DNA of 64,000 nucleotides, from assembly GCA_012522795.1 (NCBI GenBank), contig JAAYJT010000070.1, forward strand, positions 26,983 to 90,982, given 5' to 3'. The notes below the pieces were generated by a model. It was not told the DNA's origin. It saw only the letters and a list, made by a program, of their open reading frames with translations, and did no database searches. The translations under genes and the position numbers were made by a program. Positions 1 to 64,000 of this stretch are shown here, piece after piece. Positions within the stretch are counted from its first letter, which is position 1, and each line of letters opens with the position of its first letter. Origin of the DNA: Bacteroidales bacterium (lineage in GTDB: Bacteria; Bacteroidota; Bacteroidia; Bacteroidales; JAAYJT01).

Positions 1-279
1 CAGCAAGGCGATAAGGAAGCATTACTGATTTTTGATGCAATGGCATATCAGGTAGCAAAATATATAGGAGCAATGTCAACAGTTCTCTACGGACATGTTG
101 ACGGGATCCTCATCACCGGCGGTATAGCAAAAAGTGCATGGTTTGTAAACCGTATTATGGAGCGGGTACATCGTATTGCTCCGGTTTATGTTTATCCCGG
201 TGAAGACGAAATGCGTGCTCTAGCAATGAATGGACTTATGGTGCTTCGTGGTGAAATAGAACCAAAAATTTACGAGTAA
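1..279 (+). CDS. buk: Butyrate kinase, C-terminal fragment (5' end lies outside the window)
   Basis: The frame is open from base 1. The translation ...AMAYQVAKYIGAMSTVLYGHVDGILITGGIAKS...VYVYPGEDEMRALAMNGLMVLRGE matches the conserved C-terminus of the butyrate/acetate kinase family. Confidence 0.75.
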   Translation, partial: QQGDKEALLIFDAMAYQVAKYIGAMSTVLYGHVDGILITGGIAKSAWFVNRIMERVHRIAPVYVYPGEDEMRALAMNGLMVLRGEIEPKIYE

Positions 280-720
280 ATCCTGAGGTTTTCATAGTCT
301 TTAGCTAAGATATCATTCCTTTCCTTTATTATCAAAAAACAATCTGCTGTGTAAGCAGGGTTCATTGATTTATCAATGAACATATAATTCACTGATCAGC
401 AAGCTATTACCAGGTGAGCAATATCCCTTTTGAATTATTTTTTTCTGAACCCGGGTTTTAATGAAAATAGCTATAAGTCAGAGCCATTTTAAATCTAATA
501 TTTGGCAATCCGGATTGAACAAAATCACAGGGTTTATGTTCTCTTTATAAAGTGTAGTCTGTTGTAAATCAGCACTATATTTATCAGCTTTTTGTTATTG
601 TATTCTTTGTAAACATGGCTATGACAAAACTTCATTATTGCTTGGAAATTATATGAAAATCTGCGCATGTTTAACAAAAAACTGAATTTATTAAAAACTA
701 AATAATACAGAGGTGTTAAA

Positions 721-1980
721 ATGGAAGCAAAACAAAAGATAATAGTAGTTGGAGGTGGTTTTGCCGGCATTAACCTTGTTAAAAAACTGGACGACAAACT
801 ATTTGATATCACACTGATTGACAAAATCAACCATCATCAGTTCCAACCCTTATTTTATCAGGTAGCAACTTCTCAGATCGAGCCATCTAGTATTTCGTTC
901 CCTTTGCGGCATATCTTCAGAAAAAAAAGGAATATACAAATCAGGCTTGCAGAGGTTCTAAAGGTCAATACATCGGCTAACAGCATTACAACAAGCACAG
1001 GAGATTATGAATACGATTATTTGATTCTTGCTTTAGGCTGCCAGAGTAATTTTTTTGGAAATAAGAAAATTAAAAAAAATGCTTTAACTCTAAAAACGAC
1101 CTATGATGCAATTTCTATCAGAAATCATATTTTACAAACCTTTGAAGATATAATTTCAGTAAAGGAAAGCGAAAAGGACAGTTTGCTGAATCTGGTAATT
1201 GTTGGCGCTGGACCCACAGGCGTAGAGCTTGCCGGAGCATTTGCCGAGATCAAAAAGAATATTTTGCCAAAAGATTTTCCCGGAATTGACTTTTCGAGGT
1301 TCAAGATCATTCTTGTTGAAGGGAGTAAATACACTTTAAATAACATGAGCGACTCTTCAAAAAAGGCATCATATAAATACCTTCAAAAAATGGGAGTGCA
1401 AATACTCACTGAAACCCTGGTAACTGATTATGATGGCGAGACCCTGTATTTAAATAATGAAAGCATCATAAAAACAAAAAATCTGATCTGGACAGCAGGT
1501 GTAAAAGCCAATACAGTAGAAGGAATTCCTGAAGCCTGGCTTACAGCAGGTAATCGAATTAAAGTGGATAGAATAAATAAAATAAATGGGAGCGACAACA
1601 TATTTGTAGTGGGCGATATGGCGCTTATGACTACTCCCAAATATCCGAAAGGGCATCCGCAATTGGCAAATGTTGCAATTAACCAGGCAAAGAATCTTGC
1701 CAAAAACCTTAAAAGAATACATCTTGATCAGAAGCCGGTAGATTATGAATACAAGGATCTTGGCACTATGGCAACAATAGGCAGAAATAAAGCAGTAGTT
1801 GACCTGCCTTATATCAGATTTCAGGGAATGTTCGCATGGATGGTGTGGATGTTCCTGCATCTGATGCTTATTCTTAGCGTTCGGAATAAACTTATAATAT
1901 TTATAAACTGGGCATGGGCGTATATTACCAAGGATACGTCGCTGCGACTGATACTGAAAAGTACTAAACAGAATAATTAA
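721..1980 (+). CDS. ndh: Type II NADH:quinone oxidoreductase (NDH-2), FAD/NAD(P)-binding
   Basis: N-terminal Rossmann motif IIVVGGGFAGINLVKKL and a second dinucleotide motif VIVGAGPTGVELAG. Length is 419 aa, with a hydrophobic C-terminal segment typical of NDH-2. Confidence 0.85.
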   Translation: MEAKQKIIVVGGGFAGINLVKKLDDKLFDITLIDKINHHQFQPLFYQVATSQIEPSSISFPLRHIFRKKRNIQIRLAEVLKVNTSANSITTSTGDYEYDYLILALGCQSNFFGNKKIKKNALTLKTTYDAISIRNHILQTFEDIISVKESEKDSLLNLVIVGAGPTGVELAGAFAEIKKNILPKDFPGIDFSRFKIILVEGSKYTLNNMSDSSKKASYKYLQKMGVQILTETLVTDYDGETLYLNNESIIKTKNLIWTAGVKANTVEGIPEAWLTAGNRIKVDRINKINGSDNIFVVGDMALMTTPKYPKGHPQLANVAINQAKNLAKNLKRIHLDQKPVDYEYKDLGTMATIGRNKAVVDLPYIRFQGMFAWMVWMFLHLMLILSVRNKLIIFINWAWAYITKDTSLRLILKSTKQNN

Positions 1981-2166
1981 ATTATTCAGTCATAAGTTTT
2001 CTGTTACTTACCGGATGAAAATTCAAGGTTTCTGCATTTGATTGAGTTCTTTACAGACTTTTTTGTAAAAATCTCATTTTAACACTCATCTTAAAACTGA
2101 CTTCAATAATTCCTGCGGTTTTTTGAACAAAGCATAATCGCTGATGTTTTTTTAAAAAACATCATT

Positions 2167-3009
2167 ATGCAACTTTTCGCAATTGAAACCGGTCATTTCA
2201 AATTAGACGGAGGCGCCATGTTCGGTGTTGTGCCCAAATCATTGTGGAGCAGAACATATCCTGCTGACGAAAACAATCTGATCAACATGAGCATGCGTTG
2301 TTTACTTGTTGTAAATGGCGATCGCAAGATTCTGATAAACAATGGCATGGGCAATAAAAACAAGGATAAGAACACTTTATATTTCCACCTTGACGATTCT
2401 ATGGTAAACCTTAAAAACTCTCTTGCAAAACATGATTTCAGCATGGATTCCATCACCGATGTATTTCTCACCCATTTGCATTTTGATCATTGTGGAGGCA
2501 GTGTTGATAAAGATGAAAACGGGAATCTGTTCCTGGCATTTCCAAATGCTGAATTTCATGTAAGCCGTCAGCAATGGGAATGGGCAATAAATCCTAATAA
2601 GCGCGAAAAACCTTCGTACCCGCCCGAAAATCTTTTGCCTATGAAGGAGCGTTTAAATCTTTTTGAAAAAGATGGTGAGCTTTTCCCCGGTTTCAAGTAC
2701 AAAATATACAACGGCCATACTATGGGTCAGGCTATTCCATTTATTAGTTATAATGGAAAAACAGTGGTTTTCACTTCTGATGTGCTTCCCACAAGCGCCC
2801 ATATACCTCTGCCCTATATCATGAGCTATGATATCCAACCTTTAACAACCCTCGAAGAAAAAGAATCGCTTCTGAAAGAGACTATAGAAAATGATCTTGT
2901 TCTATTTTTCGAACACGATTTTTATACTGAATGCTGTACTCTGGAAAGCACTGCAAAGGGCGTGAAAGTCAAAGAAAAATATACTCTGGCAGAAATAGAT
3001 GGTCAATGA
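2167..3009 (+). CDS. MBL-fold metallo-hydrolase
   Basis: Carries the HxHxDH metal motif (THLHFDHCGG). The 280-aa length is typical of the family. Confidence 0.8.
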   Translation: MQLFAIETGHFKLDGGAMFGVVPKSLWSRTYPADENNLINMSMRCLLVVNGDRKILINNGMGNKNKDKNTLYFHLDDSMVNLKNSLAKHDFSMDSITDVFLTHLHFDHCGGSVDKDENGNLFLAFPNAEFHVSRQQWEWAINPNKREKPSYPPENLLPMKERLNLFEKDGELFPGFKYKIYNGHTMGQAIPFISYNGKTVVFTSDVLPTSAHIPLPYIMSYDIQPLTTLEEKESLLKETIENDLVLFFEHDFYTECCTLESTAKGVKVKEKYTLAEIDGQ

Positions 3010-3113
3010 AATAAAAAAAACAGTATAGATTATTTTTAATCCGCAGGCTTACAATTGCTCTGTTAACTATTTATTTGTTTATTTTGTCGGCAGATTTCCA
3101 AAATCACACTGTT

Positions 3114-4403
3114 ATGACAAAACAAATAATTTTTTCAGCTATCCTACTTATTACTCTGTGTACATTTGCATGGACTATACGGCGGCTTGCCCGTTTCTTC
3201 AAACTTACTCAGCCTGCTTTTCCGGTTAAAGATATCGGGAAGCGAATGGCTTTGACCCTTCGCGTTGCATTTGGTCAAAGTAAAATTTTCCGATGGCCCT
3301 TTGCAGGACTTTTTCATGCTTTGGTATTCTGGGGTTTCATTGTGATAACCCTTGGAAGCATCGAAATGGTGATTGACGGTCTTTCGGGAACCGAAAGGAT
3401 AATGGGATTTTTAGGACCAGTTTATGATGTTGTTATCGGAAGTGGTGATGTATTTGCAGCCATAGTTTTAATTTCCATACTTGTTTTTATAATAAGGAGG
3501 GTTTTCCACAATATCAAGCGGTTCAAAGGAACAGAAATTAAAAGGATATCAACAATTGATGCCTATATTGCGTTAACCATGATTTTATTCCTCATGATCT
3601 CGTTGCTGGGAATGAACATCGGGTATGTTATTCTTCATGATAAAGATATTACAGGTGTATATCCTGTAAGTCAATGGCTGGCAGGATATTTTGCTCCCAA
3701 AATGAGCAATAATGCCGCCGGCACTCTTTTCGAGGTAAGCTGGTGGGTTCACATCATTCTTATTTTCATTTTTGCAAATATTCTTCCTTACAGTAAGCAT
3801 TTCCATGTATTTACTTCTATCCCCAATGTTTTTCTTAGTCGTCTGGAACCTCTGGGTTACCTGCCCAATATGGAGAATGTCATGAATGAAGTCCGGCTGA
3901 TGATTAATCCTGAGGCATCAGTAGCCGAATCGCCGGTTGTTAGCAGATTTGGTGTAAAAGATGCTGAAGATGTTAACTGGAAAAATTATCTGGATTCTCT
4001 GGCATGTACTGAGTGCGGGCGATGTACTGCGGTTTGTCCGGCAAATATCACCGGAAAAAAGCTTTCGCCCAGAAAAATATTTATTGATCTGAGGGCAAGA
4101 ATGAAAGAAAAAGGACCTGGTTTGGTTAAAAACGGGAAAGAATTCACTGACAATAAAAGTCTGTTACGCGATTATATAACTGAAGAGGAGCTTTGGGCAT
4201 GTACTACCTGCAATGCCTGCGCTCAGGAATGTCCTATAAACATTAACCATCCAACACTGATTATGGATATGCGCCGTTATCTGGTCATGGAAGAAGCTGC
4301 TGCTCCTGCTGAACTAAACATGATGTTTACCAATATTGAAAACAATGGAGCTCCGTGGCAGCGCAGTCAGGATGACAGACTGCTGTGGGCTGAAGGATTG
4401 TAA
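3114..4403 (+). CDS. Membrane-anchored (Fe-S)-binding protein: multi-TM N-terminus plus 4Fe-4S dicluster domain (HdrC/DsrK-like)
   Basis: Several hydrophobic helices in the first ~250 aa. Two CxxCxxCxxxCP ferredoxin motifs are present (CTECGRCTAVCP, CTTCNACAQECP). The ORF-track start at 3075 is TTG, so I prefer the ATG at 3114. Confidence 0.7.
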   Translation: MTKQIIFSAILLITLCTFAWTIRRLARFFKLTQPAFPVKDIGKRMALTLRVAFGQSKIFRWPFAGLFHALVFWGFIVITLGSIEMVIDGLSGTERIMGFLGPVYDVVIGSGDVFAAIVLISILVFIIRRVFHNIKRFKGTEIKRISTIDAYIALTMILFLMISLLGMNIGYVILHDKDITGVYPVSQWLAGYFAPKMSNNAAGTLFEVSWWVHIILIFIFANILPYSKHFHVFTSIPNVFLSRLEPLGYLPNMENVMNEVRLMINPEASVAESPVVSRFGVKDAEDVNWKNYLDSLACTECGRCTAVCPANITGKKLSPRKIFIDLRARMKEKGPGLVKNGKEFTDNKSLLRDYITEEELWACTTCNACAQECPININHPTLIMDMRRYLVMEEAAAPAELNMMFTNIENNGAPWQRSQDDRLLWAEGL

Positions 4404-4591
4404 TGGTGATAAGATCATTATTAGTGGAAAATTGAATTGTGACATAATTTTAAGATCAGAAATTGACGAATATTTTGGAAAGTTTATTAAATAAAAAGTG
4501 ACTTTTATTCATTGCAAAAAAGCAAATTCTAAAAAAAACCAATCGCTGAACATACAGCATCAGGATAATCCAAAATTAAAAACACAAATCC

Positions 4592-5377
4592 ATGAATATA
4601 AAGCTTCCAATAATGTCAGACCTGCAGGCTCAGAACAAACAACCTGAATATCTTTACTGGGTTGGTTGTGCCGGAGCTTTTGACGATCGTTACCAGAAAG
4701 TGGCGCGTGCTTTTACACGTATATTACACCATCTTGGTATTGATTATGCAGTTCTTGGCAAAGAAGAAACCTGTAACGGTGACCCGGCACGCCGGGCAGG
4801 TAACGAAATGCTTTTCCACTTACAGGCTTCAATGGTTGTTGAAACATTTGAGCGTTACGATATAAAGAAGATAATAACAACCTGTCCGCATTGTTATAAT
4901 ACTTTTAAAAATGAATACCCCGATGTGGGCTGGAGTGGTGAAGTGATCCACCATAGCCAATTTCTGCAAGAATTAATTGAAAAGAATAAATTAAAAGTTC
5001 CGGATAATATATTCAATGAAGATAAGATTGTTTTCCATGATCCATGTTACCTGGGCAGGGCAAACGACGAATATGAAGCCCCTCGAAAAGTGATTGATGC
5101 CCTAAAAACTGAAAGGGTTGAAATGCCGCGCAACAAAAGTTTTGCACTTTGCTGTGGCGCCGGCGGAGCACAAATGTTCAAGGAAGCAGAGCCGGGAAAC
5201 AAGGAAATCTATGCTGAACGTACTGAAGAAGCTTTGGCTACAGGTGCTTCAATAATTGCCACTGCCTGCCCGTTTTGTATGACCATGCTCACTGATGGAA
5301 TAAAATACCAGAACAGGGAAGAAGATGTTAAAAACCTTGATATTGCCGAGATGATTGCAAATGCACTCGGCTTATAA
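4592..5377 (+). CDS. (Fe-S) oxidoreductase with cysteine-rich CCG domains (HdrB/HdrD/GlpC-like)
   Basis: Two CCG-type motifs (TCPHCYNTF ... HDPCYLGR and CCGAGG ... ACPFCMTML). Sits adjacent to the 4Fe-4S membrane partner. Confidence 0.75.
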   Translation: MNIKLPIMSDLQAQNKQPEYLYWVGCAGAFDDRYQKVARAFTRILHHLGIDYAVLGKEETCNGDPARRAGNEMLFHLQASMVVETFERYDIKKIITTCPHCYNTFKNEYPDVGWSGEVIHHSQFLQELIEKNKLKVPDNIFNEDKIVFHDPCYLGRANDEYEAPRKVIDALKTERVEMPRNKSFALCCGAGGAQMFKEAEPGNKEIYAERTEEALATGASIIATACPFCMTMLTDGIKYQNREEDVKNLDIAEMIANALGL

Positions 5378-6035
5378 CTGTACAGCAGTGGATATTTACC
5401 CTACTCATGTCATCAGTCATACATTAACAGGCTTGCACGGGCACGTAATAAAGCTTCCTATGATTTTCCCATTCAAACCCGGGCAAGTGGCAGGACTTAC
5501 TTTAAATGATACAATTCCTGTACGGATATACAGTATTGCCGGCTCCGATTTTAAAAACTGGATTGAATTCCTTTTTGATGTTAAATCACAGGGGGTTCTT
5601 ACTCCTAAACTTGCAGAACTTAAAGCCGGAGACAAGATTTTTATGACAAAACCTTTTGGCACCTTTGCAGCAGACGAAAAACCTGCATACTGGATAGCCA
5701 CAGGCACAGGTGTGGCTCCTTTCAAAATTATGGCTGACGCAGGCTTGCATGTTAATAAACACCTTATTCACGGGGTTGGCAAATCAAAGAATTTTTATTT
5801 CCGAAAATATTTTGAAGAAACATTTGGGGAAAATTACATAAAATGTTGTAGTAGAGAAATCTCAAAAGATTGCTTCAAAGGTCGGGTTACTGATTATATC
5901 GGGCAGTTGCCAACGCTTCCGGCAGGTATTAATTATTATTTGTGTGGTAGCGCCGAAATGGTAATTGATACCAGAGATCTGCTGATCTCAAAAGGTGTAT
6001 CGTTTGAAAATATTATTGCCGAAATCTATTTCTAA
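5361..6035 (+). CDS. Ferredoxin-NADP reductase-like FAD/NAD(P)-binding oxidoreductase
   Basis: RIYSIAG (RxYS FAD-binding motif), GTGVAPF (NAD(P)-binding motif) and the C-terminal YYLCGSAEMV pattern of the FNR family. The start is uncertain: TTG at 5355, ATG at 5361. It overlaps the end of the upstream gene. Confidence 0.65.
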   Translation: MHSAYNCTAVDIYPTHVISHTLTGLHGHVIKLPMIFPFKPGQVAGLTLNDTIPVRIYSIAGSDFKNWIEFLFDVKSQGVLTPKLAELKAGDKIFMTKPFGTFAADEKPAYWIATGTGVAPFKIMADAGLHVNKHLIHGVGKSKNFYFRKYFEETFGENYIKCCSREISKDCFKGRVTDYIGQLPTLPAGINYYLCGSAEMVIDTRDLLISKGVSFENIIAEIYF

Positions 6036-6101
6036 CTCTGTAAAACAACGAATTAAAATATTAGACTTTATTAAAACCATCAGCAAATAAATATTTAATC
6101 T

Positions 6102-7136
6102 ATGCAAAAACAAGCGTTGTTCGGGAAAACATCCGACGAACTTAAAATAATTGTAAAACAACTCAACCTGCCTGCATTTACTGCAAAACAGCTTGCTGAC
6201 TGGTTTTATAAAAAAGATGTAAACAGATTCGACGAAATGACCAACCTTTCAAAAGAAGCTCGTCAACTGCTGGAAAATCAATTTATTACAGGTTTATCCG
6301 AACCAATAAAGGTGCAGATATCAGATGATGGCACAAAAAAGTATTTGTACCGATCATTACAGGGTAAATATATTGAAGCAGCATATATCCCTGAAGCTGA
6401 CCGTCATACATTATGCGTTTCAACTCAGGTTGGTTGTAAAATGGGATGTCTTTTTTGCATGACTGCCAAACAGGGTTTTCAGGGGCAACTTACTGCCGGA
6501 GAGATTCTTAACCAGATACGAAGTTTACCGGAGCGGGATCTGATAACCAATATTGTTTACATGGGCATGGGTGAACCCCTCGACAATCTTGATGAAACCA
6601 TGAAAAGTCTCGAAGTACTAACCTCGGATTATGGCTTTGCCATGAGTCCAAAACGTATTACGGTTTCAACAATTGGTATTATCCCGGGCATGAAAACATT
6701 TATTGAAAAAAGCCGGTGCAATCTTGCTGTCAGTCTTCATTCTCCGTTTGAAGAAGACAGAAAAAAGCTTATGCCTATCCAGAATGTTTATCCTCTCAAC
6801 GAAGTACTTGACACCATCCGCAGTTATGATTTTTCGCGACAGCGCCGGATTTCATTTGAATATATCATGTTCAAGGGATTAAACGATACTCCCCGGCACG
6901 TAAAAGAGCTGGTGCGTATTCTCAACGGTATCCGATGCAGAATCAATCTTCTGAGATTTCATCCAATACCGGGCACGCCCTTGCAATCATCAGAAAATAT
7001 TACGATTGAATGGTTTCGCGATGAGCTGAAATCCAAAGGCTTTATGACCACAATACGGCAATCACGCGGACAGGACATTGAAGCAGCGTGCGGAATGCTG
7101 TCAACCAAAGAATTACTGAATAAGAAAACTGATTGA
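6102..7136 (+). CDS. rlmN: 23S rRNA/tRNA (adenine-C2)-methyltransferase RlmN, radical SAM
   Basis: Radical-SAM CxxxCxxC motif (GCKMGCLFCMT). The C-terminal DIEAACGML motif and the 344-aa length are typical of RlmN. Confidence 0.9.
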   Translation: MQKQALFGKTSDELKIIVKQLNLPAFTAKQLADWFYKKDVNRFDEMTNLSKEARQLLENQFITGLSEPIKVQISDDGTKKYLYRSLQGKYIEAAYIPEADRHTLCVSTQVGCKMGCLFCMTAKQGFQGQLTAGEILNQIRSLPERDLITNIVYMGMGEPLDNLDETMKSLEVLTSDYGFAMSPKRITVSTIGIIPGMKTFIEKSRCNLAVSLHSPFEEDRKKLMPIQNVYPLNEVLDTIRSYDFSRQRRISFEYIMFKGLNDTPRHVKELVRILNGIRCRINLLRFHPIPGTPLQSSENITIEWFRDELKSKGFMTTIRQSRGQDIEAACGMLSTKELLNKKTD

Positions 7137-7143
7137 GAATATT

Positions 7144-7467
7144 TTATAAGAATCCCAGCTCCAGCATTGCAATTTCGCTCATCATATCTTTGTCCCAGGG
7201 AGGTTCGAAAGTAAGTATAACCTCAGACTTTTTAATCCCTTTGATTGCCCTCAGAGCCTGTTCTACTTTAGCCGGAATAACCTCAGCTTCGGGGCAATTA
7301 GGAGTGGTAAGCGTCATGGTTAGCTTCACTTCATAGTTTGCTGAAACTTCAATGCCATAGATAAGACCAAGATCATAAATATTTACCGGGATCTCAGGGT
7401 CATAAATTTGTCGTAACTCTTCTACTATACGATCTTCAATTGCTTTAATATGTTCTTTGTTGTCCAT
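7144..7467 (-). CDS. sufT: SUF-system Fe-S assembly protein, DUF59/SufT-like
   Basis: DPEIPVNIYDLGLIY ... TLTTPNCP motif of the DUF59/MIP18 family. It is the last gene of the suf operon. Confidence 0.75.
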   Translation of the reverse strand: MDNKEHIKAIEDRIVEELRQIYDPEIPVNIYDLGLIYGIEVSANYEVKLTMTLTTPNCPEAEVIPAKVEQALRAIKGIKKSEVILTFEPPWDKDMMSEIAMLELGFL

Positions 7468-7473
7468 TGGAAA

Positions 7474-7896
7474 TTATTCTTTGGTTTTAAATGCCAGGGC
7501 ATATATTTTTATCTGCTTTATCATTGAAGCCAGTCCGTTTGAACGGGTTGGCGATAAATGCTGAGTAAGCCCTATTGTATTAATAAAATCGAGGTTGGCA
7601 TTAATTATCTCATCCGGAGTACGGTTATCAAACACACGAACCAACAGGCTGATTATCCCGCGGGTAATAACAGCATCACTATCAGCGGTAAAATATATTT
7701 TGCCATTTTCGTGTTCGGCATGCAGCCACACCCTTGATTGACAACCATGTATAAGGTTATTATCGATTTTATGTTTCGGATCAATAACCGGCAACGATTT
7801 ACCCATCTCAATCAGATAATTATAACGATCCAACCAATCATCATAAATCTCAAATTCTGAAATTACCTGGTTTTCAACCTCTTCAATTGAAAGCAT
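7474..7896 (-). CDS. sufE: SufE-family sulfur acceptor
   Basis: Conserved GCQSRVW motif around the persulfide Cys. The gene is 140 aa and lies adjacent to sufS. Confidence 0.8.
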   Translation of the reverse strand: MLSIEEVENQVISEFEIYDDWLDRYNYLIEMGKSLPVIDPKHKIDNNLIHGCQSRVWLHAEHENGKIYFTADSDAVITRGIISLLVRVFDNRTPDEIINANLDFINTIGLTQHLSPTRSNGLASMIKQIKIYALAFKTKE

Positions 7897-8026
7897 ATTA
7901 TATTAATTACTTGTTTCTGATTAAATTATTAAAATATAAAATCGGATTTTTATTGTAAATATATCTTCGTGTTCTAATAAAATTCCAGGAAAATCATTCT
8001 GGCTATATAATCTCACGATCAATAGT

Positions 8027-9253
8027 TTAATACAACATTTTCTTTACTTTTTCTATTGCCCCGATCAAAACATCAATTTCTTTTTCAGTATTATAAAACG
8101 ACAATGATGCCCGAATAGTCCCAGGAATATCATAATGCTCCATAATAGGCTGTGTACAATGATTTCCGGTTCTGACAGCTACGCCAAAACGATCAATAAT
8201 TGCTCCGGCATCATATGGATGGATCTTATCAATAAGAAATGAAACAACACTGGTTTTTTCGGGTGCCGTACCAATAAAACGAATTTCTTTAACAGTTGAC
8301 AATTGTTTGTTAAGATAGTCAAGCAAAGCTTTTTCGCGTTCGGCAATAAAATTCAAACCAATATCCTGAATATACTCCAGAGCCGTTCCCAGGGCGATAG
8401 CTCCTCCTACATTTGGAGTGCCGGCTTCGAACCTGAAAGGCAGGTCATTAAACGTAGTTTTGCTGAAAGTAACAATCTTTATCATTTCACCCCCACTTTT
8501 AAACGGAGGCATTACTTCAAGTAATTCCTCCCTGCCGTATAAAACCCCAATACCCATTGGAGCAAAGGTTTTATGACCTGAAAAACAATAAAAATCGCAT
8601 CCAAGCTCCTGAACATCAATAGCCATATGAGCCGAAGCCTGTGCGCCATCAATTGTAACAGGAATATTTAGTTCATGAGCTGCATCAATTATCTTTTTTA
8701 TAGGAACAATCGTTCCCAGCGAATTGCTTACATGAGTGACTGAAACCATTTTGGTTCGCGGATTAAGCAGTTTAAGGTAGGCTTCAAAATCAAGAGTCCC
8801 GTCATCGAGCATAGGTATCACCCTGAGAACTGCTCCTGTTTGTTCGCAAAGTATCTGCCAGGGTACAATATTTGAATGGTGTTCAAGCTCAGAAACAATG
8901 ATTTCATCACCTTTTCCAATAAATTTTTTGCCATACGAAGCTGCCACAAGGTTTAACGATTCAGTAGTGCCGCTGGTAAAAATAATCTCATGGATACTCC
9001 TTGCATTTATATACTTTTGAACCTTAATTCTTGCCTGCTCAAAAGTCTCTGATGCTAAATTGCTTAGATGATGCGCTCCTCTGTGAACATTCGAGTTTTG
9101 CTCAGTATAGTATTTAGTCAAAGCATCAATAACAACGGAAGGCTTTTGTGTAGTAGCTGCATTATCAAAATAAACCAGAGGTTTACCGTAAATTTCGCGA
9201 CTCAAAATCGGGAAATCACTTCTAATTTTTTCAATATCCTGTTTTATATTCAT
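8027..9253 (-). CDS. sufS: Cysteine desulfurase SufS (class V aminotransferase, group II)
   Basis: PLP-Lys motif FSGHKTFAPMGIGVLYG and active-site RTGNHCTQP. The gene lies within the suf operon. Confidence 0.9.
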   Translation of the reverse strand: MNIKQDIEKIRSDFPILSREIYGKPLVYFDNAATTQKPSVVIDALTKYYTEQNSNVHRGAHHLSNLASETFEQARIKVQKYINARSIHEIIFTSGTTESLNLVAASYGKKFIGKGDEIIVSELEHHSNIVPWQILCEQTGAVLRVIPMLDDGTLDFEAYLKLLNPRTKMVSVTHVSNSLGTIVPIKKIIDAAHELNIPVTIDGAQASAHMAIDVQELGCDFYCFSGHKTFAPMGIGVLYGREELLEVMPPFKSGGEMIKIVTFSKTTFNDLPFRFEAGTPNVGGAIALGTALEYIQDIGLNFIAEREKALLDYLNKQLSTVKEIRFIGTAPEKTSVVSFLIDKIHPYDAGAIIDRFGVAVRTGNHCTQPIMEHYDIPGTIRASLSFYNTEKEIDVLIGAIEKVKKMLY

Positions 9254-9274
9254 AGCTGTTATTGAATTTAGCTT

Positions 9275-10687
9275 TTATCTTATACCTGAAAGGTCAATAT
9301 CAAAAGATATTTTTCTTTCATCCCTGCAATTAAGAATACACTGATCACAAATTGAGAGTTCGCCTCTCAGGCGTTTTGACACCATTTCGTTTATCCTGTT
9401 CCGTAATGGTTCTATCCTGATCTTATCAATAATGGCTGAAGCAAAGGCATTCATCAAAGCCATACGGGCTACCTCTTCCGATATGCCCCTTGAGCGCATA
9501 TAAAACATTGCTTCATTATCCAACTGCCCCACTGTGGATCCATGACTACATTTTACGTCGTCGGCATAAATTTCAAGCTGAGGATTGGAATCAATTGTAG
9601 CCTTATCAGTTAAAAGAATATTCTGGTTCTTCTGAAAAGCATTGGTTTTCTGAGCATCTTTCCTTACCATAACCAATCCGTTAAACACGCCTGTAGCATG
9701 ATCGTCAAGAATGCCTTTGAAAAGCTGATTACTGTAATTATCAGGCTTTGCATGGTCAACAAGAACATTATTATCAACATGCTGCTCTTTATCAAGAAGA
9801 TAAAGCCCATAAAGCTCTGCATTACAATTCCTGCCGTCAAGCAGGATATTTATATTATTACGTATAGTGCCTGGATTAAGTGTAAGCACATTGGTTAACA
9901 TGTTGCTGTTACTTTTTTGTGTGATCCAGACATTAGTGATCAAAGTTGAATCGTTGTCCTTGTTTTGCAGTTTATAATTTTCAAACTCAGCGTTTTCGTC
10001 AATAAACACTTCTGTCACTGAATTAATCAGACTGTGTTTATGCAGTAGCGAATGATCGCAGTACAGCAATTGAAGTTTACTATTCCTACCAAGGATAATT
10101 AAGTTTCGGGGCTGAATAAATAAGTTTTCCGTCAAATTTATCAGATTGATGATCTGCACCGGCTTATCAACAACAACATTATCCGGAACATATACAAACA
10201 ACCCATCCTGAGCAAATGCAGTGTTCAGGGCTACCAAGCCGTTATTCTGGTATGGGGCAAATTTCCCGTAATATTTTTCAATGATCTCAGGAAATTGAAC
10301 AAATGCACTTGCCAAGCTTCCTACTATCACACCACCAGGCAAATGGTTGATTCCTCCATTTTGATGTACAAACCATCCGTTCAACTGGGCAAACAGGTGG
10401 GATTCAAGTTCATGCACTTCACACATAAACAATTGTCCAACATCAGTAATTTGCTCAAATGGTTCAAAATGATGTACATATTCAAGTTTAAGCGGTTTTG
10501 AAAGGTTGGTATTGCGCCATTTTTCCTGCTTATTGCTAGGGAAACCAACTTTTTCAAATTCCTGTATTGCCTCTTTTCTTAATTGTTTTAAATAAGGATT
10601 ATCGTTGTTGAAGTTTTTTTGAACTGTTTCGTGAAACAACTCCACCATTTTATCCTTAAAACTATATTCTGTCAATATAACATCCAT
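9275..10687 (-). CDS. sufD: Fe-S cluster assembly protein SufD
   Basis: 470 aa, located between sufC and sufS. The C-terminal beta-helix region shows SufB/D-type motifs (LEIYADDVKCSHGSTVGQLD). Confidence 0.85.
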   Translation of the reverse strand: MDVILTEYSFKDKMVELFHETVQKNFNNDNPYLKQLRKEAIQEFEKVGFPSNKQEKWRNTNLSKPLKLEYVHHFEPFEQITDVGQLFMCEVHELESHLFAQLNGWFVHQNGGINHLPGGVIVGSLASAFVQFPEIIEKYYGKFAPYQNNGLVALNTAFAQDGLFVYVPDNVVVDKPVQIINLINLTENLFIQPRNLIILGRNSKLQLLYCDHSLLHKHSLINSVTEVFIDENAEFENYKLQNKDNDSTLITNVWITQKSNSNMLTNVLTLNPGTIRNNINILLDGRNCNAELYGLYLLDKEQHVDNNVLVDHAKPDNYSNQLFKGILDDHATGVFNGLVMVRKDAQKTNAFQKNQNILLTDKATIDSNPQLEIYADDVKCSHGSTVGQLDNEAMFYMRSRGISEEVARMALMNAFASAIIDKIRIEPLRNRINEMVSKRLRGELSICDQCILNCRDERKISFDIDLSGIR

Positions 10688-10738
10688 ATTATCAGATTTT
10701 CCTGGGTTAGCATTAAATCAAGCAAACATCAATTTTCT

Positions 10739-11485
10739 TCAGGTACTTTTTCTTATCCAATCGTAACCTTTTTCTTCAAGCTCAAAGGCTAATTCTTTAC
10801 TACCTGATTTTACAATACGTCCATCAAAGAGTATATGAACAAAATCGGGTATTATATAATCGAGCAGCCTCTGATAATGTGTGATAATAATGAAAGCATT
10901 GTCTTTGCTTCGAAGTTCGTTTACTCCCTTTGCCACAACACGAAGCGCATCAATATCCAGACCTGAATCAGTTTCGTCAAGTATGGCTAATCGGGGTTGC
11001 AGCATTGCCATCTGAAAAATCTCATTCTTTTTCTTTTCTCCTCCTGAGAATCCTTCATTTACTGAACGACTGGTCATATTGCTGTGAACATCAAGCATTT
11101 TTTTTGCTTCATTCATTTTTGCCAAGAATTCAGGAGCGGGAATAGGGTCAAGCCCTTTATATTTTCGTTGTTCGTTAATAGCGGTTCGTAAAAAGTTGAC
11201 GATGCTTACTCCCGGAATTTCAACAGGGTACTGAAATCCAAGAAATATTCCTTCGCAGGCGCGCTGCTCAACAGAAAGATCAAACAAATTCTTGCCATCA
11301 AATAAAACCTGCCCTCCGCTTACTTCAAAGACATCTCTTCCGGCAATAATTGAAGCAAGGGTACTTTTCCCTGTTCCGTTAGGGCCCATTATAGCATGAA
11401 CTTCACCTGCCATTACCTCAAGATTTATTTCCTTGAGAATTTCCTTACCATTTATTGATACTTTTAAGTCTCTTATACTTAGCAT
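10739..11485 (-). CDS. sufC: Fe-S cluster assembly ATPase SufC
   Basis: Walker A GPNGTGKST, ABC signature FSGGEKKK and Walker B AILDETDSGLD. The ORF-track start at 11563 is TTG. The ATG at 11485 gives the canonical MLSIRDLKV N-terminus. Confidence 0.9.
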   Translation of the reverse strand: MLSIRDLKVSINGKEILKEINLEVMAGEVHAIMGPNGTGKSTLASIIAGRDVFEVSGGQVLFDGKNLFDLSVEQRACEGIFLGFQYPVEIPGVSIVNFLRTAINEQRKYKGLDPIPAPEFLAKMNEAKKMLDVHSNMTSRSVNEGFSGGEKKKNEIFQMAMLQPRLAILDETDSGLDIDALRVVAKGVNELRSKDNAFIIITHYQRLLDYIIPDFVHILFDGRIVKSGSKELAFELEEKGYDWIRKST

Positions 11486-11564
11486 TTTAATTAATTTAAA
11501 ATTTAATCCTGAACAACATATCTTTTTTATCAACTCACTTTTTAAAAAATCAAAAGACACCAAT

Positions 11565-13013
11565 TTATCCTACACTTCCCTCAAGGCTGACAGCCAGAAG
11601 CTTTTGTGCTTCAACTGCAAATTCCATAGGTAAATGTTTAAGCACTTCCTTGGCATAACCATTTACAATCAGTGCAATAGCATTTTCAGTATCAATACCT
11701 CTCTGTTTACAGTAAAACAACTGATCTTCTGATATTTTTGAGGTAGTTGCTTCGTGCTCTATAATTGATGAGGAATTTTCATTATGGATATACGGAAATG
11801 TATGAGCCCCGCATTTATCGCCCAGCAGAAGCGAATCGCACTGAGTGAAATTCCTGGCATTTACAGCACGTTTTATTACTTTGACCAAGCCGCGGTAGCT
11901 ATTATTGCTTTTTCCTGCCGAAATTCCTTTTGAAATAATAGTACTTCGTGTGTTCTTGCCAATATGTATCATTTTGGTTCCGGTATCAGCCTGCTGATGA
12001 TTATTGGTAACGGCTACTGAATAGAACTCTCCGATGGAGTTATCGCCCTGGAGTATTACACTTGGGTATTTCCAGGTGATAGCCGAGCCTGTTTCCACCT
12101 GGGTCCATGAGATTTTTGAATTATTTCCCTTACAAATACCGCGTTTGGTAACAAAATTATATACTCCTCCTTCACCATTTTTATTTCCCGGATACCAGTT
12201 TTGTACAGTTGAGTATTTCACTTCAGCATCTTTCATTGCAATGATCTCAACAATTGCTGCATGTAACTGATTTTCAGAACGCGCAGGCGCGGTACATCCT
12301 TCCAGATAACTAACATAACTGCCTTCCTCGGCTATAATGAGTGTGCGTTCAAACTGACCAGTATTTGCAGCATTGATACGAAAATAAGTGGATAGCTCAA
12401 GCGGGCATCTTACTCCTTTGGGAATAAAGCAAAATGAACCATCAGAAAAAACAGCAGAATTCAATGCAGCGAAATAATTATCATCAGGAGGAACAACTGT
12501 TGCCATATATTTCTCAACCAGATCGGGGTGGTTTTGAACCGCTTCGCTGAACGAACAAAAGATAATTCCATGTTTGGCAAGTGTTTCCTGGAAAGTTGTT
12601 TTCACCGAAACGCTGTCAATTACAGCATCAACAGCTACACCTGTCAAGCGTTTTTGTTCATCAAGCGAAATACCAAGCTTGTTAAAAGTTTCTATAAGCT
12701 CAGGATCCACCTGATCAAGACTTTCAAGCTCAGGTTTCTTCTTTGGAGCGGCATAATAAATAATGTCCTGATAATCAATGGAAGGATATTTTAAATGTGC
12801 CCAATCAGGCTCTTTCATGGTTAACCATTTACGATAAGCATTTAGCCGGAACTCAAGCATAAAAGGCGGTTCATTCTTCTTTGCCGACAATGCCCGTATA
12901 GTATCTTCATTCAATCCTTTTGGAAATATATCCATTTCCAGATCGGTGTAAAAACCATATTTGTATTCCTGACTGGTAACTTCGTCTAATATATTTTGCT
13001 GGTCATTGCTCAT
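11565..13013 (-). CDS. sufB: Fe-S cluster assembly scaffold SufB
   Basis: 482 aa. Highly conserved SufB strings are present: [47 protein letters not shown]. Confidence 0.92.
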
Positions 13014-13352
13014 TCTGTAAGGTTTATACAGTTACTTAATTAGATTGAATTTAATTAGCAAAAGTAGTAATTAAATCCGTGCTGCAAACAAATAATTGCT
13101 TTCAGCATAATCGAAATATGCTATAATTCAACAATTTAATAACAAAAAAGTTCTGTATTATCAAGGGTTCTGAAAGAAATGAAAATTAAACGGAAGTTCA
13201 ACAAAATCATGTTTTTATTGACATAAATTACATATGAACCAAGAAAATATGACGGACTTAACAAAAAATAAATCCTTTCCTGATTCTTTCCAAAAATAAT
13301 GCTATTGACTAAAACACAACATTTTAGATGAGTTTAACCATTTGTAGTATGA

Positions 13353-13823
13353 TTACATCTCTTTTTTCTGATTCTGGCTAAGCAAATATATTTCAATATC
13401 CTGCAATATATGATTAATCCTTTTTGAAGCCTGGGGCTTAATTTGCTGCACCAGAGTAACTTCCGGAATATTTTTAAAAGTTCTCATCAGGTCTTTAATA
13501 TCCAGAAGGCTCGGAAATTCATCAATAAAGAAAAAATAGTCAATCGGCTGAAGGTCAGCAAAAAGTATATCTTTATTCGGATTTTTATTAGGGATCAGGA
13601 TCCAATTGTTTTTATACTGCTCACTGTAATATCTGAATAGCGGAAAATGCTGAACCTCATGAGCTTTTACTGCCATAACAGATATATCGCTTCCTCTTTT
13701 CAAACCAATATTAAGGGCATTGTTTATATGAAAGCACAATTTATAATCAACCAGTCGGGAAACTACCCCTATGATCGTGAAATTGTCGGATTCACCTGTA
13801 AATATCTTGTGTTTTTTAATCAT
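13353..13823 (-). CDS. Small conserved Bacteroidota protein, IPExxxVDY-family-like (function unknown)
   Basis: From memory it resembles this family: F.IIG..S.L.DYKL.F.IN N-terminal pattern and a degenerate LQPIDYFFFI motif. The call rests on recollection only. Confidence 0.5.
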   Translation of the reverse strand: MIKKHKIFTGESDNFTIIGVVSRLVDYKLCFHINNALNIGLKRGSDISVMAVKAHEVQHFPLFRYYSEQYKNNWILIPNKNPNKDILFADLQPIDYFFFIDEFPSLLDIKDLMRTFKNIPEVTLVQQIKPQASKRINHILQDIEIYLLSQNQKKEM

Positions 13824-13871
13824 CGGTCATAAAAATACAAAACCGGATATGAATATCAAATAATAAGCAAC

Positions 13872-15779
13872 TTACTTTTTATCAGGAAACAAATCAAAAA
13901 CAGCTTTTAAAATACCATCAGTATCAAAACCACATTCACGCTGTAATTCCTCAATACTGCCATGCTCAATAAATCTATCGGGGATTCCAAGTCTTACAAC
14001 TGTAGCTTTATAATTATTATTAGTCATAAACCCAATTACCGTACTGCCCAGTCCTCCATTAACGGTACCATCTTCAACAGTAATGACTTTTCTGAATTTA
14101 CGAAATACCTGATGCAGGATATCTTCATCAATTGGCTTCAGAAAAAGCATATTGTAATGAGCCGCAGTAATGCCTGAACCAATCAATCTCTCTTTAACGG
14201 TTTTAATATAATTACCTACATGACCAATGGTAAGAATAGCAAGATCGTCGCCATCAGAAACCATGCTGCCTTTTCCTGTTTCCAGATACTTAAATGGTGT
14301 TTCCCATTCTGTCATTACGCCGTTTCCTCTTGGGTAGCGTATTACAAAAGGTCCGATTTTAATTGACTGTGCTGTAAACATCAGATTGCGCAATTCTTCC
14401 TCGTTAATAGGTGAAGAGATGATCATATTTGGAATAGCATTAAAATAAGCCAGATCATAAGCTCCGTGATGAGTTGCACCGTCTTCGCCGACCAAACCTC
14501 CCCGATCAAGACAGAATATGACAGGCAATTTCTGTAAAGCCACATCATGAATTACCTGATCATAAGCCCGTTGCATAAAACTCGAATAAATATTGCAATA
14601 AGGAACCATACCTCCGGCAGCCAAACCGGCTGAAAAAGTAACTGCGTGTTGCTCGGCAATACCCACATCAAAAACTCTTTCAGGCATCTTCTCCATCATA
14701 TAGGTAAGAGAGCAACCTGTTGGCATTGCAGGGGTTATTGCTACAATTTTGTCATTCTGACTGGCAAGTTCAAGAATTGTTTTGCCAAAAACATCCTGGT
14801 ATTTTGGAGGTGTGCCTTCGCATTGATTAGAAATCAACGAACCTGTGTTGCGATCAAACTGCCCGGGTGCATGAAAGGTTGTTTGATCTTTTTCGGCAAA
14901 TGAAAAACCCTTGCCTTTTTTAGTAATAACATGTAAAAGTTTGGGTCCCGGAATATTTTTAAGATCACTAAGTAACTGTGTTAACCTTATCACATCATGA
15001 CCATCCACCGGACCAAAATACCTGAAATTAAAGGCTTCAAACAAATTGCTCCGCCGGAATATTGTTGATTTTAAAGCATTTCCAACCTGCTTGATAATAG
15101 CACGTGAGTTCTTGCCATAGGTACTTTTCCCTCCAAACATCAGCCACACTCTGTCCTTTAGCTTATTATAGGTTTGTGAGGTAACAATATCAGTAAGATA
15201 TTCCTTAATAGCCCCAACGTTTTTGTCAATTGCTATTCCATTGTCATTAAGTATTACCAGTAGGTTCGATTTTGAAACACCTGCATTATTAAGTCCTTCC
15301 AGAGCCATTCCAGCGGACATTGAACCATCACCGATTATAGCAACATGATTACGGTCAGTTTCTTTTAAAAACCCTGAGGCAAGAGCCATTCCAAGTGCTG
15401 CTGATATAGAAGTAGAGGAATGTCCGGTACCAAAGGCATCGTATTCACTTTCTTCTCTTCTCGGGAATCCGCTGATACCTTTATATGATCTGTTAGTATG
15501 AAATAAATCGCGTCTGCCGGTAAGTATTTTATGAGCATAAGCCTGATGCCCAACATCCCAGATAAGGCGGTCGTAAGGAGTATTATAAACGTAATGCAGA
15601 GCCACTGCAAGTTCTACAACCCCTAGGCTTGCCCCTAAATGTCCGGGTTTAAAGGAAGTTACATCTATTATAAACTGCCTTAACTCATTGCACAATTCAG
15701 GTAAGCGCTCCTTGTCAAGAAGCTTGAGATCAGCAGGCTGCTGAATTGATGCCAGTAATTTCCCGACTTCTGTAGTCAT
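13872..15779 (-). CDS. dxs: 1-deoxy-D-xylulose-5-phosphate synthase
   Basis: 635 aa. Contains GHLGASLGVVEL, DVGHQAYAHKILTGRR, the ThDP-binding IGDGSMSAGMALEGLNNAG motif and a transketolase-like C-terminus. Confidence 0.92.
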   Translation of the reverse strand: MTTEVGKLLASIQQPADLKLLDKERLPELCNELRQFIIDVTSFKPGHLGASLGVVELAVALHYVYNTPYDRLIWDVGHQAYAHKILTGRRDLFHTNRSYKGISGFPRREESEYDAFGTGHSSTSISAALGMALASGFLKETDRNHVAIIGDGSMSAGMALEGLNNAGVSKSNLLVILNDNGIAIDKNVGAIKEYLTDIVTSQTYNKLKDRVWLMFGGKSTYGKNSRAIIKQVGNALKSTIFRRSNLFEAFNFRYFGPVDGHDVIRLTQLLSDLKNIPGPKLLHVITKKGKGFSFAEKDQTTFHAPGQFDRNTGSLISNQCEGTPPKYQDVFGKTILELASQNDKIVAITPAMPTGCSLTYMMEKMPERVFDVGIAEQHAVTFSAGLAAGGMVPYCNIYSSFMQRAYDQVIHDVALQKLPVIFCLDRGGLVGEDGATHHGAYDLAYFNAIPNMIISSPINEEELRNLMFTAQSIKIGPFVIRYPRGNGVMTEWETPFKYLETGKGSMVSDGDDLAILTIGHVGNYIKTVKERLIGSGITAAHYNMLFLKPIDEDILHQVFRKFRKVITVEDGTVNGGLGSTVIGFMTNNNYKATVVRLGIPDRFIEHGSIEELQRECGFDTDGILKAVFDLFPDKK

Positions 15780-16115
15780 AAATCTTAATTGGTTTTTACA
15801 ATTACTGTTGCAGCAAAATTAATACATTTGATAAAAATGCAATTTATTCAAACAAAGCCATTAGCCTGAAAGCTATATTTCAAACCTATCCTATTATTAT
15901 GCTGTGTTTTATTGATTAACAAAAAATCCACTGAATTATTTTACAACGTAAGTCTGTTTTTGCCCCGGTAGTTAACGAAAACTGAACTTTTAATCCTTTT
16001 TATAACAATGTATAAACTACAAGGCAGGTATCAGCTTCCTTTAATTTTTCTATTTTTGCGCCTGCCAGATTTCCGGGGCATTATTCAGTTACTTAATCAT
16101 AACAAGGAAAGGAAA

Positions 16116-18908
16116 ATGGACTATAATTTTAATGAGATAGAAAAAAAATGGCAGCAATACTGGAAGGAAAAAGAAACTTACAGGGTTGATATTGACCACA
16201 ATAAACCCAAGTATTATGTTCTCGACATGTTTCCATATCCGTCAGGAGCGGGACTACACGTAGGGCATCCACTTGGTTATATTGCTTCTGATATTTATTC
16301 GCGGTACAAGCGCCTGAAAGGATTCAACGTGCTGCATCCTATGGGTTTTGATGCTTATGGCTTGCCTGCCGAACAATATGCTATTCAAACAGGGCAACAT
16401 CCGGCAATCACTACTGAGAAAAACATAAATCGCTATAAAGAACAGCTTGAAAGAATCGGGTTCAGTTACGACTGGAGTCGGGAAGTACAAACATGTGATC
16501 CTAAATATTATAAATGGACTCAATGGACTTTTATTAAGCTTTTTAATTCATGGTATAATAATATTTCCAATAAGGCTGAATCTATTGAAACCCTTATTTC
16601 TGAGTTTGAACGAAATGGAAATGCTAAAATAAAAGCCGCTACATCAGAAAAAAACATTTTCACATCTGATGAGTGGTTAAACATGACTGAAGCAGAGCGT
16701 CAGAATATCCTGATGAACTACAGGCTGGCATATCTGGCTGAAACAATGGTGAACTGGTGTCCTGAACTTGGAACTGTACTGGCTAATGATGAAGTAAGCA
16801 ATGGTTATTCAGTTCGTGGTGGACATCTGGTTGAACGCAAAATGATGCGTCAGTGGCAATTACGCATCACTGCCTACGCTCAGCGACTTAATGAGGGGCT
16901 GGATAGAATTGACTGGTCAGAATCCCTGAAGGAGATACAGCGTAACTGGATAGGACGTTCAGAAGGAGCAGTGATGTATTTCCCGGTTGAAAGCAATACA
17001 GGGAAAAAACTGGAAATTGAGATTTTTACAACACGGCCTGATACTATTTTTGGTGCTACCTATATGGTTCTGGCACCTGAACATGAACTTGTTGATAAAA
17101 TTAAAACTCCTGAACATACTCAGACGGTTGATGATTATGTTTACTGGGCTAAAAACCGAAGTGACAGGGAACGCATGGCCGAAGTAAAAAAGGTAAGCGG
17201 AGTTTTTACAGGAGCCTATGCTATTAATCCTTTGAATCAGGAAAAAATTCCAGTTTGGATTGCCGATTATGTACTTATGAGCTATGGTTCTGGAGCTATA
17301 ATGGCTGTTCCGGGTCACGACAATCGTGATTTTGCGTTTGCACGACATTTTAATTTGCCTATTATTCAGGTTATTTGCCGCGATGGAGAATCTCCGTCAG
17401 ATACTGCATCATGGGAAGAATCTTATGATGCAATGGAAGGAGTAGTTGTAAATTCAGGATTTATAACAGGCTTGAGTGTTGAAGAAGGTATCAGGAAAAT
17501 AATTGAAAGAATTGAAAAAAGCGGTGTAGGATACGGAACAGTAAATTACCGTCTGCATGATGCCATATTCAGCCGACAACGATACTGGGGTGAGCCTTTC
17601 CCGATATACTACAAAGATGATATCCCATATACATTACCAGAGGATTCATTACCTCTTGAGCTTCCTGAAATAGATGCATATCTGCCAACAGAAACTGGTG
17701 AACCGCCTTTGGCCCGTGCCAAAAACTGGAAGAACAAAGATGGTTATCCGCTGGAAACCAATACAATGCCGGGGTTTGCAGGATCAAGCGGGTATTATCT
17801 GCGTTATATGGACCCATGGAATGACAATGAATATTTCTCAAAAGAAAGCAATGATTACTGGCAAAACGTTGATCTGTACATTGGCGGAGCCGAACATGCA
17901 ACAGGGCATCTGATATATGCCAGATTCTGGAACAAGTTTTTGTACGATCTCGGTTTAGTATGCAAAGATGAGCCTTTCCAGAAATTGGTAAACCAGGGAA
18001 TGATACAGGGCAGATCAAACTTTGTTTATAAACTAAAGAACGCCAAAGTTTTTGTTTCTCACGGTTTGAAAAACGATGACGAAGTAATCCCAATGCATGT
18101 TGAAGTAAGTCTTGTTGAGAACGACATTCTTGATATTGAGGCATTTTGCAAATGGAGACCAGAATTTGTTGATGCTGAGTTCATACTTGAAAACGGCAAG
18201 TATATCTGCGGATGGGAAGTTGAAAAAATGTCGAAATCAAAATACAATGTTGTGAATCCTGATGATCTGATTGACAAATATGGTGCGGACACCCTGAGGC
18301 TGTACGAAATGTTCCTGGGCCCATTGGAACAATCAAAACCATGGGATACCAACGGCATTGAAGGAGTATTTCGCTTTATACGTAAACTATGGCGCTTATT
18401 CCACGATAATGACAATAATTACAATGTGAGTGAGGAGGAACCCACTGAAAAGGAATTGAAAATACTTCACAAAACCATTAAAAAAGTTGGCGAAGACATT
18501 GAACGGTTTTCGTTTAATACTTCAGTGAGTTCATTTATGATCTGCGTAAATGACCTTGCCGAGCAAAAATGCAATAAAAAAGCTATCCTTCAGCAACTTG
18601 TAATCCTCATTTCGCCTTATGCACCACATTTGGCTGAAGAATTATGGCATAAGATGGGTAATACTGAAAGTGTTTATAATGCTGTTTTCCCGGAATATGA
18701 TGAAAAACATCTTGTTGAAAACACTTTTGAATATCCGGTTTCATTTAACGGGAAAATGCGTTTTAAGATTGATCTCCCCCTCGATATGCCGGTTCCGGAA
18801 ATTGAAAAAGCCGTGCTTGAAGCTAATGAATCAGCTAAATGGCTTGAAGGCAAAACCCCTAGAAAAATCATTGTTGTTCAGGGCAGGATCATTAATGTTG
18901 TAATATGA
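16116..18908 (+). CDS. leuS: Leucine--tRNA ligase
   Basis: Class I aaRS HIGH-type motif ([10 protein letters not shown]) and KMSKS (EKMSKSKYN). The canonical N-terminus [16 protein letters not shown] starts at the ATG at 16116. The 36-codon upstream extension from 16008 looks non-coding. Confidence 0.92.
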
Positions 18909-19095
18909 TAAATTGACTGACGATATTGTTAGTTAATTATTTTGCTGTTCCTGCATTATTATAAAAATAATGGTATTAATTTTGCAAATCATAACCAAAA
19001 AGTAGAATTCAGGTTAGTTAGTTCACATTAGATTTACGAATCCAGGTTAATTAGTTTTAGGAATTATTGAGTAATCATATTAACTTAATCCCGAA

Positions 19096-20487
19096 ATGAA
19101 GAACAAGTATATTGACCTCATTGAACAGACTTTTGACTTTCCGACTGAGGAATTCAAAGTAATTGATGATGAATTGTATTTCAATGATATACCAATGATG
19201 GATATCATTAAGCAATATGGAACACCTGTAAAGCTTACATATCTGCCAAAAATAGGCAAGCAGATACAGAAAGCCAGGCGCTTGTTCAATGTTGCTATGG
19301 CAAAGGTTGACTACGAAGGTGAATATCATTACTGCCTTTGTACAAAAAGCTCACATTTTTCTTTTATTCTGGAGGAAGTGTTGAAAAATGATGCTCACAT
19401 CGAAACCTCATCGGCTTTTGATATTAATATTATTGAGCAGCTTTATGAAGAAGGGAAATTCAAGAAGGACAACTATATAATCTGTAATGGTTTTAAGCGA
19501 CCGCAATATATTGAAAACATCATCAATCTCATTGAAAACGACTTTGTCAACACCATTCCAATTATTGACAACCTTGGAGAAATTGATCATTATGAAGAAA
19601 GACTGACTAAAAAATGTAAGCTTGGAATCAGAATTGCTTCTGAAGAAGAACCAAGATTTGAGTTTTATACTTCAAGGCTGGGAGTCAGATATAATGATAT
19701 TATCCCGTTTTATGAAGCAAAAATAAAAGATAACCCCAAGTTTGAACTAACAATGCTCCATTTCTTTATTAATACAGGTATCCGCGATAATGCCTATTAT
19801 TGGAATGAGCTTCTAAAATGTGTAAACGTATATTGTGACCTAAAGAAAATATGCCCCGAACTAACATCACTTAACATCGGAGGAGGCTTCCCGATAAAGA
19901 ATTCCTTATCGTTTAACTATGACTATGAATACATGGCTGAAGAAATCGTATCGCAGATAAAAGCTGCATGTATTCGCAATGAAGTTCCTGAACCTGATAT
20001 ATTTACTGAGTTTGGTTCATATACAGTTGGTGAAAGCGGGGCTGTATTATATTCAATAATTGACCAGAAGCGCCAGAACGATCGTGAGGTATGGAATATG
20101 ATTGATAGCTCCTTTATGACTACTTTACCTGATACCTGGGCAGCTCACCAGCGCTTTATACTTCTGGCTATTAACAATTGGGATAAAGAATATGAACGTA
20201 TTTTTCTTGGAGGACTTACCTGCGACAGTCAGGATTATTATAATTCAGAAGCACATGCAAATGCTATATTCCTTCCAAAAATATCAAATGGGAAAACACA
20301 ATATATAGGTTTGTTCCATACCGGAGCTTATCAGGAATCTATCGGCGGTTACGGCGGTATTCAGCATTGTCTTATTCCGGCTCCCAAACATATTATTATT
20401 GATGTGGACGAAGAAGGAGAATATTTCACCAAGCTCTTTGGTAAAGAGCAGAGCTACAAGTCAATGCTTAAGATTTTAGGGTATTAA
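19096..20487 (+). CDS. Type III (alanine-racemase-fold) PLP-dependent decarboxylase, arginine decarboxylase-like
   Basis: Orn/DAP/Arg decarboxylase-like pattern (LNIGGGFP, GG.TCDS...). It is the first gene of an operon with agmatinase, which supports arginine as the substrate. Confidence 0.7.
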   Translation: MKNKYIDLIEQTFDFPTEEFKVIDDELYFNDIPMMDIIKQYGTPVKLTYLPKIGKQIQKARRLFNVAMAKVDYEGEYHYCLCTKSSHFSFILEEVLKNDAHIETSSAFDINIIEQLYEEGKFKKDNYIICNGFKRPQYIENIINLIENDFVNTIPIIDNLGEIDHYEERLTKKCKLGIRIASEEEPRFEFYTSRLGVRYNDIIPFYEAKIKDNPKFELTMLHFFINTGIRDNAYYWNELLKCVNVYCDLKKICPELTSLNIGGGFPIKNSLSFNYDYEYMAEEIVSQIKAACIRNEVPEPDIFTEFGSYTVGESGAVLYSIIDQKRQNDREVWNMIDSSFMTTLPDTWAAHQRFILLAINNWDKEYERIFLGGLTCDSQDYYNSEAHANAIFLPKISNGKTQYIGLFHTGAYQESIGGYGGIQHCLIPAPKHIIIDVDEEGEYFTKLFGKEQSYKSMLKILGY

Positions 20488-20577
20488 TTGAAATATTTGT
20501 AATTTTACCAATTCATTTGGCAATATCTGCCATATGGCAGATATTAATTCGCAGTATTAACCAAAAACCTTAAAACC

Positions 20578-21441
20578 ATGAATTTTGGAGATTTACCTGA
20601 ACAATATTCAACACTGGGATCATCAAAGATTGTTGTCCTGCCCGTACCTTACGATGGCACAAGTACATGGATAAAAGGTGCTGACAAAGGACCTCAGGCT
20701 ATTATTGAGGCTTCCGGAAATATGGAAATTTATGATATTGAAACCGATAGCGAAGTACATCTTCTCGGCATACATACTGCCGATCCGGTTTTGGAAAATA
20801 AAAGTCCGGAAGATATGACCAAAGCAGTTTATAAGGAAGTTAAAAAGCTGCTGGGCAGGAATAAATTTGTAGTTACCATTGGTGGAGAACATTCAATAAG
20901 CATTGGTGCTATTCAGGCTCATACCGAAAAATTCACCGACCTGACCATAATCCAGATTGATGCTCATGCCGATTTGCGGGACGAATATCTTGGTTCAAAA
21001 TACAATCATGCCTGTGTAATGGCAAGAGCACGGGAATTTGCACCTACCGTTCAGATTGGTATTCGGAGTATGAGCGTGGAAGAAAGTTTTGTAACTGAAC
21101 CCGGGCGGATCTTTTATGCCAGAGATATAAATCAGGGGGAAACATGGAAATACGATATGCTTAGCGTGCTTAGCAACAATGTTTATATCACTTTCGACCT
21201 TGATGCACTTGATCCTTCAATAATGCCATCAACCGGAACCCCTGAACCGGGAGGATTACACTGGTTCGAAGCCATTGAAATACTAAGGAGAATAAGCGAA
21301 AGGTCAAAAATTGTCGGATTCGATGTTGTGGAATTATGCCCGAATCCTGCTTCAAAAGCTTCGGATTTCCTGGCAGCAAAACTTATTTATAAATTGCTGA
21401 CATATTCATTTATTGACCAGATCCCAAAACAAGGAAAGTAA
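20578..21441 (+). CDS. speB: Agmatinase (ureohydrolase family)
   Basis: Mn-binding ureohydrolase motifs GGEHSIS, IQIDAHADLRD, ITFDLDALDPS and DVVELCP. Confidence 0.85.
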   Translation: MNFGDLPEQYSTLGSSKIVVLPVPYDGTSTWIKGADKGPQAIIEASGNMEIYDIETDSEVHLLGIHTADPVLENKSPEDMTKAVYKEVKKLLGRNKFVVTIGGEHSISIGAIQAHTEKFTDLTIIQIDAHADLRDEYLGSKYNHACVMARAREFAPTVQIGIRSMSVEESFVTEPGRIFYARDINQGETWKYDMLSVLSNNVYITFDLDALDPSIMPSTGTPEPGGLHWFEAIEILRRISERSKIVGFDVVELCPNPASKASDFLAAKLIYKLLTYSFIDQIPKQGK

Positions 21442-21470
21442 TTATTCATTAAATAAAATTAAATAGAAAA

Positions 21471-22499
21471 ATGAAAAAATCTGATTTGCTGAAGGATGAA
21501 ATAAAGCATATTGATATAAAAAGCTTTGATTCAACCCAACTGATCAATGCCATGCGCGATATGTCGTTTACATCGCGTGATACTGCTAATGCTACCGATA
21601 TCTTTGATCTGATGATCAATGATAAGGATTGCTCAATTATCCTTACTATGGCAGGAAGTACCAGTGCCGGAGGATGTATGCAGATTTATGTGGATATGAT
21701 AAAAAGCAATATGATTGACGCTGTGGTAGCTACCGGTGCCAGCATAATTGATATGGACTTTTTTGAAGCCCTGGGATTTAAGCATTATAAGGGCAGGTCT
21801 GATATGGATGATAAAATGTTGCGCGACCTCTATATTGACCGGATCTACGATACCCTGATTGACGAAGAACAACTGCAAATGTGCGATAACACTGTGTATG
21901 AAATTGCTGATCAGCTTGAACGCAGACCATATTCATCACGTGAATTCATTCATGAAATGGGGAAATGGCTGGTGAACAATCCCAATAAAGCTGTTAAAAA
22001 AGATTCGTTGATCCAGGTTGCTTACGAACATAATGTGCCAATATTCTGCCCCGCTTTTTCTGACAGCAGCGCCGGTTTCGGACTGGTAAGACATCAATGG
22101 GAAAATCCTGACAAGCACCTGAGCATTGATTCAGTAGCCGATTTCCTGGAACTCACAAAAATAAAGATGGCTGCTTCCACTACAGGATTGTTTATGATTG
22201 GAGGTGGTGTTCCTAAAAATTTCACTCAGGATATAGTTATATGTGCTGAAGTTCTTGGAAAGAATGTGCCAATGCATAAATATGCCATTCAGATCACCGT
22301 TGCTGATGCCCGCGATGGTGCCTGTTCAAGCTCTACGCTGAAAGAAGCCTCATCGTGGGGTAAGGTTGATACCGTACACGAACAAATGGTTTATGCCGAA
22401 GCTACTTCAGTGCTGCCTTTAATTGTAAGTTATCTGTATCATAAAGGCGACTGGAGAAAACGTAAGAAATACGAATGGTCGAAACTATTCAAAAAATAA
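21471..22499 (+). CDS. Deoxyhypusine synthase-family protein (bacterial homospermidine-synthase-like)
   Basis: DHS-family strings MAGSTSAGG, VATGASIIDMDFFEALG and IGGGVPKNFTQD. It is the last gene of the polyamine operon. Confidence 0.8.
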   Translation: MKKSDLLKDEIKHIDIKSFDSTQLINAMRDMSFTSRDTANATDIFDLMINDKDCSIILTMAGSTSAGGCMQIYVDMIKSNMIDAVVATGASIIDMDFFEALGFKHYKGRSDMDDKMLRDLYIDRIYDTLIDEEQLQMCDNTVYEIADQLERRPYSSREFIHEMGKWLVNNPNKAVKKDSLIQVAYEHNVPIFCPAFSDSSAGFGLVRHQWENPDKHLSIDSVADFLELTKIKMAASTTGLFMIGGGVPKNFTQDIVICAEVLGKNVPMHKYAIQITVADARDGACSSSTLKEASSWGKVDTVHEQMVYAEATSVLPLIVSYLYHKGDWRKRKKYEWSKLFKK

Positions 22500-22511
22500 T
22501 CCAATAAAAAA

Positions 22512-22539
22512 GGCTGCCGATAATAAGGCAGCCTTTTTT
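22512..22539. terminator. Bidirectional rho-independent terminator between convergent genes
   Basis: The stem GGCTGCC (22512-22518) pairs with GGCAGCC (22527-22533) around an 8-nt loop. It is preceded by an A-run and followed by TTTTTT. Confidence 0.6.
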
Positions 22540-22564
22540 GTTGATACGGGTTTCTTAACTCATT

Positions 22565-23275
22565 TTACTGTTTTATGAGCTTGTCAACTCCCACTTCTTT
22601 ACCTCTCAAAACTCTTATTAGATAAACCCCATCAGGTCTGCCTCTCAAATCAAACTCATATTTTTGCTTGCCTGCAAACTGAGTCTGAACTATAAGCTCG
22701 CCTATGAGAGAGTAGATATCAACCGTTATAGCTGTTGTTTCCTCTGCATCGTTTAATTGCAGGGTAAAAGTACCTGCTGTAGGGTTGGGGAAGAGGGAGA
22801 AGAAAGATCGTTCCTTTGATAAATATTGGTTATATCCTGTTCTCTCATTTTCAATATCAAAAGCTGCAATTAAACTTTTGCTAATAGAACAGAATTGTCC
22901 TGTAGTATCAATGAAAGCCCAGAATTGTGCTCCACTTTCAATATAACTTTGCGCCTGAATATTTATCATTTCACCTGCCACAAGATTCAATCTATTGCCA
23001 GGTTCAACAGTAAGGTCAGTAACAACTATTGTTTGCAATGCCTCAAAGCAAGTATCAGCTCCACCTGTGATATTAAGGTACTCAATAAATAAATCAGGTA
23101 TAATATTTCTTGTATCAAATGTAAACAAGCCAGAATATCCTATGAAATCTAAATTAGTATTTCTTGTATCAAACGTAAACAAACTGGAATAACCTACTAT
23201 AGTTTGGGCATAAAGCCCGGAAAGAGCAAGCATCTTTGCAATAAGCAATGTAGTTATGTGTCTTTTTAATTTCAT
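22565..23275 (-). CDS. Secreted protein with T9SS (Por) C-terminal sorting domain
   Basis: N-terminal signal peptide. The C-terminus LFPNPTAGTFTLQL...IYSLIGELI...GVYLIRV is the typical T9SS CTD. An internal 18-aa tandem repeat is present (GYSSLFTFDTRNTNLDFI / GYSGLFTFDTRNIIPDLF). Confidence 0.7.
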   Translation of the reverse strand: MKLKRHITTLLIAKMLALSGLYAQTIVGYSSLFTFDTRNTNLDFIGYSGLFTFDTRNIIPDLFIEYLNITGGADTCFEALQTIVVTDLTVEPGNRLNLVAGEMINIQAQSYIESGAQFWAFIDTTGQFCSISKSLIAAFDIENERTGYNQYLSKERSFFSLFPNPTAGTFTLQLNDAEETTAITVDIYSLIGELIVQTQFAGKQKYEFDLRGRPDGVYLIRVLRGKEVGVDKLIKQ

Positions 23276-23336
23276 ATTGTATTTTTTAATATGAGTTAGC
23301 CCTATACCTCAATAATATAATGATTTTTCAAATAAT

Positions 23337-24305
23337 CTAATCCCTCAGGCACCTTACGCTATAACCGTCTGCCTTGCCGTGGTTGCTGCGGTACACGTAG
23401 CCGTTATTGCAGTACATATTCCGGTCCCAGGCGGTCGTTGACGAGTTCTCATTGGAACTCCACCAGTGACCGTCGTTCCCAATGTTGCTGAAACTTCCAT
23501 TGCTATTACGGTAGCCGCCAGGAAGTGCCGAAAAGCCAAACTCATCAAAACCGTGATAAGTAATATGTGAATTCCATCGCGGATGTTCAGATGTGGCACA
23601 ATCTCCACCCAAAGGCGAGTTTACCTGACGGCAGGACTTAAGAGCATTACCGGCACCATTTGTAGTACTGCTATTAGGGTATCCCTGTAAAACCACATAA
23701 TAAACCAATTGGCTCCATTCGTTATCGCTTGGTAAATGCCAACCGACCGGACATACGGTAAGAGCTGCATTCCAGGTGTATAACCTGCCATATGCTGCAC
23801 AGTTTAAAGGGTCATACCCATAACAGTAGCTATTGTCAGCATTGTAATTAAGGTTTCCCTTCATCCAGCACTGGTCGCCAATTTGCACAGTATTATATGT
23901 CTGCCCATCGCGGGGATCAGTAAATGTAGGCATGCCCGGGCATGGTATTCCGCCTGCAATTTCCGCTGTAGCAATTAGCTTCAGCCTTGTTTGTGTGCTA
24001 TAGGTGTTCGGAAAACTCCCCAGACCATCCCAAACAACATATTTATTATTCCCCGGATTTATTCCTACAATACTGCCGCTTAAAAATCCAGGTTCTATAG
24101 GCGTGTATGTGCTTCCACCATTAAAACTTACATTAATATTAATATTGTAGTATGTGCTGGTAGGTCCTGTGAGATTAAAAAATATATCCACAAGTCCGCT
24201 TCCATCGCCGCGCTGCTGAACAGACGTTACAACTATAGCATTGTTTTGTGCTACACAAAACAATGCTGCAAACATTAAAACAATGGTAAGAATTGATTTT
24301 TTCAT
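23337..24305 (-). CDS. FISUMP (Fibrobacter succinogenes major paralogous) domain protein, secreted
   Basis: Contains FTDPRDGQTYNTVQIGDQCWMKGNLNY, YGRLYTWNAA, CPVGWHLPSDNEWSQL and a C-terminal SVRCLRD. The ATG at 24305 gives the signal peptide MKKSILTIVLMFAALFCVAQ. The ORF-track start at 24350 is TTG. Confidence 0.75.
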   Translation of the reverse strand: MKKSILTIVLMFAALFCVAQNNAIVVTSVQQRGDGSGLVDIFFNLTGPTSTYYNININVSFNGGSTYTPIEPGFLSGSIVGINPGNNKYVVWDGLGSFPNTYSTQTRLKLIATAEIAGGIPCPGMPTFTDPRDGQTYNTVQIGDQCWMKGNLNYNADNSYCYGYDPLNCAAYGRLYTWNAALTVCPVGWHLPSDNEWSQLVYYVVLQGYPNSSTTNGAGNALKSCRQVNSPLGGDCATSEHPRWNSHITYHGFDEFGFSALPGGYRNSNGSFSNIGNDGHWWSSNENSSTTAWDRNMYCNNGYVYRSNHGKADGYSVRCLRD

Positions 24306-24658
24306 GGATTTAAAAATTTTCAGGTAATAAACGACATATGATTTCAGCAATATAATTCATGGTTTTGTGCCTGTAAAAACAGAACATAAAGTAGCCAAAA
24401 CCAAGAAATTGTATTGAAAAGATCGTAATTAACTGTAGTTTATAATCATTCTAAAGAAGTATCACAGTCTAATGGCTTGACGTATCAAATGGTTCTCACC
24501 TTATAATGCTTTATGAAATTTGAGCATTCCAAACTCCTATAAAATTGTGTTAAAGGTTTAACATCCGGCTTTGTTTGCTTTATTTTTTATTGGTTTACAA
24601 ATACCCCTGTTCATCAAATTCTCCGTACCTTGCAGCGCTAATCAAAACATACTAAATA

Positions 24659-27600
24659 ATGAATAAACTAACCTCAAAACTCTTTGCTGTCATACTTGTA
24701 TTATGTATGACTACTTATGTTAAAGCGCAGGATGAAGCCCGCCTGATGCGTTTTCCTGACATCAGCCAAAACCTGATAACTTTTGTATATGCAGGCGATA
24801 TATGGACTGTTAATGCCAATGGCGGCGATGCCCGCCGGCTTACTTCCCATGAAGGGCTGGAGCTTTTTCCAAAAATTTCGCCCGATGGGAAATGGATAGC
24901 TTTTTCGGCTGAATATTCCGGAAGCCGTCAGATATGGGTCATGCCCTCAAAAGGTGGTCAGGCAAAGCAACTTACCTATTACAATTCAGTAGGTATGATG
25001 CCTCCGCGTGGTGGTTTTGATAATGTAGTTCTGGAATGGACCCCTGATAGCAAACAAATCCTTATACGTGCCAACCGGACAACTTTTGGCGAGAGACAAG
25101 GTAAATATTTTCTTGTAAACCTGGATGGCGGACTTGAAAAACCACTTCAGATAGTAAATGGTGGATTTGCAGCATTATCACCCGATACAAAAAAGATATG
25201 TTTCACCCCTGTTGATCGTGAATTTCGTACCTGGAAACGCTATAAGGGAGGTCGTGCCACCGATTTATGGATTTATGATCTGGAAAAAAATACTTCAGAA
25301 CAAATTACTGATTTTGCCGGAAGCGACCAATGGCCTGTATGGTTTGGAAAAAATATTTATTTCACCTCCGACCGCGATCTGAGACTGAACATTTATCGCT
25401 ATGACACTCAAACCAAAGAAATAAAGCAACTGACCTTTCACAAGGAATTTGATGTGATGTGGCCATCGGGGAAAAATGGAAAAATTGTTTATGAAAACGG
25501 TGGTTATCTGTATGTTTTGGATCTTTCGTCCGAAAAAACCGAAAAAATCAGAGTAAACATAAACTTCGACAATCCTAATCTGGCTTCATACTTTAAAAAT
25601 GTAAAAGACGATATTCATAGTTTCTCGGTTTCTCCGTCAGGCAAGCGTGCCTTGTTCGATGCCAGAGGCGATATTTTCTCGGTTCCTGCCGAAAATGGCG
25701 TTATTGAGAACCTTACCGAAACTCAGGGCATTCGTGAAATTTATCCTTCATGGTCTCCTAACGGGAAATACATTTCACATTACTCTGATGCCAGCGGCGA
25801 ATACGAAATTTATCTGCTTGAAAACAAGCGTTATGCCAAACCCCGTCAGCTTACCTTTAATTCTTCAGCATGGAAATACGAACCTGAATGGTCGCCCGAC
25901 AGCCGCTATCTTGCCTACAGCGACCGCACCCTGAAACTTTGGTTAATTGACGTGGAAAGCGGAAAACAAACTGAAGTAGATCATGCTACATTTAATGAGA
26001 TCCGGTCTTTTAACTTCTCGCCCGACAGCGAATGGATCACCTACGACAAAGAATCGGAAAACGGACTATCAGCAGTGTGGGTTTATCATATTCCAACGGC
26101 AACGGCTACACAACTCACTAACGATGATTTCAGCGACCGCATGCCTGTATTCGGGAAATGTGGCAAATTCCTGTTTTTTGTTTCAAACCGTGATTTCAAT
26201 CTGACTTTCTCAAGCTTTGAATTTGATTACCTCTACACCAAAGCCGCCAAAATTTATGCTGTGGCACTGATGAATGATGGTTCGAAACTTTTTAAAGACA
26301 AAACTGACACTGAACCGGTAAACGAGGACAAAAAAGCTGAGGAGCCGGCTAAAGGTTCGAAGCCAAAAACAAAAGATGAACCGGCAAAAAGTGAGGAAAA
26401 ACCAAAAGTAAAAATTGATTTCACAGGTATAAACAACAGAATTGAAGCTTTTCCACTGCCTGCCGGCAATTATCGTATGATCGGTCCTGCCGATGGTGGA
26501 TTATTGTATATCAGCGATGGAAAACTTATGCGCTATAATGCCGGCGAAAGGAAAGCCGAAGAAATAATGGACAGGGTTTTCTGGGCAGAACCTACAGCCG
26601 ATGGCAAACAGTTTATGTATCGCTCAGGCGACAGCTATGGTATTGCAAAAGTAGCTCCAAACCAAAAAGCCGGTGCCGGTAAACTCAATCTTGATCAGAT
26701 GGATATGAAAATTGATCCGCGCAAGGAATGGGATCAGATATACCGTGACGGCTGGAGAATTTTTCGCGATTATTTCTATGTCAACAATATGCATGGCGTT
26801 GATTGGGAAGGACTTAAGCAAAATTATGGCGCTATGCTTCCTTTTATAGGACATCGTTTTGATCTGGATTATATAATTAACGAAATAATCTCAGAAACCA
26901 ATGCCGGACATGCTTATGGCGACTGGGGCGATTTTCCTCGCGTAAAACGTATTGACAACGGATTGTTAGGAGCCGAACTCGAAGCTGACGAAAACGCCAA
27001 ACGTTACCGGATCACAAAAATATATGCCGGCGAAAACTGGAATCCTGCGCGCCGCTCACCTCTTACCGAAGCCGGAGTTAATGTTAAAGAAGGTGATTAT
27101 CTGATCAGTATCAACGGAAAAGAGATAATCACAAAAGATAATCCGTACATGTTTCTTGAAAATCTGGCAGGACAAAGGGTTGAAATTGCGGTAAATTCAA
27201 AACCACTTACTGATGGCGCACAAATATCTACAATTACCACCCTTAGCAGCGAACAGGAATTAAAATATTATAACTGGGTGATTGAACGGCGTGAAATGGT
27301 TGATAAGCTCTCAGGTGGACGTATTGGCTACATCCATGTTCCAAATACTGCACAGGAAGGCAACCGCGAGCTTTACCGCGGCATGTATGCTTTCCATAAC
27401 AAAGAAGCTCTGATAATTGACGATCGTTATAATGGTGGAGGATATATTCCTGACCGCCTGATTGACCTGCTCGACCGGCGTACTCTCAACTACTGGCACC
27501 GTGACGGGTTATTGCCCAGCAAAGCTTCTGCCGTAGCACATGATGGACCTAAAGTAATGCTGATAAATGGTTATTCTTCATCCGGCGGAGATGCGCTGCC

Positions 27601-27943
27601 ATATTATTTTAAGAAAACAGGGCAGGGTAAGCTCATTGGAACCCGAACCTGGGGAGGATTAATAGGAATTTCAGGAAATGCCCGCCTGGTGGATGGCGGA
27701 TATATATCGGTTCCAAGATTTGGTATCTTTGATGAAAATGAGCAATGGATAATCGAAGGTATTGGCGTTTATCCTGATATTGAAGTTATTGACCGTCCTG
27801 AAAAACTGGCAGCAGGAATTGATCCCGGAATTGAAAAAGCGGTGGAAGTGCTGTTGAAAGAACTGGAAGCTAATCCGGTGAAGAAAATAAAACCACCTGC
27901 CCCACCCGACAGAAGTAAATGGATTGAGGTAGAAATAGAATAA
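24659..27943 (+). CDS. Tricorn-protease-like S41 peptidase (beta-propellers + PDZ + S41 catalytic domain)
   Basis: 1094 aa with a signal peptide. Repeated WD40-like/TolB-like SPDGK/SPDS propeller motifs, a PDZ-like segment, and S41-type strings IIDDRYNGGGYI and GYSSSGGDALPY. Confidence 0.85.
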   Translation: MNKLTSKLFAVILVLCMTTYVKAQDEARLMRFPDISQNLITFVYAGDIWTVNANGGDARRLTSHEGLELFPKISPDGKWIAFSAEYSGSRQIWVMPSKGGQAKQLTYYNSVGMMPPRGGFDNVVLEWTPDSKQILIRANRTTFGERQGKYFLVNLDGGLEKPLQIVNGGFAALSPDTKKICFTPVDREFRTWKRYKGGRATDLWIYDLEKNTSEQITDFAGSDQWPVWFGKNIYFTSDRDLRLNIYRYDTQTKEIKQLTFHKEFDVMWPSGKNGKIVYENGGYLYVLDLSSEKTEKIRVNINFDNPNLASYFKNVKDDIHSFSVSPSGKRALFDARGDIFSVPAENGVIENLTETQGIREIYPSWSPNGKYISHYSDASGEYEIYLLENKRYAKPRQLTFNSSAWKYEPEWSPDSRYLAYSDRTLKLWLIDVESGKQTEVDHATFNEIRSFNFSPDSEWITYDKESENGLSAVWVYHIPTATATQLTNDDFSDRMPVFGKCGKFLFFVSNRDFNLTFSSFEFDYLYTKAAKIYAVALMNDGSKLFKDKTDTEPVNEDKKAEEPAKGSKPKTKDEPAKSEEKPKVKIDFTGINNRIEAFPLPAGNYRMIGPADGGLLYISDGKLMRYNAGERKAEEIMDRVFWAEPTADGKQFMYRSGDSYGIAKVAPNQKAGAGKLNLDQMDMKIDPRKEWDQIYRDGWRIFRDYFYVNNMHGVDWEGLKQNYGAMLPFIGHRFDLDYIINEIISETNAGHAYGDWGDFPRVKRIDNGLLGAELEADENAKRYRITKIYAGENWNPARRSPLTEAGVNVKEGDYLISINGKEIITKDNPYMFLENLAGQRVEIAVNSKPLTDGAQISTITTLSSEQELKYYNWVIERREMVDKLSGGRIGYIHVPNTAQEGNRELYRGMYAFHNKEALIIDDRYNGGGYIPDRLIDLLDRRTLNYWHRDGLLPSKASAVAHDGPKVMLINGYSSSGGDALPYYFKKTGQGKLIGTRTWGGLIGISGNARLVDGGYISVPRFGIFDENEQWIIEGIGVYPDIEVIDRPEKLAAGIDPGIEKAVEVLLKELEANPVKKIKPPAPPDRSKWIEVEIE

Positions 27944-27960
27944 TGCATGCAAAGATCGGT

Positions 27961-27984
27961 TTTTCAAAAGCCTTGGCTTTTGAA
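27961..27984. terminator. Hairpin between convergent tricorn-like protease and TolC genes
   Basis: TTTCAAAAGCC (27961-27971) is complementary to GGCTTTTGAAA (27974-27984). The effective stem is ~9 bp with a 4-nt loop, in T/A-rich flanks. Confidence 0.5.
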
Positions 27985-28014
27985 AGTTGGTCTGTTATAT
28001 TTTTCCAATCGGTA

Positions 28015-29502
28015 TTATTCGTACTTTTCTTCGTCAAACTCCAGTTGCCGGTTACTCAGGAAATCAAAATGAGTGAGGCGTCTGAGTTCATAATAATTCC
28101 GCCAGTAGCTGTGTAATGCTGAAATATAGCCAAGTGCGGCATTATCTTTCTCAGTCTGTGCCATGTTTAATTCTATTATCCCTATCTTACCTATCAGGTA
28201 GCGCTGTTTTGTTACCTCATAACGCTTAAGTGCAACGGTATCGCTGCGGGCGGCTATCATAAGCTGATTTTGCTGCATGTTGAACTGCTTGACCTTCAGA
28301 TTTACTTCCTGGTCAAAATCAATCTGTTCCTGCTCAACTGATGTTTTTACAAGCTCTCTGCTCGATTCAGCCATTTTAATTTTCCCTTTTGAAAGCCCCC
28401 AGTCAAGTATAGGAACCTGAACACCAATTGTTAACCTTTGCTGATCCTGTGGGTTAAGATAAGCATTCTTAAGCTCTTCAGCACTTTGGGTCAAACCATA
28501 TACTGCATAAAGATTGGCATTGAACCGGCTGTCCAGTCTGGCCTTGCTGAGTTCACTTTCGGCTTCAATGAGGCGGCGCTCAAAGCCAAGCGCTGAAGCT
28601 CTGTTGTTACGTGCCTGATTTATAGCCTGCTCGGGCTCAATAATAAGGGCTGAAGTTTCGTAAGGAGGTAAAAGTTCAATTATAATTTCCTCAGGAAGGC
28701 GAAGATAGGATTTAAGGTTGAACTCCTTGGTTTCAAGGTCTAATTGCGAATTTTCAAGATTAGCACGGGAATTCAGCAGATTCAGTTCGGTTTGCAATAA
28801 TTCATTTTCGGCAATAGTTCCCATATTGAACCTTCCCTGTGCTATCTGAAAAAGAGTATCGTTGTTTGCCGTGTTCAGCTTCTGAATCTGGTTCTGTATT
28901 TGAGCCATCAGCAGATCGAAAAAATAATTAATGGTAGTGATAGCAGTAGCTTCCAGGTCTTCCACATAACGGCGCTGAGCTTCATTAAATCTCAGCGGTT
29001 CTGTTTTACGGCTCCAGCGAAACTGATTATATGCAAACAAAGGCTGACGAAATCCGATATTCAGCGGAGTGGATAAATATGAGGTTATTGTAGAATCGGC
29101 AAACAGGTCAATACGTTGCAGATTTGTATTTAAAAATATCTGACCGCCTGTAAACCCAATGTTTTTGGCAAGTGAAAGGTTCATACTTGAACTGAGATAC
29201 CGTCTTTCACGAAAGGCTTCGCTTCCGTCAGGCTGTGTGATCCGGTCAATTGAACGGTTAAGTTCAGGTATCGTAGCATCGAGGTTAAGCATAGGCATAA
29301 ATCCTGCTTTATGTGTTCGAAACTGCCAATAACTGTTGCGATAGCGATGGCGAGCCATCATTGCCTCAGGCGATTGCCTTACAGCAAATACGATAGCATC
29401 CTCAAGAGAGAGCTTAATTATATTTTGTTGAGCAAAAACACTAAAATCAGAAATAGCTAAAAATGCTAAAAGTAATGCAACGAAAGAATTTTGTTTTATC
29501 AC
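28015..29502 (-). CDS. TolC-family outer-membrane efflux protein
   Basis: 495 aa with a signal peptide (GTG start). Two long coiled-coil/OEP repeats typical of TolC-like proteins. Same strand as the upstream MFP and permease genes. Confidence 0.85.
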   Translation of the reverse strand: MIKQNSFVALLLAFLAISDFSVFAQQNIIKLSLEDAIVFAVRQSPEAMMARHRYRNSYWQFRTHKAGFMPMLNLDATIPELNRSIDRITQPDGSEAFRERRYLSSSMNLSLAKNIGFTGGQIFLNTNLQRIDLFADSTITSYLSTPLNIGFRQPLFAYNQFRWSRKTEPLRFNEAQRRYVEDLEATAITTINYFFDLLMAQIQNQIQKLNTANNDTLFQIAQGRFNMGTIAENELLQTELNLLNSRANLENSQLDLETKEFNLKSYLRLPEEIIIELLPPYETSALIIEPEQAINQARNNRASALGFERRLIEAESELSKARLDSRFNANLYAVYGLTQSAEELKNAYLNPQDQQRLTIGVQVPILDWGLSKGKIKMAESSRELVKTSVEQEQIDFDQEVNLKVKQFNMQQNQLMIAARSDTVALKRYEVTKQRYLIGKIGIIELNMAQTEKDNAALGYISALHSYWRNYYELRRLTHFDFLSNRQLEFDEEKYE

Positions 29503-30025
29503 AGCAGTATTTTTTAATATAAATCTCAGAAGAAAAGATACTTAAAGCACATATTTTGGTTGTCTAAACGAAAGATTTCAAAGATTATGTTAAATTTTTT
29601 AATTCGCTCCTAAAATTATCCTTGATATAAACAAAAAGATAAAAAGCTATAGAAATTAAAATCAGGCAGATAATTGCACCTACTGTTAAGCCTCCAAGAA
29701 TTGTTAATGATAATTTGCAACCGTGCCTTTAAAACTAATTTAAAGTATACGATAATAATCAATAAATTTAATTGCCCCTTCTTATTGCAATGAGATAATA
29801 ACTCCCTCATAATTTCTGGCGAACATTAATTAGTTTAATAAGTTTCAAAAGTTGTAAACTGAAATAATGTATATCTTAAAATGTTCTTGAATTACAGTTT
29901 ACCCTGAATACTGCTATCAACTCCTTATATATCAAAACTTAAACAATAAGCAATTCTTCTTTTACTTCTTTTTTGACTTTTCTTTATTTTTACCACATAT
30001 TATTCACCCTTGCCTCTAGTAAAAA

Positions 30026-31105
30026 TTATTTTGTAGGATTAATTTTCATATTGGGTTGTGAAATTTGTAAAGTTAATTGTTTTAGTGACGGTGCTTCAGT
30101 ATCTACAATTCTTTTGCCATGACTATTTGTTGATTTTTTTATTGTCCCTTTTTTATTTTCAATCTCATTTTTTTCAAAATCTAATTCCTGCGGTAATAAG
30201 CTTTTATCAACTAATTTTGATCGCTCAAAATCAATATTTCTTAAAGGATTCGGTATTGAGAAGTATTTTGCAAGATCATCCCAGTCATTATTTCTAATTG
30301 TAATAATATCGTTCAGATAAAAACTCACCCAGTTTTCACCTATTTTAAAATTAGATTCCGTTCTATTTAGTTTTTGCTGTGATATTTCAACATATTTTTT
30401 GTCTAATTCAAACCCTAAATATTTTCTGCCAAGTCGTTTTGCTGAAATAGCTGTAGTACCAGTTCCTGAAAATGGGTCAAGTACAATATCATTCTCATCA
30501 GTAGTCATTAGAATTAATCTATCCATTAAATGAATAGGCAACTGACAAGGATGAGGGTCTCTTTTTGAGTTATGCTTTATTCTATGAATATCAGTCCATA
30601 CATCAGAAACCAATGGGCCAAATGGATGAAGCTGGTCTTTTTTTCCACCATAATCTTTCAATAAATAACGTTGTTTTCTATCACGTTTATGTGGATACCT
30701 TAATTCATAAATTTTTGAACCTTTAGCTTCTTTGGTATAGAATAATATACCATAATGGGCTGGTTGTAAAGATTTTCCCATAGGAGCAGTCGGAGCATCC
30801 CATGAAATCCAATGTTTAAAATTTGCAAATCTATTTAGATAAGTAGCGTAATAAGTTAGCCACTTGGGGATATTATGAAGGAAAATTGAGCCAGTAGGTT
30901 TTGTAACTCTAACCATTTCTGATATCCATTTTTCACACCAATCAAGATACTCTTGAAACTCCAGGCTATCGCCATAACTGGTGTAGTTCTTTCTTAAATT
31001 AAATGGAGGATCTGCGAAAGTCATATCAACAGAATTATCTGGAATATTCTTAAATAATTCGATACAATCTCCATTATGAATCTTATTTATATATTTGCTA
31101 ATCAT
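30026..31105 (-). CDS. Beta-class N4/N6 DNA methyltransferase (motif IV precedes motif I)
   Basis: DPPF motif IV near the N-terminus (nt 31001-31012). Motif I LDPFSGTGTTAISAKRLGRKYLGFELD lies ~180 aa later. The start overlaps the upstream gene stop by 4 nt (31102-31105). Confidence 0.85.
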   Translation of the reverse strand: MISKYINKIHNGDCIELFKNIPDNSVDMTFADPPFNLRKNYTSYGDSLEFQEYLDWCEKWISEMVRVTKPTGSIFLHNIPKWLTYYATYLNRFANFKHWISWDAPTAPMGKSLQPAHYGILFYTKEAKGSKIYELRYPHKRDRKQRYLLKDYGGKKDQLHPFGPLVSDVWTDIHRIKHNSKRDPHPCQLPIHLMDRLILMTTDENDIVLDPFSGTGTTAISAKRLGRKYLGFELDKKYVEISQQKLNRTESNFKIGENWVSFYLNDIITIRNNDWDDLAKYFSIPNPLRNIDFERSKLVDKSLLPQELDFEKNEIENKKGTIKKSTNSHGKRIVDTEAPSLKQLTLQISQPNMKINPTK

Positions 31106-32079
31106 TTTTTTAATCTTTCAATAAGAAATTCCTCAAATCTTTTTAATTCGTCTTTATGAAAAGTAAAAACATCTTCATAAGCTGTTACCATTCTTTTTAA
31201 ATCGCCCTTTCTAACATACCAACCAATACCATCGACAAATCCAATGAAAATTGCATTTGGATAGTGTGCTTTTATTAAACTATCAATGAAAATTTCCGTT
31301 TTAGACTTATCCCCTTGTCCCGAAGAAGTTGTTGCTAAAAAAGAACTTTCAATAATTATCAACGGATTCTTTTTATTAGGGATAATGAAGTCCATAGTTC
31401 GCTTGTTATCTGGTGCATTAGTAATAAGTTCTCTTAAATCACCAGTATCAAAGGTAATTTCATGTCTGTCTAGTATCTCAGTAATGAGAGTTTCTGGATT
31501 ATTTCCTTTCAATCCAGAATAACTTCCCTTTTCTTTATAGCGGATAAGCGTATCAATTAATTCGGGTATTTCAAACTTCAATTTTGAAATACTAAGTTTT
31601 TTTAGTTCAAACAATGGAATTGTATTAGCTAAAAACGGAATTGATGCCCCTTCAAAAAAAATATTAACAATACCTTTTCTAAAATATTCATTTCTCTGTA
31701 TATGCTTTAATATAGTACTGTTAGACCACTCTTGAATATTATCAGAGCTTTTTTCATTATACCATTTTTCTTTATAAACAAGTTTATTAAGTTCTGGATT
31801 ATCAATTATCCGAATTATTGTAGTTAATCTCTTTAAGTATTCATTTGAAAAACCGGTTAAAGCCAATAATGCTCTTAATCCATTCTCTTTATCCATTAAA
31901 AGCCATTCAAAAATCTCCTTTTTTAGCCCCTCTGTCTCAACCTTGTTTTTGACAATTAAAAGAGTTTCTTTTAATGAATTGATATACCCTTCATAGTTTT
32001 CTTCAAACTTCGAGTTGAAAAAATAAAACGTGTTTTTCTGGATTACTGTTAAAAATTTTTCATCAACACTTTTCGCCAT
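31102..32079 (-). CDS. Putative Type II restriction endonuclease, DpnII/MboI-family-like
   Basis: Sandwiched between two DNA methyltransferases. The C-terminal pattern MDFIIPNKKNPLIIIESSF...SSGQGDKSKT...FIGFVDGIGWY matches my recollection of R.DpnII (DFVI...LIEVNFY..SGSK...ITDGQGWY). No search was run. Confidence 0.55.
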   Translation of the reverse strand: MAKSVDEKFLTVIQKNTFYFFNSKFEENYEGYINSLKETLLIVKNKVETEGLKKEIFEWLLMDKENGLRALLALTGFSNEYLKRLTTIIRIIDNPELNKLVYKEKWYNEKSSDNIQEWSNSTILKHIQRNEYFRKGIVNIFFEGASIPFLANTIPLFELKKLSISKLKFEIPELIDTLIRYKEKGSYSGLKGNNPETLITEILDRHEITFDTGDLRELITNAPDNKRTMDFIIPNKKNPLIIIESSFLATTSSGQGDKSKTEIFIDSLIKAHYPNAIFIGFVDGIGWYVRKGDLKRMVTAYEDVFTFHKDELKRFEEFLIERLKK

Positions 32080-32080
32080 A

Positions 32081-33319
32081 TTATTGCCTTTTAAAAATTA
32101 ATATAAATTCCTCCTTCATCGTGTTTCTCATTCCTTTTATAGGTTTTAAAATACTCTTTACCAATGGCATATCATACTTCTGTGCTGATTCTATTATCGT
32201 TTCTTCCAATCTTATTCCACCAGTTTGATTGGTATTTGAACCAATTATTAAAACAAAATATTTCTCTTTTTTTAAAACCCTGGAAACTTCCAAACAAAAA
32301 GCATCCATATCGGCAAAATAATTATCTAATTTTTGATTTTTGGTTTTTCCTTTAAGTCCAATTAATCTGTTCTTTAACTCGCTGGTATCATAACCTAAAA
32401 ATTCCAATTGTTCCTTATCATTCTCAACATAATCAATAGCAAATGAATATGGTGGTGATGTTATAACACAATCAACAGAATTAATGTCAAGTTTCATGTT
32501 CAAAGCATCCGAATCTGTTAAAATATTCAGCCTGCCTATCTCATTCTGGACAAACCATGGATTAGATAAAAATGATCTTACAGTTTCAATATATCTTGGG
32601 AAGACTTTTTCAAACAATTGTTCGTGGTTTGATTTCACTACTCTTTTAGAATAACCCAAGGCATCTAAAAATGCTAAGAAAGCAAGGTTGTATATTTTGA
32701 TTTTATTATCATCTCCGATTTTAGCTATTCTATTTAAGACATTGCCTTGCTTGAAAAAATCAAACACTTTTTTATTTTCAATTGTAGTTTGTTCTAATAA
32801 TTTGATATCAATAGTTAAAGCTTCATACTTTGTTTTAATCATAAACTGACAAAAAGGGCTAACGTCAATCGCAATGGAATTAATACCCATTAAAGCTGCT
32901 TCAACATTGGTAGTACCACTACCAGCCATCGGATCTAAAATAATTTCACCCTTTTGTATATTTAAAATATTTATTAAACCTTTTATTAATTGTGGATGAA
33001 ATTTTCCACGATAAGGAAATAATCCATGAGTAGCGTATCCAGTTGAAAATTGTCCTTCTTCAAAATACACTTGCGTTGCTGATGACCTATTAGCATGGAT
33101 TTTTTCTAAATTACTGGAATACAATAGATAGTGCTTTGAAAGTTTATTGTCAACTGATTTTATATAAGCAGTTCTCTCTAAAAGTTGTTCGCTTGATAAT
33201 CTTTTATATTCTAGCTTAGCTAATTCTAATTCAAATAGTTCATTCACACTTGGAAATAGTTCAATATTATTTCCAAACAATTCATTTATAATAGATTCTG
33301 TATTGAATATATCATTCAT
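32081..33319 (-). CDS. SAM-dependent DNA methyltransferase (motif I followed by SPPY motif IV)
   Basis: Motif I ILDPMAGSGTTNVEAAL. Motif IV ITSPPYSFAIDY lies ~155 aa later (SPPY at nt 32447-32458). The ATG at 33319 is preferred, because the ORF-track start at 33337 is TTG. Confidence 0.75.
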   Translation of the reverse strand: MNDIFNTESIINELFGNNIELFPSVNELFELELAKLEYKRLSSEQLLERTAYIKSVDNKLSKHYLLYSSNLEKIHANRSSATQVYFEEGQFSTGYATHGLFPYRGKFHPQLIKGLINILNIQKGEIILDPMAGSGTTNVEAALMGINSIAIDVSPFCQFMIKTKYEALTIDIKLLEQTTIENKKVFDFFKQGNVLNRIAKIGDDNKIKIYNLAFLAFLDALGYSKRVVKSNHEQLFEKVFPRYIETVRSFLSNPWFVQNEIGRLNILTDSDALNMKLDINSVDCVITSPPYSFAIDYVENDKEQLEFLGYDTSELKNRLIGLKGKTKNQKLDNYFADMDAFCLEVSRVLKKEKYFVLIIGSNTNQTGGIRLEETIIESAQKYDMPLVKSILKPIKGMRNTMKEEFILIFKRQ

Positions 33320-33553
33320 AATCTTACAAAAATACAAAAAACATGGTTTTATTAATATTTGCTACTCTATTAGAACGAAAAACTTAAAATACTTCTTACT
33401 ATTCAATTATTTAGTAAAATCCTTTTTTTAATCAAATTTTGATTTTTCACAATGATCAGTAACATGAAATAGATACAGAAAAATCAATAAGAGTAATTAA
33501 TTGTTATTCAGAGTGATAATTTTAAAAAACTACATTTTATTTTTCAAAGCCTG

Positions 33554-34897
33554 TTACTCATATCTCAGCGATGCCAGCGGATCCTGCTCCGAAGCCTTTT
33601 TGGCAGGCATATAACCAAAAATAATACCTACTGTAGCAGCTACTCCAAATGAAATAACGATTGACAGAGGAGCCACAATAGTGAGGATGCCGGTAAATTC
33701 AGTAATACCTTTGGCAAGAAGGATTCCAAAGATAATACCGATTATTCCCCCGCTCAGACTTATCATAGTGGCTTCGGCAAGAAACTGAAAGACTATATCA
33801 GTTTTACGTGCGCCAGTAGCCATACGTATCCCTATTTCACGAATACGCTCCATTACCGAAGCCAGCATTATATTCATTATACCTATCCCTCCTACCAGTA
33901 AACTTATACCTGCAATGGCTCCGAGAACAATATTGAAAATATCCTTGGTACGCTGTTCCTGCTTTAGTAAAAGTTCAGGGACTTTGATCTCAAAATCATC
34001 AACTCCCTGATGTCGTCTTTCCATCATTCGCTTTAATACCTGCGTAGTTGTGTTCAGTTGCGAACTTTCGTGTACCTGTACAACAATACGATCCAACTGG
34101 TTACCCTCTCCACCGGTTCCGCTTGTTTGATAAGTTACCATTCCTCCGTTTATCACAACTGAAGTGGAGCTTCCGCTTACTGAAGCTGAATTAACAAGCG
34201 AACGATCGCGAAACCGTAGCAAGGCTGTTTGCAATGGTATGTAAACACTATTGTTATAATCGCTAATACCAAGGTTCTCACTTGATTCGGGATCGGCAGA
34301 ACGATTCTCAAGTACACCTATAATTTTCATCCAGATATGCCCGCATTTGATATAATCGCCAATAGGGTCCTTATGAGGAAAAAATTTGATCTTGATTTCT
34401 GAACCTAGAATTGCAACCGGTGAAGTTTCCTCAAGATGAGTTTCATTGAAGAGCATTCCCTTTTCGGTTCTAAGATTAAAAACATCAAAAAATCCGGTTG
34501 TAACCCCGCTTAATTTTGCCATACTCCGAACACCATCTTTTATTACCGGCACATCATAAACCACTTCGGCACTGACCTTTGCAACTGAAGGAATGATTTC
34601 CTCAATACTTATGGCATCGTGAAGTGTTAATCCCGGAGAGTATTTAAGAACCATACTCTGATTTTCTTCCTGTTCTCTCTGAGTTTCTTCAACCGGGCGT
34701 GGCAGAATGATGATATTATTCACTCCCACCAGTTTTATTTGTTCCAGGATTTCCTGCTGTGCGCCTGCACCTATAGCAAGCATAGCTATTACAGCAGCAA
34801 CACCAAAGATAATACCCAATGCTGTAAGAATGGATCTGAAACGATTTGCAAAAACCGCTTCTAATGCAATTTGTAGATTATAAATATGACGTTCCAC
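33554..34897 (-). CDS. ABC transporter permease, MacB/FtsX-like
   Basis: N-terminal TM helix, large periplasmic domain, and a C-terminal FtsX 3-TM bundle with the MATGARKTDIVFQFLAEA motif. GTG start. Confidence 0.85.
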   Translation of the reverse strand: MERHIYNLQIALEAVFANRFRSILTALGIIFGVAAVIAMLAIGAGAQQEILEQIKLVGVNNIIILPRPVEETQREQEENQSMVLKYSPGLTLHDAISIEEIIPSVAKVSAEVVYDVPVIKDGVRSMAKLSGVTTGFFDVFNLRTEKGMLFNETHLEETSPVAILGSEIKIKFFPHKDPIGDYIKCGHIWMKIIGVLENRSADPESSENLGISDYNNSVYIPLQTALLRFRDRSLVNSASVSGSSTSVVINGGMVTYQTSGTGGEGNQLDRIVVQVHESSQLNTTTQVLKRMMERRHQGVDDFEIKVPELLLKQEQRTKDIFNIVLGAIAGISLLVGGIGIMNIMLASVMERIREIGIRMATGARKTDIVFQFLAEATMISLSGGIIGIIFGILLAKGITEFTGILTIVAPLSIVISFGVAATVGIIFGYMPAKKASEQDPLASLRYE

Positions 34898-34903
34898 TAC
34901 AAT

Positions 34904-36142
34904 CTATAAATTGATTAATTTCCATTTTTCAGCGTTAGCAGGTGGTGCAAGGTAAATCAGATCGCCTTCTTTTAAGCCTTCTATAACCACGATTTCGTTT
35001 TGGTTGCTGCGCCCCAGTTTCACTTGTTGTCTTGTTTGGCGTCCACTAAAGTAAACAAATGAAATTGAATCAATTGTATAAACACTTTCGAGTGGAACAA
35101 ACACAGCATTCGGGATAACATCTGTGATAATTGTGTTTTTGGTTGTCATTGCCGGTCTAAGAATGGTATCGCTTTCATTGATCATGATCCTGACTTCAAA
35201 AACCTTTGCATTGCTGTTGCGCAACTGTTCACCAATATTGGCTACTTCAATTATTTCGCCGGTGTAGCTTCTGTCCGGAAATGCATCAACCCCGATCTCA
35301 ACTTTCTGCCCTGTACGCACCTTGCTTATATCAATTTCATTCACATAGGTTTTACTTATCATCTCAGTAAGATTAGGCAGCGATGCTACCACATTATCCC
35401 ATCCGGTCTGAATGGTAGAGCCAATACCTTGCTTGCTGCCATCCCAGTTTCGCCTGTGTATTACCATGCCGGCTTTGGGTGCATATATCCTGAATTGCTT
35501 AAGTATGGTGTTTATCTGTGAATATTTTCGTTCAGTCTGCTGTAATGTTGCTGAAACTTCCTGCATATTTGCCCGTGCTTTATCAAGTTTAAGCTGGTAA
35601 TTGTTCTGAGCCTGTTCGTATGCTCTTTGTCCTTTTTCAAGGTCAATCTGGATCTGCCTGATAGTTGCCGGCGGTTCATATTTACTTTGATCGTATCTGA
35701 GCTGCAATTCTTCGAGGTTATATCTCAGATTTATTAGCTCTTCCCTTGCATTACGCATTTCCATTGAAGTATCAAGCTGAATTTTAGTATATTGCGATTG
35801 CAGCTTTTCAAGTTCAGTTTCAATATCTTTCATTTGGTTCATAAGATCCGAACGATCAAGATCGGCAACATAAGCGCCGGAATCCACAACAGTTCCATCA
35901 GGAATGATATCGTTTATCTTTACCTGCCAAATACGAAAATCACGCAATCCGGATGGCCCTTTAATATCTTCAGAGCTTTTGGCTTCAAGTTCACCTGAAG
36001 TAGTAACTAACACCCTGAATTCACCAAATTTTGCAGGAACAATTATAGTGCTTTCAGTTTTGTCAGTCCGACCCAAAAAATACCATAAAACTAACAAAAT
36101 CACTGCCAGCGCTCCAAGGGTAATATAAATGTTTCTTTTCAT
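34904..36142 (-). CDS. Efflux periplasmic adaptor (HlyD/MacA-type membrane fusion protein)
   Basis: N-terminal TM anchor, long coiled-coil hairpin, and barrel-sandwich/beta-barrel C-terminus. Lies immediately upstream of the MacB-like permease. Confidence 0.85.
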   Translation of the reverse strand: MKRNIYITLGALAVILLVLWYFLGRTDKTESTIIVPAKFGEFRVLVTTSGELEAKSSEDIKGPSGLRDFRIWQVKINDIIPDGTVVDSGAYVADLDRSDLMNQMKDIETELEKLQSQYTKIQLDTSMEMRNAREELINLRYNLEELQLRYDQSKYEPPATIRQIQIDLEKGQRAYEQAQNNYQLKLDKARANMQEVSATLQQTERKYSQINTILKQFRIYAPKAGMVIHRRNWDGSKQGIGSTIQTGWDNVVASLPNLTEMISKTYVNEIDISKVRTGQKVEIGVDAFPDRSYTGEIIEVANIGEQLRNSNAKVFEVRIMINESDTILRPAMTTKNTIITDVIPNAVFVPLESVYTIDSISFVYFSGRQTRQQVKLGRSNQNEIVVIEGLKEGDLIYLAPPANAEKWKLINL

Positions 36143-36240
36143 GTGTTTGGGTAATGATCATCATTAAGTGAGTATTTGAAAACGAAGATACAACGGGTAT
36201 AGTATGCTTTTATTCATCTGCATCTCAAATGATTTTGAAG

Positions 36241-38346
36241 TTATGAAATTTTCCCCCAGTTCATTTTTTGTGAAGAAAGATACTTCAGATATTCCTTGAT
36301 CATGTCGTTCTCTTCTCTCTGAAGTTCCGGGTCCATTTCTATTATTTTTTCAGCAGCAGCCCTGGCTAATTGCAATATGCTGCCATCTTTGGCAAGGTCA
36401 GCAATTTTAAATTCAATTATTCCGCTTTGCCGGGTTCCCTGTAATTCACCGGGACCTCTAAGGTTCAAATCCACACTTGCAATTTCAAATCCATCATTGG
36501 TATTTACCATGGTTGAAATACGGGTTCGTGCATCAGAAGTAAGTTTATAACCTGTCATCAAAATGCAGTAACTCTGGTCAGCTCCGCGTCCAACTCTGCC
36601 TCTGAGCTGATGAAGCTGCGATAAACCAAAACGTTCAGCATTTTCAATGACCATAACCGATGCATTAGCAACATCAACACCAACTTCAATAACCGTTGTG
36701 GCAACCATTATCTGTGTTTCTCCTTTTACGAACCTTTGCATTTCAAAATCCTTATTAGCCGACTTCATTTGCCCATGCACAATACTTACAGCATATTCCG
36801 GCAGCGGGAATTCCCTCACTATACTATCATAGCCATCCATAAGGTGCTTTAAATCAAGTGTTTCCGATTCCTGTATCAATGGATAAACTATATATATCTG
36901 TCGTCCTTCCTTTATTTGTTGTTTCATAAAACCAAATAGTCTCAGTCGCTGAGAATCGTTGAGATGAATGGTTTTAACGGGTTTGCGCCCAGGAGGCAAT
37001 TCATCAATGACTGAATAATCAAGATCGCCATATAGGGTCATAGCCAGAGTACGTGGAATTGGTGTGGCAGTCATGACCAGAACGTGAGGCGGAATAATGT
37101 TTTTTTCCCAAAGTCTGGCACGTTGAGCAACCCCAAAACGATGTTGTTCGTCAATTATGACCATTCCAAGATTATTGAACTGAACCGCATCTTCAATTAG
37201 TGCATGAGTTCCTATCAGTATTTTTAGTTCTCCGTTCTGAAGTGCTTCAGATATTTCGTTTCTTTTTGTAGTTTTTGTAGAACCTGTAAGCAATTCAACT
37301 TGTATATCCATATCTTTAAGCAAGCGGCTGAGAGTATCGTAATGCTGTGTGGCAAGGATTTCAGTAGGCGCCATCATACATGCCTGATAACCATTATCAA
37401 TAGCCATTAACATGGTCATAAGGGCAACAACAGTTTTCCCGCTTCCAACATCACCCTGTAACAGGCGGTTCATCTGTATTCCTGAACCAGTATCAGTACG
37501 GATCTCACGCAACACACGTTTCTGGGCATTTGTAAGCTCAAAAGGCAGGTAATTATGATAAAAGGTATTAAAAACCTCCCCTATTTGTGTGAAACGATGT
37601 CCCTGAGTTTTCAACTTTCTTTGTTTGCGTTCAGAAAGCATTGGAAGCTGGTTAAAAAATAATTCTTCGAACTTAAGCCTGTAGCGCGCCAGGGCAAGTT
37701 TATAGGTGTCGGCAGGAAAATGAATGCTCAGCAGAGCTTCTTCCCTCCTCATAAGCTTCTGTTCTTCTAACAGAGCATCTGATAAAGTTTCGGGGATATA
37801 TCCTTTAACACGTTCAATGAGGTTCCTCAGAATCCTGGCAATTCCCTTACTGTGCAAACCTTTTGATTTTAGTTTCTCAGTAGAATTGTAAAAAGGCTGC
37901 AAAGGCTCACCGGCAACTATTTTTGTTTCTTCTATCGGCTCAATTTCAGGATGCGCTATATTGAACCTGTTATTGAATATTGTTGGCTTTCCAAAAACCA
38001 GATATACGGTATTTGGTTTTATTTTCTCTCTTGCCCACCGTATCCCCTGAAACCAGACTAATTCAACAGATCCGCTATTATCTGACAGGATTGCAGTAAG
38101 CCTTGTAGTACGTTTAGCACCTATTTCCCTCATATCTCTTATTATGCCTTTCACCTGAATATAGGCTGCATCAGATTTTATATCCTTGATTCTGATTATC
38201 TCACTTCTGTCAATATGCTTGAAAGGAAACTGATACAGCAGATCTTCAAAAGTATGGACATTCAGTTCTTTTTTAAGCAGTTCAGCCCTTATCGGTCCTA
38301 CACCTTTGAGGTATTCAACAGGAGTTTGCAAAAGGGAAATTTGCAT
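36241..38346 (-). CDS. recG: ATP-dependent DNA helicase RecG
   Basis: 701 aa. Wedge-domain N-terminus, helicase motifs LLQGDVGSGKT and IIDEQHRFG, and QLHQLRGRVGRG. Confidence 0.92.
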   Translation of the reverse strand: MQISLLQTPVEYLKGVGPIRAELLKKELNVHTFEDLLYQFPFKHIDRSEIIRIKDIKSDAAYIQVKGIIRDMREIGAKRTTRLTAILSDNSGSVELVWFQGIRWAREKIKPNTVYLVFGKPTIFNNRFNIAHPEIEPIEETKIVAGEPLQPFYNSTEKLKSKGLHSKGIARILRNLIERVKGYIPETLSDALLEEQKLMRREEALLSIHFPADTYKLALARYRLKFEELFFNQLPMLSERKQRKLKTQGHRFTQIGEVFNTFYHNYLPFELTNAQKRVLREIRTDTGSGIQMNRLLQGDVGSGKTVVALMTMLMAIDNGYQACMMAPTEILATQHYDTLSRLLKDMDIQVELLTGSTKTTKRNEISEALQNGELKILIGTHALIEDAVQFNNLGMVIIDEQHRFGVAQRARLWEKNIIPPHVLVMTATPIPRTLAMTLYGDLDYSVIDELPPGRKPVKTIHLNDSQRLRLFGFMKQQIKEGRQIYIVYPLIQESETLDLKHLMDGYDSIVREFPLPEYAVSIVHGQMKSANKDFEMQRFVKGETQIMVATTVIEVGVDVANASVMVIENAERFGLSQLHQLRGRVGRGADQSYCILMTGYKLTSDARTRISTMVNTNDGFEIASVDLNLRGPGELQGTRQSGIIEFKIADLAKDGSILQLARAAAEKIIEMDPELQREENDMIKEYLKYLSSQKMNWGKIS

Positions 38347-38390
38347 GACAATTTCTTAAATGAATTGATGCAAAGGTAAGAAAACAAAAG

Positions 38391-38417
38391 AGGCTACCCA
38401 ATTATTGAGCAGCCTCC
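38391..38417 (-). terminator. Probable rho-independent terminator after gldN
   Basis: On the minus-strand RNA, GAGGCT...AGCCTC forms a hairpin followed by UUUUGUUUU. It lies ~25 nt downstream of the gldN stop. Confidence 0.4.
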
Positions 38418-38439
38418 TGATAAATTTTTGATTTAACGC

Positions 38440-39291
38440 TTAATATTCCCAAATATCGCTTTCAAATCTGAACATTTCTTCCTTTATCCGTTCAGCTTCG
38501 AGCAATGCATCAAGACCTGTGGCATAATCGCTTATCTTGCTGTCACTAACATTGTCTTCTTTGTAAATATAACTTGTGAACATTCGTTTCAGGAACAAAT
38601 CATCGTAACTAAGCCTTGCACCGTTATTACGGGGATTGAAGACCTCTGCCTGCGCAAACACTTTTCTTGCATCATCAAAATTGATCCAGAATAACGGGTC
38701 ATGACCTCTCCATTCACCATCAGGGGCATAACTGTCAACAACAGGACAAAGCCCAATAATCCTCGCCTCAAATACTGAACGTTGCTTGTCGAATACCCAG
38801 TCTTCCTTAAGACGGAAAAGTTTAACATCCATTGGATTAAAAACCTTTGAAATAACAGTATCATAAAAATCGTATGGTGGGTCAGGGCGTTGCATACGCA
38901 TGGTATCAGCCTTATTCAAACGATTTTCAATTTCCTGATAGGTTTGAGGAACAAGGAAATCATCTGTAAGCCCTGAAGCATCATATGCTTCAATCGTACC
39001 TTCTCTGAGTGCGTCCATAATAACTGTTATCAGATTTCTGTTTTCTTTAGTTGGGACTTCAGGAAAGTAAAGTGGCTGGTTAAATCTTTCACGAAGATCA
39101 ATAACCCTCCATATTCTTTTCACCCAGATAACGTCAGCTTCCCTGATATACGGGAATTCAACAGGTGTCTTATCCATTATATGCTGCTTATCATAAACAG
39201 CATTCCGAGGTGGTGAAACCTGCGCTGAGGCATCTGTAAAAACAGAGAAGATTAAACTTTGAAAAAGCAAAAGCAGGATTATTCTTTTCAT
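38440..39291 (-). CDS. gldN: Gliding motility / T9SS protein GldN (PorN)
   Basis: Signal peptide, 283 aa, last gene of the gldKLMN block. Conserved WVFDKQRS / IIGLCPV region. Confidence 0.8.
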   Translation of the reverse strand: MKRIILLLLFQSLIFSVFTDASAQVSPPRNAVYDKQHIMDKTPVEFPYIREADVIWVKRIWRVIDLRERFNQPLYFPEVPTKENRNLITVIMDALREGTIEAYDASGLTDDFLVPQTYQEIENRLNKADTMRMQRPDPPYDFYDTVISKVFNPMDVKLFRLKEDWVFDKQRSVFEARIIGLCPVVDSYAPDGEWRGHDPLFWINFDDARKVFAQAEVFNPRNNGARLSYDDLFLKRMFTSYIYKEDNVSDSKISDYATGLDALLEAERIKEEMFRFESDIWEY

Positions 39292-39292
39292 T

Positions 39293-40864
39293 TTATTGTA
39301 ATGTAAGATTAATAGTTCCTAATTTACGGGTTCCACCATCAGGCCCGGTAGCATAAATATCTTCCAGCCAGACTCTGTCGCCACGTCTTGCATTTTGAAC
39401 ATATGTTCTCATTTCATCAGTAAACTGATTACTGCTACTCTGGCGTTCAAAAATATCGCCTGATCTCACTGCAACAAATCTAAATGAAGTAATGCGGAAA
39501 GTAAGATCAAATTCAAAGTCAGCGGGCATAGTAGGTATAATGGCATTAGCAGCCAGCAAACGATTTTTTTCAATATTTCCGCTGGTTATATTAGCAATGG
39601 TAGCGGTGGGGTCGGGTACACGTTTGATACGAAATTCGTTAGAACCCATACTTTTACCATCGGCGGTAACGCTTACAACGGCTTTTTGCACTCCATCAGG
39701 AACGCGTACTATCCAATCAGTACCTGAACGGCGAATTTCTCCTATTGAAATACGGGGCTCGATTTTTGTATCTGCCATACCTGATACTGAGATAGATACC
39801 GGATTATCAACACCGGTATAAAAAACATTCATTTTTGTAGCAGAAACAGTAACTGAGGGCCGTCCGACAATGTACTCATGTCTGAAATTATATGATCTCA
39901 TCTGCCCCGATGGATCGGGTACCATAATAGAACCAGCATAACGCTTAGTTCCTTCTGAAGTTGCCGGTACACTTATCTTGACCGATCCGTCCTTACCCTT
40001 GATTTTTCTTGCTGATGCAAGGTTCTGAGTTGTTACCTTATCAGCACCATCTACAAATAATACTTCAGGATTGCTTTTAGTATCATAGGCAGCAACAAGG
40101 ATTTCAGCTTCATAAGTATCACCAAGAAACACAAAACTGCTTGATGGGATCACTTTTGCATCAATTGCATCAAACTTGTAACTCTCAGCATCAATTGAAG
40201 AGAACAGAAGATTAATAATATCATACTCCGCATTTTGAACCTCGTTGATAATTTTGTTTATGATAGTTGTATTGGCAGCAAGAATAGAATGATAAAAATT
40301 ATGCATTTCCCAGGTTTCTTTCTGTTTGTTACGGTTATAAAAAGGACCTTCGGTATCCAGGCCAATACTTAGTTTTTCACGATCAACAGGTTCAAGAACA
40401 TTTAATACTTCTTCTTTATATTTTTCAATTTTATTTTTTATTTCAGTGGCTCTGCCCTCATTAATATAGAAATTAGTAGTACGATCGTATTTATCTTTAC
40501 TGGCAGCATCCCTGAGCGACAACACTTTTGCTTCTTCAATACTAACTCCTTCAGCATGGGCCATTGCAGAAATGTTCATTTCAGTCAGATAATCAATAAT
40601 TTCATTGGAAAGATTTTGTACCTGTATAGCTTTTTCGTAATAAGGACCAACACGTGCTGGATTAAGTAAGTTTTGCTGTTCAAAACTATTATATACTGCA
40701 TCAATCTTTTGCGAAAAGCTTTCATTGGTAGCTTCCATACTTTCGTTCACTGTAACGAAGGCTTCAAGTACCTGGACTGAAACGTTCAGTGCAAGAAGGG
40801 CTGTCAGCACAAGATACATCATGCCTATCATCTTTTGCCGAGGCGTTTCTCTAAATCCGGCCAT
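39293..40864 (-). CDS. gldM: Gliding motility / T9SS protein GldM (PorM)
   Basis: The N-terminus PRQKMIGMMYLVLTALLALNVS is the GldM signature TM segment. 523 aa. Confidence 0.85.
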   Translation of the reverse strand: MAGFRETPRQKMIGMMYLVLTALLALNVSVQVLEAFVTVNESMEATNESFSQKIDAVYNSFEQQNLLNPARVGPYYEKAIQVQNLSNEIIDYLTEMNISAMAHAEGVSIEEAKVLSLRDAASKDKYDRTTNFYINEGRATEIKNKIEKYKEEVLNVLEPVDREKLSIGLDTEGPFYNRNKQKETWEMHNFYHSILAANTTIINKIINEVQNAEYDIINLLFSSIDAESYKFDAIDAKVIPSSSFVFLGDTYEAEILVAAYDTKSNPEVLFVDGADKVTTQNLASARKIKGKDGSVKISVPATSEGTKRYAGSIMVPDPSGQMRSYNFRHEYIVGRPSVTVSATKMNVFYTGVDNPVSISVSGMADTKIEPRISIGEIRRSGTDWIVRVPDGVQKAVVSVTADGKSMGSNEFRIKRVPDPTATIANITSGNIEKNRLLAANAIIPTMPADFEFDLTFRITSFRFVAVRSGDIFERQSSSNQFTDEMRTYVQNARRGDRVWLEDIYATGPDGGTRKLGTINLTLQ

Positions 40865-40901
40865 ATTTAGCTATTTGTGATTTATTTAATTATTGATTAA
40901 T

Positions 40902-41948
40902 TTACTTGGGCTGTACATTCATTGCAGCCAGCATATTTCCATAAACACTGTTCAGGGCTGATATCTTTTTTGTAAGCATATCTACTTCTTCTTTGTATCG
41001 GTTCATATTTGCAGTGGTTTGCTCAATATTGCTTACAAAATTGCCCATGGTGTTCTGAATTTGAACACTGGCGTCAGCCTGCTTCTGGATACTTTGTAAC
41101 TGCAGTTCATATACTGTGTTCAAAGCCGATAAATTATCAGCTACCTTTTTCAGTTGTGTATTATATGTTTCATTTCCCATCTTGCTCTGATTCAGGTTAT
41201 CAAAAGCCTTTGAAACATTTTCGGCTGATTGGGTATATTTCTGTGCAAGCTCATTGGCTGATTGAGTAGCAAGGTTAATGGCACCGGCAAATTGCGAAGT
41301 AGAGTGCAGATCACTCTTCAAAGCTATTGAAGCTTGTGAATACACATTTGAAAGCTCATTCACCTTTTGTGATGCATTGCGAATGCTGGAAGCAAATTCT
41401 TCAGTTACCTGCAAATCTTTATCAAGTATATCAGAAGTTTTTTCTGACGAAGTGGCTAATTTCTTAACTGATGAAGTAGCTTTTTGCATATTATCAACAA
41501 ACTCATCAGAAGCAACAGCGGCAGTGCTGATGTTTGATAGTTTTGCAGTATTTTCACTGAACCTTCGTAAGCCATCGCCTAAACTCTGTATCAGTTCAGG
41601 ACCTATTTTCGCATCTGCCAGCAAATTATCAAGCTGTTGAGTGGTGCCTTCCTGAACAGAGGGTCTGAGTCTGCTCACTGGCTTTGAAGGTGCTTCTCCA
41701 TTATGATATAGATGTGTAAGTTCAGGGTAAACCAGACTCCAGTCAGGATCAACCGGTGGTGCTTCAAAAGCTGAGAAAAAGAAAATAATGGATTCCATAC
41801 TCATGCCGATGAGCAGCATTTCATTAGCAAAATTATAATGGTTAATCTTGAACAAAGCGCCAAGAATAACTATTGAAGCGCCAAAACCATAAAGTCTTGC
41901 CATGAAATTTTTAAAACCTTTGCTTCTGGCTAATTTAAACAATCCCAT
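40902..41948 (-). CDS. gldL: Gliding motility / T9SS protein GldL (PorL)
   Basis: The N-terminus YGFGASIVILGALFKINH carries the GldL two-TM signature, followed by a long cytoplasmic coiled-coil region. Confidence 0.8.
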   Translation of the reverse strand: MGLFKLARSKGFKNFMARLYGFGASIVILGALFKINHYNFANEMLLIGMSMESIIFFFSAFEAPPVDPDWSLVYPELTHLYHNGEAPSKPVSRLRPSVQEGTTQQLDNLLADAKIGPELIQSLGDGLRRFSENTAKLSNISTAAVASDEFVDNMQKATSSVKKLATSSEKTSDILDKDLQVTEEFASSIRNASQKVNELSNVYSQASIALKSDLHSTSQFAGAINLATQSANELAQKYTQSAENVSKAFDNLNQSKMGNETYNTQLKKVADNLSALNTVYELQLQSIQKQADASVQIQNTMGNFVSNIEQTTANMNRYKEEVDMLTKKISALNSVYGNMLAAMNVQPK

Positions 41949-41993
41949 AATTTAAGAATTTTAGAAATGAATGATTTTGTTTTATTTTAAACC

Positions 41994-43349
41994 CTAATTG
42001 TATATTCTTGAAGCTTTCCGTGGATTATCACCTTTTTGGCGTCCCAGATAGCTTTGTACATTACGAAATCCAATATATGATTTTGCAGTATCCTGATATT
42101 CATAAGCACGTGTGCCTACATTCATGTAATAAGCAATATCTTTCCATGATCCTCCTCGTATGACTTTACGTTTCATAACCGAAGGATCACTGTCTTTAGC
42201 CTCGTAAGTGTATGCCGGATTCAGATCCCAGGTAAAATTATAAGCTGACTCATGATAAGCATCGTTAGTCCATTCGGCAACATTTCCTGCCATATCATAA
42301 ATTCCGAAATCGTTTGGTGGAAAATGAGCAACAACCAATGTAGTAAGACCTCCATCGGCCTGATAATCTCCTCGGCGAGGTTTGAAATTGGCAAGAAAAC
42401 AGCCCTTTTCATTAAGCGTGTAAGGTCCGCCCCAGGGATACGGATTCAGAGTATTGCCTCCTCGGGCTGCCCATTCCCATTCAGCTTCGGTAGGTAAACG
42501 AAACTCCAGAGTTGTGGCACGTTCTCTTCCGGTCAAATAACCTGACAGTAATTGTGTTCTCCAGATGCTGAATGCGCGGGCTTGTTTCCAGTTTACACCA
42601 ACAACAGGATAATGATCATAAGCCGGATGCCAGAAATATGTTTCAGTAAGCGGATCGTTAAACGAGTAGGCATAATCATGTATCCACACCAGAGTATCGG
42701 GATACACATTGATTTTTTCCTTGTTCACATAAACTGAACGGTCGCTCATACCTTGTGGTCTGTTGGCAAATGCACCATCTTCAACTTCACTTGACGAAAA
42801 ATCCTTTTTTGCTGCAGCACGCAGGTCAATCCAGTAATATTCGTAATATAATTTGCGGGCATCAATTTGTTTACGGCGGAAATAACGCTCCTGCTCAGGG
42901 ATGAACATGCTTTCAAGAATTTCACGTTCTTCTTCACCGTTCCATTTTATTTCCTTACTCCAGTTTAATAGCGGAGGATCGTAAATTTCACCTGTTTTAC
43001 GATCTTCTTCTATAAGATAAATATCAGGCTGGGCTTCACCAAGTAGAAATCTTGCTATGGAATCTCTTACCCAGTGTACAAATTGCCGATACTCGTTGTT
43101 GGTAATTTCTGTTTCGTCAATAAAAAAGCCAGCTACAGAAACCGTACGGGGCTGATGATCGTTTGAGGCCAACATATCTTCATCACCTACACCCATAGTA
43201 TAGCTGCCCATAGGAACATAAACCATGCCGTAAGGATCAGGCTGATAGTATTTTGGGCGCTTTTGCACACCTATCAGTTCTCCTTTTCCTGCCTTACCAC
43301 AACTTCCAAGTATCAGAAGTCCAAGAGAATAAATGATTAATCGTTTCAT
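41994..43349 (-). CDS. gldK: Gliding motility / T9SS lipoprotein GldK (PorK), FGE-sulfatase/SUMF1-fold
   Basis: The ATG at 43349 gives MKRLIIYSLGLLILGSCGK with a lipobox. SUMF1-like strings: RLPTEAEWEWAARGG, GNVAEWT, RGGSW. Confidence 0.85.
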   Translation of the reverse strand: MKRLIIYSLGLLILGSCGKAGKGELIGVQKRPKYYQPDPYGMVYVPMGSYTMGVGDEDMLASNDHQPRTVSVAGFFIDETEITNNEYRQFVHWVRDSIARFLLGEAQPDIYLIEEDRKTGEIYDPPLLNWSKEIKWNGEEEREILESMFIPEQERYFRRKQIDARKLYYEYYWIDLRAAAKKDFSSSEVEDGAFANRPQGMSDRSVYVNKEKINVYPDTLVWIHDYAYSFNDPLTETYFWHPAYDHYPVVGVNWKQARAFSIWRTQLLSGYLTGRERATTLEFRLPTEAEWEWAARGGNTLNPYPWGGPYTLNEKGCFLANFKPRRGDYQADGGLTTLVVAHFPPNDFGIYDMAGNVAEWTNDAYHESAYNFTWDLNPAYTYEAKDSDPSVMKRKVIRGGSWKDIAYYMNVGTRAYEYQDTAKSYIGFRNVQSYLGRQKGDNPRKASRIYN

Positions 43350-43442
43350 TATCGAATGATTGTGTTCATTAAGCAAATAACGGAGAGGCATTATTATTAG
43401 TATTTTTAATTATTGATTTATACAAATAAAAATTGTTAGAAG

Positions 43443-44399
43443 CTATAAATACCTTGTATTCCGATAGCTATTTTTGAATTTTTCTACTTCAAGCTTAAAG
43501 CAATAACTCAGCATTACTTCATGACTACCATATCCTCCCACCACCGAAATAGGAACATCATATGAATAGCCTATCTGCATATCTTTGGTTGTAAAACCCA
43601 CCATTAGCGAAATAGCATCCTGATGCCGGTATGTAATTCCGCCATATACCTTTTTATTATAAACGACCAGTGTGTTAAAATCTGTCTGAATACTGGCTCC
43701 GTCCGATTTAATAAAAACTGATGGTATAAATTCATAGGCAGGATTTCTGCCTAGCTTAAACTGAAAACCACCAGTTAAATAGTAATGCCGCCTGAAATTA
43801 TTGTACGCTCCTGAAGAATTATCGTACTCCTTACTGCTTTCAAGCAGCCGTGTTGAAGCAAAACCTAAATAATATTTTTCAGGAACCTGATAAAACATAC
43901 CAAGGTTCAGATCAAACATCATGTTGCTTGCCTCACCTTGCAGGTTTTGAAGCAAAGGGTCTGTTTCGTCAACAGGAAGGAATTTTCCGGCATCGAGTAT
44001 TGAATTGATAAAATTCAACTGCAAACCAATTCCAAGCTTTGCTTCACGTATCTGACGATGATATGAATATCCCAGCTGAATATCATTAATTGTATAAAAC
44101 CCAATTTTATCCTGCATCACACTTCCGCCAATGCCGCCACGTAAAGCTCTTACTGTTCCGTCAACAGAAATCAAATAGGTTTCAGGTGTAACCCTGTTTC
44201 CTTCAGCATCTTTGAATCCCACCCATTGCTGACGGGCAAGACCTGTTGCACAAATAGCATTGTTCAATCCGGCATAACCGGGGTTAATACCCATATGATT
44301 GAACATATTATGTGTAAACTGAGGCTCCTGTTGTGCCGAAACAAATGTGACAATGAACAGGGCTTGCAATAACAATATGATTTTCAGAACTAAACGCAT
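43443..44399 (-). CDS. PorP/SprF-family T9SS outer-membrane protein
   Basis: Signal peptide followed by QQEPQFTHNMFNHMGINPGYAG (PorP/SprF N-terminal signature). Beta-barrel-like alternation. Immediately upstream of gldK. Confidence 0.8.
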   Translation of the reverse strand: MRLVLKIILLLQALFIVTFVSAQQEPQFTHNMFNHMGINPGYAGLNNAICATGLARQQWVGFKDAEGNRVTPETYLISVDGTVRALRGGIGGSVMQDKIGFYTINDIQLGYSYHRQIREAKLGIGLQLNFINSILDAGKFLPVDETDPLLQNLQGEASNMMFDLNLGMFYQVPEKYYLGFASTRLLESSKEYDNSSGAYNNFRRHYYLTGGFQFKLGRNPAYEFIPSVFIKSDGASIQTDFNTLVVYNKKVYGGITYRHQDAISLMVGFTTKDMQIGYSYDVPISVVGGYGSHEVMLSYCFKLEVEKFKNSYRNTRYL

Positions 44400-44659
44400 T
44401 CGTCAGGCTTGTAGTCGTTCAATTAAATATGCTTATTCCCTATTATTCGGGATTATTTTAATTTATTTAAAAACACCAAATTCAGCTGCAATTATACAAA
44501 CTTTATCAGCAATACTGAATCGTAGTAAATGAATTGAATTGATTAAGACTTTGTTAATAACTCCAGAATCCTAATTTTATTATTGGATTTATAAGTTCGC
44601 ACTATATATTCTTATATTTTTGCATGAATTTTATTATATATTTTTAAATCACTGGTATT

Positions 44660-45580
44660 ATGGCGTTTATAGTTAAAGAGAAACCTTTTTCAAAGAAATG
44701 GCTTATTAATTATGGTCTGATAATTATAGGAACATTTATTCTGGCTGCAGGATTTGTGTTTTTTATTACTCCCTATATGATAGTACCCGGAGGAGTTTAT
44801 GGTATTTCAATAGTAATACACTATCTTACAAAAGGCATTCTTTCATTTGCTCCTGATGGTTTTCCTGTTGGATTAATGGGCTTAATACTTAACATTCCTT
44901 TAACCATACTTGGAATAAAAATATTAGGACCCCGGTTTGGTGTTAAAACCATTATTGGATTTGTACTTACTTCTTTTTTCATGGATGCCCTTACATGGTG
45001 GTGGGGCGAACAACCACTGGTGGAAAATGATCCGCTGCTGTCATCAATTTTTGGCGGTGTTCTGGTAGGCTTTGGACTTGGACTCATATTTAAATCAAAA
45101 GCATCATCGGGCGGCAGTGATATAATAGCTATGATATTTGCAAAATACACCCACCTACCTGTTGGACAGCTCATTATTTATGTTGATTCGGTAATTGTGC
45201 TTGTTGGATTAATCGCTTTTGGCGACTGGCGTATTCCTTTATATTCATGGATAGTAATTTTTGTTACCGGAAAAGTTGTTGACGGAATAATGCAGGGTAT
45301 AAGCTATGATAAAACATTGTTCATTATTTCTGACAAATATCAGGAAATACGCGATAAAATCATTGACGATCTTGACAGAGGTGGAACTTTTATTTCAGGA
45401 ACAGGTATGTATAAAGGTGCTGAAAAGACTATTATTTTCACTGTTGTGAACCGCAGGGAGCTGGCTGTGCTTGAAGAATTCATTCATAAAACCGATCCTC
45501 ATGCTTTTCTTACTGTAATGGATGCTAACGAAATCCTCGGAGAAGGTTTCAGATCAATAAAAGAAAAACTGGCAGACTAA
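44660..45580 (+). CDS. YitT-family membrane protein (DUF2179 C-terminal domain)
   Basis: Five or six TM segments with the GGSDIIAMI motif. The C-terminal soluble domain TVVNRRELAVLEEFIHKTDPHAFLTV is typical of DUF2179. Confidence 0.8.
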   Translation: MAFIVKEKPFSKKWLINYGLIIIGTFILAAGFVFFITPYMIVPGGVYGISIVIHYLTKGILSFAPDGFPVGLMGLILNIPLTILGIKILGPRFGVKTIIGFVLTSFFMDALTWWWGEQPLVENDPLLSSIFGGVLVGFGLGLIFKSKASSGGSDIIAMIFAKYTHLPVGQLIIYVDSVIVLVGLIAFGDWRIPLYSWIVIFVTGKVVDGIMQGISYDKTLFIISDKYQEIRDKIIDDLDRGGTFISGTGMYKGAEKTIIFTVVNRRELAVLEEFIHKTDPHAFLTVMDANEILGEGFRSIKEKLAD

Positions 45581-45812
45581 AAGCTTTATGTTTTCCAGTG
45601 TCGTAGTTCCCTAAATTGTGGTGCCCAGTGAATCCGAAATTAGTTTATGGTTTCATATCACAAAACCGATAATCAGTGCTTGAAAAGGCAAAGTGTTCCA
45701 GAATTATTTAATTAGCTAATTACCAATAAATCAATTATTACTGAGCAATCCGGTGCTTTTATGAATTTCTGATGCTAAAATCCTTATTTTTGCACAATTT
45801 TAATTTTATCTG

Positions 45813-47006
45813 ATGACTCAGCTTCCCAGGATATGGCTTTCTCCCCCTCACATGTGCGGTCGTGAGCAGGAATTTATTCGCAATGCATTCGAAACCAACT
45901 GGATTGCACCGATGGGACCTAACGTAACAGGATTTGAACAAGATCTGATTGATTATACAGGTGTAAAACATGCAGTAGTGCTTAATTCAGGAACAGCAGC
46001 CATCCATCTGTCACTTGTAATGCTCAATATCAAGAAGGGTGATATAGTTATATGCCAAAGTCTTACATTTTCGGCTTCAGCCAATCCTATTATTTATCAG
46101 TGTGCAACTCCTCTTTTCATTGACAGCGAACCTGACACATGGAATATGGATCCTGAATTACTTGAAAATGCCATAATTGCCTGTCAGGAAGGAAATTTTC
46201 ATAAGTTGGGCAATGGATCAAAACATAAACATCTGAAGCCTCAAAAGCCAAAAGCAATAATTGTTGTGCATCTTTACGGAATGCCGGCTAAAATGGATGA
46301 AATAACCAAAATTGCCGATAAATACGATATTCCGCTTATTGAAGATGCAGCCGAAGCACTTGGTAGCCGTTATAATGAGAAAACTTGCGGTTCGTTTGGT
46401 AAAATGGGAATTTTGAGCTTCAATGGAAATAAAATTGTGAACACCAGTGGCGGTGGTGCCTTAATTTCAGATGAAGAAGAATATACACTGAAAGCCCGGT
46501 TCTTAGCTACGCAGGCACGAGATAATGCCCCTCACTACGAGCATAGTAATATTGGCTATAATTATCGGATGAGTAATGTGGTGGCAGCTATTGGCAGAGG
46601 GCAGATGACAGTGATAAATGACAGGGTTGAGGCGCGCAGGAAAAATTTTGAACGCTACAGGGACTATTTTACAAAAGTCAACAAGCGAGGTTATGAAATA
46701 AATTTGTTGGATGAACCACAAGGCTTTTTTTCGAACCGCTGGCTGACAACCATAACTTTTGAACCTGAGAAAAATAATAATATTGACAGGGAAAAAGTGC
46801 GCATCCATCTTGAAGCCAATAATATTGAATCACGGCCACTATGGAAACCAATGCATGCTCAACCGGTTTTTTCCGATTCATTACGTGTTGTAAATGATGT
46901 AAGCGAAAAATTATTTGATACTGGACTTTGTATGCCTTCAGGTTCTAACCTTAGTGATGAGGATTTTGAAAGGATTTTCAATACACTTGATCAGATCTTT
47001 ACCTAA
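45813..47006 (+). CDS. DegT/DnrJ/EryC1/StrS-family sugar aminotransferase
   Basis: Fold-type I sugar aminotransferase pattern: SGTAAIHLSL, LIEDAAEALGS, and the PLP-Lys region SFNGNKIVNTSGGGA. Confidence 0.85.
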   Translation: MTQLPRIWLSPPHMCGREQEFIRNAFETNWIAPMGPNVTGFEQDLIDYTGVKHAVVLNSGTAAIHLSLVMLNIKKGDIVICQSLTFSASANPIIYQCATPLFIDSEPDTWNMDPELLENAIIACQEGNFHKLGNGSKHKHLKPQKPKAIIVVHLYGMPAKMDEITKIADKYDIPLIEDAAEALGSRYNEKTCGSFGKMGILSFNGNKIVNTSGGGALISDEEEYTLKARFLATQARDNAPHYEHSNIGYNYRMSNVVAAIGRGQMTVINDRVEARRKNFERYRDYFTKVNKRGYEINLLDEPQGFFSNRWLTTITFEPEKNNNIDREKVRIHLEANNIESRPLWKPMHAQPVFSDSLRVVNDVSEKLFDTGLCMPSGSNLSDEDFERIFNTLDQIFT

Positions 47007-47075
47007 AACCCTGTTTTCCGGAGTTTTAAGCTGCTGTTTTAAATACGGACAAAAAGAATAAAGGAGCATCACAAA

Positions 47076-47945
47076 TCACGGATCTGTATTTGCTATCCTA
47101 TCCCATATTTTAACCAGCTCTTTACTTGTATCTGATCCAGGGTTCCATTCAATAATGCTTTTGCAGTTGAGCATGGCTTTTGTTATCTCCTGATCGAAAG
47201 GTAATTTCCCGACAACAGGGGTATCCGCTGAATTACAATGATCTTCGATCTGTTTGGTGATTGTCTCATTAAGGTCGTATTTATTTATCATAACCATTGC
47301 TTTAGCTCTGAACCCTTTTACGAGTTCAATTGTGCGTTTCATATCATTCAAACCCGAAATAGTCGGTTCTGTAACTATCAATACCTTGTCAATGCCGGTA
47401 ATTGCAGAAATTACAGGACATCCGGTACCGGGAGGACCATCAATAATTATATGTGAGATATTATTTTCTTCAGCAATTTTTTTAACCTTATCTCTAATCA
47501 GATTTACAAGTTTACCTGAGTTTTCTTCACCTGGAGCCAGCCATCCGTACACCAACCTGCCATTCCGGAAACTACCGGTAAACATGCGGCTATCATCATT
47601 TTTCTCCATTGTAATAGCTTGTTCCGGACAAACCCTCGAACACAAAAAGCAGCCATCACATAATATTTCATCAATTACGATTTTATCTTCCTTTTGTGTA
47701 ATGGCGTCAAAGCGACAAATCTCAGTACATATTCCGCAAAGTGTGCATTTTTCATGGTCAACCACAGCTTTATGACTGCCGATAAACACCTCTTCTTCTT
47801 CATTTTCAGGGTTAAAAAGCAAAAAAAGATTAGCTGCATCCACATCGCAATCAGCCAAAACCACATTGGATTCAATAGTGGCAAATGCTGCTGCAACACT
47901 CGATTTACCGGTACCACCCTTACCGCTGATTATAGCCAGTTCCAT
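47076..47945 (-). CDS. MinD/ParA-superfamily P-loop ATPase with embedded 4Fe-4S ferredoxin domain
   Basis: Deviant Walker A SGKGGTGKSS and two Cys clusters (CTLCGICTEICRF..., CDGCFLCSRVCP). It overlaps the upstream paralog by 26 nt. Confidence 0.8.
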   Translation of the reverse strand: MELAIISGKGGTGKSSVAAAFATIESNVVLADCDVDAANLFLLFNPENEEEEVFIGSHKAVVDHEKCTLCGICTEICRFDAITQKEDKIVIDEILCDGCFLCSRVCPEQAITMEKNDDSRMFTGSFRNGRLVYGWLAPGEENSGKLVNLIRDKVKKIAEENNISHIIIDGPPGTGCPVISAITGIDKVLIVTEPTISGLNDMKRTIELVKGFRAKAMVMINKYDLNETITKQIEDHCNSADTPVVGKLPFDQEITKAMLNCKSIIEWNPGSDTSKELVKIWDRIANTDP

Positions 47946-48810
47946 GATTCAATATTTTTTCAAAGGTTTCAAAAAGTTGTTTTTTTAAAGAAGGCATGTT
48001 GTTAACAGCAATTTCGCCCCGGGAATAGAATTGGGCAATTCTTTTATCAAATGGTATCTCAGCAAGCAATTCAATATTTTCATCTTCAAGATAACCATAA
48101 ACCGATTCATCACCAATTCCTGCACGATTAACGATAACTCCAAAAGGTTTGTCCATCTGTCTGAGGGTATCAACACTTCTTTTAAGATCGCTCAGGCCAA
48201 AGGGAGTAGGCTCAGTAACAAGTATCACATAATCAGCAAAATTGACAGTGTGAATAAAAGGACATGAAGTTCCTGGAGGCGCATCCAGAATGGCGATCTC
48301 ATATTTTTTGTTAATCTCTCTCATTGCCGCTTTAATCACCGGAACAGGAGTCATGACTCCTACACGTGTTCGCGCTTCAATCAATTCAGTTTGTTCGTTA
48401 CAGTTATGAAAAACAACCTCACCTTGCTTAACCTGCTTTTCGGTGATTGCACCATCGTTGCAAGCAACAAGACAGGCACCGCAAGAATGACATAATTCTT
48501 CAATTACCTTGATAATCCTAAAATTGGGTAAAAAGAAAATTGCATTGTAATTACAATATTCATGGCATTTCCCGCAAAAAGTGCAAAGTTCGGTATCAAT
48601 ATATGGTATAGGTAAAGAAATATCAAAGGTATTGGTTATGCGTGTGTTAAAAAACGTCATTGAATTTGGCGCTTCAGCATCACAGTCGATCAAAGTAACT
48701 TCCTTTCCGGCATTCTTTAAAACCCTGAAAAGATTGGTAGCTACAAAAGTTTTTCCGGTTCCGCCCTTACCACTGGCAACTGCTATTTTATATGGTGTTG
48801 TTTTGATCAT
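47920..48810 (-). CDS. MinD/ParA-superfamily P-loop ATPase with embedded 4Fe-4S ferredoxin domain (paralog)
   Basis: Walker A SGKGGTGKTF and Cys clusters CTFCGKCHEYCNY and CHSCGACLVAC. The ATG at 48810 is preferred, because the ORF-track start at 48861 is GTG. Confidence 0.8.
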   Translation of the reverse strand: MIKTTPYKIAVASGKGGTGKTFVATNLFRVLKNAGKEVTLIDCDAEAPNSMTFFNTRITNTFDISLPIPYIDTELCTFCGKCHEYCNYNAIFFLPNFRIIKVIEELCHSCGACLVACNDGAITEKQVKQGEVVFHNCNEQTELIEARTRVGVMTPVPVIKAAMREINKKYEIAILDAPPGTSCPFIHTVNFADYVILVTEPTPFGLSDLKRSVDTLRQMDKPFGVIVNRAGIGDESVYGYLEDENIELLAEIPFDKRIAQFYSRGEIAVNNMPSLKKQLFETFEKILNHGTGYNQR

Positions 48811-49010
48811 ACAATTTATTTTCTGAACACGAACATTTGTCAGACTTTCTTTCCAGACCACATAGCTTCATGTTGATAGCCGTATATGTGCCTGGCTTTG
48901 TTTAATAAAAATAATAAGTACCTGATAAATACCAGCAACCTTTACCGGAGTTTTCAGAACTATATTTATCAGGTTGCTTTTTTAAGATGTTTTAATTCAG
49001 CCATCAATAA

Positions 49011-49379
49011 CTAATGACTGTGAGAACCATGTCCGTGATGGTCATGGCTGCAGTAATTAGCTGAAAGCTTTAGTTCATCATTCAGGAAATCATTTACCAG
49101 TTCTTTTGTTTTACTAACAGGGGCACCGGTAAAAACATTTATTTTCTGATTGTTGAAAATTGTAATTGCCTTTTGTCCCATGCCACCGGCAATAATATCG
49201 GTTACTCCTTTTTCAGCTAACCAAACCGGATATACTCCTGGTTCATGTGGTGGTGGTGTTACCAATTGCTCGCTGACAATAGCTTTATTATCAGTTTCGA
49301 TTATTGAGAATTGTTCACAATGTCCGAAATGCGGACATAACATTCCATTTTGTATTGGGATAGCAATTTTTCGGTTCAT
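49011..49379 (-). CDS. NifB/NifX/NafY-like (dinitrogenase Fe-Mo cofactor family) small protein with His-rich tail
   Basis: HFGHCEQF start and IIAGGMGQKA motif typical of the family. The C-terminus is CSHDHHGHGSHSH. Confidence 0.75.
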   Translation of the reverse strand: MNRKIAIPIQNGMLCPHFGHCEQFSIIETDNKAIVSEQLVTPPPHEPGVYPVWLAEKGVTDIIAGGMGQKAITIFNNQKINVFTGAPVSKTKELVNDFLNDELKLSANYCSHDHHGHGSHSH

Positions 49380-49396
49380 ATGTGAATGTTTGGTTA

Positions 49397-49430
49397 AACT
49401 CCGGCATGATCATTTACACATGCCGGAGTT
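49397..49430 (-). terminator. 12-bp perfect hairpin between the peroxiredoxin and NifX-like genes
   Basis: AACTCCGGCATG (49397-49408) is complementary to CATGCCGGAGTT (49419-49430) around a 10-nt loop. The U-tract is only weak, so this may be a processing or stability element rather than a terminator. Confidence 0.4.
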
Positions 49431-49456
49431 AAATTAATTAATTTCAATTTGATTCT

Positions 49457-50164
49457 TTAATTTTTCAGGATTCTTTTAAGAACGGTATCCTTATCGAGTT
49501 TCTTGGTACAGAAAAACCAGTCTTTGCAATCCAGATCTTCTTCTTTTCCGTCCATACGATCTTTTGCTGTTCCGCATGAACCAGCAGGTGAAATAATTAC
49601 ATCATCACCGGGTCTCCAGTCAGCCGGAGTAGCAATTTCGAATTCATCAGCAGCCTGCAATGCTATGACTATTCTGTATAATTCGTCGAAATTGCGTCCA
49701 AGGCTGAGAGGATAATACAAAATGGTTCTCACAACACCTTCGGGGTCAATGACAAATACGGCACGAACAGCCTGAGTACTGCTTTCGCCAGGCATCACCA
49801 TACCATATTTCTTAGCTACGTTCATTGAAATATCTTCAATCAACGGGAATTTAACGTCAACGTCCTTCATTCCTTTATATTCAATTTTTTCCTTAATGGT
49901 ACGCAACCATGCAATATGACTGTATAAACCATCAATTGACAGACCAACCAGTTTACAGTTTGCTTTGTTGAACTGTTCTTCCATTGTTGCAAAAGTCATG
50001 AACTCAGATGTACATACAGGAGTAAAATCTGCAGGGTGACTAAAAAGTATAACCCAGCTACCGCTAAAATCTGACGGGAAATTCATGTCACCTTGTGTAG
50101 TAATCGCCTTAAATTCAGGCGCTTTGTCGCCAATTCTTGGCATTGAAAAAGCTTGCTCTTCCAT
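49457..50164 (-). CDS. 1-Cys-type peroxiredoxin (Prx6-like)
   Basis: The peroxidatic Cys motif FSHPADFTPVCTSEF and the ~235-aa length are typical of this Prx subfamily. Confidence 0.9.
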   Translation of the reverse strand: MEEQAFSMPRIGDKAPEFKAITTQGDMNFPSDFSGSWVILFSHPADFTPVCTSEFMTFATMEEQFNKANCKLVGLSIDGLYSHIAWLRTIKEKIEYKGMKDVDVKFPLIEDISMNVAKKYGMVMPGESSTQAVRAVFVIDPEGVVRTILYYPLSLGRNFDELYRIVIALQAADEFEIATPADWRPGDDVIISPAGSCGTAKDRMDGKEEDLDCKDWFFCTKKLDKDTVLKRILKN

Positions 50165-50308
50165 AATTTTGATTTTTTAAAAATGAAACATGTTTTAATT
50201 AATAAAAATATAATAATCTGATATACAAAGCATACTATGTACACTCGTAAGTTTTAAAGTCTTTTAATATTCGTCAGTAAAAAATTCTCTGACAAATTAA
50301 TACTATTA

Positions 50309-50566
50309 TTAATAAATAGATCTAGGCCGATTTCTGAATCCTCTACCTCTTCCCCATCCCATACCTCTGCCACCCCATGCCATTCCTCTTCCCCAATTCA
50401 TACGTCCCATACCAAAACCTCTGCGGGCATAGAATTCAGGATAATCTTCCATTGGTTCAGGTGCTGCTGTTTTAGCAGATTCTGTACCATAATTGGTACA
50501 GCGACCCATACGGCGACCAGTCATTGGTCCTTCGCCCCACGGTCCTCTTTTATCAAATCCAGGCAT
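50309..50566 (-). CDS. DUF5320-like small protein with Gly/Arg/Trp/Met-rich tail
   Basis: The N-terminus MPGFDKRGPWGEGPMTGRRMGRC matches the DUF5320 pattern (MPRxDxTGPxGxGPxTGRGxGxC). The tail is GMGRMNWGRGMAWGGRGMGWGRGRGFRN. Confidence 0.6.
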   Translation of the reverse strand: MPGFDKRGPWGEGPMTGRRMGRCTNYGTESAKTAAPEPMEDYPEFYARRGFGMGRMNWGRGMAWGGRGMGWGRGRGFRNRPRSIY

Positions 50567-50600
50567 AACTACTCCTTTTTATTTTAGTTAGTTAAAAAAA

Positions 50601-50783
50601 TTATTCATTACTTCTCAAACGTTTACCCTTACCTTCACCTTCTTCATTAACTTTTCTACGTTTACCCATACCCCGTCCGAGTTTTTTTAGCGCTTCTTTG
50701 TCGGTGTGTTCCTTGCACCTTCCTAATCCCCGGCCTGTGCCAGCGCCTTTGCCTTCAGGTCCGGTTCCGTCCATACGTGGCAT
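50601..50783 (-). CDS. DUF5320-like small protein (paralog)
   Basis: The N-terminus MPRMDGTGPEGKGAGTGRGLGRC follows the same pattern. It ends in a basic tail. Confidence 0.6.
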   Translation of the reverse strand: MPRMDGTGPEGKGAGTGRGLGRCKEHTDKEALKKLGRGMGKRRKVNEEGEGKGKRLRSNE

Positions 50784-50795
50784 AGCATTTTGTTT

Positions 50796-51110
50796 TTAAG
50801 AATTTAACATATCTATTACTTCCTGAATAGTTTTTTCAGAATCATATACTATCATTTGGATTTTAAGACTATCAAGCAAAGATTTTATTTTAACTCCAAA
50901 TTCGCCCGCAACGATCTTTTTCACTTCACGGCCTGCAACCAATTGAACAGCAGCAGGTCCCGCACCATCCTCAAGATCTTTGTTTGGGTTCGGAATAAAT
51001 TCAACAGATTTGGAATCAGTATCATAAATAACGAAAAATGAACAACGAGCAAATCGTGGATCTAATTTCGATTCCAAAGTGTTACCGGTAGATGTAATAG
51101 CAACTTTCAT
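50796..51110 (-). CDS. NifB/NifX/NafY-like small protein (paralog)
   Basis: MKVAITS...RFARCSFFVIYD...IVAGEFGVK pattern of the same family. 104 aa. Confidence 0.75.
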   Translation of the reverse strand: MKVAITSTGNTLESKLDPRFARCSFFVIYDTDSKSVEFIPNPNKDLEDGAGPAAVQLVAGREVKKIVAGEFGVKIKSLLDSLKIQMIVYDSEKTIQEVIDMLNS

Positions 51111-51137
51111 TTTTATTTTAGATTTTTAGTTAATAAT

Positions 51138-51725
51138 TCAATGAATTTCTCTGCCTCCCCGCATTCTTTTTCGTGTCATACGTATATTGCATTTCGGGCA
51201 GATCTGTAAACCGCATGGATGCCCATATTTATGTTCCAATTCAAAATTACAGGATGGGCAAATACATATATTCACCCTATGATGAGCAAAACCACGCATT
51301 CTCGCTTCTTTTTGACCAACACTACGTATTTCAGTACTTTTACATAAAGGACATGCCTCAGCCTTGATTTCTTTTTCCGGATTGTTAAAATAACAAGAAC
51401 ATTGCTTGCAATGATACCAGTCGCTGTCAAAATAAATCTTGCCTCCATCAATATTTATCTGGCTGCCTTCAACCAGAGCGCGGGCAATTTTCTGGCGTGC
51501 ACTTGCATAAATCCTGGTAAAGGTAGGCCTTGAAACACCCATTATGTGAGATGACTCAAGATGATTGTGCATTTCGTAATCACACAACCTCAAAGCTTCA
51601 TATTCTTCAATTAATAGGGAAACCGATCCGTGGCTTTCTTCATCCCGGCTTGAGCCAAAAGGCTTCAAACCCTTGATACAAGGTGGGTTAATAACTTTAC
51701 GTAATCGTTTGTTTCTTGGCGACAT
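51138..51725 (-). CDS. DUF134-family putative DNA-binding protein fused to a Cys-rich (double zinc-ribbon-like) C-terminus
   Basis: N-terminus MSPRNKRLRKVINPPCIKGLKPFG plus the HTH-like EEYEALRLCDYEMHNHLESSHIMGVSRPTFTRIYASARQKIARAL. Four CxxC pairs sit downstream (CKQC/CPLC/CPSC/CPKC). ATG at 51725, because the ORF-track start is TTG. Confidence 0.7.
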   Translation of the reverse strand: MSPRNKRLRKVINPPCIKGLKPFGSSRDEESHGSVSLLIEEYEALRLCDYEMHNHLESSHIMGVSRPTFTRIYASARQKIARALVEGSQINIDGGKIYFDSDWYHCKQCSCYFNNPEKEIKAEACPLCKSTEIRSVGQKEARMRGFAHHRVNICICPSCNFELEHKYGHPCGLQICPKCNIRMTRKRMRGGREIH

Positions 51726-51840
51726 ATTATTATGAGCAAATGTTCGCTGCAAAGATAGTGAACATTTGTTCAATATGGTGCAAAAATTAAGAATTTTTTT
51801 GAATTATTTTACAAGTCGCAAAGAATCAGTGCATTAAATT

Positions 51841-52632
51841 TTAAAAATATTCTACAGAAAAAACATTCCTTCCATTTTCACAACCCATCTGTATTGCATC
51901 CTGATTCTGCATTATTGCACCACCCCATTGATTATGATCGTAAGTATGAGGTTCACGGAACCAGTTTTCAATATTCATGGTAAATCTGGCTTTAACTGTT
52001 TGTCCTTTTCCTGCACTGAAGCTGCTATCAGGGGGTTTTATCAAAAAGTAATTTTGTATGAAACCTATAATATCCTCCACTTGCCCGGAATTATTCCTGT
52101 AAATCTGTCCAATACCAAGATGAAAATTAAATGATTTGCGATCGCCGGTAGTATTGAGCCAAAAACCATTCAGCATCATATAATGATAACCTCCGCCAAG
52201 ATGAGGAGGCCATGCCATATTCACTTCCGGTGGGTTCACAAACAAACCGGTTTTGTTTCTTGCTTCCGAAATACCAAAAATAAATGTCAGCGAATCATAT
52301 GTTCCTACCGGAATTTCAGCATCAAGGTCCCATATAAAGGTCGAAGGATCATTAGTGTCAATATAATGAATGTCGTTATCGCCGGCAGGTTTGACAACTG
52401 AGCCATCGCTGCGAAATAATTTCAGCTCGGAAATGAAATACATGATCTCAGTAACTTCATATGGATTCCCCGCTTCATTAACATACACCATCTTGTTTTT
52501 TACAAGCTGCTTTCCGTCAACATGATGGGCAAAATGTACCTGCATTGAAACCATATCAGGCTCATCATTATCTTTTTTACAATAACTGAAAAAGAAGATC
52601 AGGCTTAAAAGGGCTAAAGTTCTTAATTTCAT
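51841..52632 (-). CDS. Lipoprotein, possibly MbnP-family-like
   Basis: Signal peptide with lipobox (FFFSYC). It loosely matches my recollection of Bacteroidota MbnP-family proteins (EIMYFISELKL..., GGGYHYMMLNGFW, FHLGIG). This is an unverified call. Confidence 0.45.
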   Translation of the reverse strand: MKLRTLALLSLIFFFSYCKKDNDEPDMVSMQVHFAHHVDGKQLVKNKMVYVNEAGNPYEVTEIMYFISELKLFRSDGSVVKPAGDNDIHYIDTNDPSTFIWDLDAEIPVGTYDSLTFIFGISEARNKTGLFVNPPEVNMAWPPHLGGGYHYMMLNGFWLNTTGDRKSFNFHLGIGQIYRNNSGQVEDIIGFIQNYFLIKPPDSSFSAGKGQTVKARFTMNIENWFREPHTYDHNQWGGAIMQNQDAIQMGCENGRNVFSVEYF

Positions 52633-52867
52633 TTTTTTTGAAATTTATGTTTAGAAATAATGTCTGCAAACCAGTTTGATCATCTGAATATCAGACATAT
52701 ATAAGGTAGATTTACTTCAATTATCGGCTTCAAGGTCAGTAATCAGAAAATCATAATTACACAAAAATACAAAATATGAACTAAACAACAGTGATTATTA
52801 TTTAACAGGAAAGAAAAAACTTGGTTTTTCTCCTTAACTTTGCTTTTTGAACAAATATTTAAAAAAA

Positions 52868-54877
52868 ATGATTGATACTGCATTTAAAAATGCCATATTA
52901 ACAGGCATTCCCGAAGATTTACCATTGCCAAAACCAATTGATAACAGCGTTAGCCATGCTCCGGTTCGCAAAGATATTTTAAGCGCCAATGAAAAAAAAC
53001 TGGCTTTAAAAAATGCACTCCGATACTTTAATCCCCGTCATCATAGCGTTCTGGCTCCGGAATTTGCCGCTGAGCTGAAAAATTACGGAAGAATATACAT
53101 GTATCGCTTTCGTCCTGATTATAAGATGTATGCCAGACCTATCCATGAATATCCGTTTCGTTCAGTTCAGGCAGCTTCCATTATGCTGATGATACAAAAT
53201 AATCTTGACCCTGCGGTTGCACAGCATCCGCATGAACTGATAACTTATGGCGGAAATGGTGCTGTATTCCAGAACTGGGCGCAATACCTGCTCACTATGC
53301 AATATCTTGCCACCATGACTGACGAGCAGACACTGGTAATGTATTCAGGACATCCGCTTGGTTTGTTCCCTTCTCATAAAGATGCCCCTCGTGTGGTTGT
53401 AGCCAATGGGATAATGATACCAAATTACTCGAAACCTGACGACTGGGAACGTTTCAATGCTCTTGGAGTAACCCAATACGGACAAATGACAGCCGGTTCG
53501 TATATGTATATAGGACCTCAGGGAATTGTTCATGGCACTACTATTACTGTTTTAAATGCAAGCCGTAAAATATCTAAAAGTGGTGAAAGTACTGCCGGAC
53601 GCTTGTTTGTTACCTCGGGGCTTGGAGGCATGAGTGGAGCACAGCCAAAAGCCGGAAATATTGCCGGAGTGGTTAGCATCACGGCAGAAATAAATCCTGT
53701 GGCAGCTCATAAACGACATGATCAGGGTTGGGTGGATGAAATAGTTGATGACCCTGATAAAGCTATTGATCTGGCTCAAAAATGGCAGCAGAAAAAGCAG
53801 GCTCATTCAATAGCATACCTTGGAAATATTGTAGATCTATGGGAAAAGCTTGCCGAAAGGGATATTCATGTGGATATGGGTTCTGACCAGACCTCACTGC
53901 ATAACCCTTTTGCAGGCGGTTATTATCCGGCGGGCTTGAGCTATGAACAGTCTAATGAAATGATGGCAAAAGATCCATCGCGGTTCAAAGAAATGGTTCA
54001 TAAAAGCCTTCGCAGGCAGGTTGCAGCAATAAATAAACTTACCGGAAAAGGCATGTATTTCTTTGACTACGGAAATGCTTTCTTGCTTGAATCCAGCCGC
54101 GCCGGTGCTGATGTTATGAAACCTGATGGCAGCTTCAGATATCCGTCGTATGTGCAGGATATTATGGGACCTATGTGTTTTGACTACGGGTTTGGACCTT
54201 TCCGCTGGGTTTGCACCTCGGGATTGGAATCCGACCTCGACAAATCTGACCGTATTGCAATGGAAGTGCTTCAAAAAATATCGTCAAAATCTCCTGATGA
54301 AATCTCACAACAGATGAAAGATAATATCCAGTGGATTGCGGGCGCCAAGGAAAACAAGCTGGTAGTAGGTTCAAAAGCACGTATTTTATACGCTGATGCC
54401 GAAGGGCGTATCAGTATTGCCGAAGCTTTCAATAAAGCAATAGCTTCTGGTGAGATAAGCGCTCCAATAGTTCTTGGCCGCGACCACCATGATGTTTCCG
54501 GTACTGATTCACCTTTCAGGGAAACAAGTAATATTTACGACGGCTCACAATTTACTGCCGATATGGCTGTACAAAATGTTATTGGCGATGCTTTCCGCGG
54601 AGCTACATGGGTTTCGCTTCATAATGGCGGTGGAGTTGGCTGGGGCGAAGTAATGAATGGCGGTTTTGGACTTACACTTGACGGTTCGGACGATGCTGAA
54701 CGCCGTTTACGTTCAATGCTTATGTGGGATGTGAACAACGGTATAGCACGGCGTAGCTGGGCACGCAACAAAGGAGCCATGTTTGCCATCCGTCGTGAAA
54801 TGGACAGAACTCCAAACCTGAAGGTGACCATACCCAATATAGCCGACGACAGTCTGATTGACAGCGTTATAGATTGA
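52868..54877 (+). CDS. hutU: Urocanate hydratase (long Bacteroidota form)
   Basis: Urocanase strings: ELITYGGNGAVFQNW, MTAGSYMYIGPQGIVHGT, GLGGMSGAQPKA, GSDQTSLHNP, GRDHHDVSGTDSPFRETSN. The ATG at 52868 is preferred over the TTG at 52847. Confidence 0.9.
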   Translation: MIDTAFKNAILTGIPEDLPLPKPIDNSVSHAPVRKDILSANEKKLALKNALRYFNPRHHSVLAPEFAAELKNYGRIYMYRFRPDYKMYARPIHEYPFRSVQAASIMLMIQNNLDPAVAQHPHELITYGGNGAVFQNWAQYLLTMQYLATMTDEQTLVMYSGHPLGLFPSHKDAPRVVVANGIMIPNYSKPDDWERFNALGVTQYGQMTAGSYMYIGPQGIVHGTTITVLNASRKISKSGESTAGRLFVTSGLGGMSGAQPKAGNIAGVVSITAEINPVAAHKRHDQGWVDEIVDDPDKAIDLAQKWQQKKQAHSIAYLGNIVDLWEKLAERDIHVDMGSDQTSLHNPFAGGYYPAGLSYEQSNEMMAKDPSRFKEMVHKSLRRQVAAINKLTGKGMYFFDYGNAFLLESSRAGADVMKPDGSFRYPSYVQDIMGPMCFDYGFGPFRWVCTSGLESDLDKSDRIAMEVLQKISSKSPDEISQQMKDNIQWIAGAKENKLVVGSKARILYADAEGRISIAEAFNKAIASGEISAPIVLGRDHHDVSGTDSPFRETSNIYDGSQFTADMAVQNVIGDAFRGATWVSLHNGGGVGWGEVMNGGFGLTLDGSDDAERRLRSMLMWDVNNGIARRSWARNKGAMFAIRREMDRTPNLKVTIPNIADDSLIDSVID

Positions 54878-55148
54878 TCAAGCAATACTGGTAAGATATG
54901 CCAAAATGATGAAAAACAGATATATCAAAATTCTTCATCATTAAACAATTTTCCATATCCAGCTAACGGTTCATTTACAGAGGATGAACCATATTCCCGT
55001 TTTTTACTTTTAGCTGTTGTTTTTTTTCAATCTTAGCCAGTTTTTTGTTAACTGCTGACAGGTCAACGGGTTCTTTTTATACGGCTGTACTTAAATAGTC
55101 AAGTCTTAAAAAGCCAAATTCGATTTATTTTTTAAAATTAAGAAGATA

Positions 55149-55639
55149 AAAATCAACTTCTTAATTTTATACAGTAAATTAGAAAACTATGAGTAAATTT
55201 TAGTTGGCGAGAAACTCCATTGCAGGTGAAAAGAAAGATGGTCTTTAAATTTGAGCAACATACAACAAGGAAACAGTTGTGCCGGTGTATAAACATCCAT
55301 CGCAGCAACTCTACTACAAGCCAATAAACAGCAAACGTGGGGGCAAACTCAGCACAGAGGAGCTGAAGCTCATGGGATATATCATCAATCCCGGCCTTAA
55401 CTTGACTGACAATGAAAATGTTCAAGAGACTGGAGGAGGTAAACTAATAGAACAGACATACAAAGATGACCACCATCATCGCAAGTCAGCTGCCTGTACC
55501 AAGCTGGTAGGATGTAATTTGAGAAGAAACCATCATAGATGCCAGATTGGACAGATTGGTTAATACTTCACAAAGAATTAAACTAAAAGATGAAAGTTTA
55601 AGAAAAAACTGTAATATTGTCAGCAGAAATATTTTTTAA
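55149..55639 (+). pseudogene. Decayed IS21-family istB-like fragment; left copy of a ~490-bp direct repeat
   Basis: Aligns base-for-base with 63508-64000, roughly 85-90% identical by eye. The translation contains MTTIIASQLPVPSW*DVI*EETIIDARLDRLVNTSQRIKLKDESLRK, i.e. the IstB C-terminal pattern (..SQLPV..W...IGE.TIADAILDRL...S.RI.LKGES.R) broken by stops and a frameshift. Confidence 0.6.
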
Positions 55640-55869
55640 GTTGACCAGAATTCCAATGGGGTCAGTATCGCAAGAATAAACATTTAATCAGATAATTGAA
55701 ATCCATCGTGTTATTAACGAACGTATTATCACGATAATATATGTTAATTTTCTTTATATATCCTTTCAAAGTACTATATTTCGTTTTGTCCTGACACACT
55801 ATAGCTAAATTGATTTCACCATGAAATATTTAAAAAAATTACTTTGTGATTGAATTATTTCATTTACTT

Positions 55870-55886
55870 TTGACAAAAATAGTCAA
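55870..55886 (+). promoter_or_regulatory. Palindrome TTGAC-N7-GTCAA 8 nt upstream of the HTH gene start (candidate C-box-like operator)
   Basis: TTGACaaaaataGTCAA is read directly at 55870-55886. The HTH gene ATG is at 55895. Confidence 0.35.
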
Positions 55887-55894
55887 CATTAATT

Positions 55895-56206
55895 ATGTCA
55901 ACAGATACTATTGGGGAAAAACTCAGACAATTAAGGGAAGAAAAGGAACTTCCTTTACGAAAAGTAGCAGCACAACTGGATATTGATGTGGCAATTTTAA
56001 GTAAAATGGAGCGGGGAATAAGAAAAATAACCAAAGAAATAGTTTTACAATTGGCTGACATTTATGATTATGATGCACATGAACTTCTGGTTTCTTTTCT
56101 GAGTGATAAAATAATGTATGAAATACAAGATGAGGAATTGGGAATGGAAGCATTAAAAGTAGCAGAAGAGAGAGTAAAATATTTAAAATCAAAAGGCGAA
56201 AAATGA
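55895..56206 (+). CDS. XRE-family helix-turn-helix protein, controller (C-protein)-like
   Basis: HTH_3 pattern LRQLREEKELPLRKVAAQLDIDVAILSKMERGIRKI. 103 aa. Its stop overlaps the ATG of the large R-M-S gene (ATGA at 56203-56206). Confidence 0.8.
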   Translation: MSTDTIGEKLRQLREEKELPLRKVAAQLDIDVAILSKMERGIRKITKEIVLQLADIYDYDAHELLVSFLSDKIMYEIQDEELGMEALKVAEERVKYLKSKGEK

Positions 56207-59200
56207 AAGAACAACAAATTATATCAACAATTAAAGCTTTTGGGTTTTCTGCTGACTCAGACAATAAAAAACAGTACTCCAAAACCTATGATAATATTAG
56301 ATATCGGATTTCGGTGGATTTATTAAAAAGCCGGATTGATTTTGGACCGAAAATAAAGAAGGGGGATGACACCACCTCGCATTTGAAAAATCCTGAAAAT
56401 ATCGTTGTTTTAGAATGTGTTAATCGTCTGTTGGAGAAGGGCTATAAACCCGACGATTTAACACTTGAAAAAAAGTGGAAATTAGGACGCACTGCAAAAA
56501 GCGGTAAAGCAGACATTACAATTAAAGGTAAAAACGAAAAAACACTTTTAATTATCGAATGTAAAACCTGGGGAAAGGAATACGAAAGCGAACTCGACAG
56601 GATGAAACAGAATGGCGGACAGCTTTTCTCTTATTTCCAACAAGATAAAAACACACGTTATCTTTGCCTCTATGCCTCGAGAGAGTATGGAGGAAAAATT
56701 GAAAAGGCCAATGCACTAATAAAAGTTGAAGACAGTGCCCAGGAGAAAATTCTTCAACAAGAAACTGAAAAACTGATTACATACGAACAGGCGAAAACCA
56801 TAAAAGAGATGCTTGAAGTATGGAAACACAAAACAAAAGGGAAACAAACTTTTCTTAACACAGGGCTTTTTGAGCCGGAAATTGAACCTTATAATCCGGG
56901 ATACATTCCGATTAAGGTAGCCGATTTAAAAGATTTTGGAGCTGATGATAAAGGAAAGGTATTTAATCAGTTTGAGGAAATTTTGAGACACAACAATATT
57001 TCTGACCGTTCCAATGCTTTTAACAGGATAATTTCATTGATTTTAGCCAAAATCGTTGATGAAAACAAAGGCGAGGATGCCATTACCGACTTTCAGGTAA
57101 AGGAAGGAATTGATGATGCCGAAACATTGCTGGAACGGTTACAATCGCTCTATTCAAAAGCAATGCGCGATTATCTGGATGAAGAAGTAATTGACTATAA
57201 ATTAGAAGATATTGAAGCTCAGATTTCTAATTTTCCGCGACAAACCGCAAAAGAGACACTCTATCGCATTTATAAGGAACTGAAGTTTTATCAGAATAAT
57301 GAATTTGCTTTCAAAGAAGTTTACAACAAAAAACTTTTTGAAGAAAATGCCAAAGTGCTGGAGGAGGTTGTGAGGCTTTTCCAGAAATACCGTTTTAAAT
57401 ACGACCAAAAAGCGCAATTCTTAGGAGATTTCTTTGAATTGATGCTGGAAAGCGGATATAAACAATCAGAAGGTCAGTTTTTTACACCTACGCCTATCAC
57501 AAAATTCATTATTTACTCAATTCCTTTAAAATCAATAGTTCAGGAAAAACTTCAAAAAGGAGAAAAATTCTTTTTACCCAAAGTGGTTGACTTTGCCTGT
57601 GGGAGCGGACATTTCCTTACGGAAGCTATTGAAGAAATTGCCGAATTGATTAAAGAAATAACCGAAGATGACATAAAAGTCATGCCGGATGCGGACAAGT
57701 TAGAGTTTGCTCTGAAAGAGCTGAGAAACTACAAGCATGATATGAGATGGGCAGGCGAATATGTGTTCGGAATTGAAAAGGATTATCGTTTGGCAAGAAC
57801 CAGCCAGGTAGCCTGCTTTATGCATGGCGACGGAGATGCCAATATAATTTTTGGCGACGGGCTTGAAAAGCATGAACGTTTAGGTAAAGATGGTTCTTTT
57901 GATGTACTTGTCGCAAATCCTCCCTACACCATTAAAGATTTCAAAAAACACCTGAATGTAAATCCGCATAATTTCGAGCTTTGGGAGCATGTAACGCCTG
58001 ATTCCGACGACATTGAAGTTTTCTTTATAGAGCGAATGAAACAATTGCTTCGTACGGGTGGAATGGCCGGTATTATTCTTCCAAGTTCCATACTTAGCAA
58101 TTCAGGAGCATATACCAAAGCAAGAGAAATTATTCTCAAATATTTTGAAATAAAGGCAATCGTTGAATTTGGCGGAAATACTTTTGGAGCAACAGGCACT
58201 AACACCGTTACGCTGTTTTTGAAAAAAAGAGATGAAGATTTTGTAACCAATTGCCAATATATTTCCGAAGATTATATTTTTGAAAACAAAACACGCGAAG
58301 GGGATTTTATAAACTCGAAAGAACTTTTTGAAAACTATATAACACATTTGGAATTAGAAGAAGAAGATTATAAAACTTTTATTTCGAGAAAGCCTAATAA
58401 AGAAATTAAAAAGACCGAATTCTACAAAAGTTACAAAAACTGGTTTGATGGCTTAACTGAAGTGAAAAACTTAAAAAAAAGAAAAACTTTCAAAGAGATG
58501 CCGGAAACAGATCAGGAAGAAAAACTCACCTCCATGTTTTTTGACCTGATATTGGAAATTGAAACCGAAAAGTTTTTTTACTTTTTACTCACCCATCGTA
58601 TAGAGGAAGATCCTGAACATTTTGCATGGTATAATGACCAAACAAATGAAGGAGCACCGATAAAAGTAGCCTATCCGCAGCGCAAAGCCATACCACAAAA
58701 AACACTGATTGTAAAAACAGGACGAAGCACCAAAGAACAGGAGAAATTTTTAGGCTACAAATTCAGTAACCGAAGAGGTTACAAAGGAATTGATTTTACA
58801 GGCGAAACTTTAATGTATGATACCGCAAATCAGTTAAATCCACAAAAAGCAAACAGCTATATCTATAAAAATTTCACAAACCAAAAAATAAAAATTGATG
58901 AAGAACTTACCGAAAATCTTTCTTTGGTAAGATTGACCGATTGCATTAATTATGAGGGAATTGATTTTGACAAAAGGATAAATTTAAATGTTGAGTCTAA
59001 AATTGAATATGAAACAATATATGAATTAAAGAGTATCGGGAGTTTACTTAATTTTCAATCAGGATTATGGAAAGGAGAAAACGACCCCCTAATAGATGTT
59101 AAAGTGATAAGGAATACTGAATTTTTACCGGATGGTAAATTAAATTATGAAAATCCAACAGTTATTTCAGTTGAAGCAAAACAATTAGAAAGTCGCAAAT

Positions 59201-60120
59201 TGAAATATGGTGATATTATTTTGGAAAGGAGTGGAGGCAGTGAAACTCAAAACATTGGCAGAGTTGCTTATTTTGAAATTGAAACTAATGAAACTTATTC
59301 TTTTGGTAATTTCACCAGTAGGCTCAGACCTTTTGATAAAAATATAATTATTCCTAAATATGCGATGATACTTTTAAATGACCTCTATCAAAAAGGAGGA
59401 ACTTTAATTTATCAATCTGGTATTCGTATTAAAAACTTAAATCAGAATGCTTATAAATCAGCAAAAATCCCTGTTCCACCAATTGCTGTACAAAAGAAAA
59501 TCATTGAGGAAATAGAAGCTATTGAAAAAAAGGAAATAGAAGCGAAAAAAGTAATTGAAGAAAAAACACATAAGATTGATGAGCTGTTTTCAACTTTTTT
59601 TATTGGCTCTTTCAAAAAGACACTGGAAGAAATTTGCACATTAAAAGCAGGGAAATTTGTTAAAGCAGCTGATATCAAAGATATGCCTGACGATAATTTA
59701 TATCCATGCTATGGAGGTAATGGATTAAGAGGTTATACAGAAACTTTTACTCATGAGGGAACCTTTCCTTTAGTTGGAAGGCAGGGAGCTTTATGCGGAA
59801 ATGTTCATTTAGTAAAAGGAAAGTTTCACGCTACCGAACATGCATTGGTTGCTACTCCAAAAGAAGAAATTAACGTTGTTTGGCTCTATCATCTTTTACG
59901 TACAATGAATTTAAACCAGTATGCTAGAGGAGTTGCACAGCCCGGTTTATCTGTAAAATATCTTAACCCAATTATTATAAGTGTCTTACCGCTCAAACAA
60001 CAAGAAAAAATTGTTGAGGAAATTGAGAAACTTGAAAAAGAAATCTTTAATTTAGAGCAATCTATCACCACTGTTGAAGAAGATAAAAGAGAGGTATTGA
60101 TGAAGTATTTGGAGGAGTAA
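56203..60120 (+). CDS. Single-chain restriction-modification-specificity enzyme (Type IIB/IIG-like): PD-(D/E)XK nuclease + gamma-class N6-adenine methyltransferase + two HsdS-like target recognition domains
   Basis: Nuclease-like motif GKADITI...LLIIECK (D at 56512-56514, E-x-K at 56557-56565). GQFFTPTPI, motif I VVDFACGSGHFL (57583-57618) and motif IV NPPY (57916-57927). Two Methylase_S-like TRDs (~59001-59600 and ~59601-60117), each ending in an IPVPPIAVQKKIIEEIE / LPLKQQEKIVEEIE helix. Confidence 0.8.
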   Translation: MKEQQIISTIKAFGFSADSDNKKQYSKTYDNIRYRISVDLLKSRIDFGPKIKKGDDTTSHLKNPENIVVLECVNRLLEKGYKPDDLTLEKKWKLGRTAKSGKADITIKGKNEKTLLIIECKTWGKEYESELDRMKQNGGQLFSYFQQDKNTRYLCLYASREYGGKIEKANALIKVEDSAQEKILQQETEKLITYEQAKTIKEMLEVWKHKTKGKQTFLNTGLFEPEIEPYNPGYIPIKVADLKDFGADDKGKVFNQFEEILRHNNISDRSNAFNRIISLILAKIVDENKGEDAITDFQVKEGIDDAETLLERLQSLYSKAMRDYLDEEVIDYKLEDIEAQISNFPRQTAKETLYRIYKELKFYQNNEFAFKEVYNKKLFEENAKVLEEVVRLFQKYRFKYDQKAQFLGDFFELMLESGYKQSEGQFFTPTPITKFIIYSIPLKSIVQEKLQKGEKFFLPKVVDFACGSGHFLTEAIEEIAELIKEITEDDIKVMPDADKLEFALKELRNYKHDMRWAGEYVFGIEKDYRLARTSQVACFMHGDGDANIIFGDGLEKHERLGKDGSFDVLVANPPYTIKDFKKHLNVNPHNFELWEHVTPDSDDIEVFFIERMKQLLRTGGMAGIILPSSILSNSGAYTKAREIILKYFEIKAIVEFGGNTFGATGTNTVTLFLKKRDEDFVTNCQYISEDYIFENKTREGDFINSKELFENYITHLELEEEDYKTFISRKPNKEIKKTEFYKSYKNWFDGLTEVKNLKKRKTFKEMPETDQEEKLTSMFFDLILEIETEKFFYFLLTHRIEEDPEHFAWYNDQTNEGAPIKVAYPQRKAIPQKTLIVKTGRSTKEQEKFLGYKFSNRRGYKGIDFTGETLMYDTANQLNPQKANSYIYKNFTNQKIKIDEELTENLSLVRLTDCINYEGIDFDKRINLNVESKIEYETIYELKSIGSLLNFQSGLWKGENDPLIDVKVIRNTEFLPDGKLNYENPTVISVEAKQLESRKLKYGDIILERSGGSETQNIGRVAYFEIETNETYSFGNFTSRLRPFDKNIIIPKYAMILLNDLYQKGGTLIYQSGIRIKNLNQNAYKSAKIPVPPIAVQKKIIEEIEAIEKKEIEAKKVIEEKTHKIDELFSTFFIGSFKKTLEEICTLKAGKFVKAADIKDMPDDNLYPCYGGNGLRGYTETFTHEGTFPLVGRQGALCGNVHLVKGKFHATEHALVATPKEEINVVWLYHLLRTMNLNQYARGVAQPGLSVKYLNPIIISVLPLKQQEKIVEEIEKLEKEIFNLEQSITTVEEDKREVLMKYLEE

Positions 60121-60155
60121 AGAAGATATTATAGTTATAATAAATACAGATAGGT

Positions 60156-61196
60156 ATGGCAAAGAAAATAGACACAAGCACTATCGTAATTGAAAACATT
60201 ATTGTTCATAGTATTCCTAGGCACAGGAAAGGGGATTTTTCTATTAAACCCAAATATAGTGAACAAGAAAGCTCATTACCAGACGGTTTAAGAGTCTTTT
60301 TTAAAGATAAAATAATACAGTCTTTACAGAGTAATAAAGAATTAAGAGTCTGCTATGACACTGAAAGTGTTTCTCCAGTTTCAACATATATTAATCAAAT
60401 TTTAAATACTGATGGTGCTGAATTAGTTAAGCAATCAAAGCTAATGACTAAGTATTTATTTGAAATTCAGGGAGGCCAAAATTCATCAGGAATATTAGTT
60501 GTTATTTTCGGTAAAATTAACAACCAAAACACTTGCATAATTATTAAGCTAGAAAAAGATGAAGGGGCGCAGTTAGAGCTAGATCCTAAAACAAACTCTT
60601 TTAATATTAAAGATGTAAAAAACTTAATGCTTACACGAAGAACTAAAATATATAAGGTTGGATTATTTGTTGACAAGTCAGTTTTCGAAATTAAGTATGA
60701 CGGAAGTACAGCAGATTTACAGATAGATCCTAAAACTAAAAAAGAAGTTACGACTTGGTTTATTGAGAAATTTTTAGGTTGCGTTCCTCTTGCTGACCCA
60801 AGAACTACTACAAAGAAATTTCATGATCTTACAACAACATTTATTCAAAGTATAGAAGATCCTATTAAGAAAGCAAAATACACACAAGACTTAAATTCAT
60901 ATTTACAAAAAAACACTCACAGAATAAGTGCAAAGGAATTTGCAGATGATTATATGGAAACATCAGACAAAGATCTTTACAATAATTATTTAAAAGAAAA
61001 AGAGTTTAGAATGTCTGAGTTTCCCAAGGACAATTATTTCATAGAAAATAAAATAAAAAAATTAACCATGACTTTTGACAATGATATTGCTATTGTTGGA
61101 AACAAGGGGACATTTGATCAAAACGTCAAGTTAGAAAAACAAAAAGATGGCACAACTAAAGCTGAAATAATATCTAAAGTAAAAAGTGTTCGATAA
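60156..61196 (+). CDS. Divergent NdpA/YejK-like (NA37 family) nucleoid-associated protein
   Basis: The N-terminal IIVHSIP motif corresponds to the I..H.L/V start of the family. A central SSGILVVIFG and TWFIEKFLGCVP (family F...FLG motif) are present. The layout parallels the 62186-63235 protein. This is a divergent, unverified call. Confidence 0.55.
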   Translation: MAKKIDTSTIVIENIIVHSIPRHRKGDFSIKPKYSEQESSLPDGLRVFFKDKIIQSLQSNKELRVCYDTESVSPVSTYINQILNTDGAELVKQSKLMTKYLFEIQGGQNSSGILVVIFGKINNQNTCIIIKLEKDEGAQLELDPKTNSFNIKDVKNLMLTRRTKIYKVGLFVDKSVFEIKYDGSTADLQIDPKTKKEVTTWFIEKFLGCVPLADPRTTTKKFHDLTTTFIQSIEDPIKKAKYTQDLNSYLQKNTHRISAKEFADDYMETSDKDLYNNYLKEKEFRMSEFPKDNYFIENKIKKLTMTFDNDIAIVGNKGTFDQNVKLEKQKDGTTKAEIISKVKSVR

Positions 61197-62176
61197 TGAT
61201 AAATGTTCAGAAAATTGTTGATTTATGGAATGAAGAGCAACCTAAATATGAAGAATTAGGAAAAATCGTTTGTGCTTTCATAAAAGATAAAATTACCGAG
61301 TATGAAATATTACCTGAAATTCAATATAGAACAAAGGAGCTCTTAAGCATAATAAAAAAGGTCAAAAAGAAGCAAGATCATAAGGAATATTCCTACCACC
61401 ACCTGAAAGATAAATTAGGCATTAGAATTATCTGTTCTTTTCAAGAGGAATTGGAAATTATTGATAAATTATTGCATGATTTTTTCACAATCATAGAAGC
61501 GGAATATAAGCAAGAGGAGTTAGATTTTGATAAATTAGATTATGTTTCCAATCACTATGATGTCCAAATTAACTTAGACGTTGATGAGTTTGGAAAATAT
61601 ACTAATCTCGGAGCTCTCATTTTTGAGATACAAGTAAGAACATTGAACCAACATGCTTGGTCAAATATGGCGCATTCGTTAGCATATAAACAAGATAAAG
61701 ACTTACCACCAAAGCTAAAACGAAAAGTTTATCGACTACTTTCTTTATATGAATTAGCTGACGATGAATTTTCAAGTGTAAATAAAGCCTTAAAGGAATA
61801 TAAAGACAATCACTCTTTTACTCTTTTGAAAAAACTTGAAGGGAAATTTTATAAGTATGCCAAAATTGATTTTGACAGAGAAATCACTTTGTATACCATT
61901 GATATCCTTTTAAGCTATTACGAAAATGAGGATAGTGTTAATCAAATTATCTGTAAAATTGGCAATTTTATAACTAACAATGAACAAAAAATAAAAAGAA
62001 TATACGATGAAAACAGAAACCGTTTTTACGCAATACTATTTTTAACACAACCTGAAATTTTTATTATTTGGTTTATGCTCCAAAACAATCCATTTACATT
62101 AGAAGATAATTGGGCAAATGATTTTGAAGAAGAAGACCTAGAACAAATTAAAACCCTTTGGGGAAATGACTTATAA
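61196..62176 (+). CDS. RelA/SpoT-domain (small alarmone synthetase / toxSAS-like) nucleotidyltransferase with ~150-aa uncharacterised C-terminal region
   Basis: All synthetase motifs are present: RTKELLS (R45xKxxxS, from nt 61328), DKLGIRI (61409-61426), DYVSNHY, EIQVRT (61625-61642) and HAWSNMAHSLAYK. The start overlaps the upstream stop (TAATG at 61194-61198). Confidence 0.8.
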   Translation: MINVQKIVDLWNEEQPKYEELGKIVCAFIKDKITEYEILPEIQYRTKELLSIIKKVKKKQDHKEYSYHHLKDKLGIRIICSFQEELEIIDKLLHDFFTIIEAEYKQEELDFDKLDYVSNHYDVQINLDVDEFGKYTNLGALIFEIQVRTLNQHAWSNMAHSLAYKQDKDLPPKLKRKVYRLLSLYELADDEFSSVNKALKEYKDNHSFTLLKKLEGKFYKYAKIDFDREITLYTIDILLSYYENEDSVNQIICKIGNFITNNEQKIKRIYDENRNRFYAILFLTQPEIFIIWFMLQNNPFTLEDNWANDFEEEDLEQIKTLWGNDL

Positions 62177-62185
62177 TTTTAAAAT

Positions 62186-63235
62186 ATGTTAGACCTTACA
62201 AATTGTAATATACTTGATCTGATTGCCCACCAAGTTGGCAATCAGACGAATGATGAAGAATTGATATTGTCAGCTTCATTATTGAATACAGAAGACTCTC
62301 ATCTGAGAGAACTCTTGGTTAAGTATTTTCTTTATCCTTTCGAAAATATGCAAGAGTTTTATTCATTTACATTTTCAGATGAAGACTTCACATTAAACCC
62401 CCTTTATCAATATGCGACTAGTATCTTTTCAGAAAAAGATAACTTCAAAATGAAAAGTGAGAGTATTGCAAAACATCTTTATAAAATAGCTTTACACCCT
62501 AAAATAAAATCGGGAGATTTATTTGTAGTAACTCTTGAAAATATAAGTTTAGATGGAGAAATGGTAAACGCTTTAGGCTTTTTTAAATCTGAAAATAGAC
62601 AAGATTTTTTAAAATTGAATAAGATCTCAAAAGAGTTCTCGCTAAAATATGATAAAGGAATCAATATTGAAAAATTAGACAAAGGTTGTTTGATATTCAA
62701 TACTGAAAGAGAGAATGGTTATATATTATCTGTTGTTGACAACACAAACAAAGGAAATGAAGCACAATATTGGATGAATGATTTTTTGGGTGTAAAACCT
62801 ATTAACAACGAATATCATCAAACCAATCAATTTTTGGGTATTACAAAACAGTTTGTAACAAAGCAGTTAGACAACGAATTTGAAATTAATAAAGCTGATA
62901 AAATAGATTTGCTTAATCGTTCAGTTGATTATTTTAAAAAGCATGATCAGTTTGACAAGGAAGAATTTGAAGCAGAAGTTTTTAACGATTCAAATTTAAT
63001 AGAATCATTCCGTCAGTTCGATAAGATTTATAGAAATGAAAATGAAATTGAATTGGATGACAACTTTGTGATTTCCGCACCTGCAGTAAAAAAACAAGCC
63101 CGGGCTTTCAAAAGTGTTCTGAAACTGGATAAAAACTTTCATATTTATATCCACGGCAACCGGGATTTAATAGAACAGGGAGTTGACAAAGACGGACGAA
63201 AATATTATAAAATTTATTACGAAGAGGAAACTTAA
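62186..63235 (+). CDS. NdpA/YejK-family nucleoid-associated protein (Bacteroidota type)
   Basis: ILDLIAHQVGN N-terminus, SGDLFVVTLE, LDKGCLIFNTERENGY, and YWMNDFLGVKP (F..FLG family motif). 349 aa. It starts 9 nt after the RelA/SpoT-like gene. Confidence 0.75.
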   Translation: MLDLTNCNILDLIAHQVGNQTNDEELILSASLLNTEDSHLRELLVKYFLYPFENMQEFYSFTFSDEDFTLNPLYQYATSIFSEKDNFKMKSESIAKHLYKIALHPKIKSGDLFVVTLENISLDGEMVNALGFFKSENRQDFLKLNKISKEFSLKYDKGINIEKLDKGCLIFNTERENGYILSVVDNTNKGNEAQYWMNDFLGVKPINNEYHQTNQFLGITKQFVTKQLDNEFEINKADKIDLLNRSVDYFKKHDQFDKEEFEAEVFNDSNLIESFRQFDKIYRNENEIELDDNFVISAPAVKKQARAFKSVLKLDKNFHIYIHGNRDLIEQGVDKDGRKYYKIYYEEET

Positions 63236-63507
63236 AATATGTTATATTGACATGGAGTCAGAATTAGACTTTTGACATTCAAACAAAAGTTTGATTGTTG
63301 AGAACAAACAAGTCAATGACTCCAAAAATAGCGGACCGGTAGGATGAAGATAGAAATCTGACTATCTTATTATAGATGCAGGTTACCGAGAGGATATATT
63401 TTATTCATTATCTATTTGGAGTTAAGTGCAACAGCAGTTAACATAATATAGATATTATCGCCTGCTACTCCTTTGTAAAAATTATCCTAATCCCTTAATT
63501 CCTCGGA

Positions 63508-64000
63508 CAAAAATCAATTTCTTATTTTTGTACAGTAAATTAGAATACTATGAGTAAATTTTAGTTGGTGCGAAACTCCGTTGTAGGTGAAAAGAGAGAT
63601 TATCTTTGAATTTGAGCAGCATACAACCAGGAAACAGTTGTGCCGGTGCTTAAACAACCACCGCAACAGCTCTATTACAAGCCAAAATACGACAAACGTG
63701 GGTGCAAACTCAGCACAGAGGAGCCGAAAATCATGGGATATATCATCAATCCCGGCCTTAACCTAACTGACAATGAAAATGTTCAAGAGACTGGAGGGAG
63801 TAAACCAATATAACCGATATACAAATATGACCATCATCATAGCAAGTCAACTGTCTGTAGCAAGCTGTTATGATGTAATTTTAGAGGTAACTATCGCAGC
63901 TGCCATATTAGATAGATTGGTTAATACTTCACACAGAATCAAACTAAAAGATGGAAGTTTAAGAAAAAACTGTAATATTGTCAGCAGAAATATTTTTTAA
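63508..64000 (+). pseudogene. Decayed IS21-family istB-like fragment; right copy of the direct repeat (runs off the window end)
   Basis: Aligns with 55149-55639. The translation MTIIIASQLSVASCYDVILEVTIAAAILDRLVNTSHRIKLKDGSLRK retains the IstB C-terminal pattern. Upstream frames are broken differently from the left copy. Confidence 0.6.

What the first reader, a model, noticed from the sequence alone, without database searches (positions are those of the whole stretch)
60156..63235. Candidate undescribed system: RelA/SpoT-type nucleotidyltransferase sandwiched between two NdpA/YejK-like nucleoid-associated proteins, directly downstream of the R-M-S enzyme
Three co-oriented genes are packed with a 1-nt overlap (TAATG at 61194-61198) and a 9-nt gap. 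They start only 35 nt after the R-M-S gene, with no visible terminator. The middle gene has an intact small-alarmone-synthetase/toxSAS-type catalytic core. Both flanking genes show the NA37 (NdpA/YejK) pattern (I..H.. N-terminus, F..FLG motif). The first is strongly diverged and the second is of the usual Bacteroidota type. Known toxSAS toxins (FaRel, PhRel, CapRel families) make toxic alarmones or pyrophosphorylate tRNA, and they are neutralised by small antitoxins or a fused C-terminal domain. A pairing with DNA-binding NdpA-like proteins is not one I recognise from named defence or TA systems. One hypothesis is that the NdpA-like proteins act as DNA-sensing or antitoxin components. They could hold the synthetase inactive until foreign or damaged DNA is bound, giving an abortive-infection or alarmone-signalling backup to the adjacent restriction enzyme.
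Basis: inference. Interest (0 to 1): 0.85.

Follow-up and report, generated by a model that had tools for sequence, protein, structure and literature searches.

The report
NAP-activated alarmone synthetase defence cassette
The first two genes are a Bacteroidota version of the recently described PANGU anti-phage system, in which a DNA-clamping nucleoid protein switches on a toxic alarmone synthetase, and the conserved third gene is a second, different nucleoid protein that the PANGU preprint's main text does not mention.

Summary
Three co-oriented genes sit 35 nt behind a type IIG R-M-S gene: A 60156-61196, B 61196-62176, C 62186-63235. Pfam calls them NA37, RelA_SpoT and NA37.

The trio is not a chance adjacency. 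A sits directly upstream of B wherever upstream sequence is present, and C follows in 21 of 29 reference-genome loci. DNA homology to the window starts at A's ATG and ends at C's stop. The three proteins co-diverge (r 0.81-0.91).

A-B is not undescribed. It matches type I PANGU (bioRxiv 10.64898/2026.04.06.716658). In that system a YejK-like clamp released from degraded host DNA activates a GRel alarmone synthetase and aborts infection. Homologous overlapping NAP-SAS pairs occur on Klebsiella, Ochrobactrum, Clostridium and Streptomyces plasmids. B keeps all catalytic motifs and has the helical linker and acidic C-terminal domain.

What is new is C. It is a canonical, acidic, Bacteroidota-type clamp NAP from a different lineage than A, and it travels with A-B. 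C-type NAPs also end Lamassu and unknown modules behind near-identical HTH-R-M genes. The window's C is a recombinant with a breakpoint near 62654. C's role is unresolved.

Verdict: a new variant of a known kind, of moderate interest.

The parts
55145..55640 (.). Left copy of a direct repeat of at least 495 nt (89% identical to the right copy). It carries an IS21 IstB-like remnant and brackets the island.
   Evidence: Pfam IstB_IS21 on the matching ORF of the right copy
55895..56206 (+). HTH_3 controller-type regulator (103 aa). It overlaps the R-M start by 4 nt and is the left end of the mobile island frame.
   Evidence: 86% identical to the L053 HTH; DNA homology to L053 starts at 55843
56203..60120 (+). 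Type IIG restriction-modification-specificity fusion enzyme (1305 aa). It is not part of the conserved trio but is a recurrent neighbour.
   Evidence: PADLOC REase_MTase_IIG 877 bits, Pfam N6_Mtase/Eco57I/Methylase_S; 98% identical over aa 1-1097 to the L053 enzyme and 96% over aa 1001-1305 to the L045 enzyme
60156..61196 (+). Gene A: Pag1A-like NA37/YejK-type nucleoid-associated clamp protein (346 aa, basic, pI 9.0). It is the predicted sensor and activator.
   Evidence: Pfam NA37; the family-A HMM hits NAPs partnered with SAS in four other bacterial groups (three phyla) at 114-162 bits over the full length; always next to B
61196..62176 (+). Gene B: Pag1B/GRel-like small alarmone synthetase effector (326 aa).
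   Evidence: Pfam RelA_SpoT; invariant R45, K47, D72, G75, R77, Y116, H120, E144, Q146, R148; closest solved relatives are RelQ/RelP
61196..61690 (+). B, aa 1-165: alpha/beta SYNTH catalytic domain.
   Evidence: AF2 pLDDT about 85-95 over most of the domain, dipping to 71-77 in three 10-residue blocks; Foldseek top hits are SAS1/RelQ and RelP
61709..61798 (+). B, aa 172-201: long helical linker, modelled at low confidence.
61811..62161 (+). B, aa 206-322: all-helical acidic C-terminal domain (net charge -8, pI 4.6). It is the candidate NAP-binding 'DNA-mimic' (DMK) domain.
   Evidence: homologous across phyla (family-B HMM positions 4-324 of 325)
62186..63235 (+). Gene C: second NA37 clamp-type NAP (349 aa, acidic, pI 5.0). 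It is of the common Bacteroidota lineage, not the Pag1A lineage.
   Evidence: Pfam NA37 128 bits; more than 7000 homologues, including stand-alone genes at 58-72% identity; scores 16 bits or less in either direction against family A
62186..62653 (+). C, aa 1-156: the cassette-type half. It is 85% identical to the C of the L001 cassette and only 34-37% identical to the NAPs that end the Lamassu and unknown modules.
62654..63396 (+). C, aa 157-349 plus 160 bp downstream: the island-frame half. It is 96% identical in DNA to the L045 (Lamassu-linked) NAP and 92% to L053. The recombination breakpoint is near 62654.
63506..64000 (.). Right copy of the direct repeat, running to the end of the window.

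Best explanation
Genes A and B form a Bacteroidota member of the type I PANGU abortive-infection system. The mechanism is inferred by homology to the characterised system. A is a dimeric YejK-type clamp that rides on long chromosomal DNA. B is a RelQ-like small alarmone synthetase, kept catalytically silent by self-association. When a phage degrades the host chromosome, A loses its DNA. A then binds B's acidic helical C-terminal domain, which mimics DNA, and so licenses the SYNTH domain. The SYNTH domain transfers pyrophosphate from ATP to GTP/GDP, making (p)ppGpp and draining NTPs, which halts transcription and translation in the infected cell. Gene C is a second, canonical, acidic clamp NAP of a different lineage that is inherited together with A-B. 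My preferred reading, which is inference, is that C is an accessory nucleoid-bound partner. I see it as the generic 'terminal NAP' that Bacteroidota defence modules carry: a second DNA-integrity input or a modulator of B activation, not an essential core part. Its gene also serves as the right-hand homology arm through which whole modules are exchanged behind HTH-R-M genes. The adjacent type IIG R-M enzyme is an independent first-line system. It shares the island, and possibly the transcript, but is not part of the conserved unit.
For: Domains: NA37 / RelA_SpoT / NA37. Synteny: A sits directly upstream of B in every locus with upstream sequence, usually with overlapping stop and start codons. 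A implies B in 2 of 2 unbiased look-ups. The family sizes are similar (A 167, B 318). Homology to PANGU-type pairs elsewhere: overlapping NAP->RelA/SpoT pairs occur on Klebsiella (with a DUF4231/SLATT-like gene, as the preprint reports for Cluster 1), Ochrobactrum, C. botulinum and Streptomyces plasmids. Their NAPs score 114-162 bits against the family-A HMM but 23 bits or less against family C, and their SAS proteins match family B from end to end. Architecture of B: a SYNTH domain, a helical linker and an all-helical acidic C-terminal domain, as described for Pag1B. All catalytic residues are invariant, including the G-loop Tyr (Y116). Product: B is closest in sequence and fold to the (p)ppGpp-making tetrameric RelQ/RelP enzymes (E 1e-21) and much further from the tRNA-modifying CapRel (E 2e-6, Foldseek rank 49). 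Mechanism: taken from bioRxiv 10.64898/2026.04.06.716658. Defence context: the cassette lies next to R-M systems, Shedu, PDC-S31, GmrSD, ICE and IS genes. C belongs to the unit: homology to other loci runs from A's ATG to C's stop with unrelated flanks; the divergence of A, B and C is correlated (r 0.81-0.91, Mantel p 5e-4) at equal rates. C-type NAPs also end Lamassu and unknown modules with tight junctions (4-nt gap or overlapping codons). C as a recombination arm: the window's C is chimeric at about codon 157.
Against: No sequence of the experimentally tested Pag1A/Pag1B (F. futtsuensis, P. aeruginosa) was available, and PDB 9UFP is not in the held copy. Membership therefore rests on homology to untested plasmid pairs with the same architecture, at only 20-27% identity. 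No GRel subfamily HMM was available. The product, (p)ppGpp as opposed to (p)ppApp or tRNA modification, is inferred and not shown. For C, several points argue against a role. The two-gene form works in other phyla and is nested three times within the Bacteroidota clade, with no residue in A or B that tracks the presence of C. Cassette C cannot be told apart from stand-alone NAPs by HMM score, and a stand-alone gene is nested among the linked ones. Half of C has been swapped by recombination in this very locus. All of this fits C being dispensable for A-B function.
Confidence: 0.72

Rival explanations
1. C is an obligate third subunit of a dual-NAP PANGU variant. Either A and C form a heteromeric clamp, echoing the two asymmetric Pag1A subunits in the published Pag1A2-Pag1B complex, or C is a second sensor whose N-terminal half gives module specificity.
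For: Tight operonic linkage, co-transfer and co-divergence. The published heterotrimer uses two Pag1A subunits with very unequal interfaces, 1200 against 400 A2. NAPs that end different modules have module-specific N-halves (34-56% identical) but shared C-halves (79-95%). A is basic and C is acidic in the great majority of family members: 21 of 26 A proteins have pI 8.1-9.3 (the other five 5.8-6.6), and all 21 C proteins have pI 4.9-6.3.
Against: A and C are barely recognisable as paralogues (16-27 bits; no significant BLASTP), which makes a shared intertwined C-domain dimer interface unlikely. The N-half of cassette C resembles stand-alone NAPs (52-77%) and is not a specialised form. Two-gene cassettes exist without compensating changes in A or B.
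Confidence: 0.25
2. C is a passenger with no role in controlling B. It could be a mobile-element-borne 'stealth' NAP that helps the host tolerate the AT-rich island. Or it could simply be the homology arm or landing pad through which modules are exchanged or integrated next to NAP genes.
For: C is of the ordinary Bacteroidota NAP type and scores the same as stand-alone genes. There is an intragenic recombination breakpoint in C, with near-identical HTH-R-M frames carrying three different modules. L002 has a second C-like gene right behind the cassette. C has been lost cleanly three times. NAPs carried on mobile elements are known, for example NdpA2 on the ICE PAPI-1 (PMC8565334, title and abstract only).
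Against: C has stayed intact with near-overlapping junctions through cassette divergence of up to about 60%. Each swapped module brings its own diverged NAP N-half and does not reuse a resident one. The preprint shows NAPs acting as activators for several effector types.
Confidence: 0.35
3. The trio is a classical toxSAS toxin-antitoxin module in which A and/or C neutralise a constitutively toxic B.
For: The overlapping bicistronic layout resembles toxSAS TA operons (PMC7229694).
Against: In the homologous PANGU systems neither gene is toxic alone, and the NAP activates the synthetase instead of inhibiting it. B lacks a fused antitoxin domain and is closer to RelQ/RelP than to CapRel. A is about the same size as B, not a small antitoxin. 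PADLOC shows only a weak match limited to the SYNTH domain, to the candidate PDC-S33.
Confidence: 0.05
4. B does not make (p)ppGpp. Instead it makes (p)ppApp or pyrophosphorylates tRNA 3' ends, as FaRel, FaRel2 and CapRel do.
For: toxSAS enzymes with similar SYNTH cores have these activities. B is only 20-24% identical to the proteobacterial homologues.
Against: The nearest relatives in sequence and fold are (p)ppGpp synthetases. The characterised Pag1B showed no tRNA labelling and used only ATP with G nucleotides.
Confidence: 0.12
5. The arrangement is a chance adjacency of an A-B pair to a housekeeping NdpA gene, with no conserved trio.
For: C-type NAPs are common stand-alone genes.
Against: There are 21 of 29 genome loci plus L040-44 and L058 with the same junction, unrelated flanks, and homology that ends at C's stop. 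The island is AT-rich (about 29% GC against 38-45% in the flanks) and is bracketed by repeats.
Confidence: 0.02

Closest known systems
Type I PANGU (Pag1A NAP + Pag1B/GRel toxSAS), bioRxiv 10.64898/2026.04.06.716658
   Same: A YejK/NA37-type NAP gene lies immediately upstream of, and overlaps, a SAS gene. The SAS has an N-terminal SYNTH domain, a helical linker and an acidic C-terminal domain, with catalytic motifs intact. The context is a defence island, often next to R-M. Homologous pairs occur across phyla, including one with a SLATT-like gene.
   Different: PANGU is defined as bicistronic, whereas here a second NA37 gene of a different lineage is a conserved third gene. The tested systems are gammaproteobacterial and share only about 20-27% identity with this one, judged through untested plasmid homologues. 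Bacteroidota are mentioned only as 'sporadic'. A is basic (pI 9). There are no experimental data for this clade.
PANGU-like NAP operons, Cluster 7 (NAP + DUF3732 protein) and Cluster 4 (two hypothetical proteins upstream of the NAP), same preprint
   Same: C-type NAPs that share over 90% identity with the window's C over their C-terminal half are the last gene of a Lamassu operon (LmuB carrying DUF3732) and of two-gene unknown/TM modules.
   Different: In the window the slot upstream of the C-type NAP is filled by a complete type I PANGU pair that has its own NAP. The equivalence of L053/L055 to Cluster 4 is my inference.
RelQ/SAS1 and RelP/SAS2 small alarmone synthetases (PDB 5DEC, 5DED, 6EWZ)
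   Same: They are the best sequence and fold matches to B's catalytic domain and are homotetrameric (p)ppGpp synthetases.
   Different: They are housekeeping stress enzymes without the about 120-aa acidic helical C-terminal domain and without a NAP partner.
CapRel SJ46 and the FaRel/FaRel2/PhRel toxSAS toxin-antitoxin systems
   Same: They use a RelA/SpoT-type SYNTH effector for growth arrest and anti-phage defence.
   Different: Those are neutralised by a fused or small antitoxin and act on tRNA or make (pp)pApp. B matches them only weakly (7ZTB, E 2e-6) and is predicted to be activated, not de-repressed.
E. coli YejK (PDB 9BE2; PMC11229321)
   Same: A and C both match NA37. C shares YejK's overall acidity, and YejK is a two-domain dimeric DNA clamp with a stable C-domain interface.
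   Different: YejK is a stand-alone chromosomal NAP. A is basic and dedicated to B. The family-A profile hits YejK only at E 0.005.

Membership tests
Type I PANGU (Pag1A-Pag1B) | A YejK/NA37-type NAP gene directly adjacent to and co-oriented with a RelA/SpoT-domain SAS gene | tested here: met
   Pfam; 1-nt overlap; conserved in all loci with upstream sequence
Type I PANGU (Pag1A-Pag1B) | The NAP belongs to the lineage that partners with SAS effectors | tested here: met
   The family-A HMM hits NAPs of NAP-SAS pairs from Klebsiella, Ochrobactrum, Clostridium and Streptomyces at 114-162 bits over the full length, against 23 bits or less for the family-C HMM
Type I PANGU (Pag1A-Pag1B) | Sequence homology to the experimentally characterised Pag1A/Pag1B (F. 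futtsuensis, P. aeruginosa; PDB 9UFP) | not testable with these tools
   No supplementary sequences are held. 9UFP is absent from the PDB copy.
Type I PANGU (Pag1A-Pag1B) | Effector architecture: N-terminal toxSYNTH, alpha-helical linker and an acidic C-terminal 'DMK' domain | tested here: met
   AF2 model: SYNTH 1-165, helix 172-201, all-alpha 206-322. The C-terminal domain has net charge -8 and pI 4.6, with a family range of -1 to -14. The C-terminal domain is homologous across phyla.
Type I PANGU (Pag1A-Pag1B) | The effector is classified in the GRel subfamily of the RSH superfamily | not testable with these tools
   No RSH subfamily HMMs are available. gRel was defined in gammaproteobacteria (PMC3153485).
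Type I PANGU (Pag1A-Pag1B) | Intact catalytic site, including the G-loop tyrosine | tested here: met
   R45, K47, D72, G75, R77, Y116, H120, E144, Q146 and R148 are invariant in 21 sequences from several phyla
Type I PANGU (Pag1A-Pag1B) | Bicistronic (two-gene) operon | tested here: not met
   A third gene, C, is part of the inherited unit here and in 21 of 29 loci. A two-gene form also exists in the same clade.
Type I PANGU (Pag1A-Pag1B) | NAP-dependent activation of pppGpp synthesis, triggered by phage-induced genome degradation, giving abortive infection | not testable with these tools
   This needs biochemistry and phage assays. Here it is inferred from the preprint.
toxSAS toxin-antitoxin modules (FaRel, FaRel2, PhRel, CapRel) | A toxic SAS neutralised by a small adjacent antitoxin or a fused C-terminal antitoxin domain | tested here: not met
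   The neighbours are 346-349-aa NA37 proteins. B's profile is much closer to RelP/RelQ (1e-21) than to CapRel (2e-6). Toxicity itself was not testable.
NA37 / YejK nucleoid-associated proteins (PF04245) | A profile match over most of the length, above the gathering score | tested here: met
   A scores 72 bits (aa 16-316) and C scores 128 bits (aa 13-325), against a cut-off of 24.6
NA37 / YejK nucleoid-associated proteins (PF04245) | A dimeric DNA clamp with a basic pore on an overall acidic protein | tested here: inconclusive
   C has pI 5.0, like YejK. A has pI 9.0. Clamp formation was not modelled.
Type IIG restriction-modification (neighbour, not part of the trio) | A fused REase-MTase polypeptide, here with Type I-like specificity (target-recognition) domains (type IIG/IIB-like) | tested here: met
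   PADLOC REase_MTase_IIG 877 bits; Pfam N6_Mtase, Eco57I and Methylase_S x2

The most novel reading that the evidence does not exclude
Bacteroidota defence islands contain a plug-and-play slot. An HTH-R-M gene sits on the left and a canonical clamp NAP on the right, with interchangeable effector modules between them: the PANGU A-B pair, Lamassu, or unknown TM pairs. The modules are exchanged by recombination inside the NAP gene. The NAP's N-terminal half co-segregates with the module and specifies which effector it licenses. In the A-B-C form two different NAP clamps, basic A and acidic C, jointly gate one alarmone synthetase. That would make C a shared nucleoid-integrity hub sensor and not a passenger.
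Probability: 0.25. Interest if true: 0.75.

Novelty: new variant of a known kind. Interest (0 to 1): 0.55.

Why it matters
This extends the newly proposed principle that nucleoid clamps act as sentinels of genome integrity to a phylum where it has not been tested. It also shows that a conserved dual-NAP form exists. Comparing cassettes with and without C in the same clade gives a natural experiment on whether a second clamp tunes the activation threshold or specificity of a NAP-licensed effector. The chimeric C gene, together with near-identical R-M frames that carry three different NAP-terminated modules, gives a concrete and testable example of how defence modules are shuffled by recombination within a shared sensor gene.

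Tried and rejected
(1) PADLOC and NCBIfam named no system for A or C. B gave only a weak match limited to the SYNTH domain, to the candidate PDC-S33 (32 bits), and a sub-threshold YjbM hit. This is not membership. (2) Rfam and tRNA scans of 54.5-64 kb found nothing, so the flanking repeat is not an RNA gene or an att-tRNA. (3) PDB searches for the PANGU complex 9UFP, with single sequences and with profiles, found nothing because the entry is not in the copy. (4) The preprint has no held supplements, so there are no reference Pag1A/B sequences. (5) The sigma-70 promoter scan was at chance level and does not suit Bacteroidota. The count of the TAnnTTTG motif was also at chance level, and only its position at 55865 is suggestive. 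(6) The NJ tree of C-type NAPs did not separate cassette-linked from stand-alone proteins. The odd placement of the window's C was later explained by its chimerism. (7) I searched for residues or charge in A or B that track the presence of C and found none (p = 0.19). (8) tblastn for C remnants downstream of B in the two-gene loci found none. (9) I considered modelling an A-C or A-A-B complex with a concatenated chain and dropped the idea. (10) Matching contigs by length between the hit lists is only a proxy and is limited by the 120-row listing.

Full report
OBSERVATION. Gene A is 60156-61196 (346 aa), gene B is 61196-62176 (326 aa) and gene C is 62186-63235 (349 aa), all on the + strand. The stop of A and the start of B overlap by one base (TAATG at 61194-61198). 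B and C are 9 nt apart. A starts 35 nt after the stop of a 1305-aa gene (56203-60120), which is itself preceded by an overlapping 103-aa HTH gene (55895-56206). Pfam assigns A to NA37 (72 bits), B to RelA_SpoT (67 bits, aa 45-168) and C to NA37 (128 bits). The upstream gene is a type IIG R-M-S fusion (PADLOC 877 bits). No terminator-like hairpin lies between the R-M gene and A, or within the trio. The five genes lie in an AT-rich block (about 29-32% GC against 38-45% in the flanks). The block is bracketed by a direct repeat of at least 495 nt (55145-55640 and 63506 to the window end, 89% identical) that carries an IS21 IstB remnant. The identical locus is found on 24 public contigs.

THE TRIO IS A REAL UNIT. 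B belongs to a compact family of about 326-aa proteins conserved over their whole length (318 hits; alignment). A scan of one genome per species returned 29 loci, mostly Bacteroidota, plus one Cloacimonadota and one betaproteobacterial MAG. In every locus with upstream sequence an A homologue lies directly upstream of B, usually with overlapping stop and start codons. The one exception is L023, which is decayed. In 21 loci a C homologue follows within 3-10 nt or overlaps B. Eight loci have only A-B. DNA similarity between the window and these loci begins at A's start codon (60155/60156) and ends at C's stop (63222-63235), or at B's stop in the two-gene loci. The flanks show no similarity. Across 18 complete cassettes the pairwise distances of A, B and C are strongly correlated (r = 0.91, 0.87, 0.81; Mantel p about 5e-4), and all three diverge at the same rate (mean p-distance 0.40-0.42). 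The cassette phylogeny cuts across taxonomy. For example, Flavobacteriia groups with Chitinophagales, and Cloacimonadota with Bacteroidales. The cassette therefore moves horizontally as a block. The R-M gene is not part of that block. The upstream neighbours elsewhere are type II methyltransferases, Shedu, PDC-S31, a conjugative coupling protein, a DnaB-like helicase or an IS1 transposase. These are typical of defence islands and mobile elements. The A lineage is small (167 proteins). Two unbiased look-ups of A homologues that were absent from the B hit list again found B next door.

WHAT A-B IS. [quoted passage not shown] It defines PANGU as bicistronic operons of a YejK-like NAP plus an effector. 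In type I the effector is Pag1B, a GRel-subfamily small alarmone synthetase with an N-terminal toxSYNTH domain, a helical linker and an acidic C-terminal 'DNA-mimicking' domain. According to the preprint, Pag1B alone is an inert homotetramer and the Pag1A dimer clamps long DNA. When T4 nucleases degrade the chromosome, Pag1A is released and binds the acidic domain, with two Pag1A subunits per Pag1B in an asymmetric arrangement. [quoted passage not shown] Neither protein is toxic alone, so the system is not a toxin-antitoxin pair. Some type I operons add a SLATT gene. The systems are linked to R-M and other defences and occur in more than five phyla, 'sporadically' in Bacteroidota.

I could not obtain the tested sequences. 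No supplements are held, and PDB 9UFP is not in the structure copy. I therefore tested homology through annotated plasmids. Translated searches with A and B hit the same plasmids. The annotation there shows overlapping 'nucleoid-associated protein' -> 'RelA/SpoT domain protein' pairs in four places: a Klebsiella pneumoniae IncFIB plasmid (preceded by a DUF4231/SLATT-like gene, the arrangement the preprint reports for some Cluster 1 operons), an Ochrobactrum plasmid, a phage-like C. botulinum plasmid and a Streptomyces plasmid. An HMM built from the Bacteroidota A proteins scores these NAPs at 114-162 bits over their full length, whereas the C-family HMM gives 23 bits or less. The B-family HMM matches their SAS partners from end to end, positions 4-324 of 325, including the C-terminal domain. 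In a 21-sequence alignment spanning these phyla, R45, K47, D72, K73, G75, R77, Y116 (the G-loop tyrosine), H120, E144, Q146 and R148 are invariant. An AlphaFold2 model of B (mean pLDDT 81) has a confident alpha/beta SYNTH domain (aa 1-165), a long low-confidence helix (172-201) and a confident all-helical domain (206-322). That last domain carries a net charge of -8 (pI 4.6), with a family range of -1 to -14. In both sequence and fold the catalytic domain is closest to the tetrameric (p)ppGpp synthetases RelQ/SAS1 and RelP/SAS2 (E about 1e-21; top Foldseek hits). It is much further from the tRNA-modifying CapRel (E 2e-6; rank 49). The C-terminal domain has no solved counterpart. On this evidence A-B has the architecture, lineage, catalytic integrity and genomic context of type I PANGU. 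The mechanism is inferred by homology and has not been shown for this clade.

WHAT C IS. A and C are not duplicates of each other. BLASTP finds no significant similarity, and the cross-family HMM scores are 16-27 bits. C belongs to a very large family of more than 7000 proteins. This is the ordinary Bacteroidota NA37 protein. Homologues at 72%, 61% and 58% identity are stand-alone genes in unremarkable chromosomal settings, and they score as well against the cassette-C HMM as the cassette copies do. Like E. coli YejK, an acidic two-domain dimeric clamp with a basic pore (PMC11229321), C is acidic (pI 5.0; all 21 family members 4.9-6.3). A is basic (pI 9.0; 21 of 26 family members 8.1-9.3, the other five 5.8-6.6). 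None of the NAP-SAS pairs from other phyla has a second NAP. The preprint's main text mentions no such variant. Its figures are not held, so they could not be checked. Rooted with the other-phylum pairs, the deepest branch (Azovibrio) has two genes. The three-gene form dominates the Bacteroidota clade, and two-gene forms are nested within it three times without leaving any C remnant. This suggests that C was captured early and later lost repeatedly.

A WIDER PATTERN: R-M, SLOT, NAP. I looked up more C homologues to see whether they are linked to A-B. Several are: L040-44, one of them again directly behind an HTH-methyltransferase R-M system. Three others are the last gene of different operons:
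- L045: a type IIG R-M-S gene, then LmuA, LmuC, LmuB and the NAP. PADLOC scores the three Lmu proteins at 157, 28 and 257 bits, and LmuB carries DUF3732, which the preprint's 'Cluster 7' pairs with a NAP.
- L053: an HTH gene, a type IIG R-M gene, a 339-aa protein, a 214-aa multi-TM protein and the NAP.
- L055: an HTH gene, an MmeI-like R-M system, a 297-aa protein, a 166-aa TM protein and the NAP.
The R-M genes of L053 and L045 are nearly identical to the window's: 98% over aa 1-1097 for L053, after which the specificity region diverges, and 96% over aa 1001-1305 for L045. The L053 HTH is 86% identical. The methyltransferase of L042 (A-B-C) is 72% identical to that of L055 (unknown module). 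The same R-M frames therefore carry different NAP-terminated modules.

C IS CHIMERIC IN THIS WINDOW. At the DNA level the window matches L045 and L053 again from 62654. It is 96% identical to the L045 NAP over 62654-63228, and 92% to L053 over 62654-63396, which runs 160 bp past C's stop. At the protein level, the window's C aa 1-156 is 85% identical to the cassette C of L001 but only 34-37% identical to the L045, L053 and L055 NAPs. Its aa 157-349 is 95%, 93% and 82% identical to those NAPs but only 70% to L001. A recombination junction therefore lies near codon 157. The 5' half of C arrived with A-B, and the 3' half belongs to the island frame shared with the Lamassu and unknown modules. Among the module-linked NAPs the N-terminal halves are divergent (34-56%) and the C-terminal halves are conserved (79-95%). 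The whole frame, 55843-63396, sits just inside the IS-remnant repeats.

HOW IT MOST LIKELY WORKS. Shown: the domain identities, the conservation of the cassette, homology to NAP-SAS pairs in other phyla, an intact active site, the two-domain architecture with an acidic tail, the defence-island context, and the chimerism of C. Inferred from the preprint: A clamps chromosomal DNA; when a phage degrades that DNA, free A binds B's acidic domain and converts inert B into an active (p)ppGpp synthetase, which aborts the infection. Inferred with low confidence: C is an accessory canonical clamp that provides a second nucleoid-integrity input or tunes activation, and its gene is the right-hand homology arm for module exchange.

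Evidence for a role of C:
- Its operonic junction, co-transfer and co-divergence with A and B.
- Its retention across deep cassette divergence.
- The module-specific N-halves of the related terminal NAPs.
Evidence against a role of C:
- The two-gene form is sufficient in the tested systems.
- The two-gene form recurs in this clade with no residue or charge change in A or B that tracks C.
- Cassette C cannot be distinguished from stand-alone NAPs.
- Half of C was swapped in this locus without loss of the reading frame.
The passenger or anchor reading (35%) and the obligate dual-NAP reading (25%) both remain open. A classical toxin-antitoxin reading (5%) and chance adjacency (2%) are disfavoured.

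COMPARISON AND NOVELTY. The system works like type I PANGU, and on the features I could test it is a member of that kind. The exception is the defining 'bicistronic' layout. Direct comparison with the tested proteins, and GRel subfamily typing, were not possible. It is not a CapRel- or FaRel-type toxSAS TA module. The new points are the conserved second NAP, the recurrent R-M/slot/NAP islands, and the recombination inside the NAP gene. I rate this a new variant of a known kind, with interest 0.55.

Noticed in passing
window 55145-55640 and 63506-64000: A direct repeat of at least 495 nt (89% identical) brackets the whole island of HTH, R-M and A-B-C. It contains an IS21 IstB C-terminal remnant and runs off the end of the window.
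   Followed up: partly
window 55843-59558 and 59558-59994, compared with L053: The type IIG R-M-S gene is 98% identical to the L053 enzyme over aa 1-1097 and then diverges in the specificity (TRD) region. This looks like a target-recognition-domain swap between otherwise near-identical enzymes.
   Followed up: partly
window 62654-63396; L045:4957-5531; L053:6463-7206: The 3' half of gene C plus 160 bp downstream is 92-96% identical to NAP genes that end a Lamassu operon (L045) and an unknown two-gene TM module (L053). The 5' half is only about 35% identical at the protein level. This indicates an intragenic recombination junction near codon 157.
   Followed up: yes
L053:4348-6001 and L055:4609-6004: Two unrelated pairs of uncharacterised proteins occupy the slot between an R-M system and a C-type NAP: 339 aa plus a 214-aa multi-TM protein, and 297 aa plus a 166-aa TM protein. 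The only signal is a weak PADLOC PDC-M53A hit for the 297-aa protein. They may correspond to the preprint's 'Cluster 4'.
   Followed up: partly
L002:10183-11259: A second C-like NA37 gene (358 aa, 271 bits against C) lies about 140 nt after the cassette's own C. It may be the resident NAP, with the cassette having integrated next to it.
   Followed up: no
L030 (Klebsiella pneumoniae IncFIB plasmid NZ_CP092398) 3527-6090: DUF4231 (SLATT-like), NAP and RelA/SpoT genes are closely packed (the SLATT-like and NAP genes 9 nt apart, the NAP and RelA/SpoT genes overlapping by 4 nt) on a conjugative plasmid from a bovine mastitis isolate. This is a plasmid-borne type I PANGU-like system with a SLATT gene.
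   Followed up: partly
L033 (C. botulinum C/D plasmid p2CbBKT12695) 3974-5997: A NAP-SAS pair sits next to a phage structural gene and an amidase gene on a phage-like plasmid, so a mobile element of phage type carries the system.
   Followed up: no
L057 (Vibrio inovirus PQ189320) 3959-4969: A filamentous phage encodes a B-like SYNTH protein (36% identical over aa 11-205, E 6e-26) with no NAP gene and no match to the C-terminal domain.
   Followed up: no
L044:5553-8327: A 924-aa HNH plus TPR protein starts 6 nt after C in one A-B-C locus. It may be a further co-operonic defence gene.
   Followed up: no
window 55865-55872: The only Bacteroidota-type -7 box (TAnnTTTG) near a gene start lies 23 nt upstream of the HTH ATG, and there is none between 58275 and 62904. 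This is compatible with a single HTH-R-M-A-B-C transcript, but the motif count is at chance level.
   Followed up: partly
window 60156-61196 compared with 62186-63235: The charge contrast holds in most family members. A-type NAPs are mostly basic (pI 8.1-9.3 in 21 of 26; the other five 5.8-6.6), whereas all 21 C-type NAPs (pI 4.9-6.3) and E. coli YejK are acidic. The reason is unknown.
   Followed up: partly

Follow-up and report, generated by a model that had tools for sequence, protein, structure and literature searches.

The closest described systems are those named type I PANGU, in which Pag1A, a YejK-like nucleoid-associated protein (NAP), is paired with Pag1B, a GRel toxSAS with a 'DNA-mimicking' (DMK) domain at its C-terminus (Li et al., bioRxiv 10.64898/2026.04.06.716658, April 2026). 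Degradation of the genome caused by the phage is reported to free the chromosome-bound NAP, which then binds the acidic C-terminal domain of the synthetase as a dimer and leads to pppGpp synthesis; Pag1B itself was reported as an inactive tetramer (10.64898/2026.04.06.716658). Neither the single genes nor the pair were toxic, the NAP acting as an activator, and the enzymes produced pppGpp with no labelling of tRNA (10.64898/2026.04.06.716658). PANGU was defined as bicistronic, some of the type I operons carry SLATT genes, and the cases in Bacteroidota were only sporadic (10.64898/2026.04.06.716658). The source for the mechanism is one unreviewed preprint, dealing with systems from Ferrimonas and Pseudomonas.

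Two further kinds of synthetase are relevant here. The housekeeping small alarmone synthetases (SAS), RelQ/SAS1 (YjbM) and RelP/SAS2 (YwaC), have a single domain of about 210-230 aa. RelQ, which makes (p)ppGpp, forms a homotetramer, comparable in this to the inactive tetramer described for Pag1B; it is under the control of pppGpp and RNA, not of a NAP. CapRel(SJ46) (PDB 7ZTB) is a stand-alone, single-gene system in which the C-terminal domain autoinhibits the enzyme in cis and binds a phage capsid protein, and tRNA is pyrophosphorylated.

Gene content and setting of the locus

Three closely spaced genes, all on the forward strand, occupy positions 60156-63235 of the 64,000-nt stretch of Bacteroidales DNA that we analysed (the window). 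The first, NAPup (60156..61196), encodes an NA37/YejK-like nucleoid-associated protein of 346 aa (Pfam NA37, E=5.8e-20), the putative Pag1A-type partner. Its stop codon shares one base with the ATG start of the second gene (TAATG), and the latter is translationally coupled to it. This second gene (61196..62176) encodes a 326-aa small alarmone synthetase with an extra C-terminal domain, the putative Pag1B-type effector. The third, NAPdn (62186..63235), begins 9 nt past the synthetase stop and encodes a second NA37/YejK-like protein, of 349 aa (Pfam NA37, E=5.6e-37). We consider it likely, by analogy with the published systems, that these genes constitute an abortive-infection module of type I PANGU, gated by a nucleoid protein, with the synthetase as its effector. 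Type I PANGU likewise has an NA37 gene directly 5' of, and coupled to, the gene for a synthetase of ~330 aa at a spacing under 40 bp. It differs in having two genes, whereas this locus has three, the second NA37 gene lying downstream.

The module is part of an 8.4-kb island bracketed by direct repeats (repeat family D1). The left copy (55145..55640) preserves a degenerate 3' end of an IS21-type istB gene, and the right copy (63506..64000), which reaches the window end, matches the C-terminus of Pfam IstB_IS21 at 63773-63997 (E=3.8e-08). The repeat covers 300 nt at 89% identity, and by eye the similarity extends to ~55640 and ~64000. The GC content of the three-gene module is 29-30% (29.8% for NAPdn, similar to NAPup and the synthetase), as compared with 38.2% in the rest of the window. 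The low GC content and the IS21 remnants on both flanks suggest that the module was acquired horizontally. Another candidate repeat, the 39-nt D2 (58947 and 61852, 72% identity), is probably coincidental.

The island also includes a small HTH regulator of the XRE/C-protein-like type (55895..56206, forward strand; Pfam HTH_3, E=3e-10; PADLOC Control_protein matches), which overlaps the start of a gene for a 1305-aa Type IIG restriction-modification fusion (56203..60120, forward strand; PADLOC REase_MTase_IIG, E=5.6e-264; Pfam N6_Mtase, Methylase_S and Eco57I). The fusion is made up of a nuclease N-terminus, an N6-methylase and two specificity domains, and 35 nt separate the end of its gene from NAPup. 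Related loci have a gene for a type I R subunit and one that is AbiC-like close to the module. In a first-pass annotation, made from the sequence alone, the synthetase was compared with fused toxSAS defence proteins; a defence context is supported by the adjoining restriction-modification gene and by the defence genes near its relatives, and linkage to restriction-modification and other defence genes is shared with type I PANGU. PADLOC 2023 itself returned only a weak match to the candidate system PDC-S33, within the synthetase domain. There were no relatives in IMG/VR, and the module is not evidently phage-borne. Scans for sigma-70 promoters and intrinsic terminators, with models unsuited to Bacteroidota, yielded no excess over shuffled sequence.

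The synthetase and its C-terminal domain

The SYNTH domain (aa 1-171; 61196..61708, forward strand) contains all of the catalytic motifs. Residues 45-168 match Pfam RelA_SpoT (E=1.8e-18; 67.3 bits, cut-off 27), the sole Pfam domain in the protein; HD, TGS and ACT domains were not detected in the Pfam search, and the model for long RSH enzymes (Rel/RelA/SpoT), TIGR00691, reaches 19.7 bits (cut-off 499). The RxKxxxS motif (R45, K47 and S51; 61328-61348), the DxxGxR motif (D72, G75 and R77; 61409-61426), an equivalent of [GD]YxSxH (D115-Y116-V-S118-N-H120-Y121), the EIQVRT motif (E144 to T149; 61625-61642) and HxWxxxxHxxxYK (H153, W155, H160, Y164 and K165) are all intact on the forward strand. 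In a profile alignment they line up with their counterparts in B. subtilis RelQ, and every motif residue is invariant among 27 aligned homologues that are 55-85% identical to the window protein. The first-pass description of a synthetase-only enzyme with intact motifs, lacking a hydrolase domain and TGS/ACT domains and distinct from the long RSH enzymes, therefore stands, as judged by the ORF check, Pfam and the alignment. The catalytic G-loop tyrosine of type I PANGU is also kept (Y116 here, Y129 in Pag1B).

The best PDB matches, by sequence as well as by fold, are the RelQ/SAS1 entries 5dec, 5ded and 5f2v, with RelP also among the best. The closest solved relative of the synthetase is RelQ and not one of the tRNA-modifying toxSAS enzymes. 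RelQ and RelP have in common with it the catalytic fold and all of the motifs, the last helix included. The RelQ profile alignment spans aa 42-203 and takes in this helix, and the structural model has a single long helix at 172-201, at a low pLDDT of ~50-54. By the HMM alignment and the model, the linker at aa 172-203 (RKVYRLLSLYELADDEF...; 61709..61804, forward strand) corresponds to the final helix of RelQ, and ~30 of the ~150 residues previously called unassigned are therefore the usual last helix of a SAS. The first-pass statement that the C-terminal half matches nothing thus holds for aa 204-326 (123 aa) but not for aa 172-203. Conversely, the possibility raised there that the whole region is the helical extension of housekeeping SAS enzymes applies to aa 172-203 only; RelQ stops where the extra domain starts.

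This extra domain (aa 204-326; 61805..62173, forward strand), termed 'DMK' in the preprint, is predicted to be all-alpha, with eight helices. Modelled alone with AlphaFold2, it reaches a pLDDT of 92.3 and a pTM of 0.87. Its acidic character is seen in the window protein (net -9, pI 4.5), which has an EEED cluster close to the end of the domain, and in 27/27 homologues (pI 4.3-5.5, with net charges of -2 to -13 over the 123 aa). A net charge in this range is modest for a DNA mimic. Conserved residues in the alignment are E215, K217, D225, D227, F258, R276, Q285-P286-E287, W292, D304, W306 and W322.

No match to the domain was found in Pfam, NCBIfam or the PDB sequences, nor, with Foldseek, to its fold in the PDB (best E 6.6) or in BFVD (best E 4.5). 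A PDB search with the family profile identified the catalytic domains of RelQ, RelP and Rel, with nothing over aa 204-326 and no PANGU entry, and Foldseek with the full-length model found synthetase domains only. Among the matches listed (150 of 290 representative clusters), every near-full-length protein has the domain at ~200-325, and those proteins, of 299-342 aa, show a single architecture; in this set the domain occurs only fused to a RelA/SpoT-type synthetase. The combination of SYNTH domain, helical linker and acidic helical C-terminal domain is that of type I PANGU.

By analogy with those systems, the acidic domain is most likely a docking site for the neighbouring NAP. Docking of the adjacent NdpA-like proteins was one of two roles suggested in the first-pass annotation, and it fits the evidence, as NAPup is invariably adjacent and the acidic domain of the studied relatives binds a NAP dimer. 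The 'unassigned' domain would thereby gain a concrete candidate role: a NAP would use it as a handle to switch on an alarmone synthetase.

Relatives of the module and the two NA37 lineages

The relatives sampled amount to 318 homologues of the synthetase and 290 domain clusters. The distribution of the family is patchy, with 29 loci among 185,579 species genomes. NAPup is directly 5' of the synthetase in 26/26 related genome loci having upstream sequence. A NAP gene followed by a synthetase gene is also found on plasmids of Ochrobactrum, Streptomyces, Klebsiella and Clostridium botulinum. The order in the Klebsiella operon is DUF4231-NAP-synthetase; we take DUF4231 to be a SLATT-related family.

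Each of these four outgroup synthetases aligns over its whole length with the full-length synthetase HMM, and the window family matches the alphaproteobacterial family over residues 1-323 with 99.4% probability in a profile-profile comparison. The alphaproteobacterial family is in turn 38.7% identical to the Klebsiella synthetase. The C-terminal domain alone shows a marginal match to the alphaproteobacterial one (hhalign probability 41%, E 2.7e-4) and a weak match to those of Klebsiella and Clostridium; the Streptomyces domain retains the QPE and W...WG motifs. In sequence, the C-terminal domain of this Bacteroidota family has diverged strongly from its proteobacterial counterparts. Among the best 120 matches to the Ochrobactrum synthetase there were only relatives of the alphaproteobacterial type, and the published Pag1B pattern (Y129, R258, E272, R279, R306, H314 and E337) is absent from all of the proteins retrieved. 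Judged by the aligned proteobacterial relatives, the studied proteins are probably only ~20-25% identical to the window protein, and the assignment to PANGU is made by architecture and a chain of homology, not by direct comparison with the tested Pag1A and Pag1B of Ferrimonas futtsuensis and P. aeruginosa.

The two NA37 proteins of the locus belong to different lineages. The HMM of the NAPup family matches the NAPs that accompany a synthetase in four other phyla or classes (Klebsiella, Ochrobactrum, Clostridium and Streptomyces) at 1e-36 to 1e-51, whereas the NAPdn HMM matches the same four at 3e-9 to 0.06 only. By these matches NAPup is orthologous to the NAPs found beside similar synthetases in at least five phyla, taking in Gamma- and Alphaproteobacteria, Bacillota and Actinomycetota, and would represent the NAP lineage that partners these synthetases in type I PANGU. 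NAPdn did not match NAPup by BLASTP (E 0.32) but did so with 96.4% probability in a profile-profile comparison. Neither protein, used as a single sequence, had a match among PDB sequences. NAPup is basic (net +8, pI 9.0) and NAPdn acidic (net -17, pI 5.0). Overall charge was rejected as a proxy for DNA binding, the NAPup family being basic and the synthetase-linked NAPs of other phyla neutral to acidic.

Of 27 related loci, 19 carry NAPdn and the other 8 are bicistronic. We take NAPdn to be an integral but facultative third component of the module. An alternative that we find unlikely would place it outside the system, as a resident nucleoid-protein gene that marks a hotspot, with defence cassettes inserted repeatedly just upstream. 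In its favour, 52 of 55 assessable metagenome loci with NAPdn-type genes have no synthetase; their upstream neighbours are varied, with a DUF3732 protein and other conserved genes directly 5', and in a neighbour-joining tree of the lineage the module-linked copies are interspersed with the others. However, in all 19 loci NAPdn overlaps the synthetase gene or lies no more than 9 nt from its stop, over a range of 50-85% synthetase identity. NAPdn is moreover inside the IS-bracketed island, with the GC content of the module, and the groupings of crown-group NAPdn proteins mirror the synthetase tree.

The reading that we prefer is a conjecture in which NAPdn fills one of two unequal NAP:NAP:effector positions or acts as a second sensor. 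That NAPdn is a dedicated third subunit, forming with NAPup a heterodimeric clamp on the C-terminal domain or serving as a second sensor or a buffer of the activation threshold, seems to us a fair way short of an even chance. If such a clamp exists, the two unequal NAP positions of the published 2:1 complex would have been shared out between two genes, a genetic subfunctionalisation. Because the NAPdn lineage pairs with other effectors, such as DUF3732 proteins, the third-subunit reading would turn it into a sensing subunit that several defence systems share and can exchange. With its metagenome copies directly 3' of a DUF3732 protein and of other conserved genes, this lineage behaves like the modular NAP core of the further PANGU-like operons (clusters 2-10 of the preprint, cluster 7 being the DUF3732 one); here, in contrast, it comes after a synthetase with a dedicated NAP of its own. 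The second NAP gene is the part of the locus that goes beyond the preprint, in which a two-NAP form is not mentioned (10.64898/2026.04.06.716658).

Control of the synthetase

The gene arrangement could also be that of a classical toxin-antitoxin system, in which the synthetase is a constitutive toxSAS toxin, one or both NA37 proteins are the antitoxin, and phage infection relieves the inhibition. Overlapping or closely spaced genes are typical of type II toxin-antitoxin operons, and all toxSAS enzymes studied before PANGU were toxins of such systems (10.64898/2026.04.06.716658). NAPdn, acidic and facultative as an accessory regulator might be, would be a more obvious antitoxin than NAPup. We nevertheless regard this arrangement as quite unlikely. 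The studied relatives are non-toxic singly or paired, and their NAP activates the enzyme (10.64898/2026.04.06.716658). NAPdn cannot be an obligatory antitoxin, since 8 related loci do without it. NA37 is not a known antitoxin domain of toxSAS enzymes, which also counts against an antitoxin role.

The other role suggested in the first-pass annotation for the C-terminal region, that of a CapRel-like autoinhibitor and phage sensor, found no support. The synthetase would then be self-contained, its C-terminal domain inhibiting it in cis until displaced by a phage protein, and the NA37 genes would be unrelated neighbours. A fused two-domain toxSAS within a defence island is what such a sensor would look like, and the full-length model, with a pTM of 0.48, leaves an uncertain inter-domain orientation that is compatible with a mobile regulatory domain. 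But the fold of the C-terminal domain matches no PDB chain in a database that presumably includes CapRel 7ZTB, is unrelated to the C-terminal fold of CapRel(SJ46), and the CapRel chain is absent among the 50 listed Foldseek matches of the full-length model. The synthetase never occurs without a NAP, and neither the unbroken adjacency of NAPup nor the overlapping start and stop codons would be expected of unrelated neighbours. In a studied relative, the isolated synthetase domain was inactive, not derepressed (10.64898/2026.04.06.716658). A self-contained sensor is accordingly very improbable.

Least credible of all is a housekeeping RelQ/RelP-type SAS of the stringent response with a lineage-specific helical extension, as the RelQ and RelP matches and the RelQ-type helix are offset by a score of 61.6 bits against the cut-off of 320 for the NCBIfam YjbM equivalog (NF053588), by the additional 123-aa domain, by the patchy occurrence and by the position of the gene in a low-GC, IS-flanked island adjoining a restriction enzyme.

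For the type I PANGU reading, which we favour, the steps assigned to NAPup and the synthetase are drawn by homology of architecture from the Ferrimonas and Pseudomonas experiments (10.64898/2026.04.06.716658). NAPup would be kept on long chromosomal DNA in the uninfected cell and the synthetase held in an inactive oligomer. Phage degradation of the chromosome would release NAPup, a dimer of which would clamp the acidic C-terminal domain. The oligomer would then fall apart, and the enzyme would move pyrophosphate from ATP onto GTP, GDP or GMP. Depletion of nucleotides together with a flood of (pp)pGpp would abort the infection.

The family would extend into Bacteroidota a newly proposed sensing principle, in which loss of chromosomal DNA frees the sensor. 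The conserved second NAP gene would offer a natural experiment on how an asymmetric NAP:NAP:effector complex is assembled and tuned, and could reveal any exchange of NAP sensors from one effector to another.

The synthetase and its C-terminal domain

The RelA/SpoT-domain ORF at 61196-62176 (+ strand, 326 aa) is real, as the first-pass annotation had it. Its sole Pfam domain is RelA_SpoT (aa 45-168, E=1.8e-18, 67 bits, cut-off 27); Pfam detects no HD, TGS or ACT domain, whose absence was also noted then. Matches to the NCBIfam RelQ equivalog (61.6 bits, cut-off 320) and long RSH models (19.7 bits, cut-off 499) were sub-threshold. Every catalytic motif read from the sequence was found in its place, with no variation among 27 homologues (55-85% identity to the window protein). 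When a profile of the family is compared with B. subtilis RelQ/SAS1, the match spans aa 42-203 (E=4e-15) and puts R45/K47/S51, D72/G75/R77, Y116/S118/H120 and E144-T149 on the RelQ catalytic motifs. Since the motifs are intact, invariant and aligned with those of RelQ, the synthetase looks catalytically competent, as had been predicted.

Because the RelQ alignment reaches aa 203, the truly extra part of the protein is aa 204-326. The unassigned C-terminal domain proposed earlier therefore exists, but it comprises 123 aa rather than about 150. An AlphaFold2 model of the full-length protein, built from the 27-sequence alignment (mean pLDDT 81, pTM 0.48), consists of a synthetase fold (aa 1-170), a single long helix (172-201, pLDDT about 50-54) and a C-terminal helical bundle (206-322). 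Modeled alone, residues 200-326 fold confidently into a compact domain of eight helices (pLDDT 92.3, pTM 0.87). The low-confidence region 151-200 and the uncertain orientation of the domain are compatible with, but do not prove, an oligomer- or partner-dependent arrangement. Foldseek comparisons of the domain with the PDB (best E 6.6) and with predicted structures of viral proteins (best E 4.5) turned up no similar fold.

In the window protein the domain is acidic, with a net charge of -9 and a pI of 4.5, as it is in 27/27 homologues (pI 4.3-5.5); E215, K217, D225, D227, F258, R276, Q285-P286-E287, W292, D304, W306 and W322 are invariant. Its profile, searched against 1.84 billion representative proteins (E<=1e-3), matched 290 clusters. 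Among the 150 listed, all near-full-length matches are 299-342 aa long with the domain at about 200-325, and the shorter matches look like gene fragments. Given this single architecture among the listed clusters, the domain is known solely as the C-terminal part of this synthetase.

Conservation of the NAP-synthetase pair

A search for synthetase homologues (E<=1e-3) yielded 318; of the 120 listed, almost every one is a full-length protein of 322-330 aa. Scanning one genome per species gave 29 synthetase loci, almost all in Bacteroidota, plus one in Azovibrio; no relatives were found in IMG/VR viral contigs. The NA37/YejK-like gene upstream of the synthetase, termed NAPup, lies immediately 5' of it in 26/26 loci with upstream sequence. 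A second NA37 gene, NAPdn, lies immediately 3' in 19/27 loci, always <=9 nt from the synthetase stop or overlapping it. The 8 loci without NAPdn are from three Flavobacterium, Pedobacter, Aequorivita, Maribacter, Aquimarina and Azovibrio; in a rough neighbor-joining tree such two-gene forms are basal and also nested within a mostly three-gene crown. The Flavobacterium loci (L008, L009, L010) carry two conserved genes just 5' of NAPup (3000-4950), which may be alternative accessory components. The first encodes a protein of ~176 aa with no Pfam match, perhaps a membrane protein given the hydrophobic stretches at its N-terminal end, and the second a P-loop protein of ~462 aa. At L002 (Chitinophagales) a third NA37 gene (8183-9259, 358 aa, 40% identical to NAPdn) directly follows NAPdn.

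Overlapping NAP-then-synthetase pairs, with synthetases of 322-332 aa, were also found on plasmids of Ochrobactrum (Alphaproteobacteria), Streptomyces (Actinomycetota), Klebsiella pneumoniae (Gammaproteobacteria) and Clostridium botulinum (Bacillota). The full-length synthetase HMM of the window family matches all four synthetases almost end to end (E 1e-21 to 4e-28). The NAPup HMM matches their NAPs at 1e-36 to 1e-51, whereas the NAPdn HMM reaches only 3e-9 to 0.06. In profile-profile comparison with a large alphaproteobacterial family, the synthetase aligns over residues 1-323 (99.4% probability); the C-terminal domains alone match marginally (41%, E 2.7e-4) and in the same register, and both the QPE and the W...WG motif are retained in the Streptomyces domain. 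On these matches, NAPup and the synthetase form the Bacteroidota counterpart of a pair shared across phyla, with orthologous NAPs and a fast-evolving C-terminal domain. At L032 (Neisseria gonorrhoeae NZ_CP119142.1) the synthetase homologue is matched as two separate segments and lies where no gene is annotated, so it may be a pseudogene; this 2.17-Mb replicon is listed as a plasmid, and its size suggests a mislabeled chromosome.

Comparison with type I PANGU

Li et al. (April 2026; bioRxiv 10.64898/2026.04.06.716658), the one account of this architecture found in the literature searched, named and described PANGU, whose type I comprises a YejK-like NAP (Pag1A) and a GRel-subfamily toxSAS (Pag1B). 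In their account, some type I operons include a SLATT gene, and type I occurs in more than five phyla, with sporadic cases in Bacteroidota. Pag1B alone is an inactive tetramer; its acidic C-terminal "DNA-mimicking" domain binds the Pag1A dimer asymmetrically (2:1 Pag1A:Pag1B by cryo-EM, KD 9.4 nM), and the complex converts ATP and GTP to pppGpp and leaves tRNA unlabeled. Because the Pag1B synthetase domain is inactive when isolated, the C-terminal domain does not act as an antitoxin. Long DNA normally retains Pag1A, which is freed once phage nucleases degrade the chromosome, and a DNA-binding-defective Pag1A renders the pair toxic. Its DNA contacts were mapped to K200, R203 and K204 (bioRxiv 10.64898/2026.04.06.716658). 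NAPup has a conserved K-x-K-K cluster at aa 192-197 (60729-60746), just before a shared FLG motif; at the aligned place NAPdn has N-K-x-x-E-A (aa 186-192).

The window pair fits the description of Pag1A/Pag1B in every tested feature, and the synthetase is a candidate member of the GRel subfamily. The analysis shows its domain anatomy, the occurrence of the C-terminal domain in fusion only, the obligatory NAPup partner with its orthology across phyla, and the defense-island setting; the original finding is real. By analogy with the preprint, NAPup would be sequestered on DNA and released by genome degradation. The freed protein would bind aa 204-326 and dissolve an inactive synthetase oligomer, and the resulting (pp)pGpp synthesis and nucleotide depletion would abort the infection. 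The formerly unassigned C-terminal domain thereby acquires a likely role.

The Klebsiella pneumoniae pair (L113, IncFIB plasmid NZ_CP092398.1) and the Clostridium botulinum pair (L114, C/D plasmid CM003332.1), annotated as NAP plus RelA/SpoT, are probably type I PANGU systems not annotated as such, and both host species are of clinical or veterinary relevance. Next to the Klebsiella pair lies a DEAD-box helicase gene, and the pair is preceded by a gene of DUF4231, a probably SLATT-related family.

The island and the second NAP

The synthetase belongs to a head-to-tail series of five + strand genes. A C-protein-like HTH regulator (55895-56206) overlaps a single-chain Type IIG restriction-modification fusion (56203-60120, 1305 aa; PADLOC E=5.6e-264) whose HSDR_N-like N-terminus is combined with an N6-methylase and two specificity domains. 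NAPup (60156-61196) follows after 35 nt, and this short gap means that all five genes may share one transcript. The synthetase start shares one base with the NAPup stop (TAATG), and NAPdn (62186-63235) begins 9 nt beyond the synthetase. This 8.4-kb island is bracketed by direct repeats at 55145-55640 and 63506-64000; the repeat finder aligns 300 nt at 89% identity, and visual inspection extends the similarity to about 500 nt. Both repeats derive from the 3' end of an IS21-type istB gene and are decayed, the left one with in-frame stops. The island has a GC content of 31.9% against 38.2% for the remaining window, and the three NAP/synthetase genes 28.7-29.8% against 38.2% in the first 55 kb. 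The low GC and bracketing remnants show the island to be acquired. The closest relative, L001 (synthetase 84% identical), has no such restriction-modification gene upstream, which indicates that the NAP-synthetase module travels separately from this gene.

NAPdn and NAPup are homologous at the profile level only (BLASTP E 0.32; hhalign 96.4% probability, about 20% identity). NAPdn is consistently acidic (pI 4.9-6.4), and NAPup, in the window's synthetase-linked family, mostly basic. A metagenome search with NAPdn gave 80 loci; 55 of these extend far enough upstream to be judged, and 52 of the 55 have neither synthetase nor NAPup. Some loci have no close same-strand neighbor. At others the upstream gene encodes a DUF3732 protein, the partner in cluster 7 of the preprint (bioRxiv 10.64898/2026.04.06.716658), as directly before the NAPdn-type gene at L055, or a conserved family without Pfam match (roughly 200 to 900 aa, long forms beginning MGGxxGxRGYxxQTI). 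NAPdn-type genes directly following other conserved genes (metagenome L055, L060, L091, L096, L046, L053 and L078) look like further NAP-linked defense operons. A neighbor-joining tree does not separate the module-linked NAPdn copies from the others, although its crown-group groupings mirror the synthetase tree. The varied partners and mixed tree place NAPdn in a promiscuous NAP lineage that joined the NAPup-synthetase pair.

The tight coupling in 19/19 loci, shared low GC and position inside the IS-bracketed island argue that NAPdn functions within the module and is no bystander. Within the C-terminal domain, N273 (94%) and N305 (100%) are conserved in three-gene loci and variable in two-gene loci, a weak lead from a small sample confounded by phylogeny. 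Conceivably, NAPdn takes one of two unequal NAP positions, or is a second sensor or threshold-setter. PANGU was defined as bicistronic, with a second NAP never mentioned (bioRxiv 10.64898/2026.04.06.716658), whereas the window locus has three genes with a second NAP lineage added. The NAP-synthetase core is thus a member of the kind of system described earlier in 2026, and the conserved three-gene form is an undescribed variant of it.
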